DNA of 57,835 bases, the filler included, from Sphacelaria rigidula (Eukaryota), in the NCBI GenBank assembly GCA_964200075.2. It is 4 parts of 4 records of this genome, joined end to end, with 100 filler letters (N's around TTAATTAATTAA, not from the genome) between each part and the next. Parts side by side here need not be neighbours in the genome. Positions count along the whole stretch, not along the records: positions 1 to 14,391 come from CAXNAA020002276.1; 3 more parts are not named here. One strand, written 5' to 3'. Below are positions 1-57,835 of this stretch, in pieces. Positions within the stretch are counted from its first letter, which is position 1, and the number at the start of each line of letters is the position of its first letter. Under the pieces are notes generated by a model. That model did no database searches. It saw nothing but the letters and a program-made list of their open reading frames with translations, and was not told where the DNA came from. Both the position numbers and the translations under genes were made by a program.

Positions 1-1
1 G

Positions 2-2716
2 TCACATCTGGTAGGGTCTGTCTCCTCTGGCTTGAAGTTAGTTGCCAGTAAGGAAGTTCGACGGCGCAAATCCCGCCTTACGTCAGCGGGACGTCACTCT
101 ATTCATTTGTCTGATACATGTCACGGTATTATGGTCCCGACAGTTGGTTCCGGTAATTCAGTCAACCTCACCGTAGAGCCACGACAAACAGTCCCACCTA
201 ATTCGTCTCTAGTATCCAGCAGCGGTACCGTCGTACCGTCTGCACCGTCCACCCGTACCGTTCTACCGCATTGTCAGTCTCCTCGGAAGAAAAAGCCAAA
301 AGTAGATAACGAAGTATCACCGGGCGTGTCCACACTTGCCCCGGCAACAATCAGGCCGCCTGTAGCGCCTGATCCCGGTGGTACTGATTCTCTTACACCA
401 TGGTACACCTCCTCGCTGAGTACTCAGCGAGGTCCCCTGTCTCTTGCTTTTTCCTCAAAGCGTGTTCGCATTTCTGGATTTATTGGGCAAGTACCCGTCA
501 CGGATATCACAGTAGATACCGCGACTGATGTCTCAGTATGTTCTGCTTCTTGGTTGAAGTCAAATCCCATCTTGCAGAAATTACCACTGTCACCTGTTCC
601 CCCTGCAGCCATTTCCCTTCGTGCAGCAAATGGCTCACCGATACAAGTTGTAGGGTTCGTATCGTTTTCATTAACCCTTGGCAATGTCACCTGCCCAGTA
701 GAAGCGCTTGTCGTACCTTCGTTAGGCCCTGATTCGCTTTTACTCGACAATAACTGTATGTCCAAATTTGGTGCAAGTTTAGACTGGACAAATGAAACCC
801 TGTCTTTTTCAGCGAGCGGTAAAACTATTCCCGCCGTGCATCGTGTTCATGACTCCATTCTGTCTACCACCAGTCCTCATTCTACTGTAGCTGCAGTACA
901 CGCTGACGCTCCAGAAATCACCGTCACTTTGATGGAACGAGTTTCAGTAAGCCCTTGTCATGAGGCACTAGTATTGGCATTTACAGATTGTCGCCCTGTC
1001 CGCGACTGCACAGTCGTTGTTGAACCTCGACTTGTCACTGCAGACGAAATGTCCAGAGTCGATCGCCCTGTAGCTTTCGAGTCCTTAATCGTCGCTCGCA
1101 CCTTGTCTACCTGGTCAGCTGAAGATGGTTCAGTAGTAGTTCAAGTTGCCAATGCCGCATCTGAAACCGTCGCTTTACCGATCGGCTTAGTCCTCGGAAC
1201 ATTGTACACTGTCACTGTGGTTGATCCTGAGCATCTACACGTTAACGCGGTCGCCAAAAGCCCTTCTACTCCTGTTGAGTTGAAAAATGCTAAGCGCGAT
1301 CTCCAAGAACCATTGTCTACTGCTTTTCATGATTCCACTTTTAGTGCGGTTCAACAGAACAGTATTCGTGAACTGTGTGCCGAGTTTCGGCCTGTCTTTT
1401 CTTTGTCTATGCAAGAACTCGGAACGTGTACTGTCGCGGAAGCCACTTTTCCTGTCCCTGAAAACACAACTCCAGTCGACAAACCACCGTACCGTTCAAA
1501 CCCCCGTACTGCTGAGGCCATCGAGAAATGTGTCAAAGATATGCTCGAGTGGAAAATCATTGAAGAACGCCCCAGCGCATGGGGTTCGCCTTCATGTATA
1601 GTCGCGAAAAAAGACGGTTCACCTCGATTTTGCGTAGACTACCGCAACACCCTCAACAAGTATTTAATTCGTAAATCTTGGCCGCTCCCCAACATGGATA
1701 CGTGCCTTGATGCCATTGGTGGAGCTCGCTTCATCACTGTAGCAGATGTCATGTCAGCCTTTTGGCAATTACCGGTTGCAGCTGAGGATGTAGACAAGAC
1801 TGCTTTTACCACGTCATCTGGTAAATACGTTTTTTTACGAATGCCATTTGGTGTCATGTCTGCCCCTTGGTTGTACCAGCGGATGATGTCCGTAGTCCTT
1901 GGACATCTGGGACCCGATTCTGGGATCCTGACCTATATTGATGATATCCTTGTCATCAGTAACACCTTCGACGAACACCTCAAGTCCCTTCGTCTTATGT
2001 TCGCCGCTTTACAAGCAGCAGGTTTGACCCTGAAACCGTCAAAAATTCAGTTCGGTCCCAAAGAAGTCACATACTTAGGTCATGTCATTACCGCTGAAGG
2101 CGTCTCTATCGGTAAAGATCGTATCAAAGCCATCTGCGACCTCGAAACTCCTAATTCAATCAAACAACTTCGTTCAGTCTTAGGAATGGTGAATTTTGTC
2201 AGGCGTTTTGTCAAAGATTACGCCGATATCACTGCCCCGTTAGTCGCGCTCACAGGAAAAGGTTTTCAAAAACGAACCACGTTTCTGGACGCTTGGGGTG
2301 ATGAACAGTCCGCAGCTTTCGATCTCATTAAACGAGCGTTGACTACTGCACCAGTTTTGAAATTCCCTGATTTCTCGAAGGAGTTCGTTGTTCACACTGA
2401 TGCTAGTGAAGTGGCGCTTGCAGGATTTCTTGCCAACGCCACCCCTGACTCCAAGTCTTCAGACGATTTAAGCATCATCGCTTATTTTAGTAGACGCTTT
2501 TCCAAGTCTCAGCGTCACTATAGTCCAACTAACAAGGAATGTTGCGGTGTCGTTTCAACGCTCATGCACTTCCGTCCGTACTTGTGGGGTAGACATTTTA
2601 CTGTCTACACAGATCACCAGGCACTTTGTCATCTATATAGCATGCAGGATACCAGCAACCTCTTGTCACGCTGGTCGATTCAACTCCAAAGTTTCGATTT
2701 TACAGTAAAGCATGTA
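2..2716 (+). mobile_element. pol: Ty3/Gypsy LTR retrotransposon pol (aspartic protease, reverse transcriptase, RNase H); open at the contig start, truncated before integrase
   Basis: Stop-free frame from base 2 (track ORF 32..2734). Protease VDTATDVS; RT motifs FCVDYR, MPFG, YIDD; RNase H motifs VHTDAS, KEC, VYTDH; PR-RT-RH order. Homology ends at FDFTVKHV, exactly at the TA (2715-2716) preceding the pogo TIR. Confidence 0.95.
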
Positions 2717-2944
2717 CAGTCGTCCCCGCTTTAAGGACACTAATCTTAAGGAAACTCCCCGCTATAAGGACACATTTTTTTCCCAGAACATGGTGCCCCG
2801 CAGATATACAATAATAGGGGGGGTACCTTTTCCACTACGCGGCCCCCCCATTTTTTTGCGGGGCAGCACACCTGTACAGCTTGGTACAGCAGTACATATA
2901 GCATCGACAGCGGTCTGCTGCAGCCCGCACTACTGCGTGTGGGT

Positions 2945-5900
2945 ATGGAGAGATTCCTCCCATCTGCTGGCGGGTCGTCAGCTGCCGGCTTGAAGCCATG
3001 TGGCGAACCCACGTGCCAGTCAAAGTCTACTCTCGTGTCAGGGGTTCACCAGTGCCCGTGCGGGCGATTCATGCACGCGTTTTGTGGTCGGGGCATCGGA
3101 GAGGAAGGCTTCGGACAACAGAGAGAGTGCTCGGATTGCCAGAAGCGCAAAGGTGGAGACCAGGCTGGCAGCAGCATCAGTCCCATGGAAGTGGATGCCG
3201 AAGAAAACGAGCAGGACAGCCGCAGGTGATTTTTTGCATCAGTCCCGTCGGCGAAACTACTGCTGTTTGTACAGCAGCAGTAGCAGTTGCTCTCTGACCA
3301 CCAACGCCGCGAGCGTATGTACGTCGCGATACAGCGGGACAACTGCTCTACATTGTCCCGCCTCGTAACCCTGAACCGTTCTTTCACGCCTCGCGCCTGC
3401 AGACGCTGGCGTAGGAAAAATGAAGTCACCCATGTGCTGTAGCTTGTGGTGCTTTTCGACACAGAACCCGCGGAAGATATTGACCGCGCACTACTACTGC
3501 TGCTGTTGCACTTGTATCATATGATTGACATGTTTCTTCAAAAATGGCGCTGTGTTCATCCTCATTATCTGCTGGGCTCCCGAGTCACAAAAACCCCCCA
3601 GCAACATGATTGCAGCAGTGCGCCCTCCCCTTGCATACGCGCCTTTGTTGCTTCTTTAGTGACGCCGTTTCACCGCTGTGTGCATGTATGATGTGTGCTG
3701 TGCACATGACATGTTGCACACGAAACATTGCACCACAGCAGTTTGTCGGTACAGCAGTACATATCGTTGTACTTAATAGTTTTTATCTCGGCACGCTGTA
3801 CATCTTGGTTTTCGACTCAAGTACGTACTTCCTGATCTCCTTGCCACGCATTTAATTCTCCCACTTTATTCTGATGACCGTGCAGCACTACGCAACCATT
3901 TCGAGGGGAGGAGCCATCGGTTGGAGGAAAGGGGAAACGTCCCGCGGCTGATGCTGGCGTCGGCGGTAGCGCGGGGAAACGGGCTGCACCTGGTCGTGGC
4001 AGCAGTGCCGGCGGCAGCGCGGGCGGCAGCGCGGGATGGAGTTCCGGCGGCAGCATGGGCGGCAGTGCGGGCGGCAGTGCGGGCGGCAGCGCTGGCTGTG
4101 GCGCGAGCGGCACGGCGGGTGGCAGCGCTGGCGGCAAGGCGGGCCGCAAAGCGAGGCCCGGATCAGACCTCGGTCAGAACAAGCTCACAGTAAGGCAGCG
4201 ATTGGAAATCGTCCGGGCCGTCCAAGGCGGCCAGCAAAGGAGCAAAGTTGCGCAAGACTTCGGCGTGGGCAAGGCGTACATCACCAAGCTGATGAAGCCC
4301 GAGAGGATCGCCTCGCTCGAGAAGTCCCGTGACATGGAGCTCAACCTGGACGCCAAACGCACGCCAACGCCGGTAAACGCGGACCTGGAAGCTCGTCTGA
4401 ACCAGTGGATAAAGATTGCGCGACAACGATTTGAGGTAAGGATCACACGTCGTCCATATCCGTCACGATTGATTTTCTTACCAGTACATCCCTCGCCGCC
4501 TCGTTTCCTGTCTGTCAAACGGTAGTGTACGTTGTTTATGTGATGACGTGTTGCAGCAGGTAGATAGGTTGAGAGCCGCCTGACCGCTTGCATGGATTCC
4601 AACCGAAGCCCCACATCGCTCGAACGTCCACCGCTGTTGCTGCTGCTGCTGCTTCACGACTATGCAGACAACCAAGCTCGGGTTGAGCGGTCTCATGATA
4701 CAGACCCAGGCCACGAGGTTCGCGTCGGACATGAACGTGACCGACTTCACGGCGAGCAACGGCTGGCTACATCGCTTCCTCGGTCGCTACGGCTTCGCGC
4801 ACATCAACCTGCACGGGGAAGCTGGTGACGTGGACAGGGCGAAGGCCGAGAGGGAAATCGCGAAGATTCGGGAGCAGCTGGAGGAGTTTGACGTCGAGTT
4901 GATCTTCAACATGGACGAGACGGGGCTTTTCTACCGCTGCTTCCCGAGGGGCACGTACGTCACGAGGGCGGAGGGCGCGGCAGGAGTCAACAAGAAGACC
5001 GCGCGGGGATCGAAGGCCATGAAGGCCAAGGACCGATGCACTGTTGTCGCCTGCTGCAACACCACCGGGTCGCTGAAGGTACCGCTGGCCGTCATCCACA
5101 CGGCGAAAGACCCCATGGTTTTCCGCCACGTTCGCAAGCCACCTTGCCCCTACTACGCCCAGCAGAGTGCCTGGCTCGACTCTTCAATCTGCCAGCGGTG
5201 GTTTGACGAGGTCTTCGTCCCCTTCGTCAAGAAGAACACTGGGAAAAAGGTGGTTCTCTTGTGGGACAACTGCCCAGGCCACAAGATCAAGAACGACGAC
5301 CCGCAAATCGTCATCATCTTCCTGCCCCCCAACGTCACGTCCGTCTTTCAGCCTATGGACATGGGGGTCCTGTTTGCCCTCAAGAGCCAGTACAAGACGG
5401 AGATGGTGATGAGGCTGGCGGCCCTTATCGAGGACTGGAACACAGTACGTGCGCGCAAAATCCGAAGGTAAACACTGCTGTGTTTTTTTTTGGGGGGGGC
5501 GGCGAAAAAGTGATTATTTTTTTGTGACTGCAGGTTCCGTTTTTTTTTTCTTGTTAGGCGAGTGACAAGCTGTTGCATGTACTTTACGGTTTTGCAGCTG
5601 TAGACGAGTCCCATGCGACAGTAGTACTGCAACAGAGTCTCCGACAAATATATGCCTGCCGTACACCACATCCAGCGAAATCCACTCTCTCTCCTGGTGA
5701 TTGAAAACTCTGTTGATCATTGCGTCTTTTTTTTACTGTGTTCCTTGCATCTTTGTTTTGCAGGGGCTGCCGGGGCCTGAGCGACGCAGGCCAGGCAACA
5801 ATGCTGGATGTGACGGAGATCCTTTCGCAGAAGTGGGAGAGCTTCTCGGACCAGACTATCGTCAGGTGCTGGCTCAAGGCCACCATTCTCCCTCGTGAAC

Positions 5901-6478
5901 ACGAGGACGCGCTCAAGGGTAGAGACACGCGGCTGGACCGAGAAGACAAGGACGCGGCCGCCTTGGACGACCTTTGCGATATGGTCAAGAAGATGTCCAT
6001 GCCGGAGAGTGCCAAGGGCTTGGACGCTAGGTCCATGCCGCGATTGTTGTCGGACAACTTGTTCGTCGAGAGCGCCTCCGGCCTCACTGAACAAGAAGTG
6101 CGGAGCGCAGTGGAAACGTGGCTTAGTGTAGAGGACGATGAAGAGGTCTTGAGGGAAGAGGTAGAACTCGAGATGGAAGAGGTAACGGAGAATATGTCAA
6201 GAGTAGCCGTCGAAAACGACGCGTCCAGTGAAGAGGAAGACCAGGACGGTAGGCAAGAGTCGTGCATGAAATCTACGATTTCAGAGGCCGAGGTTCGCTC
6301 TCGTCTCGAGGATGTCCGCTCCTATTTGTACGCGAACGGAAAAGACGGCGAGTACAGCGAAACGGTGTACCTTCTTTCGAAGACTGTGCATTCGTTCACT
6401 CATGAAACTCAAGTCAAGCGAAGAGCGAAGGAGGGGGGTGAGGTGCAGGCCACTCTTCGGGATATGTGGGCGACGTAG
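2945..6478 (+). CDS. pogo/Tigger transposase, 4 exons, about 781 aa: C4HC3 zinc finger, GGSA linker, CENP-B-type HTH domains, DDE_1 catalytic domain (DD30D), acidic tail
   Basis: Exons 2945-3225, 3886-4435, 4668-5467, 5764-6478. All introns are GT-AG with matching phases (2,0,2); 2346 nt total, no internal stops. Motifs: LTVRQRLEIV..VAQDFGVGKAYI (HTH), FTASNGWLHRF, NMDETGLFY, LLWDNCPGH, FLPPNVTSVFQPMD. There are 30 residues between the second and third catalytic Asp. Confidence 0.92.
4008..4135 (+). repeat. 12-bp coding minisatellite (GGCGGCAGYGCG-type) encoding GGSA repeats in transposase exon 2
   Basis: About ten degenerate units translate as GGSAGGSAG.. in the transposase frame. Confidence 0.85.
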
Positions 6479-7184
6479 TTTTTTGTGTTTGAGGGCAACA
6501 CACTTGGCATGCCCACATTCGTTGTTTGGGATTTTTTTGCCTTTCTCGTGGAGTTAAATTTTAAATTTTGTTTTTTTTTTGTGTTTTTTCCTTTGGGGAA
6601 GAACGGTGTCCTATTTTCGGTGTATTTGCCCGATTTTTTTTACATATATATGTTGTACCGACCGTTTCCTAGTGTCCTTCTAAGGGGTCGACTGGGTTTG
6701 TTTGGTCCCCATGTGGCAGGTAACTTGCGTGTTCAGAGCTAGTTCCAACGAATTGATGTGCCTCAGGTGTGTTCGCGATATCTCGGGCATGATGTTCACC
6801 GTGAGGATGACGCCTTGACAATAATAAAAGCCTGCAGCAACACCAGCGCACTGCCGCACATTACAATCGATCGTGCTGCACTCCCGCGCGTCGGTGGTGG
6901 AGGGAAATTCAAAATGTGTTACAGTAGTATTGGAGTACTGTACTACAGCCGTAGTGTGGCGGCCTTCCAACGCGTGTTGTCGGAGTTTAAAGCAACACAG
7001 CAGCACAGCAGTAGTTTCGTGGTCGCATTCCTGCTTCAAATGCGCGTATTTTGACACATGTTACACCTCCATTGGCCACGGGGATGGTGAGTTAGTGGCC
7101 CCGGAATCTTAAGGACACTTCCCCGCGTTAAGGACACTCCAAAAAAAAAAAACGCGGTGTGTCCTTAAAGCGGGGTCGACTGTA

Positions 7185-7632
7185 GTTGAGTGTAGAAGGA
7201 AGTCGATGTACAGAAATGCACCTGTGGCAAAGCAGTGGAGAGTAGAAGTCAAAATAGTGGCAGCATGTGAACTATACTAGGAGGAACGGGGCATGTTTGA
7301 GGGGGGAAATGCGGAACGTGAACGAAGGTGGGATGAAATGGTTTGTTTGATACATTGAACAGTGGCAAGAGAACGATGGATACCCTACGAGAGAAGTGGT
7401 GGCCATAGATGGCTCACCAGAAGGAGGATAAGAGTTGTAAATATCGATGTGTGATATATGGAGAAAACGTGATGAGTGCCAAAATTTTGGATATGTCTCT
7501 ATTAGGAGTAGACGCGGTGCTCCGTTAGAAATAAATGCGTGGTCATTCGTCAAATGGCAAAGGCAAGCAACAAAAAAGTTGGACCCCCTTCCTCCCCCAC
7601 GGCATGCAAGGTCATGAGTACCTCCCCCCCCC
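7185..7632 (+). mobile_element. Decayed 3' end of a probable non-LTR retrotransposon with C-rich tails
   Basis: Broken reading QKCTCGKAVESRS(Q)IVAACELY resembles the C-terminal CCHC knuckle of LINE ORF2. The 3' motif GGTGCTCCGT..ATGCGTGGTCA..GGCAAGCAACAAA followed by a C-run recurs at 12498-12597 (+) and about 28610-28780 (-). Confidence 0.6.
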
Positions 7633-7662
7633 TCTCCCACTCTCTGTTTCTTTTGTTTTCAG

Positions 7663-7843
7663 ACGCAAGGTAGCTACAGCGGCCGCAATTTCCATTTTTG
7701 TCATCGCCAGTAATGCGGGGTCTGCGTCCGCGTTGTTTGGAGGCGGCAGGGGAAGGGCGTCTGCCCCTGTGGACACTCCATCCTTCGAGCAGCTTGCGAA
7801 GGATATTGAAGAGGACATGGTGAGGGTGGAGGGCATGATACAG
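7663..7843 (+). CDS. Isolated probable host-gene exon; hydrophobic stretch ending A-S-A, signal or thylakoid-transfer-peptide-like
   Basis: Polypyrimidine tract + TTTTCAG acceptor and CAG|GTGGG donor. Translation RKVATAAAISIFVIASNAGSASALFGGG..FEQLAKDIEEDMVRVEGMIQ. Neighbouring exons were not confidently located. Confidence 0.5.
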
Positions 7844-8229
7844 GTGGGCATTCAAAGGCGTGTTCTACTTTTTTTTTTTTTTCTCGGCTGGTTGCTGGCA
7901 CTTACGTACTAGGGTGACTGCGGGTTATTGTCGCTGTTTCCCCCTTCTGTTGACAAGGACAAATTTTCAGGTCCCCCATCCATAGAGGCCTCGAATCCCG
8001 ACAGGAGCTGTCTTTTTTTTTTTCAAACACAGTATGGTTTCCGTTGTTGAAAACATTAGGACCTGAGTGTTGTATCCCTTTCGTTTTTCCAGGGATGAAA
8101 TTCGACACAGTGCGGGAGTTCCGAACAAGCTTGCTCGAACAACCGTTGCTGCTTTCAACGACGATCTGACTCGAAATTTCGAGCAACAAATGGCCCAAAT
8201 TCCCCCCCCCCCCTATCGTAGGATGACTC

Positions 8230-8355
8230 TCTGTTTCTTTATGTCTTCACCAAGTGTTTCAGTTTTGATTTCCTTGGGTACGTCTATCATGAGACCACGG
8301 ATGGACCCCTGGGGGGGTTAGTCGAAGTGCGACAAGCAATCAATCAAATCAAACA
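8230..8355 (+). repeat. Dispersed repeat ending in (AATCA)n-like tail; probable SINE/LINE 3' end
   Basis: Core GGGTACGTCTATCATGAGACCACGGATGGACCCC..AGTGCGACA. Related copies at about 13105-13210 (-), 24290-24390 (+), 24910-25040 (-) and 25250-25370 (-). Confidence 0.6.
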
Positions 8356-8467
8356 CGGCCAAAATCAGCACCAGCTGTCTATTTTCTAATATACCGAGTC
8401 AGTCACGGGCCGCACCGGGGCACATTTTTATGCAGATCTGAAAAATACGCCTCGGGCTAACAGTTTT

Positions 8468-8655
8468 GCGTGTGTGTTGTCGTCCCATATATTCTGGGCG
8501 CCGGTCTACACCTTTCGGTATAAGTGGGCGTACCAGCCGGGGTCACAAAGGAGGAAGATCAACACGAGAGCTTTTATTTTTTTGTTCGACTTTGGTACCC
8601 CGCCTCCCTTCTGCGGTGCTTGCCTTTTTATCTTTTTTTTTATCGCGAGAGGCGT
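8468..8655 (-). mobile_element. 3' portion of the tRNA-derived SINE family
   Basis: Reverse complement matches 35690-35871 (AAGGCAAGCACCGCAGAAGG..TGTGACCCCGGCTGGT..GACAACACAC). Confidence 0.8.
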
Positions 8656-9339
8656 GAAAGCTGTAAATACTCAACCACATGTCGTTCCAAAAACAGGACC
8701 TCTCGAAATGCACACTTTTCCGTTGCCAGAAACAAATCCAGATTCACCCCGCCGAGAGAGGACGGGGGTTGATTGAAAGTATGACCGGAAATGATGAAAA
8801 TATGCTCTACTTTTTTTTGTCACGTTTTCATCAATTACCCGTTGCTCCCCTGTTTTTTTCGACGTACCTGCTTCCTGCACTCTGCCCTCAGCTGCGGCAG
8901 CGGCCTGATCGATCGACCTTGCTTGATTGTTTGTTGTGCATTTTCTGATGTCCTGACAGTCCAGCATCGTGGCTTCAGTCCAGCATCGTGGCTTCATACA
9001 CATGTTTTGTCGTTTGATGGAACTAAATCGTGTCAATACTCCGTGTTTTTGAGTAACTGATGCTTGACAGGCAAGTCATTGCTTTCAATAAGTTGGTCAA
9101 CTTTGTATTTTGTGTGTGCGTGTTTTTTAGGGGGGGGGATGTGCTGTGGCGGAAACCCCCTGTATATGTCCCTCCCTTCCTCCCTCGCTCGTTCTCACTA
9201 ACCCCCTCGACTGCAACGACTTGGCGCGTAGGACCGAGAAGAGCAATTGTCCGACGTGGCTGATGAGATGGAAACATTTTTATCGGGTGCTGCGGGTGAA
9301 GCGGAGGACGCTCCGTCAGAGGGGATGGACGACTTCGCC

Positions 9340-9877
9340 GCGGCTCTTGGCCAGGACGACGAAGCGGGGGCGGTGTCGACCGCAGGTATGAGATATCCAC
9401 GAGGGACAAAATGGTGACAGTCTCTGTATGCGACACAGTATTACGCCGCTATGCTAGATACCACCCCCTGGAAACAACCCCAAGCACTTGGCCGGGACTA
9501 CGAGGCGGGGGCGGTGTAGACAGCGGGTATGACATGTCCATGCGCGGGCGAAGTGATGACGTCTCCGTATGCGACACAGTGTAAGACCCCTACGCGAGAT
9601 AACACGCCCTGAATACAACCCCGAGGTCTTGGCCAGGATGACGAGACGAGGGTGGCGTCGATTGCTGGTATGAGAACTCCACGCGCGGTTAAAGTGATGA
9701 AGGTTTTCGCATGCGACACAGTATAACCCCCCTTACACGCCAGATACCACCCCCTCTGAAGAGCAACGCCGAGCTTCATGGCCAGGATCACGAGGCAAGG
9801 GTAGGGTCGACCGCGAGTATGAGACGTTTACGTGTCAACGAAGTACACCCCCTCTGAAGAGCAACACCGAGCTTCAT
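9340..9877 (+). repeat. Degenerate tandem array of about 140-bp units inside the LTR
   Basis: Anchor (T/A)TGGCC(A/G)GGA near 9348, 9488, 9629, 9778; ATGCGACACAGT at the same period. A further partial unit (9843-10235) is interrupted by a MITE. Confidence 0.85.
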
Positions 9878-10163
9878 CAAAGGTTATAACTTATACACAT
9901 AAGTAATGCACTCGCTGGCATATTTGTCATCATTTGTGATACACAGACGGTGCAGTTGGGATTGTCTTCATGTATATTTTAGTGTGGGACACAATCGGAA
10001 CAGAAACAAGTGCACTACCTGTGTATATATTTTATATATATAACCTTTGCACCGTCTGTGGGTCACAGACGACTTATTTAATACAATTTTCATATATAAT
10101 TGAGTATTGGACAATCGGAACAGAAACAAGTGCACTAACTATGTGTATATGTCATAACCTTCG
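9878..10163. mobile_element. MITE with 8-bp TSD (P-element- or hAT-like)
   Basis: Imperfect TIR of about 35 bp (CAAAGGTTATAACTTATACACATAAGTAATGCACT / AGTGCACTAACTATGTGTATATGTCATAACCTTCG). TSD AGCTTCAT at 9870-9877 and 10164-10171. Empty-site paralogue GAGCTTCATGGCC near 9771-9783. Confidence 0.85.
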
Positions 10164-11834
10164 AGCTTCATGGCCAGGATCACGAGGCAAGGATAGGGTC
10201 GACCGCGAGTATGAGACGTTTACGTGTCAACGAAGCGGTAAAATGCCGAAACGGGACTGAGTAACTCAGGGAACACCAGAAAAATAACGTCTGCATGTGA
10301 ACTGTACACGTCCTCGACCGAACCCTTCGTAGGTGGAAGAGCCGCGGAATGAAAACACAAAACCACTGGATCTTTGCCCCCAAAACAACCACTATTCGTA
10401 TGATTGACACCGTGAGCGGGTAGACTTTCCGTTGTGTATTTCCGAAGAGACATGCGGGGTTTGAACGGTATGTGTGTTAAACGGGAAGTAGGCCGGAAAT
10501 AATCGATTCTGCGGGTGTCATGGTTGCTGTTGCTGGAAGACTCCAGGTAGCGCACGCGCCGACTACATAAAGTACTCAGTGTAGGCAGTCCACACCCGCC
10601 TGAAAAAAGGTGGACAGGGCAGTATAGAAAAGGCATTTGCGAAAAAGAACGCACGGTTAGGACGACTCAACTCGTGATTCAACTCATGTTCATCATATCA
10701 AGAAATAAATCATACTATTCGTACATCATTTGTAATTTATGCAGCTTCTCAGCTTGTGCGTGGTGCAGTATATCTCGAAGGTATCCGCTTCCTACCTTCC
10801 ATGAATACCGGGGTAAATAATGGGCACATGGTCAACCCTGCACTGCAAATTTGAATACATCGATGGTATATGTCACGCACTTCTCACTGTCATGAGTCGG
10901 GAACGTCCTGTATAACTTGCTTGGCCAAATCGTTGAAGGTGAGCGCCCGTACATTTTTCCCACCTTTGGGCTAATGCGGGACCAACAAGTCGTACAGGTT
11001 GAATCCTCATTTCCGATGAGCCCTGAACCATGCGTAATTTTCTCACAGCTGTAATGCACGCAAGATGACTGCGCTGCATATGTGTTATCCACCCTCGACT
11101 CAACGGACCAACGGTTCATACAGCATGACTGCTTGCGCGTCATGAGGAGTCGACTCGTATGAATTCTGATTCGTCCTAACCGTGAAAGAATGACGAGATG
11201 AGATGAACGCGTCGAGGTCTAGCCTAACCGAGTAAACACAGGTTTCGGTCGACGCACGCCCTTTTGGCGCACGGCCGTGTGAGGCGAGAATACTTGTATG
11301 TGAGTGTGGCACGGGTGCGGCACATATTGTCAATTTCTGTGCCCGCAGAATTCCGAGCGAAACCAATGTTTCCTGGTCCAAAATTGTTACTTTTTCGGGA
11401 CGAAACACGCGAGGATGTACATTTTCCAGACCAATGTTCATGACGTATTATTTTCATGAGTCACCGTCCAGTGGTCTGCTTTTGGTCCCTAAGTCCACGT
11501 ACCGCGATTTTGATCAAACTGCTGTTTGGTTGGTTGTTCGTCGCACATGAAGTGATCCCTGCGGAGTCTAGGCGTCGTTACAAGATACATGTGTCCAAGG
11601 AAGACAAGCCGGAATCACTCGCATCGCGCAGAAAACTCGAAAAAGTAGACACGTCGAGAAAGGTATACCAAACTCACGGTACTGAACAAAAAAACGGACA
11701 CCCAAATAAAACAAAAAAAGAAGAAAGGAAAGGAAAAGAGGGAATAATATGACAAGAACAAAAAATATAGTCCCCATACGAAGGAAAATGATCACACGTC
11801 GGACAGCTCATCAACACCACAAATATTACTTCTT

Positions 11835-12073
11835 ATTAGTCTGCGGATCCGGATCATAAGCTGGCTCATTTGGCCCCCTGTTCCCATGTTTCCTCCCTTC
11901 AGTGCTGGACACCGAGCACGCAGAGCAGTGCAAAGGTTGCGCTCTGGCTTCTCTGACCCAGCTGTCACGTAGTTTGTGTCTTTGGACCAACGGATCTGAT
12001 AGTACTCTTTGTGGTGGTGTGTTAGGTAGCTTATGAGCTGTCCGACGTATAAAAGTGATGATGATGATGATGA
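11835..12073 (+). repeat. Possible retroposed repeat ending in a (GAT)n tail
   Basis: GC-richer block ending abruptly in (GAT)5-6. Single copy in the window and no TSD seen. Confidence 0.3.
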
Positions 12074-12497
12074 TACAAGAGTGGAACATGACAGCGACAT
12101 GTTTATACTACATGTAAATTTGCTGACCGGTTGGTTGATCGTGGTGCATTCACTGGTCCGCTACGAATCATAATCCAGTCGCTACGAACCATAATGTAGC
12201 CGTGGTCACACAAGATGTACGTGGAGATGGTAGCACGCTTTCAAAATTATATTTTGCACCCACAAAATGGTGCAGGAGCAGCAGAAAGTACCGTGGGTAT
12301 CAGTTGCAGATGTTTTCCCGTGCATCCGGGATCAACCTTTGGTAAGGAGAGACTTCGGGACCGGGCAACGGTGCAGGGCCCGACCGACATGCGTCTCCCC
12401 CCGCCCCCTCCTCGTTTTGAGGGAATCGGTGTAATCGCGGGTACAATTCTATACCCCAGTTCGAAGGGGTTACCCCCCCCCACACACACACACTGCA

Positions 12498-12597
12498 GTG
12501 CTCCGTCTCGAAAGGGATGCGTGGTCAATGGTCAAACGACGAAGGCAAGTAACAAAAAAGTACGCCCCCCCCCCCCATCTCCCCTCCCCCCCCCCCG
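12498..12597 (+). mobile_element. Poly(C)-tailed retroelement 3' end, type A
   Basis: GTGCTCCGTCTCGAAAGGGATGCGTGGTCAATGGTCAAACGACGAAGGCAAGTAACAAAAAAGTACG(C)n; homologous to 7516-7600, 22560-22615 and 28610-28700 (-). Confidence 0.7.
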
Positions 12598-12764
12598 ACG
12601 GTGTGTAACCCGTGATTGTCTGTAGAAGTGGCGATACCAGAACATGAAGCAACTCATTCGAGGGTGTCATCCGTTTGCAAGATGATACGTAGTAGTAAGC
12701 ACACTTCGGGCCGGAAAATCGTGGCAGGATGCAGCTCACCCTTCATGCGACTCACCGAACATGT

Positions 12765-12897
12765 ACCTGCGCTTCGCGCGAGATGATTAATTTCGAGCCT
12801 TGTCCGGCGAAAACCCGGCGTGCTCCGTCCTGGCTTTGTAGGGATACGAGGGTAATGATCTCGTGACTACGGCATGAAAGATCATGGGTACACCCCG
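12765..12897 (+). mobile_element. Poly(C)-tailed element, type B (distinct body, related 3' end)
   Basis: GCTTCGCGC..TCCGGCGAAAAC.CGG.GTGCTCCGTCC..CTTTGYAGGGAT..ATGAC..CATG.GTAC(C)n. Reverse-complement copies at about 53010-53175 and 56525-56670. Confidence 0.7.
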
Positions 12898-13731
12898 ACA
12901 GCAGCCGGGCCCGACTCTTTGCTGATAGCTCTGCCTTCTATCGTTTTTTTTTAGGTAGATTTGTTTTTGTCAGTAACCCAGGAGTATTGGATTTGCTCCG
13001 CACGTGAAGCTGAGCATGCCGCCATGATGACTTGAATATCGTCGGAAGATGTCGATACTTCTCTGCAGCCGTATGCCGTGGTCCTCCGGTCCCGTTTGAA
13101 AAAAAACCGTTTATCGTTGCACTTCAACTGACCCTGCACAGATACAGCCGTGATCATACGATGGACGTACCCGAGACGAAACAACACTGATACACTCACT
13201 GAAGAAAAATGAGGAAACAGAAAGGGTAGAACAGAACAATAGAGTAGACTGAGACAGAAGAAGAGAATCACTAGACAAGAATAAATAATGAAAAAAAGAA
13301 AAAGAAGAAAAAAGACCGGCCTGTGCCGCGTGGCTTCGGTGGAAAAGGTCTTGCGCATAACCACGCTCACTCCCGGTCGTAAGAAACTAAAGGCTGTGGG
13401 AAAAGAGTAGATTGCGGCTCATCTACTACTACCGCACTATTTGAGGCGTGGACGCTCTCATCCATGGAAAAAGTACAAGAAAGGGAGATCCCACTGCTGT
13501 GGCGTGCATCGGCCGAAAAAAACACACAGATATATAGAAAATATGCGGAAAAGGGAGGGCAGTTAGGAAGGTGGCTACGGAAGTGGTGAAGTCCAAATAA
13601 TTCAAGGCAGCAGAGCAGATACAGTCTCACACCTGGAGGCACCGCAGATGCATCCATCAAGGACACAGTGAACAACCGATAAGCGAGGTATATATCAAAA
13701 TGTGAACCTCCTGTATGGAAGATACCTCGGT

Positions 13732-14209
13732 AAGAGGTGTTTTCAACGGAACTAGTTTTTCCCGCGAAATCTCCGAATTCTTTGGGGGGAGGGGGGTTGG
13801 GGGGGGGGGGGGGATATCCACGAAAAACGTGAGAGCGGATTTCTTGACCAGGTCAGGCAATAGACCCATCCAAGATTGACACAGATTACTCCAAAAATTT
13901 AGCCTCAAATTTTTTGTCAGCGCTTTTTTTTTTTCAAGAATTTGGGGAAGAGAAGAGAATCCGTGAAAATTAGAGGGAGGAACGAGAAAAAACGGTTTGT
14001 AGAGGTATCTCGAAATTTGATTCCCGGTTTCCTGGTTTGCTTTGTTTCATTTTTTCAAGTGGAGGTGATCGTGATTCATGAGATGAGACCCCTTCACCGC
14101 CAGGTTAGGTCCTTCTATGAATCGCCATCACTTCAACATGAAAAATATTCCAAAACCCAGAGCCAACGATTAAACCAGGAATCCGGGAACCGAGTTTGAG
14201 ACACCTCTA
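13732..14209. mobile_element. Possible hAT-like MITE
   Basis: Imperfect TIR AGAGGTGTTTTCAAC / GTTTGAGACACCTCTA; TSD not evident. Confidence 0.35.
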
Positions 14210-14305
14210 ATAAGACCCCGAATTGTGCGGTACGCCATGTCTGCGGTCTATCTTGGTCCCCACGAAATTGTCTCGACTTGCCTTACTGGTTACTACGACT
14301 GAACA

Positions 14306-14337
<32 letters not shown>

Positions 14338-14391
14338 GCCCGCGGCGGGGGGGCGGGGGGGGGCGGCCCCCCCAAACAGACCCGCGGGGCC

Positions 14392-14491
14392 NNNNNNNNN
14401 NNNNNNNNNNNNNNNNNNNNNNNNNNNNNNNNNNNTTAATTAATTAANNNNNNNNNNNNNNNNNNNNNNNNNNNNNNNNNNNNNNNNNNNN
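14392..14491. other. Artificial contig spacer (44 N + TTAATTAATTAA + 44 N)
   Basis: Exactly 100 bp, with a six-frame stop linker at 14436-14447; identical to the other two spacers. Confidence 0.98.
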
Positions 14492-14544
14492 CTCCGGGTT
14501 CTCATCCTCAATGAAAAGCACCATCCTCAACATAGATGATCGGC

Positions 14545-14950
14545 TGTTCTGAGTAGGATATCGACGTGTAGCTATTATAAGCACACGCTAGTGATGGAGG
14601 TAAAGAAGAGCACACCCGGAATGAAAAAATGGCTGAGAGCAAGCGAATGATCAAAGCCACTCTCAATCAGCGTTCTACTCTGAATCTCACGAAAACGTTG
14701 TTGATAGCCCCCCTCCCAAAAAACAACAACAGCCAAAAGTGTCACGAAAGAAACAAATATGTGCATACAGCGCCTGATGTTTGGGCACAGGCTGCATAAA
14801 GCGCCTCATATGGGCGACATTGGCGGAAACGAACCCAAGCGTGTGAATTCCCAGCTGCTCGTTGTGCTCGCCTTTTCCCATTTCGACTCACGTGAAGGTT
14901 TTGTCTCCCAAAACCAGAAACCTTTTCGCGGGGGGCTATCGTAGAAAGTG
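14545..14950. repeat. Dispersed repeat family, probable non-autonomous DNA transposon fragment
   Basis: Matches 15260-15425 directly and about 25820-26220 in reverse complement (for example GCGGAAACGAACCCAAGCG..AATTCCCAGCT). Confidence 0.7.
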
Positions 14951-15007
14951 CCACGGAGTGACTCCCTCGACGGACACTCGTGGGAATTTCCCCCGCCGGT
15001 GTGGTGT

Positions 15008-15673
15008 GCAGTGGCTCAGATGGTATCCTCGAAACCTTTTAATAGTCAGGACGTGGGTTCGAATCTCGGTTAAGACAAACGATCTGCGATTTTTTTTACA
15101 TAACAAAGTGTTCGTGTGATTGAGAGTAGAGAATACGCTTGAGAGTGAAGAGCGTTTAATTAGTAAATGAATCGTTGAATTGTTTCAGTTCCGAAATGCC
15201 CCTCCACGAGGCCCGATATTTTTTTCTGTTGTAGCTTGTCACTGAGACCCTTGATATCCCTGAGTAGGATATCGACGTGTAGCTGTGAGCACACGCCAGT
15301 GATGGAGGCAAAAAAAAGCACACACACACACACACACACGGAATGAAAAATTGGCCAAGTTCAAGCGAATGGTCAAAACCACTCTCGATCCGCACTCTAC
15401 TCTAAATCTCACGAAAACGTTGTTACATAAATCGTGGGTTCACAAAATGTCGACTTCACGGTCGACGAGGGAAAGGGACCGCTATACCTTTCTCGTGAGA
15501 TTAAAAAAAGTGAGGCAAGCACCACAGAAGAAATATCGAACATTGAAACAAAAAGAAGAGAAATCTTGCCTTGTTAACTTTCCTTCTGTGTGACCCCGGC
15601 TGATGCGTCCACATATATGTTTACCGGAGGGTCTAGACTAGAGTCCAGAGTAGATGTGGTGGCAATACACACA
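15008..15673 (+). mobile_element. tRNA-derived SINE interrupted by a roughly 300-bp insertion (about 15115-15425)
   Basis: A box TGGCTCAGATGG (15012) and B box GGTTCGAATC (15056). The body resumes near 15432, matches 35638-35871 and ends in (CA)n. Confidence 0.75.
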
Positions 15674-16448
15674 CAAGTTCAGATTCAAAATTCGGCGTAG
15701 ATTGGTCCAGAGTGGAACATGACATACTTTCAAGTATCGAAGCATGAAGCACAGCGATTTCAGTCGGTGTAGCCTACAGAACACAACCTTGAAACATTCT
15801 CGTCCAGATTCTTCTTCTCTTCTTCCTATTCCGGACAACAAGATAGACCCATCCAGTGTTTGTGGCCATCATCCAATTCTCGTGGAGTTTTCAAAATTGT
15901 CAAATCATTGCAACCCCTTGATGATCCCTAGTAAAGGTAATCGGTTGAATTGGCACCATCTTGATTTCAAAACATGAAATGGAAGGCCCAGATGGTCGAC
16001 GACTTGATCCTAACAAGCTGAGAGAGGTGACATCCTGAAGTTCCTCCATGACTGACAATTATCCCTCTGATTTCGAATTCGAAGCATTGATGATATTTGT
16101 ACCACCCGGGCATTCGTAGGCGAAAAACGTGAACTCAATGAAAAATGACCACTCCACAGTCAAAATAGGGCTGTTTGACCCATCTCAAACCCAATTCATC
16201 CCATTCCATGGCACAGTGAACGGACAGCCCCGCCCGAACGCCCAAGGCGATCAACCGCCCCAGCTGGGGTTTGCGGGTTCCGGTATAGGGCGGTCCCACA
16301 CCGCTTTCTGTTCCCAAGCCAACCTCTCTCCACTACAGGAAATCCCAAAATGAGCTGCCGCGACCACCGAGACTGGAGGAGTTTTAATCATCCATACTAT
16401 CATCTACGTTCGTTTTGCTTGCGCCACAGCAGTAAACGTCCGAAAACG

Positions 16449-19400
16449 TTACGAGATGGTCGCGCCCGCGATCGTTTCCGATTTACACGTTCCCCCTGAC
16501 GTGATGATCGGACTTCCCTTGTAGGTGGCCACGAGCTGGTGGTCCGTCCGGAGGAACTGCGCCAGGTCTTCGAAGGCGTGTTTTTTCTTCACCTGCGATG
16601 GGTGCCCAAAAACATGTGTGTATATGTATGCATGTAAACATATAAATATATATATGGGAAGGTGATGAGCTCGCGACACACGCTTGCACTGATTTACCCT
16701 CTCTTCAGGGTAGTATTCATATGTGTGCGTGTGTGTGTGTGATGGTTACGAACAAAAAGAATTAAGATTGACCAAGCAAAATCACGCTGGATTTTCACCT
16801 GTACATCCTGATTTTCGCTTATTTTCGTTTTAATAGCTATGACAACAGCGACAATAGCAACAGCAGTAGCAGAAGCAGCAATCGACACACCACATAGGAC
16901 ACGCTATCCAGGAACCTCTTGGGGACAAAAATAACATGACAAGTCAAGAAAAAACAGGCCTCTTCGCTAAAAAAGCAGCATGATTCAAGGGCAGAAAAAT
17001 AAGATACCCCGGTGCGTCACTGGCGACGAAACAATCATAAGCATAATCATCCACAGTCTGAAGAACAGCGCTCGCGTGTGTCGCGGAGAGCAAGCAGCCT
17101 CAGCAGCAGCAGCAGCAGCAGCGGCAGTAGCAGCAAAACAATGCGACCCTTGTCTTCTTCAACGACACGTTGATCCTTCGCTACAGACCCGCGGTCAGAC
17201 GATGGAAGATACTCGTGAAAATATAAATCAACAGGACACGTCTCGCACCAAAACAGTATGGGCACCTGACTAAATGGAGGGTACCGCCCACCCCCATGCA
17301 GTGCTGGAATATGACTCTACCACACCACGGCTGACCCATTTTTCACCCCAACCGGGCCGGTCTGCAGGCTTTCATATACCACATACGAAATTTGGAAATT
17401 CATCTCGTGGTTCATGCCCTTCTCTTTCTCTCCTTTGACATGGGACACAACGAAAAACCAGGGGGAAAGACATCATGTAGCAAAAGCCACACGTCCACCG
17501 TACGTCCGTATCTGTACCGGAAATCAATGGCACAAGACGTAAAATCAATCCAAACACCCAACACATATATACAAATATATAAATGTATATCGGGAAACAC
17601 CGTTCCCACAAAGGGGTGGGATGGACGGAGCGTCAAAGGACCCGGCTCTGAGCACGTACTTTTCAATCCTGTTTCGTGACCCTGGATAACACTTCGGCGC
17701 CTTTGAGAAGCGATCTTTGATTTCAATAAAATATTCGGATCTTCCGAGGGCTCACAATCCTACGCGCATTTTGGATCGAGAATCGACACCGATTCGGGCA
17801 AACACAAAGCACACATTGTCTATCGAACAGTAGGTACCCTCCTCGCCCGAGGGTTCTCGACCCGCCTTGGGTTAGGGTTAGCGATGTCCGATCATTTTTT
17901 TTCTTCAATGAACTCGACGGTGTTTTTTGGGTGAAGAAAAACCCGCTTTCACTGGGGCTTGTTGCCAGGAAGTCCCACGCGATTAAAATAAAATAAAAAA
18001 TCGACACTTGTTCCCCCTCGGAAAGGGGCAAAAAACGGTCATTTTTGGGCCGACTACTTTTTTTGCAGCCGTTCGGCGACATGGTTCAAGCACGAGCTGC
18101 AAATTTCAAGCACATTTTCTTAACCCAAAGAGTTCATTAAAAAAAAACGAACATCGTTAAGGGCACGTACAAATTTCGGTACCTTTACTTATGAAACAGA
18201 GGAAGTATTTAGTGTTTATTACATTACGCTCAAACATATATGGTCTCCTCATTACGCTTTGTTTCCAGCGTTGCAACCCAGGTACGCCCAGCCTAGGCAC
18301 GTGGAATGGCGCGCAAAAGTTGCGTGGAGACCTTCTTCTCTTTCGAGCAATCAGGCCTCAAAAATCGTGGCGGGTTTAGTGATTCGAACAGGCGACGATT
18401 TGTCCGAACAGTGAAATGGTTGAGGCATAGTTTGTTTTTCGTCGAACGGTTACGCTCACGCTACGGTATTCTAACCCTAACCCTACGGTGTTTTTTGGGT
18501 CAAGAAAATGTGTTTGAAATTTGCAGCTCGTGCTTAAACCATGTCGCTTAACGGCTGCCAAAAATGCAGTCAGCCCAAAAAATGGCTGTTTTTTTGCCCC
18601 TTTGCGAGGAGAAAAAAAAGTGTCGATTTTTTTTTCTTCATTTATTTTAATCGCGTGGGACTTTCTGGCAGCAAGCCCCAGTAAAGGCGGGTTTTTCTTA
18701 ACCAAAAAAAAATCGTCGAGATCATCAAAAAAAAAAAACGATCGGACACCGTAAACCCTTAGACCGCGACATCAGTCTTTCTCGATCATGCATACTTTTT
18801 TTTCACTTGAAATTGATGCCGATTCAACAGAAGACTAACCTCGCGGTCTAAGGGTTAAGGGCCCGTACAAATTCATATACCTGTACTTATGGGACAGAGG
18901 GAGTACATACGTAAGCCGAACAAAGTAGTCTCAGGAACGGGGTCCGCCAGTGACACACATGTGCAGACTCGAAACGTTTGAATCTGTGAAACTGGATCTT
19001 TAGCAACCTAGGCAACAGGGTCTCCGGTATAAAGCGCTCGGAACAGTAGAGCCACCCCATGAACCCTGGTGGATGGTGGCCGGTACTACTGTACTGCCTC
19101 GTTCACGTCTTCTTCTTGCCTACCATGAACCACGGCCACATCCTCGACTAAATGACAGGGGAGAGAATTACGCCTCGCTCTGGAGATCCTTCGGCAGCAC
19201 GGTACGACAACCTTTTCCTTCGTGACCCGTAACTCTACTGCCTCGGCTCTAGGCGAAGCCTAGTTAACAAACAGTAAGGATTAATTCGTACGGTACGAAT
19301 AAATTACACTAAAAAATCAAGTAACTTCCAGACGAGTCATTCATTTACTCGACCCTTGGACAACAACTACGTAACGGCGCCCGTACCGGGGCATATCAAA

Positions 19401-22400
19401 CACGCCTCCTAGAGAACAAACAACAGTGCGTTGTCCACCAAGACGAAAGAGTCTCATCTTCCGAGGTCAGACGCGCATGCATGCTGGTCACAGAAACACA
19501 AACCTAAGGGCGTGTCTCGTCAGTCATTCTCTTCGATCGAAAAAGACGGGGCGTTGGAATCAATTTGAGCGAAATTCGCTCGTTTTTCTCGAGTTGGGTC
19601 CAAGCGAATTTTCAAATTTTCGATGGAAAAAAAACAGTGAAATTCGTGAAACGGTACATGGTCACTCGTGTACAGTACAAGCAGTTTGTACTGATGTCTG
19701 CACTGCTTGCAAGTAGAGTGTCTTGAGTGCGTGTGTGCGTTTCTCGGACAGGAAAATATAAAAGAGATGCGGGCAACGCGCAGTGCAGACAGCCCAGGAC
19801 TATCAGTTCTCTCTGCCTACAATGCGACGTGAAAAGGACTTCAGGAACGTGCAGCTTTGTACTGCCTGCACTGTCCATGAGCGTCAACGCAACCCACCGT
19901 ACCACACAGTTCCGTCGCTGATCCCCACCATGAGAGAAGATGCGCAAGTTTCCGCCAACAAAAACAAACAGAAGCACACTCAACTACCGCAGTGTGTCTA
20001 TCCCTGTGCTCAACTCGTGCTCTATGCTGCAGGGTCGCGGTGGTAGCTGAGAATGAATTTGATGAAGTTTACATGGTTCTGTAAAAACGTATTATCTGGC
20101 GTGGTGGTCTGTAAGATAGGGGTCAAGCGCCGCTTCGTGCCTTTCGACCGCATGTTTTCGATCGACAACGATTCTTTTTTTTTTTTTGTCTCGAATAGTT
20201 TTTCTTCGCGCGCCGCTAATTATAATTTTGAGTTGAAGCCTCCTAGGAACAAAAATGCGGTGGACTTACCAGATCGGCAAAAAAAAGTCGAGCGCACTTT
20301 TCCGATCGAATAAAACCCGTGTCAAGACACACCCTAACCACGTTTTTTTGTCCAAGCAAGTAACCCCCCCCCCCCCAAATAGGAAGCCACGCCGGAACTA
20401 TCCTTTACATTACGACAACAATCGTACAGTGATCATCATCAGCAGGAGAAGCTGAATCCACCCCTTCTCCGAACGCTCGTAATAGTCATGTTTATACCGC
20501 AGAGGGAATGGTACAAACGCTAGCGTGCTATTTAGATTGGCGACGCTCGCGACAGACTCAATTGTATAACTATTAATACAACGAAAGTTCGAGTTACCCG
20601 TGTAAACATGCCATGGGCAAATGCTTGCATGTCGAGAATTTGTCAACTATTGGATGGAAGTGCGAAGGGCCTGTCTTGGCGCATGAGTTTTCGATCGAAA
20701 AAGTGCGGTGGAAGACAAAACTCCTGATCCGATAGGTCATGATTCCAACCATCTTCGAAATTTACGACGATGGTTGAAATCACGACCTATCAGATCGGGA
20801 TTTTTGCTTTCTACCGCACAATTTCGATCGAAAACTCATGTGCGAAGACATGGCTTAACACAAGTAGTTGCCGGCAGATAAATCTCCGGGGGAAAACATC
20901 TGTGCCACCTGCAGGGCGTCGTTATCTCCAGACAAACTCCGGGCGAATATTTCGCGCAAAACTAGTTGCCTGTTTAACAAGAAAAAAAACTCGGATGAAA
21001 GACCAGTGCAACTAACTAGTTGTGCATTACAGCAACTACGGGCAAAACAACTACTCAACTACAGCAGGCAACTGCCAACGAAACAGTTATTGGTCACACA
21101 GGGTGAGCAGTTGCACATCATGCTCACCTGTGCAGCTGTCAAGGGTTCCCCATCGAATTCCAAACCTTCCACTCTGGCCCGCTCTCCCACTACAGACGAA
21201 GCTGGGGGTCGCACCAGCTCGACCTGAAATTGTAAGCGGCCATTATCCATCATCAACACAGGGCAAAACAAGACGGGGGGGGGAGGGGTTACGTGAAGAC
21301 TATCAGATAGATAGCAGCATGAGGACGGAAAAATGCGGGTTCAATTTCCGCCAGGTGCGTCTAGTTTGACTACTTTATTTTGCTCGATGATGTGAGCAAA
21401 AAAAAAAGTATGGCGTACGTAAGTAGCAAAAACAAAATGGCTGAGTTTGTTACACGACCGTCGACACAGTGCGGTAAGGGTGCTGGCCATGATCCAGTCC
21501 GCGACATGATCCCATAATGGCAAGGCGTGCGCCGGGAGAGATACGGATGGGTTGACTCCCTCGACACTCAACACCAGAAACACATTCCGAGGACGGGAGG
21601 GGAAGACTTAGAATCGAGAACACATAAGAAGAAGGAAACACCAGGTAATTTGCTTTTCACCCACACAATTTAATCCATGCCCTCTTCACCTTTCCGTCTG
21701 GCCCCTTGGCCGCAAGCACCATCCCGTTGGACACAAAACCCGCCAGTTTCGCCGGCTTCAAATTGCACACCACGAGTACAAGGCTACCCTCCATGTCCTC
21801 CCTGGCCACGTGCTCTCGTAAGCCACTGGCGATCTGTCTCGGCGTCTCTTCACCAACGTCGATCTCCTCGCAGTAAAGTCGCTCGGCTTCTTCGTGATTC
21901 CACACCTTATCAAATTTACCAGAAAAAAAAATGAGTGCAATGCAATGCAAATGCAATGAACCGCACAAAACGTGAGGGATACGCTTGTAAATCACCACGA
22001 TAGACAAGAGAAAAAAAACTTCGAACAATTGAGAATTTGGAGTATGACAAATACACACATACCAACGGAAGGATGGTGGATTTATACCGGAAAATGACCA
22101 GCAAAGACACTAGAGAATGACGGAAAGCGCACACCGTTTTACGATACATGTAACCAATAACAACACGATGCACGACACATATATAACGAATGAGGTGGAT
22201 TTTCCCACTTCAGCGCCATCATATACATGGTCTACATAGTGTCGAACAAACGCCAACGCCAACGCCAAGGCTAAGGCTAAGTCTAACTCCTACCCAAGGC
22301 ATACATACCGAGAACCCTCGGGCAAGGAGGGGTGAGGGGGTGGAAAGGGTGCCCCAGGTAAGACCTCAAATCGGCGCCTGCGGCGCCGATCTGCACGGGA

Positions 22401-25400
22401 ACGAATTCTGCGCACGCAGGAAAGCACACGGGATTGTCACCCGCGCCAAAGATCCGAATCTCAGTGTTCAAACTCAAATCACGTAATATCAACCATGAAT
22501 AGGAAGAATGCCCCCCCCCCCCGCACGCCACACCCCCGCCCCCCCCCACCCGCAACCCCATCAATGGTCAAACGACTAAGGCAAGCAACGAAAGATAACC
22601 TCCCCTGCCCCCCCAACCAAGACAAGGTCACTGGTCTCATGACTATGGCATGCATGGATGATCATGAGTACACCCCCCTAACCAAGACAAATTCCACTGC
22701 AGCCAACAGCACACACATAGACACAGCCAGATCCAAACACAAAACACATAGACGGCGCTCACCTTCTCTATCCTCCCGACTCGAACCTCAATCCGAGCAA
22801 AGCTGTCGCTGGCCTCTACCGCTGCCCCCGATCCCCCACCCTTTCCCTTTCCCTTTCCCTTCCCCTTCCCGCTGGCCGCACCTCCCCCTGCCCCAGAAGG
22901 CTGGGCTGCGGATGACGACGTTGGCGTTTGTGATTGCTCCCCCGTTTCCTTCGAGGCCTCGGTTTCTTGAGGCAGGTCCAGCTTATTAAACAGGATGGAG
23001 CCGACAGAGAGCGTTGTCCCCTGAGGAATGTTGGTGAAGTCTGTCTTCAAAGAGCCGATTGGTACTGGAGGAAGACCTGCATTTTTTTTTCCGATTTTTT
23101 TTTCATTTCCAGAGACGACGGAGGGAAAGACACATGCACGGGAGGGGGAAAGGGGAGGGTGTTGTTTGGTAATAGGGCTTGATATTGATGAAACAGGAGG
23201 TCACCGCTCCGACTTTCTACACAGGGACAAGAAAAAAATGAGAAAAAAAAACACACATGACAAGAAAAAAAAAAACGAACGGAAAAATCTCCTCAAGTTT
23301 TGAGCTAACTAGGTAACAAAAATGATCTTGCATCAGTGGGACGGACGGACGACCAGCAGCAACATGGGCACGTGCACAGCTGAAAATCTAACGAAGCAAA
23401 TCTTATGCGGGAGAATGTTGGTGATGATTCAGGATCCCCCCCCCCCCATGCGTGGTCAATGGCCTTATGAGTATGGCATGCATGACCATGGGTACACCCC
23501 CCCCTCTACGCATCTAGAAGATATTTACATGTGTGACAGATGTGAAAATGGGGATGCCAAAAAACTATTCTCCCATCCACCACTTCTCATGTACTAGATT
23601 TCACCTCTTTTCTTTCAGCCAAACTTTGAACCCCCCACCCCTTTTTCCTTGTTCGCGACGAGCATTTTCCTCCCCAGGTACAGTAAACACCTTCCATTCC
23701 TGTTACCCTTGAATGGATCAGCTTTGCCGCTCGACGTCGACTCTGGTCAAACAGACTATTTTTTGCTGGTGACGCCCTCAAGGTTTCGACGACGTAAATC
23801 TGATTCTTTGAGGTGTGTTACCACTTGGTCGATGAAGAAATCTGTCGGAAACGTATTATTTCGAACTAACGCTAACCTGCCCCCAACCCAAGGCATACCG
23901 AGAACTCTCGGGCGAGGCGGGTGCGAAGCGTTCCCTAGGCAAAGTGTGGTGTTGGCAGACCTGAAATCGGCGCCGATTTTGACGTGAACGTGTTTTGCGT
24001 TCCGCGCAGACTAGGGACAGTTGGGCTTGTCAGTCCCACTGAAGATCCGAATATCGGTGTTTACATTGAAAGCAAGTAATAAAACTTCGGGAAGGTTCTA
24101 ATCGACCAAGTGGTGAAGAACGCTACTGGATTCTTTGAAGAAAAAACTTGACCGAAGGTTTGTTCTTTACTCTTCTTTTTCTTCAAACTAATGTATTTCT
24201 TCTTCGTCTACTATTATACTCTGTTTGCCTATTTTACCTGTTTTCTTCACATTTTTTTAGCGAGTGTTTCCATTTTTTTTTCAAATCTCGGGTACGCACG
24301 TACGCCCATCATGTGGATGATGACCGCGACTGGGTCATGACCACCTGTGGAATCAGTCAAGGTGCGACAATAAAAACAAAAAAACACACGTGGCGTGACT
24401 TCAACCGGCACACTTTCCACCCTCCGAGCGGTGTCAGTTCAACCAATATAATTTAGATGCTACGGCAGGGGTTGCACTTTTTTCAGCGAAGATATGTCTC
24501 GGGGTGTTGGACGGGTCAGTTTCAGAATCAGCATAATTTCTACTTTGAAAAAACTGAAAAATGATGCCGATTCACGAAAAGGCCCCCGGGTGTATCTCCA
24601 TGTCCGGTCCCCGGAGATTTGGGTTGCACAGTAAGCCTCATATATTTGGGCTCCTACAAAAAAGAGACACAGAAACAAAAAGTGCAACCCCTACTCGTAT
24701 CGTAGCATTGCTCAACGCTGTCATTATTTTTCACTCAATTCGCTCGCCACCTCTTTCGAGATTTCCTTGCGGGTCATGCAACGACAACGGGGGACGGGGG
24801 AGGGGACGGGCGTTTCATTCCAGGAGAAAAGGGCTCATGAGTATGTCAGACCACCTACACACTCGCGGTGCGCTTGTATTTGGGTAAAAAAACATGTCAA
24901 GCAGTATGATTTAATTTCAATTTGATTTTGATTTGATTGTCGCACTTCAACTGACCCCCCCCCAGGGGTCATGATCCACCCGTGGTCACATGATGGACGT
25001 ACCCCAAAAAAGCAAAACTAAAACTTTCGCTGAAGAAAAAAAAAAAAGAAAAATGAGTAGAACAGAAAGTATGAATGGCCGTTACTTATCGGTACCAAAA
25101 AGTGCGTTCGAACGAACAACTGTTGCCGCTTTTCAACGAGGATTTGAAGCGGGATTTCGTGGAAGAATTGGCCGAAAGAACCCCCCCCCCTCCTCCCCAA
25201 TCGTATCATGACTACTAGATTTCTCGGTGATCAGCTGATGTGCCACCATCAGTTTCGATTTTGATATGATTGATGGTCACACTCTCACTGAACCCCCAGG
25301 GATCCAGCCGTGGTCATCATCTACATGATAGACATACACGAGACAACACAACATTGAAACGCTCGCTGAAGAAGAAGGAAGAATCACAGGAAAGGTAAAA

Positions 25401-27972
25401 TAGAACAAAAGAGTAGACTAGTAAGGGGGGAAGCAAAAAAAAAAAAAACAGTGAAATAATAAAATATATATATATATATGTTTAACGTGCCCACTGAGGT
25501 GCCACGCGCGGATGTCAACCATTATTGATTCCTTCCCGACATTTGATGGATCTTCCAAGGGCATGCCAATTAGGGTATACCCACATTTTGGTATCTCGAA
25601 ATGTCGCACATCAGCCAGGTACAGTCAGTCACAATAACTTGTATGGGCTTTCATTCGAGAGAGAAACGACAGCACTTGGCTGGCTGGCTGCTGTGGCCGT
25701 GGGTCAGATTTCCATTTCCACCTCTTCGATACACCACAAAACCGGGTACTTTATACCCTACCCGATACGCCCTTGTATTGTTCATCCAATAACGTTTTGG
25801 TGAGATCGGCAGACAGTTTCTACGATAGCCCTCCCGAAAAAGTGGCTGGTTTGGGCATGCAAAATCTATATGTTAACCGACATAGAAGAAGTCGGGCACA
25901 ACGGGAAGCTGGGAATTCTCTCGCTTGGGTTCGTTTCCGCCAATCTCGCCCGTGCGAGCCGCTTCATGCAGCCTGGAACCAAACATCAGGCGCTGTATGA
26001 TCCTCTTCCTTCGCGACAGTTTTGGGCCGTTTGTTTGTTTGTTTTGGGAGGGGGAGCTATCGTAGAAACTGTCGGCAGTGAGTTATATTGTTCGCTCGAA
26101 CTGAACCACTTTTTCATTTCGCGTGTGCACTTTATTTGCCTGTAACAGCACTGTCGGTGCTTACTTCCGGCTAAACGTCAACGTTCTACTCAGGGATAGC
26201 AAAGTCTTCAGCGGCACGCTACTACGAGCTGGGCCAGCCGAGAAGCGAATTTGTAGTTTGCAGGCTCTTTCACCGGCCAATGTTTGGGACAGGGTCCAAC
26301 TCTAAATATTGGCCGGTGAAAGGGACGTTTAGTGACGGGGTCGAAAGAAATTCGGATTAGTATTCTGCGGGCCACTTACCGGTCCACGGTTGGTGTTTGT
26401 ATTTTGAAACTCTGTGTGGGCCGTGGCTATGGCATAATTGACAAAACGAAGTGGGTCAGGTTGATCTTTTTTTCATTTTTTTCCACTGGTTTAGGGCGTT
26501 TAGTATGGAAACGACCATTTTTCTTTTAACGAAAACACCCGAACCTGTCCCAAACAAACAAAAGTTGGGGGCCCATTTTTTTTTTTTTGTGTTTGGGGGA
26601 CATGTTTCGGGGTGCGCCATGTGCAATTTTATATGACATTTTCAAAAATTTGAATCGTGATGTAAGATGAGGCCCAAGAGCAGCGTTCATTTCCCCTCAA
26701 AACTGCCCTCAAAACTGCCCAAAAAATGAAAAAAACGAAAAAGCTGTTGATTTTAGCTTTATGATGCACCATCGGTTCTCCATACGACATTCCGTAACAT
26801 AACTCTCAAAAACTGAGACGCGATATCTAGATTTACTTCATCTAGTGCCTCTGCTCGTAATATATTGATTCTAGTATGGAACCTCACGTGCGCCATATCT
26901 CGAGATAGATAACGAATCGGGTGAAGGTGAGGGTATCTGTCGTCTCCCCGTGCTCCAGGGAATGTCCACACCAAAAATCGTCGTAACCCGCTGAATGTAT
27001 CGATCGGGGGTTTCATATAAATTTTAATGTCGATGCTATCTCCGTTATGTGTACTGTAGGAATTACTAGACACGGGGTTTAATCAACGAGGAAATATTGG
27101 CCCAAACTTTTGAGCAGACGGGCACCTTCTCCTTGATTAGACGATTATGACGATATGCGGATCACGGCCCAGCTCGTCTATGTCGATGAGATATTGCTTT
27201 CAGACCTTAAATCCGTTTCTAGGCTGGCCCAGCTCGTACAGGGAAAGCGTATCGAACCTCATATAAGGCCTAGAGGGGCATTTCGGAACTGAAACCATTT
27301 CGTTCATTAGCTAACCGCTCCTCACACCCAGTCATATCCTAGGCTCTTAATGTCACCAAAACACCGGAGTATTTACCACTTGGTCGACTAGAAGCTTCCT
27401 GGAGTATTTTCACCTGATTTGAGTCTGAACACCCATATTCGGATCTTCAGCGGGGCTGACAGCCCCAACTGTCTCTCGCATGCGCAGAATCCGTTTTCGT
27501 CGAAATCAGCGCCTGCGGTGCCGTTTTGAGGTCTGCCAACACCACACTTTGCCTGGAGAACGCTTCTTACCCCCCTCGTCCGAGGCTTCTCGGTGTGCCT
27601 TGGGTTAGGGTTAGGGTTAGGGTTAGGGTTATTAAAAAAAAAATGTTTCCGAGAAATTTCGTCATCGACCGAGTGGTGAACACACACCTCCAAAAAACGT
27701 TGGTATCCGGGCTTCAAAACGCCATACGGACGAATCTTCCCCTAAATGAACGGCAAACACATCATCTCACCAATTTTTTCAAATATGCGCGTGCAAGCCG
27801 TGGGTATGAAGGGCACCAGGAAGTGCGCCACGGAGTAGACTGCGTCGAGACACACCCTTACCACCTCCAGCCTGAAGGGCGCGTGTTCATCCCCCTTCTT
27901 ATGCCAGGGTTCTGACTCTTGCAGAAACCTGTTCGTTTCTCGGAGAGCCGCGATGGCTGTGGCACACGCATC
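16449..27972 (-). CDS. MetRS: Methionyl-tRNA synthetase, 3' five exons: anticodon-binding domain, linker, EMAP II-like OB-fold tRNA-binding domain; 5' exons absent from the contig
   Basis: Exons 27972-27771, 23076-22763, 21905-21690, 21223-21128, 16592-16449 (stop TAA); all GT-AG and phase-consistent. Motifs: ETNRFLQESEPW..LVPFIP (MetRS anticodon domain), ILFNKL, IEVRVGRIEKVWNH..LYCEEIDVGEETPRQIASGL, VCNLKPAKLAGFVSNGMVL, VELVRPP..VGER, ending GATIS. Confidence 0.9.
17101..17135 (+). repeat. (CAG)n microsatellite in a MetRS intron
   Basis: CAGCAGCAGCAGCAGCAGCAGCGGCAGTAGCAGCA. Confidence 0.85.
17730..18755. repeat. TTAGGG-associated repeat cluster with inverted arms of about 250 bp (about 17880-18128 and 18492-18752)
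   Basis: The arms are reverse complements (for example AAGTCCCACGCGATTAAAATAAA / TTTATTTTAATCGCGTGGGACTT). GGGTTAGGGTTAG at 17869 and CTAACCCTAACCCT at 18471. Confidence 0.8.
18756..18854. mobile_element. 99-bp piggyBac-like MITE
   Basis: Perfect 14-bp TIR CCCTTAGACCGCGA / TCGCGGTCTAAGGG; flanks TAAA and TTAA. Empty-site paralogue ACATCGTTAAGGGCACGTACAAATT at 18151-18175. Confidence 0.8.
20672..20850. repeat. Long hairpin (82-bp arms, 15-nt loop); probable foldback MITE
   Basis: 20672-20753 is a gap-free imperfect reverse complement of 20769-20850. The TTCGATCGAAAA-like motif also occurs near 19532, 20157 and 20300. Confidence 0.85.
23817..24118. mobile_element. TTAGGG-family dispersed element with short inverted repeats
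   Basis: ACCACTTGGTCGA..TCGACCAAGTGGT flank a body that is the reverse complement of 27373-27680. The telomere-like tract has decayed (CTAACGCTAACC). A third copy lies at about 22262-22482. Confidence 0.7.
26225..27236. mobile_element. Non-autonomous Tc1/mariner-type element, 1012 bp
   Basis: 28-bp TIR CGAGCTGGGCCAGCCGAGAAGCGAATTT / AAATCCGTTTCTAGGCTGGCCCAGCTCG (3 mismatches); TA on both sides. The flanks rejoin into the repeat seen uninterrupted at about 15115-15300 (reverse complement). Confidence 0.85.
27373..27680. mobile_element. Dispersed element containing an interstitial (TTAGGG)4 tract at about 27602-27630
   Basis: Inverted ACCACTTGGTCGA / TCGACCGAGTGGT. Body homologous to 17730-17881, 22262-22482 (rc) and 23864-24075 (rc). 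Confidence 0.75.
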
Positions 27973-28053
27973 CTGCACCATAAAAAGAAGAGAAAGAAAA
28001 AACAACGAAGGAGATTTGGGGAGGAGAAGGGAAGGGGGGGGGGGGGGTCATTT

Positions 28054-28396
28054 TAGCGTTGGATATGGAACCATGTAGCACTTCGATACGATATCGGCTT
28101 TTTCAGCGTTCGATAACGATAAATTTCGATCAATTCAGGCGAAGCCGAACCGCGGCGAGCGCAGCGAGTCCGCTCGCTGTGCGAGCTCCCAAGGCCCCCC
28201 CGCTTTCCCCTCCTCGGCTCGTGAGGGAGGGGGCTTCGCGGGAGGCGCCGCCGGAGGCAATAAAATTGGGATACATGACTTTATATCCCATCAGAATCGG
28301 CCTAATCAAGGTCTCCCAGCCTAGGAGAACACGTGTCCAGATTCGACAGAACGCTTTTGTTTTATCGAAATATTTTTGATACGATATCCAACACTA
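28054..28396. mobile_element. hAT-like MITE with CGATA-rich subterminal repeats
   Basis: TIR TAGCGTTGGATAT / ATATCCAACACTA. Degenerate 8-bp flanks GGTCATTT / ACTCATTA. Sits at the tail of a poly(C)-type element. Confidence 0.6.
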
Positions 28397-28599
28397 ACTC
28401 ATTATCTTGCATGCCGTAGTCATCGCACACTTGACCCCAGAGACGGAGGGGGGGGGGGGGGGGGGGGGTCTTAGTGTCGTTCTTTGTCGAAGGTTGGGGC
28501 CGTTCGCTAATAAACCCTATATAGTGAAGGGNNNNNNNNNNCAACCACAAGAACAACTCCTCATTATCTAGATGCCACGCGGAGACTCCCCGCGGGGGG

Positions 28600-28609
<10 letters not shown>

Positions 28610-28630
<21 letters not shown>

Positions 28631-28780
28631 TGCTTCCTGATTCGTTGCTTGCCGTAGTCGTGTGCCGTTGACCACACATCCCTTTCGAGACGGAGCACCG
28701 TTTCTACTCCCAATAGAGACACCTCCAACAAGTGGGCTCTCATTTCGTTTCTTCCATGAAAAGCATTAAAAAAAACTTCC
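28610..28780 (-). mobile_element. Poly(C)-tailed LINE-like 3' end, type A, longer copy
   Basis: Reverse complement reads KKRNESPLVGGVSIGSRNGAPSRKGCVVNG, then a C-run; homologous to 7460-7600. Confidence 0.7.
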
Positions 28781-28873
28781 ACACATGGGAGGCGGGGGGG
28801 GGGGGGGGGGGGGGGGTTTTTTTTGTGTTTGTTTGTGGGTGTGGGGGGGTGGGACGCGCACACTGTGGAGAAG

Positions 28874-28973
28874 NNNNNNNNNNNNNNNNNNNNNNNNNNN
28901 NNNNNNNNNNNNNNNNNTTAATTAATTAANNNNNNNNNNNNNNNNNNNNNNNNNNNNNNNNNNNNNNNNNNNN
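28874..28973. other. Artificial contig spacer
   Basis: 44 N + TTAATTAATTAA + 44 N. Confidence 0.98.
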
Positions 28974-29306
28974 TCAATAACCGAAATGTTGGGGTCCTAC
29001 AGGAAAATCCAATTTTGGGGTATTTCGGCGATCCGATCGGGCATATGTCCGCTAATATTACTTCGAGGTGCAGTGAACATGTGTTGTATCATAAATCATA
29101 GCTCTGTACCATTAAAAACCATATTCATCATGCAATTGGCAACTGGCAAATAAATGGGGTGTGGTGTTTGGCAGTTCCGCACGAAGCGTTCCACCGTATA
29201 CAAGCCACAACTTCTTTTCCTCTCTTCATTTTCCTCATTCGGCCAACTACTCGTCGACCTACACACTACGGCCGAAAAAAAAGTGAAACTACAATGCCAC
29301 AAGGTA

Positions 29307-29833
29307 CTGTGACGGTTTAAGAGACAACCACTAGACTACTGACAAGTCAGCGCTGACTTGTCAGTATCTAGTTGGTTGTCTCTTAAACCGTCACAAAACT
29401 TAGTCGTGGGGGTTCAATCCCCGTCACCTTCACTCCGAGGAGGGCGACTCCCCTTTCCAGCGCTCTATCGACTGCAGTCAGGATCTCTAGTGTTGCCACT
29501 TCGACCGTATCCTAGAGTTACTCGTCTCCCTCACTCATTCCAAGAGTGTGTGCACTGGGTCCCTAGCAGTACACTCCAAATGTAGCCACCAGGCTATACC
29601 CCACCCTTTTTTTTTGGGCCAATTTTTTACCGAGGTTTCTCTCTTTGGGGCCAATTTTTTATCAGAGGTTTTCTCTCCTCTTTTTTCTTCAAAGAAATGC
29701 GTCCGACGGAAATCGAACCAGAGCGACTTACTTTTATGACGGTTTAAGAGACAACCAACTAGACTGACCAATCAGCGACCAGTCAGCGCTGACTTGTCAG
29801 TAATCTAGTTGGTTGTCTCTTAAACCGTCACAG
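29307..29833. mobile_element. TA-flanked non-autonomous DNA element whose two ends are each palindromes of about 90 bp
   Basis: Terminal CTGTGACGGTTTAAGAGACAACCA / TGGTTGTCTCTTAAACCGTCACAG; TA at 29305-06 and 29834-35. Internal inverted copies of the TIR end near 29395 and begin near 29738. Confidence 0.85.
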
Positions 29834-31280
29834 TACCAACGAACGGCGAGCAGTCAGCTGTGGCATTACTACAGGTGGAAAAAAGTTTGGCAGAATCGGC
29901 AAATTAATGGGGACCAGAAGGTGATCCCCATGGAAAGTAGAGATGAATATTCAACCGTGCGGTTTTGGATCACTTCAGGGTACACACCAGCTAGCTCTGG
30001 TCGAGTGCAGGTATCTTTTGAGCTGTGCTGAGCACCATTTCGCGCCCCCATGTTGTTGGACTGCTAAATGTATGGTGGGTGGAGGAGGAACAGCAACACC
30101 ATCCAGAAGCATTCTTTCGGCAAAAACGACGGAATAAATTGAGTGATGCGTACAGTAGTACCGCGGCTTCCGCACCTTCAAAAACATCGCTGACCACTGC
30201 GCACGACATTATCAATGTGGCATGAAGCACTCAAGGCATGGCCTTTTCCGGTCGCTGGTCCTATTTTTATTCGAAGTCATCTTTTATGTCATCGGGTAGC
30301 TGTCAACCGCCTCGTGGGCGCTAGATGCCACAGATCTACTCTGCCTACCAGTCGCTCGGCGACTCGAAGTGTCTCAGGCACAACAACTGGTGTTCTATGG
30401 GTAGTAAGGCGATCTAACACGTAGTACGAAGTACATGCAGTCCAAATGGTACACACGAGTCAGGATGTGGCGACAACGTAATATACGGCATATTATCACT
30501 GGGGGCGGCGCTCGAAGCAGGAATGAGCACTTGACCTTTAGATGGAGTCGGGATCACCGGGTCAGCCAGTGGTCCTAATGAGCAAAAATGACAACAAATA
30601 ACCAATATTTTATCACTTTTGACACGCCGCACAACCGATCTCGGCAGCTCTCTGCGGTATGTGTTGTGGAGGTCAGCGGTGATCGCCTGGAGTGCGCCTC
30701 TACAAGACCGAAGCCCCGATCAGGCATTCCAATCGAGTATTGCGACGATGATTTGTTCCATTTCCAACGCGCCTACCACTCGTATGGCCGGAGATTGACA
30801 CAACATGACAAAACCTAGTCGAAACGCGGAGTTGCCGGCCAACGCCTTGTGTCGGTGTTCACATCTCGACAACAATATCGACAGTGAATAAACCTTTGTT
30901 GCACATTCACTGCTCCGGTACGAATCCAGTCGTGGCCACAAAATAGATGTGCAGTATACGGAAGCATTCGCCGAAGAATACTCGAGAAAGGGAAAGGGTG
31001 AAAAAGAAGGGGGAGAACGAACGATCGCACGTAGTAGATTGAAAACGAGACGTGGAAAAGGAAAGAAAAGGGGAGAGAAGGAAGGGGAAGGAAAGGGGAG
31101 GAGAGGACGAAGACGAGAAAAACGCCAGGTTGAGATCTACTACCAGCCCGCCGTGTAATCCTCAAAATCGAGTCCATCGCTCCCTCCCTCTCCAGGCGCC
31201 TTTGCTTGATACCTACTTTGCCTGACCCGTGACTCCTGGGGATTGCCAGTCAGTCGCTCCAGTGATAAAATCTCTCCAAG

Positions 31281-34200
31281 AATATGCGCGATTATGACGC
31301 GGACGGGGAACCCGGCGTCCCTGGTACTGACATTGACCACGACGGCCGGCCGTATTTCTTCCCGAGTAACCGACCTCGGGCCGCAGATCTCTTCCCCTTG
31401 CAAAGGGACGGCCTCGTCACGAGATGGCAGTATTCGGGCCACATAAACTCTGACACTGCGGTTGACCGGAGCATGTCCGCTTCGGCGGGAGAAGATTCAC
31501 AGGGAAGGATTCGCGTGGTGACGACGGACGGTCGCAGCATCCACAGTTGGCTGGAATTATCTGGCAAAGAGGTCGACACCGTGAAAGCGACTATGGATGG
31601 CCAAAGTGTGACCGGGATGACGATTGTGACACCATTAGGCGTGTTGGCCGTCGCAATGGTGAGTCATGCGGTCATCGCACATGACGTGATTCGGCGCACT
31701 CGGTTGTTAGGCTTGGCTGCCCGCTTTGGGGCGGGATAACGTGTTCAGGTGTCTGTGGTGAATACATTGCCAGAGTAGTACACTCGTCCAAATACCTATT
31801 TGCTACTGGGTGCATTCCATCTTTGACCATTTCAAGGCAAGAAAGAGGGGACCAACTCCATTGCTGAGGGGTCGCCTTTAAATAAAACAACTCCCAGAGT
31901 CTGGACACACCGTGCTCATGACACGTCTTAAACTACGATCGTGTCATCCAGTTCTCCTGAAGCTACTTTGCAGACAGCAAGTACACTATTCAACCGAACT
32001 TCGTCTCCTCTGTTCCTGCCGTCATTTGTGTCTCTCTGCCGTTACTACAGCAGGGTACCAATCTCGCCGTCTTCGATAGTACAACGCTCAAGCATCTCGC
32101 AACGCTTTCGACGACAAATGCGGCGTGCCTGCACGTGGCCTATAACCATGCGCGCGACGAAATCATATCAGGGGGTTCAAATGGCTGCCTCGTGTGGCGT
32201 CTATCTTCAACGCTGTCCGCAAGGACAAGCGCATCATCGGGTATGAGATATATGTTGAACGATGACTGTTGCGTCGCGTTTGAGGACACGAGGGAAGGAC
32301 ATATTAGCAGCCGCAGTGTTCTAGCTACTGTTGTTTCTCGGGAGCCTTGCATTATCGTCCAACCTTCATTTGGGATGTGGATATGAGTAATGCTACGGTA
32401 GGGGTTGCACATTTGGGACACGATCTTTCTCACCCAGGGGCTCCTCAAGTTTGGAGCTACACAAGAATATGGGTCAGGACATTCACGTTTTCAAATTTAT
32501 TCGGGGTACGAGTAGCTCTTCAAATCATTTTGAGATATATATGACTAGCCCATATTGCAATGTTAAGTGTGGCGTGCTCTCACACATTTCATGAGTCGTA
32601 ATTTTGATGGGTTAGAGGGCTCCAAACAATGCTAACATCAGAAAATATATGTCCACCCCTACCGTAGCACCACTCATATCTCAGATGGAGGTCAACCTGC
32701 GATATCAATCGGGGATATCAGATTCATCTGGGATATCCATCCAGAATAAGGATATCCATTAGGGATATGGGCGTTCATTCGGGATATCTATATCTCAGAT
32801 GGACGTCTAAGTGGGATGTGGATGTCCATCTGGGATGTCCATCTGGGATGTCCATCTGAATGTGGATATCCCACATGGATCTGAATATTCCAGATGAACA
32901 TTCCAGACGGGCATTCATATCCCAGATGAAAGTTGCGCGATCATGCAGCACGGTGTGTTTATTCTCTCCCTCGCCTCGTGTCACCCCAGTCAGATTATTT
33001 TGCTTTCCATCATCACCCAACACACGGAGGGGTAGTTCTCATTTACAAAGTTCCACACAGCGGTACATTGTTAAATGTTCCAGAAAATTGACACAATACG
33101 CCGTATAACGGCAGAATCTCGATCTACTACTTCTCGCTTGATCAGATTTCCTCTATACCCCCTCCGCCCCCTCAAAGGTCAATGGTCGACGCCCCCTCGT
33201 TGCTTCGCCATGCGCATGAGAAACAGCGGGACCCTTCCAACTGACGCTGCTACGGGGATTCACTGGATGGTCGGAGTGGACAAGCAAGATGAACTTCGAC
33301 GAACACAGTCAGGTGCTACTGGCAATGAACGGCAGCAGGCTCAAGGCATTCGACGCTCGTAACGGAAAACTTCGGTATTGTATTGACAGCGAACACGCAG
33401 GCGCCCTCATAACTTCAGGCCTATGGTTTGACGAGAGCGAGTTCATCCTGACAGGTGGTGGGAATGGAATAGTAAAGATCTGGGCGTGTCAGCATACAGC
33501 TGCTAAATCGCATCAAGTCCGCCGCAACTGCGCCATTAGCAGGACGCGCAACCGCAACCGATCTATTGCAAGTCGAAGCTCAAGAAGAAGCGCGTTCAAG
33601 ACCCGTAACAATAAACAAAGACCACGGAAATGCGGGATCAGAAATGCGCTGCAGACTCCAGCACTCTTTGCACAATTTCACGGGCATTCAGGGGCCATCA
33701 CGGGTCTCGTCCGACACGGCAGAGTCGGCTCATTTATCGTCAGCGCGGGTGTTGACAAGACCCTCAGGCTATGGGATGTGAATCGGTTGTGTGCCGTCGT
33801 TACCGTGCCCGTGGCATCACCAGTAGCGTCTCTCATGGCGTATGATTCTTTGGGCGCTCATCGCGTCAAGCTTGTGTGCGCGGGCAACGAAGGGACATTT
33901 AGCGTGATGGTGCTTGAAACGATCTGCGAATTCCTAGGTGATGCCGTGCACGGGGCGGGGAGGCTCCGCTACTACCCCCCGCTGGAAGAAGACACAGCAC
34001 AGAGGGGCAGGTTCGGCTGTGCCCTTTCTTCAAACATCGGGCGTTTAACCGACGGGCAGTGGTAGATACCGTCACAGACACGCAATGCGTAATTTAAGAT
34101 GCACATGTACATTCATGGATACGCAAATAGATACATACATACAAAGATGTGTAAGTCACCACTGAGTTGTAGTGAGGAGAGAATTTGTTGAGTTAGAGTG

Positions 34201-37200
34201 TGATGACGAAGCACTACTGATGGCATTTCCAGAACTATTGTGCTGTGGACATTCACTCCGCTTGCGTGCTAGGTCACAAGCATGATTCGAAGCAGAATCC
34301 CTTGGTATCTATTTCTCCATTCACGACGAGATCGTTCAGAGTGTGGTACAGTTGTGATAGTTGCGCTTTGATCATCCTCGTTCAACAGGATCAGCGAAAC
34401 GCCCGCGACTGGTGAATTTCTCGTGGAACTGAAACAAGGTTTGTGGGGGCTACTGCAAGAGTCGCAACTAGTGCCCCCGGCGGGTATGTGGTCGGCCACA
34501 AATTTCGATGAATCCTCACGACAAGCCACTGCTCACAACCAAGCAAATGGTACCACGCCAGCGAGACGCACGTTCTCAGGAGAATGTGAAGGCTCGAACG
34601 GCCATGCCCCAGACCACAGAGAACTCTCGCGGGCGGCCCTTAGCCGGAAGATCGGTGACCATGTTCTCGACACAACCGCACCACTGCCCTCGGTAACGGA
34701 GGGCTACACATGCCACTCGCTCTCTGTCAGTCGTCGCCGTGTGGTGTGTCTCGCAGCCGCAACCGGAAAATTGAACGTATATGGCATCAAAGAAGTCACG
34801 CCTGAAAACGAGGGAAAGAGCGACAAGGGAGAGGAACGGGGAAAAGTACATCCCACCGACTATCTAAAACAGCAGAGAGGGGAGAACGATCCACGCAGGT
34901 TATCATCTTGGACGATTACACCACACGTAAAGGGCGAGGCCGCCACGTGCATGTGTCTGTTACCCGAAACTCCGTCTTGTGCGGCCGGTGCCTTGGACCG
35001 CGTGGTCGCCAGCGCGCGAGCACAATCCGCTGGCCTGCGCTTCTTTCGTGGGCACGAGCAAGGTACAACTAGGCCCTGCAGCAGCGACCATACCACCGGC
35101 GGACATCGTTGGGATGAGTGCGGTGCAATCGAAGGCGGGTGGGGAAGGACGGGCGAAGGAGGGAACACCAAAAGTCATGGGCGAGAGGCTATTGCTGCAA
35201 TTGGGACTTCGCATGGGGGCGTGCAGCTTGTCGAGATTGTCGTGGATGGCTCGGTGAGACTTCCCGGCGAAAGGCGGGGAAAAGGACGATGATGGGGGGT
35301 AATTGGTGGCAAAAGTCTGTACACGGACCATCGTTAGACGTACTTTGCCTCTCAAACACCCAGAATAGATTGGTTCGCTGATGAAACTACAGAGGAAAGG
35401 GGGAGCGGAGGGTGCGCCGCTCATATATTCCAACCTCGTCTCTTTTCTAATCCTTCTTCTACTTCGACAAGTGAACGTCTGTTTCGATCTACAAATATTA
35501 ATGCTACACTGAGTTCTGACCCCCGGTGGCTCAGTTGGTAACTTCGAAAGCTTCTGACGGTTGGGCTGTGGGTTCAAATCTCGGAGCGATCTGGGATTTT
35601 TTTTCACACCATGCCCAACAATGGAGAGCGACAATGTCGTGGGTACACAAAATTCGACTTCACGGTCGACGAGGGAAAGGGACTGCTGAACCCCTCTCGC
35701 GAACAAAAATAAAGGCAAGCACCGCAGAAGGAAAGTGGAATACCAGAAAACAAAGAAAGCAGACAAAAAAACTCCTGCGTTAACCTTCCTCCTGTGTGAC
35801 CCCGGCTGGTGCGCTCACATATACCGAAAGGTGTAGACCGCTGTCCAGAATAGATAGGACGACAACACACACTGAGTTCTGACCGTTGCGTCGCGCTCTT
35901 GAACCAACCCCTCGGGCACACAGACGCTGGTCTACCTTGAGGGATTATTTGCTGGTCCCATCACGGATATATGGTACTGTCACAGCGCCATCAACGCTAC
36001 CACCACTACTCGTGACGCTGTTGCAGAAGGGAAAACGAAGACAAACCCAGGGAATAGATCGGGACGCCTGGTGTGCATGGGCCGTGACACGGCAGGGACG
36101 ATGACGATCAAGGGTCTCGCACTTTCGCCGTCATTTTCACAAGTCTTTGTCATGCGCTTGATGGAGGACCCGACCTGCGTATGTGTTGCGAGCAGGCGGC
36201 TGATGCTGGCAACTGGTTACGCGGATGGAACGGTGACTGCAACACGCTTCGAGGGAGACAGGTGCGACAAGTCCACGCCCTAGTATCATTTCGAACACCA
36301 TGTGGTAGAATCGAGAGAAAATGAGTATTGGAACCGATTTTATCGATGTATCGAACACGGTACGATGTAGCGTATCATATCGATGTTTCGCAGCGATACC
36401 GACAATTTGCTGCTACTTACTGGCAGTAAACATCCCATATATTCCTGTGCTGTAGTCACTATTCAGCGAATAAATAGGTCGAGTACGGTCGAACTTGTGC
36501 TCTCGCCTGACGTCGAACAGCGCAACCACTATTATTCTCGGGATAGATCGGTCGTGATAGTATCGGGCGTTTGCCGGCGCCGATCTGCCGACATGTACAG
36601 CACCCTCCAATCCTACCGATACACCACTTCGTGGAATTCCGGATTTTGTTCTGAAATAATTACTTCTTTCACAATGGTGAGGAAGGTCAAGACCGATCGG
36701 ACAGATTTTAGGGCATAACATATCAAGGGAATGTTGACGGACGATTTATTGCGCAGTGTTCCCGATTTGGGTAGAGTCCCCGTGAAATATTCCGATAGTA
36801 GTGCACATGTTGGTTCGCTGCCCAGGGTGCATGAGATCCAGAGCGCGGAGTTCACGGGAAAGCATACCACCAGCATCGAGACAATTGCGATCAGCGAGCG
36901 ATATCGCTGTATTGCTACTGGGAGTGTAGACGGATACCTCAATATCTGGGACTTGAACGGCCTACATCTCCACACAATACATCTCCAGGTGTGTCAACCA
37001 CGCATCTTCAACACCCAACTAGTATTCCATGGGTCAGGATAGTAAAGTTGAGTCGCAGCGCTTAAAGTGACTAATAGCGACTGATCCCTGCAACCTCTCG
37101 TCAAGCCCAATAACAGTTCATATATCTTTCAAAATGTAATGCCAGCAAACAAGTGTTGGCAGTCAAAGGTATACGCTTGTGTACTAGAACGCTTCGAACC

Positions 37201-40200
37201 CGCTGCCTCGTATTGCATGTGGACCGTGCAGCACTCGAATAATAGCAAAATACCGGCCACTGCGAACTGCCCTCCTTCTCCCGTCGTTGACCCACAAGCC
37301 CACGTATCCTCGTCGAATCCGTCAGGAGCCGGCGCATGCGGTGGCCTTCGCGGATGTCACGGGCCAACTCGTAGTCTCGCGAGGTTCGGGAATATACCGC
37401 ATACGTCGCGGCAGGTGGTGCCCGCTCGGTCAGCTCATAGCCGTCGAGCGCGCCGATCGACGGCATCACACGCGATCTCAAGGTTTCAGCGGATTTTCAC
37501 AAACCTCGGTTCACGTAGCAGAAGAAGAAGCCCGTGCCCCACCCCGCCCACGTCAGGCAGACGACATTAGTCGAGTTACCTATTCGTCGGGCGAAGCTTC
37601 AGACGGGAGGAAGGAACAAGCGAGTCGAGAAGGGGATCCGCAGGTGGTGGGGGGGGGGCGTCCGCAGGTGGGGGGGATTTGGTCTAAGCTTGAGGCTGGT
37701 GATGTCTCGGGTACAAAATGCAAGAAATATATGGCGGTGGATACTAAGGATGAGATTACCGTCGCTCAAAAGAGTGAAGCAATAGTGGATTATGATAGCT
37801 GCTACCATGCGCCACCACGGGGACGACGACGGGATCTACCTCAAAGTTCGGAGCTGGTGTCCAAAAAGGAAGAATTGCCGGATTGCGGGGGCGATGGGGA
37901 AAGCAGACAAGAGGTCGTGCGGTGTTCCAGTGGAGCACGGCAGGACGTGCCATCAACATGTAAAGGAAATATAGATGTGGAAAATGGGACATGTATTATT
38001 TCCACCTCCGTCATGGGTGCAGTCATCTGGCGTCCGAAAACGTGTGTCGGACGGGGTGGTCTTGTGGACGGTGGAGAAAGGACTCCGATGTCGCCAAGAG
38101 CGGTCAGCATCTTGGATCGTATGGTCTCTAAAGTTCTGTCGATGCCGGCTCCTCTGAGCACACACGCAACAAAGGTGGGGTGGACGATAAAAACGATGAT
38201 GGCGTCGGAATACTGGCAACTTGATTGACGATCGGCTCACCTCTTCCGTATTGTAACACTGGTAGTGCTCGTCGAGAAAAACATCCTGAAACGACCTTAA
38301 TGCGACTCTCACATGTTGGTTATCAATACACGTATGTGCTGCTGCAACTTCTAGGATGCTGACGTAGTCTTGTGCTTAGAAGTCATGCCGCAGCCGATAG
38401 TATGGCGTTTCTGCTGTTCAGACACGTTTGCGCTGCAGTACGGACTAGAGGAATTCCTGATCATCACCCTATCATGAGTACTACCACATGAAAAGAGGCG
38501 ACCCTCATAATTATCCGTAGAGGACGCATCACTTTTTTTTCAGATTGGCGATACCGTGAGATGACTATACATGCTTCCTGAACAGGAGGTCCCAGCTTCA
38601 AAGTCAGGTCTCGACCAACGCGACCGATAAAGCAATTCCCAAGATTGAGGGGGCAAGAACACAGTCGTAAAATTGCTGGGGAGAACAGAAACTGGTGGAG
38701 GACCGGCAAGCAGAGTTCATAAACTCAAGGAGAAACTCTCCTGCAAAGGGCTTATTTTTTGGCGGTCCAATACACACGCAAGAGGCGTGCCAAAAAAAGG
38801 AGTAGAAATATCCTCACCGCCACAGTAGTCGGCGGAAAAGATGATATCTACAAACCTGCTCTCGTGAAGGAACTCACGAAAATGCTCATAAGGGGTGATG
38901 TAGATACTACCAGATTGAAGGGGGAAGGTTCCTCTCCACTCTATACTCTAGTCACGGTGCCCTTAACCGTTTTATCGCCTGCATCCTCCTGGGATCCTGA
39001 CAATCTGGCCCGGAGGATGGTGATTTCATAGGCGAGGAGGTTGCAGCAGGTCCCCTTTCGCGTTTCTTCTTCACCAATAGGATCGCAGCAGTCGAACCTA
39101 GTTGAGCAGCTGAGTTGGGGTTTGGTTGCCCTCTACCATACTCCGTCTCATCTCCGCAAGTGCTCAGAGCGAACAGGATGGCTGCGCCCTGTACCCCTTT
39201 GTGTCTCGCTACAAGCTGGGCCAGCCTTACATGGATTTGAGCCCTGACATCAATATATCATCGATGCAGAGGGGTTAGGCCGTGATTCGCACATCGTATT
39301 AATCGCCCGGTCAAGGGGCAGATGCCCATCTGCTCAAAACCCCGCCAATGTATTCTCTTGTAATAGACGTCATGTTGAGTATTTCTCATGACAGTCCGGC
39401 GATATCTCCATTGTAAAGTCTATACAAAATCCAACTGATCAGCGGATGATCATGATCTTTAGTATGAATCCTCTGAAGCACGGGAAACGGTCGACACCTT
39501 TACCTTCACCTAATCTGTTATCTATGTAGCGACATGACGCACATGATATCCCATACTATATTTAGTCAAAATATTACGAGCAGAGGCACTAAATACCCCA
39601 AGTCTAAAACATGCGCATAGGTTATGAGAATTGAGCTTTAAAATCTGGGACGGAGTATCGTACGAGAAAAATGAAAAAAGAGCTTGGGAACTTCTTTTCT
39701 ATTCCTTTTTATAGCTTATGAATGTTTTTGTGAAAAATAGATATTGTTTTTTGTCCGTAGCTCTGTTACTCAGCTCAGTTTATCATGGAGAACAGCAAGG
39801 GAATACTGAAAACAAAACACAACTAGGCCCACTATTTATTTTTCGTGTGTTGAGGACGTTTTTGTGAAAAATAGTCGCTGTTACACGTAAACATCCTCAA
39901 CTTACGAAGGAGACGCCCTCAACTCACAAGTAGAGAACACTCAACATGCCGCAGATTCGGTATGGAGATCCGCTAGAAAATAATTAAACAAAATGTATTT
40001 TTGGAAACTTGACATATTTTTCATGAGTCAGGGACGTTTTTGTGAAAACAGAAATTAGTTTTTTGCCCTTAGTTCGTACGAAAAAGTCTCAAGGTTCCAA
40101 AATTTCGTTCTTGCTCTTGTGCCCGAGCAATTCTGCATATAAAAATTTAGAGTGCGACTCTCATGACGGAGGTGAGAATTTGCCTGCAATCAACTACAGA

Positions 40201-42389
40201 TCCGCCGTTTCTAGACTTTCCCAGCTCGTAACGTTCTTGTCATCGCTTTAAACAGCGGAGATGCATATGCGATTGCCAAACAGCCACTGGTGGTGTGCAG
40301 ATATCACACGGAAAGGGCACGCGGCATGTACGTCGCAATGTCCCAGCGGGTGCGGGACCCCTTGTTCACATGAAGGTGTTGTCTCTCCCGCCGCTTCCGC
40401 CGAAAAAACAACTTCGAACGCCTGTCAGGGGGGCGGAGGATAAAGCGACCTGCAGGCGCATGGACGCTGAAGGGGTTTAATCCTGTGGCAGCTTCCCTTG
40501 ATTTTGCGTATGATCATGTATGCTATAGATCGACGTGGGGTATGATGCCTGTCAGCGTCCTCCGCTCACAACCGCGGGTGACGGCTGCCGTACACCATCT
40601 ATATATGCCGGTTACTCTCTACAACGTCTCGGAGTGAAAGATTAATCAAATCCAACGCTATGCGAACCTTCCTCACGTGCACGGCTTGTCTTTTTATCTC
40701 AAGCCTGGAACAGGGAAACGTGTACAAGGGACGTTCAATGACATGGATGGACCAAAACGTGCGTCGCCCCAAACACCACTGGTGGCGTCTCAACCCCCAG
40801 CTGACCCGGATGCATCCGGTACACCAGCAACGCGGCCGATCTTGACCACCGAGAGTCTCCACAGCGGCGATATCACGGAGGACGAGGTCGGCATTTCCAC
40901 AGAGCACAAAATGGATGTCGTGACGACGGTAATACCGAGCAAACAACTAGAATCTAGTAAGCGAAATTGTGCGGAAAGTGACGGAATACACCCCAGGCCG
41001 AAACAGCATGCTCATCAGCCCACCTCGTTGCTTCGGTGTCCGCGTAAATATTTTACCACGCGTTGTACTTCCGAGCACTCGTACCTTCGCGTTCCGGGTG
41101 GAGCCAAAACTACTATTAATAATACTGCCAGCGACGGGCGTGTGGTGGACATTTTTGTGGAGGGAAAGAGGCCCATCAAGACGGTGGGTACGGAGGAGGA
41201 CGGGGAGGAATGTCGCCTGAGTACCACTATAGCTGCTGCTGCTGCTGCTGCTGCTACTACTTCGAGGCCGGCGAGAGCAAAGCTCGTTCGATCTGTTTTC
41301 ATTCCTTGTGGAGCAAAAACGGCACCTGAGTACTGCTGCACCGACTCAGGGGAATCGCCTGCCGCTGTTGCACAGGGAGAATTGCAGCAGCAACTACATG
41401 GCGGAGATTTCTCTGGGGATGCGATGGATACTATCTCATTTGACAAAAGGAGTCTCCACCCCAGCGTTGGTGACTGCAGCAGCCAACACGCCGGTCTACC
41501 ACACGCACCCAGCCTGGAGCCCCCTCATCCACCGAACTGGCATGTTGGAGACACGATCGGCTCAGTTGCTGACCACGATTTCGCCTTTCTCGGTTCATCA
41601 CAAAAATGGTGGGACGATACCGCTTCCCCCAGTTTCCCGACGCGCGGAGATCCTGCGGTAATGCTGGCATCGGGCAATGTGGGGGAGACTGCGGCAGAGC
41701 CGGTAACCATTCGCAGATTACTTGGACAACACCCTAAAGAAAGAATGGCATCCCTGTCGTCGGGCACTGGGGGGGCACACTGTGCGCGCAGGGGGCAACG
41801 AGCTACAGCAGTGGCAGATACCATCTCTACACGAGGGGGGGGGCGGGGTACGCTACAAAGTTGTATGAAGAAACAGTTGGGAGAGAGAACGGAAGCCGAG
41901 CGAAGATCCATGCTGCCAGCTCCTGTGGATTATGCGAAAGACAGCACCCTCGCTAAAGATAGGGCGACTGATTCGTCGGCGGCAGTAGTGAGACCCACGA
42001 AGGTTTCAATGTCGTGCGGCGCGGTGGGTGGCACTAGGGGGTCCGACGTGTTGTCGCCGTCAGGATGGAATGCCTATGAATCAGATGCTCTTTCGCGAGC
42101 GGTGCCACCGAACCTAGGTCCGGCTACCACAAGTTCTAAACCGAGAGGAAGTAAAGGGCACAATGAGCAGTGGAACACCTTGACCTCCACGGGACGAGGA
42201 ACGTTTTTCCCCGTGAGACCTCAGTATCAACGGAGGACGTCCTCCGACCGTGGGCAGATGTTCGAGGGTGGCAACAAGCGGGTCTTCGGCCGGACAGGGC
42301 GCATACACACACCTATGTCTGTGCCGATGAGGGTTGCTGCTGTGCGGGGGGATTCCCCGTTGGTCACTCCTGAGAACACTTCTTGTTGA
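31281..42389 (+). CDS. Large multi-exon WD40-repeat protein with a low-complexity C-terminal region; family unassigned, 5' end and some exons uncertain
   Basis: WD-like exons at about 32053-32240 (EIISGGSNGCLVW), 33227-34010 (ILTGGGNGIVKIW; GHSGAITGL..IVSAGVDKTLRLWD; possible in-frame intron 33517-33654), 34389-35253, about 35986-36261 (LATGYADGTV), about 36711-36988 (KHTTSIETIAIS..IATGSVDGYLNIWD) and about 37326-38173. Long terminal ORF 40677-42389; its attachment to the gene is inferred. Splice 32240/33227 is phase-consistent. Confidence 0.7.
32385..32675. mobile_element. MITE with GAG..CTC termini and 4-bp ATAT TSD (Sola-like)
   Basis: TIR GAGTAATGCTACGGTAGGGG / CCCCTACCGTAGCACCACTC; ATAT at 32381-84 and 32676-79. 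Related copy at about 24457-24713. Confidence 0.65.
32680..32947. repeat. GGATGTCCATCT-type minisatellite within an outer TIR element (about 32348-32947)
   Basis: Repeats of GGGATGTCCATCT / GGATATCCATC. Outer inverted match TGCATTATCGTCCAACCTTCATTTGGGAT / ATCCCAGATGAAAGTTGCGCGATCATGCA. Confidence 0.65.
35522..35871 (+). mobile_element. Full-length tRNA-derived SINE (about 350 bp) with TSD, in an intron of the WD40 gene
   Basis: A box TGGCTCAGTTGG (35527), B box GGTTCAAATC (35571), (CA)n tail. Direct repeat ACACTGAGTTCTGACC at 35506-35521 and 35869-35884. Confidence 0.9.
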
Positions 42390-43354
42390 ACAAAAGACCC
42401 CTCGTTGTTCACGCAAGCTCGTTCGGGATCTTAGCTTCAGAAAAAAATTCAGACGCAAGTGCGTTAAAACCATGGGTGTGTGACGAAAAATGGATGGTGA
42501 CAACTAAGAGGCATTTCAAGGTCAGGACTTCTTAATGACACCAATGTTTTTTAGAATGAGCATGATGTCGCAGTGGTAAAAATAAGGTGGCACCACCGGT
42601 CAGGGCAGCGACGAAGTAGGTGTACACTAGCATCTGCTTCTGCTCCCGTGCTCGAGGATCGCGTGCTTGAAGAATTGTCTCAAGATGAGGGGTACAACGG
42701 TTGTTGGGCAGCAGGTGTCCGGAGCATCCGTGTGGTAGCAACGTCGGTTCGCGTGAACACACGGGAATAGTAGCCTGATTGATATTTGCTTGGGGTGCCC
42801 GAGTTTATCTCAAGACGACAGGTGAGTGATGTTTCATGTATTGAACAATACCAACTGCAAACAAGCAAGACACACACCAAGTATATTTCTCGTTACAACC
42901 CACACCACACGAGCAACCACCTATCCTGTAATCATCTGAAACTAACATAGCACCAGAGAGCAAGGAATCGAGACATGTGGACCATCTGAATGATATATAT
43001 CCTAAATCAACGACATTTCCCTCGTAACAGACCACACACACATGCAAAGAAGCAGGCTGTCTATCTACTAACAGTATAATTACAGCATAGCGGAATCGTT
43101 ACTCCCACAGAGTGAGTGAGTGCTATTACCACCCCGAGGTCGACATTCATCGCGCAAAACGAACCCCAGGACTCGAAATTCGTCGCAACCCGGTGGGGCA
43201 CTGACCTACCACGGCGAGAAAATCATCATACGCACGCAGCAGCTATAGAACATGAATACTAGCCCGTAATCTCAAATGAGGGAGAGAAGGAGGGGGGGGG
43301 GGGGGGGAGAGAGGGAGAAATAGAGAGGATCAATACACGTCCGATCATCACACA

Positions 43355-43454
43355 NNNNNNNNNNNNNNNNNNNNNNNNNNNNNNNNNNNNNNNNNNNNTT
43401 AATTAATTAANNNNNNNNNNNNNNNNNNNNNNNNNNNNNNNNNNNNNNNNNNNN
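43355..43454. other. Artificial contig spacer
   Basis: 44 N + TTAATTAATTAA + 44 N. Confidence 0.98.
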
Positions 43455-43737
43455 GGGAGCGGTTGATTCTCATTTCAAAATACGTTCTCATTTTTCTGGC
43501 AACCCTGTTATATATATATATATATATATTGCTCTGCTTTGCATCGCGCTTCCAATTTTCTTTTTCAATTTTCCTTCGTTATGATGGAAAAGGAGCATAA
43601 TAATGAGAAACCATGCGCCGTTCTAATCTAGCAAGCTAGGGTGAGAAACAAGTGATACCGAGACGGTAAAACAGCACGCGAACAGACCAGCGACTTCAAG
43701 GAGGGCGGCAGTCACGCGCAAGGGTGTACACGGTTCG

Positions 43738-43854
43738 AGAGAGCTCGGTTCAAGTGCCGGTTTAAGATAGGTAAAAAAAGCTCGGCACACCACTCTCTTC
43801 AACCAAACCCTGGTTTCTCTCAAACCGGACCTATTCTCTTGAACCGAGCTCTCT
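43738..43854. repeat. 17-bp perfect inverted repeat amid CGGTT(T/C)AAG-type motifs; probable MITE remnant
   Basis: AGAGAGCTCGGTTCAAG (43738-54) / CTTGAACCGAGCTCTCT (43838-54). The adjacent TCTCTTAAACCG matches the TIR core of the 29307 element. Confidence 0.6.
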
Positions 43855-46211
43855 TTCTCTTAAACCGCATCCGCCCCCTAGCTCCCCGCTCTTTTACTGC
43901 ACAGTACTGTAGTCCGAAAAACAACATCTTAGTACGTTCGGCAGTTGAAACACACAAACAGCTTCAAGCTCCACTGATTGCAAGTACGATGCCTTGCGCG
44001 GCGGGTATTACAACAGTGTTTGTACGGCAGTATTACAGCAGAGAGGTGCAACATGGCCGAGGTGTCGTACCATCTTTGTAAGCCCGAGCTAGCCTGGATG
44101 AACGAGTTTGGATCGAGAGAAACAAAACAAACTTGCATGGCAGACTTCATGTAGCGTTGCAAAAGCTGCTGATGAGCGCATGTAATATGTCTGTTGCTGG
44201 GTAGGACGGGTGTATAGGAACTTGGGGTTTCACTACTGGTGAGAAGATCACTTGTACAGCAGTACAGATTACAGTACGGTATGTGTGGTTTTTCTGTCTT
44301 GAGGTCAGCAGAGCTATGGTGTTTTAGCTGACTGTCTGTACATAAAAAAAGGACATGTAAACCATGCGATGTACACAAACTTGCATCTTCGACCAAATAA
44401 ATGCTGTTTTTTTTTACCAGTGTCACGTCATTTGCTTTGGTGGAATCTGCCATGTTGTGCTGCTCTGTTCTGTGGGGATTTGTACAAAGGACAATCTCAC
44501 GTGTCATGAGCGAATGCCATTTCACCCCTTGGCTTGTATAGGACGAGTTCACCAACGAAACACGGCCGTCTTGAGACAGATGTTTTCGAGACAGAACCCA
44601 AGGCATGCCCGACGCTGCTGGTCCTGGTATCCAAATTTCCGTACTCTCTCGTTCTAGCACGATGTCAGGTACGCCTTTCACTGCAGATGCGTTGGTATGT
44701 GGCGGCCACAACTGCTGCTGCTCGTGTTCTTGTCTTGTTATCTTCGCAGTGGTGGTAAACGTTGGGTGGCAGCTCGGGGGGGTTCGCTTCCCGAGTAGTA
44801 CAGCAGCTGAACACTAGTGCACCAAGAGTTTCCACCCACTGATCTGGAGCGAGTCATCTCCGGGGGAACAATATCATCTCAACACCGAGCACTCACAGGC
44901 TTGAAGATATGTGCCATGTTTATATAGTACATTTCATATGAGCCAGGTCGTTGTTTTTAAGTGACGCGTGTATTTTTGGCTCACCTCCCGCAGATTGGGG
45001 TCACTTTAAGTGAAATAAAATATCTTCGCATTTTTTTATTGACAGCTGTACTGTCGCCATGTGCTCGTAACACTGCAAACACTGCAGGACTGTGTTGTGT
45101 TACGTGTACTACCCTGTACTCCATGTAATGAAGTCACGTTTCGGGCAGTTTTTGAAAAGTTCTGCTTGTTTATTTCAAAGTTCTCGAAAACATCTGCTTG
45201 TTTTTCTGTCACAGAAATCCAATGCCGAATCTGGAATGGCCTGAGACAACAACCAATTTGAATTTTTGAATACAGTGTAGACGATGTGTATGTGCAACTT
45301 CAAGTGTGAAAACCAAGTTGGATCTAGATTCTACATGTTTCGAGGAAGTTTGGAAGTATCCTGATATCGTATCCGACATCGTGCGACATGACGCGATACG
45401 ATATATCTGATATCGTATCGGTATCGCGAATCGATGAGAGTAGATATCGGGTATCGTATCCTGTCGATACTTTTCTCGATGCGCATCACTACCGTAAAAG
45501 CCGTCATTGCCCTACTCCAAAAGTCAGCGTGCCTACGGAGGAAGGCACAGTGCGACGACAGGACCACACGTGCGGACATCTGATGTACATGTGACAATAC
45601 ACAAGTCTCAACGACGCATCGACTCTCTACTCCCAATATTCTCTACTAAACCAGCATGATTTACCCGTAGCTAGTGACCAGACGGGTATGGTGTTCGTAG
45701 TCTGGAGCAGACCTGTTCTCAATATCAGAAACTTTGACCCAACGCTCCATGAAAAACACACCACACGATAAGGCTTTGGAGATGTGCATGCATACAGTAG
45801 CTAGCTGTCCCTGCTCCAAATTTATGAACGAGTTGCTGTAAAGCAAGGAACCGTTCGTTGGGTGTAGATGGGAGCACCAGATATCAAGTGCACTTCGTTG
45901 GGAGGCTGTGGTGTCTTCTGCGTAATTATTCGGGCCCCTTCGTGGCGGTGTGACATGTTGCGGTTCCTGCCCTCGTTCTGCCTGCTCAGATGTTCACAAG
46001 AGTTGCTCGTACCTAATTCCATTGCAAGAAACGCCGATATGAGGGGAAATATGTGCGTTATTAATTGAACCAAACCTAGACGTTTCGAGCTGTAGTCGAT
46101 TTCGAAAGTGATTTCAGAACGTTTGTGGATTGCCTCGACAAACACGGCCTAGCCGGCGGCTTCAACCCGTACCTCAAGCCGGCTGACTGCAGACCATGCA
46201 TCAAAAGCCAG

Positions 46212-46984
46212 TGTAATACATCCTTAAACCGGAAATAGGAGACGTGACGGGATCAGTAACAACGGATGGGTCCATGCGCGCGAGGAACCATCGAGGACCG
46301 TTCTCCTGTTCTATGCTTTTCCGTTTTCATCACGCATGCGGCCTCGCCAGAATTCGAGGACTTGTGCCGGTATTGCGGGGACTGTTCGAAGGTTATCGGT
46401 TGTACTGGTACAACAGCAGAAATATTTATTAGCATCGTCCTCTAATCAACACTACGCGGTATTCCGGTTGTGCACAAGACAAGAATGATTAGCCAGCATC
46501 ACCGTCACAACCGTGCCAAGGATGGTGATGCTGCAAGTAACACGCACCCGCCACTCACGAAACGCACTCGACAACCGAATCACAAGTACCACGTACGCTC
46601 GAATTCGGCGCTCGCCCATGACTCGCAACGGATAACCCACTGGATCATTCCACCTAATGTTACTCGTACATACCCACCACAATGTATCCCTGCCCGTGAC
46701 GCTTCCTGCGTGGACACGGACGCGAATGACCCAGGACTTGACGCATATAAATGCGCCGTACCCTCAAACGGGGATGAGCCATAAAAACGGCCGTACCATA
46801 CAACGTAGCATCGTTCGTGACAGGACCGGGGGGAAACTGCCGACAGGAGCATTGAATCCCGATAACGCTTCCCTGCGAGTACACAACCAAATCATCTGCC
46901 ACCCTTGAAGAGGGACCGATCTAAAGGGACGGGTCTGCTTACCCTGAGAGAGGGACGGGGATGATCTCCCGAAAAATATTGACA
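46212..46984 (-). mobile_element. Possible LTR (about 770 bp)
   Basis: Minus strand begins TGTCAATA and ends TATTACA, with AATAAA near 46427-46432 and a weak PPT-like GTGCGGGTGC upstream. No TSD. Confidence 0.4.
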
Positions 46985-47596
46985 GCACCCGCACACGCGC
47001 TTATACTTCACTCCACTCCACAACAATTGCCGCCATGAGCGCACGCGTCGAATATCTCTGTACCGTGCCCACTGTATAACTCTTCAGCTCCACTGACGGG
47101 GTAGTTCACAACCGAACCACTTTTATTGAACAGAATGTACGCGAACCTATTTCAAGCGACGGCCCCGGGGAAATCTTCGCTGAACATCTTTCACACTGCT
47201 AAACGCCTGAAGGGTCAGTTGCCGCTTCCTCAGCGTGCCTGATTGCGACCTATTGTCAATACAGGCATGATCTACTGAAAGATTACATCATGTTACACTT
47301 TGTATATTTCATATATATACATATATATACTGTGCACTGATGCTCTGTTTTTCGGAGTCAAGTGTTTCGCTCAGACCACCGACCAGGGACGCATCACCCC
47401 CATCATCGATACCATTAGAAAACACTGCGATGAGGTCGAACGACAGTACTCCCAACTCTTGCACTGCAGTACGAGCCGTATACCACGGGAGAGCCCTCGG
47501 CTTGGATCAACCTCCGCGGGCAGAGGAACATCAGCGCCCGCGGACCATTTTTTCCCCGTTAGCCACCGCTGTGGGGTTGTTGCTTCTCCACTCCGA

Positions 47597-50500
47597 TTAC
47601 GACTCGTACACATTCATGGCGAAGCTTCCACCACAGATCTCTCCGGGGGCTCCAGAACACGCCATTGTGCAGCCGTCGGATTCACCGTGGCGAGCGTATT
47701 CGTCGTCGTCACCGCACCAGCACTGCAGATGTATATTCACGACAACGCGCGCGCGCGAACGGTTGGAAACATTCGGCTGACTTGAGTTGACAGGGCAACA
47801 AAAGTAGGATCCTATCTTCCAACAAACATCATGTGCGAGGCACCTTATCCGCGACCATCGTTATTCTGTTCCTATTGCTGCTACTTCGAGGTACCGAGCA
47901 CTAGTCCCGCCGCGTTGATACTCAGGAATCGAGCACGCTCGTTGCATGGGACGAAGGATTTCGACGATCAGAACCCTTCGCCTGGTCCCCACGCTCAACT
48001 CTAGAGTAATTCCATCGACGGATGGCTCACCTCGCTACTGAACTGAGTCGCGTAGTACTTGGAGCCGTCGCAGGTTTCGGCACAGAGCTGGGTATGAACA
48101 GCGAAGAGGAATGGGATGGCGGAACGGGCAGGGGGGGGGAAGGTTTAGGCAAGGGAGTCGTTCGCTGTGCAGAGGAGTCGTTCGCTGTGCAGAGGAGCGA
48201 CTTGTTCGGGTGCCGTCATAAAACATTTGCGAAACGATCCACCTGTGCGCCCTACCAGCGTGAGCTATTATCTACCCATATGAACATCGATTGGACCTAC
48301 AGGGTCGAATCCATTTGCGAACCTTGCGAACATGTGCGGTTGACGCCTAATCCCACCATGAAAAACAGAGGGGAATCCCCGCTACGAGGAGAAAAAGAGG
48401 ACTTGATGGCAGAAACACGTGGCACATTCAGCATGTCCACAACCTGTTCCACGTTCACCACGTTCAACCCGCACCAACAGCGTGAGAAATCCAAGAAACT
48501 TGGGGTTCATGCCCTTGTTGCTGGCTAGTGTACGGGACCCACCGCTGTGGTCATGTCGGTGCTGCTCAGGGCCTTCTCGAAGACGCGATCAGCAGCCGTG
48601 TCAGCGTAACAACCGAGGCCACCGCCGCTGACCACGTTGGGCTTGTAGATGCTGATTGCATCGCGTCCACCGCAAATTTCGTCGTCATCGCCGCCACAAG
48701 CGAAGTCGCAGCCGTCCGATATCACCTCCGGGTTGTCGCCTTCGACGCCGCAGAAGCACTGTATGATCGAGTGATGACAACGCAGATCAAGAGGAACAGA
48801 GTGGGTCGATGCGATGTCGTGTGCAGTCGTTTTTCGGGGTGTCAACGCTCTCGACACTTCACCGTGTGCATTCTGAATCAGTGAGATACTTTCATCTTAC
48901 CGGTGAAAAAGTGCAAGTCGGGTGAGTGTAGTCAAGAGTACGCGGTAACATCAACAGACCAAAAACAAAGAATCCAGCTCACGAACGCCATGACGATGTC
49001 ACTGCACATGCTTCAAGGCCTACTCTGTATCGGCGTATTTGCTTGGATTCGTACACTTGGGTGATATACCCTGTTTTCCTCAAATAGTGCCAAGATGGCC
49101 ACACACAAGAATGCGAACGATAATGTTAAGCACAACATGAAGCGTGCCAGTGCCCGTGCAGCACGATGTGGAGACTAGACCCTCATCAATTTATAGGAGC
49201 CATATCAAAGTGTCATATTTGGGTATCTCGTAGGGACCGCTGAACTCCAGGTCAAACAAAACATTGTACCCACCTCCACCGCGTATTCAGTTCCGAACCA
49301 TGGGGCACCCACGCAGAAGGTGGAGCACAACTGTAACCAACGATCAAGCGGAGGGGCACGCGCGAGGCATGGGAGGAGCGGGGGCAGAGACAAGTGTCAG
49401 GTGATCGATGAACCTCGGGTGGATATTTAAACATTGCGCAGCCTGTTACGATGTTCGTGTACTGGGGCGGGTTGTACGGTTGACTTTGTGGATTTACCTC
49501 CCGAGAATATCGTGAACCTCAATCCGGCCGTAGCGTTGAACACAACCTCCAACAATTTCGAGAACAAAAGACCCTGCTCCTGTACCTAATAACTCATGTT
49601 CCTCACGTCTGCGGTCATGGCGGGGTCAACCAACTTTTCTCCGGAGAGCACGCGGTCGCGTCCGTCTACGAAGCAGTCCACGTAGCTGTACTCGGAGTAC
49701 GCGTAGATGTTGATCGCTCTGTTGCCACCGCAGGTCTGAGAATCATCTCCGCTGCACGGGAAGGTGCATCCGGTGGATGGACCGTACTCTTCGGGGTCAT
49801 CCGTGGTGAGCCCGCAGTAGCACTGTAGCAACACGCGATCCAATGTTGTTCACGACCGATGGGGGATGGAGGTGGGGCAAGGAGACACTGACTGTGGTTT
49901 CGACGAATATTTTTTTTCAGCCTTCGCGACATGGGCTATATGTTTTGAGTCATGTATCGACGTTAAGGCGAAAGTTTTCATCCTCGAAACCTGCACAGAA
50001 AAAAGAGTGTCCACGTAGATATATACTCAACCAAGGGTCTGTCAAGAATATATTTCGGGACACGTAGGCCCCAAGATCGAAAATTCGAGTTTTTGATTGG
50101 GGGGGGGGGGGGGGGGGGGGGGGGCACACCGAGCCAGCCTTCCCCTTGCTTATTGCTGAGGCGTTGGTGGATGCGGTCAGCTGCCGTGCACAGAGATTAT
50201 TGGCATGTTGACCGCTGAGATGGACGGACAAACCGCTCCTCCAAGATCAATTTATTCCAACAAAAAATAAAAACAACCACAAGAAATAAAAATCATGCCA
50301 ATTTTTAAAAAATTGCCCTCCACCTTTCTCTCGATAGACTCTTGCCACAGAGGACAGACGAGAGGGTGGGGTTCAAGCGGGCGGGGAAATCATCATCTTT
50401 CTCTTTTCTGATACCGGTACTATGTGTTGGTTAGTTGGAAGGGCTTTCTTATGCCGTGCGCGTTCTCACCTCGTTGCCGTATTGTGTTCCGAAGTAACTC

Positions 50501-53500
50501 GTTGCTGGTCCAGCACAGTAAGCGGCACACTTCTGTACTCCCGAGGAACGGTGCACGAATCAAACATAATGAAAGTAGCCGAACGGCGCAGCAGAAGAGC
50601 GCAACGAGTTTACACAGTCAGTGCTTATTTGGAAATATTCCTGCGCGCGTGACGGAACGTCAGGTGAACGGTACCTACCAGAGACTGGCACAGCACCTCC
50701 AATTGTACATGCGACTGCCAATGCCAAGAAGAGGCGAGTATTAGAGAATGGGGAAGTGTTGGATGATTAAAGCTGGCCTATCGACGACAGTAGATGCCAC
50801 ACCAACAGGCGAAACCCACGCGATTGGAGCATGGACACGTGCTGGATGATGAATGCCGTCGCCCTGGTGGCTCAGTTGGAACCTCGAAACCTTCTTGTGG
50901 TTGGACGTGGGTTCGAATCTCGGAGCATCTGCGCAATGCTTGATAATAAGAATAAAGGCAAGCACCGCAAAAAAACTTGTGTAGACCGGCGTCCAGAATA
51001 GATGAGACGGCAACACACACCACATCCCATCGCAAAACCGATCGCATCAACCCCTTACCCGCCTCAGTAAGTGATATGTTGTAGTTGTAATGATTTCAAA
51101 TGAAAACATCCGTGCAAGAAAACACGAGGGTAACTTGATCAAAGACGAATGTAATATTTGAACTATTTCACAAGAAACCTGCAGGTACCTGGGGTACAGC
51201 ATCACCAGCAGCACTCACCTCAGTGGTCATGTCGGGTTGTTTTTTGATAGAAGCACCAGACAATACACGGTCAGCCACGTCGTCGGTCCAGCAGCCAAGA
51301 GTCACGTACGCGGGCGACTCAACAATGGTCGGGGGCTCGGTGGTCGGGGGCGCGGTGGTCGGAGGCACAGTGGTCGGGGGAGCGGTGGTCGGGGGCGCGG
51401 TGGTCGGAGGGGCAGTCGCGGGGGGCGGGGTTTCTACCGGCTGGAATCCTCCAACAGGACCCTACGTCAGAAAACGTCGGAAAGGTGCATGCGGAACGAT
51501 GGGAAAAGGTGTAATATTGGCGACATGAAGATTGGTGGTGTGATCAGTAGCAGGGTGTACGTAGGGTGGACAGCAATGCCGTGCCTGTTGGGGTGACGCA
51601 CAAATGTCAACCGTATTCCGAAAACCAACACCGTGTACCCTGTGTGCCGGAAAAATCGCCGCACTTCCGTACAAGTAGCTTTTCTTGGCTTTGCCCTCAT
51701 CATCGAGAGGTCTCTCGGTCAAAATGCATCGAATGGTGAAGGACTGACCGGCGATCTCGACCGCTCGCGGTTTGAGACCAACCGCGAAATGTGTTTTACT
51801 GAACAACCAGAAGGTGACCCGAAACAGACACACGATGTGTATGACCATGGGATAAGTTGAACGAATTACGCCAAGTAATCGTATCAATTGCCAAACCAAT
51901 ACCCGTATGACTGAAGAAATGCTTGGTGCCACTTCACTTCAGTTTGGCCTGGAATGTAAGAACTAGTTCTGGACCAACGCACCATGTTGGTCCGGATGGC
52001 CCTCGCGCAGTCTTCGGTTTCGGTGCCGGTGGGCTGTTCCCTGTAGTTGACCAACGGGTTGGAAAAGTGGTTGATCCTCGGTGCCCGCATGGCCGGGCAC
52101 TTGATGCTCATGATGGTGCTGAACCTGCAACACATTGATGAAATTGAGAGGAGGACCAGGGGATGTTAGAAGGACCATCATGTTGAACGAAACGAAGACA
52201 GACTCATGCCACGATAGGGGAGAGGGGGGTGTTGAATTCCACGCAAAAATGGGCTCATAGGTGCGTCATACGACCAAAACATCTTGCGGTGAGCATGTAT
52301 TTGCGTACATCAAGTAGCGTCGAGCAGTATAAACGAGCGTTCATCATCGGGAACAAGCGCGTTCGAACAACCGTTGCTGCTTCCAACAACGATTGCGAAG
52401 TAAAATTTCGCCGAAGAAACCTATCAATCCCCCATCATAGCATGACTCGACAAAATGGCAGCACGTTGTTACATGAAAACCCACGACCCCAAGACTATGC
52501 AACAACCATATTTGCTGTATCGCTACAATTTCGCGCACGGGATATCGAGTACTGCAATGCGCAACGCGTGTCGGGAATAACGTTTTTGCCTTCAAACTGA
52601 TGGGACTGCTTCTCCTTTTGTTCCCTGTTCTCTTTCCTCATTCCCTGCTCACTGTAAACAGCAGCAAAAAAAGCAAACACGAAAATCATAACACTACCGC
52701 GCCATCGTGTCAGAACGGCTATCAGTGCCTCATCAATATGTCCGATACTCACGGGTCGTCTCCCTCACAAACACGGTAGCCGTGCTCGTATTCACTGTCG
52801 ACAACCGAGTCTTCCCTGTTTCGGTAGCAGCCCAGGTTGTGCCCGAACGCGTGCGACTGGGACAGGTTCTCGATGCAAATCGGGTTCACGGCAGAGAAGC
52901 CGTTGCGCGCATTTCCATTGAAGTTGTAACTGTTTCGCACAAAGTGGATGGTTACGGCCAGGGTCAGGTGGGAAAACGACTTGTTACCGGGGCTCATCAT
53001 GATTGGAGGGGCGGTGTGGGGGGGTGGTGTACACATGCATCATGTGCATGCCATGGTCATAAAGTCCATTGATCTCGCATCCCTACAAAGCCGGGACGGA
53101 GCACGCCGGGTTTTCGCCGGACCGGACTCGCACTCAAATCACCAAGCGCGAAGCGCCGTGGTGTGTTGGGCGACTCGTATCAAGGGTGAGCTGGATTCTG
53201 CTAAGATTGTTCGGCCCAAAGCCTACCAATTCTCTTGGGTTTGGATAACAGCCTACAATGAATTGCTTCATTTTCTGGCATTGCCTCTTCCTGAGAAGGA
53301 GGGACGGTGGTGGTGGTTTGGTTGGGACGGTGGTGGTGGTGGTGGGGGATATCGACCTACTTTACAGCCTCCTACTCTCTCTGGTGTTGATCCATCTGCG
53401 AGCACGATCAGGCGAGCCTATTCTTGGATGAACGAAACATCTCTCAGGTGACCCATCCTAGGTGGCCTATGCTTCTATCCCGAGCAAAAAATGTCCACAT

Positions 53501-56500
53501 GTTGGGACACTCACGCAGCGCTGCACGAGGTTTCGAAGGAACCGACGAGTTGCACCAAGTCCGCTTGGTAAGTGTTGCGAAGGTCTTCGATGTCTTCATC
53601 ATCCCGCATGGCCATGACTGTGCCTGTTGCGCTGGTGGAGTCTTCAGGGTTGGGGGCCTGTCATGGTCGTTCAGAAAGGTGGATTCAGTAGCGGAAGTAT
53701 AAGCATTTTTGGGTGGCAGCCGTTTTCGTAGCACAGAAGAGACACCATCAAGGTGGATATGACAAACCAGGGACAAATCAGGGATAAATCCGCGTTTCGA
53801 GTCTCTAAAAACAGTGGGCATTCAATGTATCGTTTCGTCGTCCGTATCTCAAAAGAGTTATCATTTTTGGAGTTATGGATGTTTATATATATACTGAACA
53901 AGCCAGCACTCACAAAGCCGACGTATGCCAGGTTGAAGGTGAGATCGATGCCCGAGTTGACGAACGCGGCGTTAGTAGAGACCAGGCCGTTGTAGATGAT
54001 GGAAACCATTTGTGGTGGATTAATATCACCCATGAGCGTCAGTGCGGCATCCGTGTACAGGTACATCACGTCCACCTGTGCGATCAGCAGGGGTCGTTTT
54101 CCGATAGGTTGGGAGTACATTGGTCGGAAGGTGAAGAACAATCCTTGCAGCATCATTGCCAGACGGATTGAGGGAAATTCACGGCCGGCATGTCATTATA
54201 GCTCAACTTGTCACGTAGTCGGAGGAGAAAAAACAACATTCGAGACTCTCGCCTTTCGCCCGGACTGGAGCCCACGCCCCTCGTTCCGAATCGAACTCAC
54301 GAGGGTGACTACAACCAGTATCGCACAGTTTGGTCATCATCCACGGCGGAGTTTCCGTACTGCGTTGCGAAGTACATTCAGGTCGATAAGCCAAGCGACT
54401 GCGTCAATTGCGTGCAAAACACTTACGCTGCCCGATTCTGTCTCCTGCAAATTGCGAGGCAGGGGAATATTGCGGTTCAGGGTCGACCGTAGGCGGCGAC
54501 GGACTACCGGGTCCACGCTGATGGAGCTTGTGGAATCATCATCCAAGAGAACGTCGTCGTCCTCATAGAAGGTCTCGACGGTCACCTGTGTTGTTGGAGG
54601 GAGGACGGGCAGGGGGTGGGGAGGGTGATCAGCAGTCAAGATATATAAATGGAAAGATCCACAAGTAAGCCTCAACGTACCAGACAAGACCACCTTGGGA
54701 ACCCCATTTACGGTCTGTTGGGCACGTCTCACGTTTCTTCAAAGGCATCACATTTGAAAAGTGTTCCGTGGAGGGAGAAAATGCATTCCCAAACTGTCGT
54801 CATACAGCGCTCAAAACACAGGCTACACTCACCGTCACCAAGCACAGGTCGAATTCACCGGCCGAGCACGGGATGGACTTTTCCACGACGGTGCTGCCGT
54901 CAGTCTTGTACGAAGTTACCGTAAGCACGAAGGTCTGGACAATAAAGGCGAATGCGTGGTGTACAGAACAGGCGGGGTGTGCGGTCAAAAACTAGGTTAT
55001 TCAACACAAAGGGTGTTGATTCCGACACTTGTTCAGCGATACGTCTCAAGAGCTATTTCTTGTCTGCTCTACTGTCCCAAGGGAAGACCCGCCGCCTGTC
55101 TCTGTGCTGCTCTACCGTCTTGGCTGCGAGGGACAATTCAGACCAAGTACTGTATCAAGTAGACATTTTGACCTCCGGATCATCTCACCGGGAGAGTCAG
55201 AGAGGCAAACCTGACAAGGTATTCTGCAGAGGGTATCGCGAAAGCAACGGATGAGAAATCGGAGCTGAAGCCATGTACGGTCAATGATCACCTCAGTCTC
55301 GCAAGGGTCGCTCCACGTCATGCCGACGTCGCGGGGTGCTACTTCGTCGGCGCCTTGTGCAGGGCTCGACACAACTCCTTGCCAGCTCTGATTGAAGGAA
55401 CGAAGACACCAGAAGAAACACGAATCAGGAGTGGACAGCAGCGATAACAGATGAATATACACACCTGGGAATATACTGACACACATGTACTACAGCAGAC
55501 AGTGGCAGGTGTTGGCTGAGCTTACCACTCGAAATCGGTGAAAAGAGCAAATGTTTTCGTGACTTTCCCCCATTTCCTTCGTACACGCACGTTTTACTTC
55601 GTTAGTGATATTCGCTAAATCTGGGTGCGATGTCAAACCCGTGGACTCAAACGGAGTGAGGTTCTTACAAGGCGTGCCAGGGCGTCGTCGAAGTGAGACC
55701 CGTCCTTCGTGTCGAACAACACCAAGTCCGCCGTGATGGTCTGCCAGATAAATCAGGGATAGAGAGAAGACACGCCGAGGCACGAAAAACACAGTTAACG
55801 TTGAACCTATGGATGCATTTTTGGAAAACGTCGGTCTTTTCGACGCCAGTCGCTTCATTCTAAACGTCACGAAAATGAATGTAGAATTGGAATTCGCTCG
55901 CTGTTCCGCGCATAACGAGCTTTTGTACTGTAGTGTTACTTTATACATAAATCGTTTCACACGAAGGTGAAGTTCGAGCGACTCCAAAACAAAAAGTGTT
56001 CCTGTTACTGTTTTATTTGAATGAAAGGATTATATGAGTATTCGGCAGCAACTGAAAATCAGGAGGTTCAAAAGTTTCCTCGGCGAGAACTTTCGCGGGC
56101 AATCCGTTATACGACACACAGCATGCGCTAGTAAACACACCTCGTCAGAGGTGAGGGGAATCTCGACTGAGGTAGCGCCTTCCAGCAACGCGAGCGTGTC
56201 ACATTGCAGTTGCGCCAACGTAAGGGCCTCCGCGACTGCGAAGAGAGTGGGAAGGCGAGCGATGTTTGAGGCGGCGCGTTACAAGAGATATTCATCGCCG
56301 ACTCATGGTACACATTGCGAACTCCAGAAGCGTTCGGGTAGGCCACCAAGATACGTCTCGTACAAGCGGCTGTACTCGGTCCCTGGATGCGGAAGGCGAC
56401 AGTAATCAAATCGGCCACGACCACCTTTTGTCCGTTCCGTGCTGCACACCGGGGATGTTGGGGAGCTGAACGAGAACTTGGAGCGTTCGAAATACTTCCG

Positions 56501-57056
56501 TGACAGTGACAAGGGGTAGCGGCGTGGGGGGTAGTCATGATCTTGTATGTCATAAGACGTATGACCGTTGCCCTTGCATCCCTGCAAAGACGGGACGGAG
56601 CACCCGCGTTTTCGCCGGACTAGGCTAGCAATCACCAAGCGCGAAGCGTCGTGATGTGTTCGGCGGGTGGCATGAAGGATGAGCTCTATCCCGGGGGATA
56701 AGGTAGTTCACGTAGGATACGTGCTACCTAGGGCTTCAAATTTCTCGTCGTAAGAGTTCGTCGGGCGAATCATTTCTTAGTATGCCAGCGGCCCTATATT
56801 ACCCGCATTACAGCCAACAGTCATATCGCACCATGGCCACGGTAAGTGGCCCCATACGGACCGAAAGAATTGACTTGAGTTTTGGCTTGCTCTTTAGCTT
56901 GGCTGGCTTACCAGATGATTGGGGGTCCGCATCCTCGAGCGCCACGGCCTCAGGAAATTCAGACGTATCGCCATCACTTCCGGCAAGGTCGAACAACTGC
57001 GCTGTGGCGCCCATAAGCATGGCCGCCAGCAAGACAATCCTGAGTGACGGCGTCAT
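47597..57056 (-). CDS. Secreted reprolysin/M12B-like (metzincin) domain protein with a degenerate zinc site, P/T-rich linker and three WSC domains; 17 exons, about 756 aa
   Basis: Exons 57056-56912, 56235-56141, 55740-55669, 55387-55292, 54934-54833, 54585-54427, 54075-53914, 53657-53515, 52929-52753, 52124-51983, 51461-51219, 50532-50470, 49822-49607, 49330-49274, 48758-48543, 48087-48031, 47722-47597. All GT-AG and phase-consistent, 2271 nt. Signal peptide MTPSLRIVLLAAMLMGATA. Motifs VDVMYLYT..AFVNSGI, LRNTYQADLVQL, HAFGHNLGCYR, Met-turn TIMS, FSNP. WSC pattern (G/D)C..D...RV..MT...C...C....(F/Y).T....EC.CG..C...C.G.....CGG occurs three times. Confidence 0.9.
50861..51021 (+). mobile_element. 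Short, internally deleted copy of the tRNA-derived SINE
   Basis: A box TGGCTCAGTTGG and B box GGTTCGAATC, followed by AAGGCAAGCACCGC..GTGTAGACCGGCGTCCAGAATAGATG..CAACACACAC. Confidence 0.8.
51325..51425 (-). repeat. 15-bp coding tandem repeat encoding (APPTT)n, a mucin-like linker
   Basis: About six units of CCGACCACCGCGCCC-type sequence in exon 51461-51219. Confidence 0.9.
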
Positions 57057-57835
57057 TGTTGATGACTTTTCCCTGGTAGGGACAATATATATGTGGGCAT
57101 TGTTGAAGGGTGGGTAAAGTGGGGTGGGGGTCAGTAGTACAAAAACGTTTCGAGACGAGCTCACTCTGATTTTTCCCATACGATACTCCCTGTTCCATCA
57201 CACTGCGTGTCTCGACGCCCGTCACAGTGCACGCGCGTCCTGTGCTTGCAACCCCTTGGGCAGATAGAAGAAGTGCACGTTCATCGTACCTATTAGCACC
57301 AGCGTTGAACGCATTTGCCCAAATTCGAGTAGACGAAGTTGTTCAAGCATCGTACTCGACGTGCTAATGTGCTGCGCATTTTTCTGACCCTTGCCCGCCA
57401 CGTAGGGTCGGGTTTTCTGGGTCTAAAGTCAGAAATGAAAAGGAAGAGATGACCCACCGCGTAGAACGAATCATGATAACGCATTATTCGCCCCGTACGT
57501 ATCATGATTGAGGAGCATTTGAATCATTCGACTGCCGTACGTATCATTAATGAGAAAATTGTTGAAACTATGTTGCCCTAGTCTCTGGAAGTACTGAATG
57601 TATCACTTTTCTTGCGGGAATCACAAGCAGGAGAATGTCTTGCCGTACGAATCAGAGGTGAAAAACAGTCGCTGTACCGTACGAATCAAGGGTTAGGTGA
57701 ATGCTGGGAAAAAGAAAGGAGTCGAATGCTGGGAAAAAGAAGTCGTAGCGGCCGGATCGAGGATGAGGGAAGATATCATTAGCGGGGGGGGGGGGGCCAT
57801 CATAAATACCAGGGGGAAATGTTGAAAACGGGGCG

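Follow-up and report, generated by a model that had tools for sequence, protein, structure and literature searches.

At this locus of Sphacelaria rigidula, an exon encoding a zinc finger stands in front of a pogo transposase, which raises the question of whether the exon belongs to the transposase, what kind of finger it encodes and what the finger may do there. We analysed the whole stretch of DNA, 57,835 nucleotides long (the window; all positions count along it). The architecture itself, a pogo transposase preceded by a finger exon of the Znf_SCAND3 family, is highly probable. The best explanation overall, in which we place somewhat better than even confidence, would be an intact pogo transposon whose transposase carries an accessory finger that docks on a host partner.

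The pogo element and its insertion site

A pogo/Tigger-like DNA transposon of 4,466 bp spans 2717-7182, with ends read in the sequence and termini of the CAGTC-GACTG type. The features of its ends and of the interrupted host are as follows.

2..2716, + strand: interrupted retrotransposon pol ORF (RVT_1, RT_RNaseH_2), broken off where its RNase H domain ends
2715..2716, no strand: left TA target-site duplication, directly outside the left terminal inverted repeat (TIR), read in the sequence
2717..2740, + strand: left TIR with the CAGTC... terminus, 24 nt, pairing with 7159-7182 with 1 mismatch
2724-2740: copy of the 17-nt motif CCCCGCNNTAAGGACAC within the left TIR, putative transposase binding site
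2757..2773, + strand: second 17-nt motif of the left end, in subterminal position, putative transposase binding site
7121..7137, + strand: subterminal 17-nt motif of the right end, oriented towards the copy within the TIR
7159..7182, - strand: right TIR, 24 nt, pairing with 2717-2740 with 1 mismatch
7183..7184, no strand: right TA target-site duplication, read in the sequence

The TIR pattern was found twice in the window and never in 100 shuffles, and the 17-nt motif was found four times (0 expected), with two copies per element end. The element thus has both the TA target-site duplication and the TIRs by which the pogo superfamily is recognised, and the near-perfect TIRs of a preliminary description are borne out by the single mismatch and the TA on both flanks. 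The insertion point is a TA in the retrotransposon RT-RNase H ORF. The same description placed the copy in a Gypsy element, which holds in part: the upstream RVT_1 and RT_RNaseH_2 domains agree with it, whereas neither an integrase nor any other Pfam match was found downstream in nine + strand ORFs of at least 90 aa scanned between 7535 and 12622 (drawn from 25 listed on both strands).

A 4,347-nt DNA contig from another sequencing run is identical to the element across 2786-7132, and internally deleted derivatives that share its ends show up through the joints 2741->7145 and 2815->7103; both bear indirectly on mobility. Judged from its sequence, the copy looks intact and autonomous, and the element is real and probably active. 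Intact in appearance and accompanied by deleted derivatives, it is a candidate for an active brown-algal DNA transposon.

The element resembles the Tigger/pogoR type of pogo in its TA duplication, short TIRs, a CENP-B_N as well as an HTH_Tnp_Tc5 domain and DDE_1 core with a DDD triad; the pair of helix-turn-helix (HTH) domains is given for pogoR and Tigger in the excerpted text of Gao et al. 2020 (PMC7386202). It differs from that type in its N-terminal zinc-finger exon, its long Gly/Ser/Ala linker and its three introns. Within the brown algae, the published excerpt on Ectocarpus (Genome Biol 2025, PMC12477816) describes TcMar-2_Ec32, a 4.4-kb autonomous spliced Tc1/mariner element with a TA duplication and an N-terminal cysteine-rich domain called EsV-1-7. 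Compared by termini and description, TcMar-2_Ec32 ends in CCGTA-TACGG, unlike the CAGTC-GACTG found here. The CAGTC-GACTG type is found, in the same excerpt, in the non-autonomous TcMar-N5_Ec32 (1,344 bp, 26-bp TIRs).

The transposase gene and its first exon

The transposase is a stop-free protein of 781 aa encoded by four open exons, as we read their borders in the sequence, with GT-AG throughout, as the preliminary description had proposed for the ORF, and exon 1 lies inside the TIRs as it had stated.

2945..3225, + strand: exon 1, with the ATG at 2945, 93 codons plus 2 bases, encoding the N-terminal zinc finger
2999..3139, + strand: finger core, C19 to C65, with eight C4HC3 ligands, the invariant H35 and GxGxGEEGxGQ
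3226..3885, + strand: intron 1, GT..AG, 660 nt (GT at 3226-3227, AG at 3884-3885), with a junction also present in gene model P0001
3886..4435, + strand: exon 2, basic patches, Gly/Ser/Ala linker and CENP-B_N type HTH (about 4178-4297)
4436..4667, + strand: intron 2, GT..AG, with a junction between ...ARQRFE and TTKLG that agrees with P0118
4668..5467, + strand: exon 3, HTH_Tnp_Tc5 (about 4683-4802) and DDE_1 core (about 5028-5429) with NMDETG, WDNCPGH and QPMD
5468..5763, + strand: intron 3, GT..AG, with a junction between ...RKIR(R/K) and GCRGLSD that agrees with P0006 and P0011
5764..6478, + strand: exon 4, encoding the acidic C-terminal region, with its TAG stop at 6476-6478 and the same end (..RDMWAT) as P0006

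Exon 1 splices in phase to the HTH exon, as had been claimed: its last two bases (AG) and C3886 form a Ser codon that bridges 3225/3886 and leads into the open frame 3887-4435. Directly behind the finger stand basic residues (QKRK, KGKRP). They are followed by the long GGSA linker noted previously, a low-complexity stretch of about 90 Gly/Ser/Ala residues that is variable in length; its coding DNA is an array with a period of 12 nt at 3998-4148. Pfam assigns the remaining domains as DDE_1 (E 5.1e-32), HTH_Tnp_Tc5 (E 1.3e-9, 38.3 bits) and CENP-B_N (E 1.9e-4, 21.4 bits, just over the 21.2 cut-off). By manual count in the translation, 30 residues separate the second and third Asp of the DDD triad.

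The search for related proteins gave 24 matches, and all 10 named ones come from Pylaiella or Ectocarpus, the closest being Pylaiella littoralis and Ectocarpus. The finger is kept in other copies of the family. Gene models P0001, P0009, P0010, P0011 and P0020 all have the finger joined to the linker, HTH and DDE parts; the finger-to-linker join itself is present in P0009, P0010, P0011 and P0020, and P0001 has the same exon 1/exon 2 junction as the window. In P0010 and P0011, exon 1 is only 60-65% identical, with all eight ligands retained. Finger and DDE_1 also stand together in the distant protein P0100, a single ORF of 700 aa from a contig of 3,854 bp; its finger covers residues 19-65 and its DDE_1 residues 315-498. 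Identity between P0100 and the window's protein is 49% over the finger and 43% over the core, and a C-x-E-P-x-C first knuckle is common to both. P0100 falls outside the brown-algal clade in a quick DDE tree, so this tree neither supports nor excludes a single origin of the finger-pogo fusion. A region search with the P0100 N-terminus recovered only P0100 itself.

Sequencing reads and contigs were also compared with the gene. No run recorded as RNA contained the stretch, and the four runs compared gave no splice joint, a result that speaks neither for nor against expression. In runs X1 and X5 the reads are spread evenly over the introns, which is the behaviour of DNA, here from ~95% relatives, whose indels begin at 3230 and fall within intron 1. 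Against the ~95% relative of these runs, eight of nine changed exon 1 codons alter the residue, and apart from the ligands exon 1 shows nothing at that distance that would point to purifying selection. Pooled identity among the brown-algal copies is 75% in the finger and 75% in the 18 residues before it. X16 gave only four small contigs. Three map to exon 3 and the 3' untranslated part, and the fourth matches the end of exon 4 over 45 nt; they reach neither exon 1 nor any exon junction. Assignment of the finger exon to the transposase is supported at the level of predicted proteins, the 3225/3886 junction resting on gene models, reading phase and P0100.

The preliminary description had stated that typical pogo/Tigger transposases start directly with HTH domains. 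This is true of the nearest pogo relatives outside brown algae, which start with HTH and have no finger. In their available excerpts, two pogo surveys give active elements only HTH-type DNA-binding domains and mention no such finger; the five types of N-terminal DNA-binding motif in one of them are all HTH (PMC7386202). The further proposal of an undescribed pogo lineage is supported in part, by the lack of such a finger in these survey excerpts. The finger family is a known one (PF23663) and, according to the Ectocarpus excerpt, a Tc1/mariner transposase that acquired a cysteine-rich domain at its N-terminus is already in print.

Family and fold of the finger

The finger of exon 1 is of C4HC3 order, with a predicted cross-brace around two zincs, and belongs to the Pfam family Znf_SCAND3 (SCAN domain-containing protein 3-like zinc finger). 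The ligands in the translation are C19-x4-C24-x12-C37-x-C39-x4-H44-x2-C47-x14-C62-x2-C65 with GIGEEGFGQ, identical to the pattern containing EEGFG reported before. Residues 32-69 match positions 1-41 of the 50 in PF23663 (E 3.8e-7, 30.4 bits), and passing the cut-off of 27 bits rules out an unclassified novelty. The same profile is matched by 48 of 52 aligned finger relatives. In the 42-52 relatives aligned at each position, H35, C37, C39, H44, C47, C62 and C65 are invariant, and C19, C24, G48, G52, E54, G55, G57 and Q58 are near-invariant. The best-conserved loop of the finger is acidic (G-E-E-G). The finger has in common with 76 of 117 collected proteins the signature H-x-C-x1-2-C-x4-H-x2-C-G-x-G-x-G-E-E-G-Y/F-G-Q-x3-C-x2-C. 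It departs from the commoner form of the family in its first knuckle, C-x4-C (C-G-E-P-T-C; 23 proteins) rather than C-x2-C (37 proteins), and also in its C-x-C second pair and its N-terminal position on a pogo transposase. No paper in the literature searched names this family.

An EsV-1-7 (PF19114) identity was considered and rejected. The window's finger has no match to it at E <= 1, and it is absent from the best 25 of the 64 families matched by the 52 relatives. The finger was set against the EsV-1-7 domain of TcMar-2_Ec32 by its description in the excerpt only.

The fold was approached through structure models and profile searches. In the model of the finger domain (pLDDT 88.7), the order of the eight ligands is that of a cross-brace, and the chain forms a pair of short hairpins and a helix at the C-terminus. 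Eleven chains match it at Z >= 2, and all are cross-brace: ten are FYVE or FYVE-related, one is a RING and none is a PHD. The FYVE-related fingers (Slp4, RIM, Slac2-a, RUFY, endofin, EEA1, Hrs), some of them Rab-binding protein modules, align over 45-49 of 58 residues with weak scores (Z 2.1-3.1, rmsd 2.7-3.5). With the whole-exon model, PHD chains reach only Z 2.0-2.2. All fold matches of both models are weak (Z <= 3.1, Foldseek E >= 1.7), and Foldseek gave nothing at E <= 0.001 with either. In sequence searches of the PDB, exon 1 alone found only a RING (E 1.7), and the family profile gave its best full-register matches with the PHD fingers of ATXR5, AIRE and WSTF, marginal at E 0.036-0.059. 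By language model, the finger lies nearest to PHD clusters (score 0.91, 166 shared features), and with PHD families excluded only RING/PHD-like clusters below 0.8 are found; we take both as leads only. FYVE domains carry a PI3P-binding basic motif and PHD fingers a conserved Trp, and neither was seen in the sequence of the finger. On these weak matches, the finger likely adopts a cross-brace of the FYVE/PHD/RING type. The earlier reading of C4HC3 as the PHD ligand order holds for the order itself and for the marginal PDB matches, but the finger has no match to Pfam PHD (PF00628) at E <= 1 and its structural neighbours are mostly FYVE-type.

The finger is found on proteins other than pogo transposases. 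It occurs with DDE_Tnp_1_7 (piggyBac-type) in P0077, with OTU in P0086, and on the hAT-like P0099 and P0112, whose hAT matches are below the Pfam cut-offs. As far as these predicted proteins show, the finger is a promiscuous module joined to pogo, piggyBac, hAT-like and OTU proteins. A metagenome profile scan covered 20 short loci, in which 52 of the 148 ORFs of at least 90 aa were scanned. PF23663 was found in 12 of the 52, from 12 of the 20 loci; these 52 ORFs gave no other Pfam family and no further architectures.

Possible roles of the finger

This pogo copy entered a retrotransposon pol gene at a TA. We propose that its HTH domains would bind the 17-nt motifs, two copies per end, and that the DDD core would cut and paste at TA. 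The finger may be an accessory part by which the transposase attaches to a conserved partner from the host, either chromatin or some other nuclear protein, and not to the ends of the element. We favour host docking because transposases of other superfamilies, whose ends are unrelated, carry this finger too, with an identical invariant surface (H-x-C-x1-2-C, MH-x-FCG, G-x-G-E-E-G-Y/F-G-Q). Taken on its own, this role is plausible at a little under an even chance.

Evidence against host docking comes from piggyBac, whose cross-brace finger binds DNA sequence-specifically according to the excerpt of PMC5861402. Like the finger studied here, the piggyBac cysteine-rich domain is an accessory cross-brace zinc finger of a DDE transposase, outside the catalytic core. 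It differs in being C-terminal and in binding element-end DNA (PMC5861402, excerpt), and the likeness is one of description, not of sequence. By this precedent, the finger could be a DNA-binding part of the transpososome that recognises the subterminal 17-nt repeats or the DNA structure of the ends; with two motif copies per end, there could be sites for more than a single DNA-binding module, and the basic residues directly after the finger would suit such a role. We consider end binding unlikely, since the invariant residues are the same on pogo, piggyBac and hAT-like transposases that have unrelated ends and DNA-binding domains of their own, the best-conserved loop is acidic, and the finger is attached by a flexible linker of variable length. 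Non-specific DNA binding by the finger is compatible with all of these points. A strict histone-tail-reading PHD finger that steers insertion to particular chromatin would explain the C4HC3 order, the full-register matches to ATXR5, AIRE and WSTF and the language-model lead. It is rather improbable, however, given the lack of a Pfam PHD match at E <= 1 for the window's finger, the match of only 2 of the 52 relatives to PF00628 (best E 0.022) and the FYVE-type lead among the chains at Z >= 2; one retrotransposon insertion is uninformative on target bias.

Another reading leaves exon 1 outside the working transposase. Exon 1 could be a captured or fortuitous upstream ORF joined by gene predictors, or encode only a short alternative product. 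Such a reading would fit a junction known from gene models, phase and P0100 rather than transcripts, the mostly non-synonymous changes against the ~95% relative, and the brown-algal models P0118, P0119 and P0120, which begin without exon 1. P0118 and P0119, however, begin inside later exons and are therefore truncated models, not finger-less proteins. The canonical in-phase splice, the uninterrupted ORF of P0100 with both finger and DDE_1, and the retention of all ligands in subfamilies at 60-65% identity leave a separate exon 1 with only a slim chance.

Returning to host docking, a broader version of it is more tentative and less likely than not: Znf_SCAND3 may be a portable docking module passed among at least three to four DNA transposon superfamilies (pogo, piggyBac, hAT-like and OTU-carrying proteins). 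Its acidic loop (G-E-E-G-Y/F-G-Q) would grip one universally conserved nuclear partner, for example a histone surface or a repair/replication factor, and so tether transposases to chromatin and bias insertion site or regulation. For testing this, the pogo family of brown algae would offer a live and intact system.

Accessory domains are a means by which transposases and integrases choose landing sites, and to our knowledge the pogo superfamily, domesticated genes aside, has few known examples. Among such genes, POGZ and POGK likewise combine a pogo transposase with extra N-terminal domains (zinc fingers, KRAB), as the excerpt of PMC7386202 describes. They are immobile host genes with C2H2 fingers, unlike the fusion described here, which is in a mobile element with TIRs and has another type of finger. 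Relative to the published excerpts cited above, what is new is a Znf_SCAND3 finger on a mobile pogo transposase; the finger family, the pogo type and an N-terminal cysteine-rich domain on an Ectocarpus Tc1/mariner transposase were already known. A finger common to several transposase superfamilies points to a shared host contact that is apparently unstudied. For brown algae, where such genetic tools would be useful, the element is a candidate active DNA transposon.

A pogo-type transposon in a retrotransposon gene

A DNA transposon occupies 2717-7182. The inverted repeats at its termini (CAGTCGTCCCCGCTTTAAGGACAC, 24 nt) carry one mismatch, and TA adjoins each end; the repeat has two matches in the window and none in 100 shuffles. 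The repeat has a 17-nt core, CCCCGCNNTAAGGACAC; there are four copies of it, two per element end, which from the usual look of such sites are putative transposase binding sites.

Features of the element and its insertion site
2-2716, + strand: retrotransposon pol ORF, open from the first bases of the window (RVT_1 and RT_RNaseH_2)
2945-3225, + strand: exon 1
3886-4435, + strand: exon 2 (CENP-B_N)
4668-5467, + strand: exon 3 (HTH_Tnp_Tc5 and DDE_1)
5764-6478, + strand: exon 4
All four exons rest on sequence reading and relatives.

Because the upstream ORF carries RVT_1 and RT_RNaseH_2, the element interrupts a retrotransposon pol gene just past RNase H. The pol frame stops 32 codons past the insertion (7185-7280). 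Nine downstream ORFs on the + strand, taken from 25 of at least 90 aa on both strands, gave neither an integrase nor any other Pfam match. The preliminary description had placed this copy in a Gypsy element; the upstream RT/RNase H pol agrees with it, but the integrase was not found in these nine ORFs, and the interrupted host may be truncated or not a Gypsy. Elsewhere in the window, 22336-44813 holds seven further ORFs of at least 200 aa, such as 40638-42389 (583 aa) and 37188-38228 (346 aa).

Exon borders were read from the sequence and its translated frames and then compared with relative proteins. All three introns are GT..AG, the exons are stop-free, and the predicted product has 781 aa. 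Exon 1 closes on AG, which the C at 3886 completes to a Ser codon that reads on in the exon 2 frame, in line with the in-phase splice to the helix-turn-helix (HTH) exon described before. CENP-B_N narrowly passed its Pfam cut-off (21.4 against 21.2 bits), and exon 3 matched HTH_Tnp_Tc5 (E 1.3e-9) and DDE_1 (E 5.1e-32). The catalytic motifs are NMDETG, WDNCPGH, and QPMD; by our own count, the last two Asp are separated by 30 residues. In the portions of Gao et al. 2020 (PMC7386202) consulted, the same pairing of CENP-B_N with HTH_Tnp_Tc5 is described for Tigger and pogoR; the spacings given for Passer, Fot (35), and Mover (36) differ from ours. A 12-nt-period array (3998-4148) encodes the Gly/Ser/Ala linker. 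In relatives this array shows a deletion of 12 nt and a back-step of 36 nt, and P0001, a relative with a broken gene, is frameshifted inside it, which makes the linker a hotspot both for breakage and for changes in length.

Family and fold of the N-terminal finger

Exon 1 encodes 93 residues, and its translation contains the ligand pattern and EEGFG motif reported earlier (C19-x4-C24-x12-C37-x-C39-x4-H44-x2-C47-x14-C62-x2-C65, with GIGEEGFGQ). It matched Pfam PF23663, Znf_SCAND3 (E 3.8e-7, 30.4 bits, cut-off 27), and judged by this match the finger is not an orphan. Searched exhaustively with HMMER, 1.84 billion representatives yielded 92 proteins at E <= 0.001, 27 of them at E <= 1e-10. PF23663 was matched by 48 of 52 aligned relatives; the next families were weak and all zinc-binding (C1_2 10, zf-HC5HC2H 5, RING types 3 each, PHD 2). 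Across 42 relatives, H35, C37, C39, H44, C47, C62, and C65 are invariant, and C19, C24, G48, G52, E54, G55, G57, and Q58 nearly so. The core H-x-C-x1-2-C-x4-H-x2-C-x10-18-C-x2-C was present in 76 of 117 collected proteins, preceded by C-x4-C in 23 and by C-x2-C in 37, with the upstream pair absent or cut in 16.

The structure model of the whole exon was middling (pLDDT 72), and that of the domain (residues 15-72) was good (pLDDT 88.7); it shows a pair of short hairpins and a helix at the C-terminus. Neither model had a Foldseek match at E <= 0.001. In a VIA-align comparison with 48,161 chains, the domain model had 11 neighbors at Z >= 2 (Z 2.1-3.1, 38-49 of 58 residues aligned), ten FYVE or FYVE-related and one RING; the FYVE-type ones include Slp4, RIM, Slac2-a, RUFY, Rubicon, endofin, EEA1, and Hrs. 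The best full-register matches of the family profile to PDB sequences were PHD fingers, all marginal (ATXR5, E 0.036; AIRE, 0.052; WSTF, 0.059), and a language-model look-up, a lead only, placed PHD clusters nearest (0.91, 166 shared features). Taken together, these models and matches point to a FYVE/PHD/RING-type finger with a cross-brace and two zincs. The C4HC3 ligand order of the proposed PHD-like finger stands, but PHD family membership does not follow from marginal profile matches and PHD hits in two of 52 relatives.

Distribution and activity of the finger-bearing transposase

Gao et al. 2020, in the portions covered, describe five HTH-type motifs at pogo transposase N-termini and mention zinc fingers only for domesticated POGZ; those of Dupeyron et al. 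2020 (PMC7325037) mention them only for ciliate TBE elements. The literature searched contained no mention of PF23663 or Znf_SCAND3, and the titles and abstract openings of the matches listed described no pogo/DDE_1 transposase fused to a PHD finger. In the literature searched, the closest statement is that of a 2025 Ectocarpus transposon paper (PMC12477816), whose TcMar-2 transposase is reported to have an N-terminal EsV-1-7 domain. Our finger did not match the EsV-1-7 model PF19114 in a Pfam scan; the two domains may be one and the same under different names. In its supplementary table, the TcMar-2 termini (CCGTA-TACGG) differ from ours (CAGTC-GACTG), whereas the non-autonomous TcMar-N5_Ec32 (1,344 bp, 26-bp TIRs) shares CAGTC-GACTG.

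Of 62 long relatives of the DDE core (E <= 1e-10), just one carries the finger, the brown-algal P0011. Exon 1 is missing from three other brown-algal models: P0118 and P0119 begin within later exons, P0120 in the region of exon 2. Outside brown algae, the nearest complete relative is P0122 (47% identical), a protein without the finger that begins 38 residues ahead of its CENP-B_N domain. A quick maximum-likelihood tree of 63 cores grouped the five brown-algal rows in one clade (SH-aLRT 100). P0100, a finger-bearing transposase from a 3,854-bp contig, fell outside it with unstarred branches between, so this tree fits one gain of the finger as well as two. The same kind of finger is N-terminal to a piggyBac-type DDE_Tnp_1_7 domain in P0077 and lies between SAP/B-box-like matches and an OTU cysteine protease in P0086; OTU domains are described on Ginger1 and Helitron proteins in the part of PMC2836005 consulted. 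With partner matches below Pfam cut-offs, it also occurs C-terminally with hAT dimerisation and DUF659 (P0099, P0112), with zf-BED (P0106, P0113), and with SWIM (P0072). On two environmental contigs, ORFs of 444 and 502 aa without a Pfam match (L002:835-2166, L004:747-2252) lie just downstream of a finger-bearing ORF and could be unrecognised partners.

The copy at 2717-7182 is intact, and over 2786-7132 it is identical to a DNA contig from another run. Contigs from two runs of related organisms join 2741 to 7145, and one from a run that also contains an identical full copy joins 2815 to 7103; read from these joints, they are MITE-like derivatives that retain the element's ends and skip 4.2-4.4 kb of its interior. 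Broken copies comprise the frameshifted P0001 and P0002-P0004, in which exon 1 is joined straight to exon 4. This is the pattern of a recently moved family, as had been suggested, and the brown-algal element is probably active.

Attachment and possible role of the finger

It is very unlikely that the union of finger exon and transposase is a gene-model artefact. Of 24 exon 1 matches, ten carry names, and every one of these belongs to Pylaiella littoralis (98% and 96% identical) or to an Ectocarpus species; P0001 reproduces the exon 1/exon 2 junction. In P0009, P0010, P0011, and P0020, a 58-65% identical finger exon with all eight ligands is joined to linker, HTH, Tc5 domain, or DDE_1. P0100 (700 aa) holds finger (19-65) and DDE_1 (315-498) in a single ORF; its finger, which shares the C-x-E-P-x-C knuckle, is 49% identical to ours and its core 43%. 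On the artefact's side, eight of nine codons changed against a ~95% relative (two runs) alter the residue, none a ligand, and pooled identity in brown-algal copies is 75% for the finger, 75% for the preceding 18 residues, and 53% for the tail; the finger is thus no better kept, and only the tail is worse. Indels against ~95% relatives begin at 3230, inside the intron; in the 12 rows listed (a further 27 exist), coding sequence is affected once, by a deletion of 12 nt that keeps the frame and lies in the linker array. The four runs compared contained no splice joint in the element, and no run on record as RNA contains it. The observation of a pogo transposase carrying a finger, here Znf_SCAND3, is confirmed, and its interpretation is partly supported. 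Separately, in P0002, P0003, and P0004 (Ectocarpus models and an environmental ORF), exon 1 (..SPMEV) is fused in frame to part of exon 4 (VKKMS..), a deletion derivative predicted to keep the finger and an acidic tail but to lack the catalytic and DNA-binding domains.

We tentatively propose that the finger docks on a host partner rather than on the element's own DNA, because transposases with unrelated ends and DNA-binding domains have this finger and its single invariant surface in common, its best-kept loop is acidic, and it hangs on a long linker of variable length. Sequence-specific binding of the element ends by the finger is an unlikely alternative in the face of those unrelated ends, and a strict histone-reading PHD, a special case of host docking, seems improbable. 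Beyond the parts, their order, and their families, which the sequence shows, the HTH pair would most likely bind the 17-nt motifs at the element ends, the DDD core would cut and paste at TA, and the finger may serve as an accessory docking module for the host partner.
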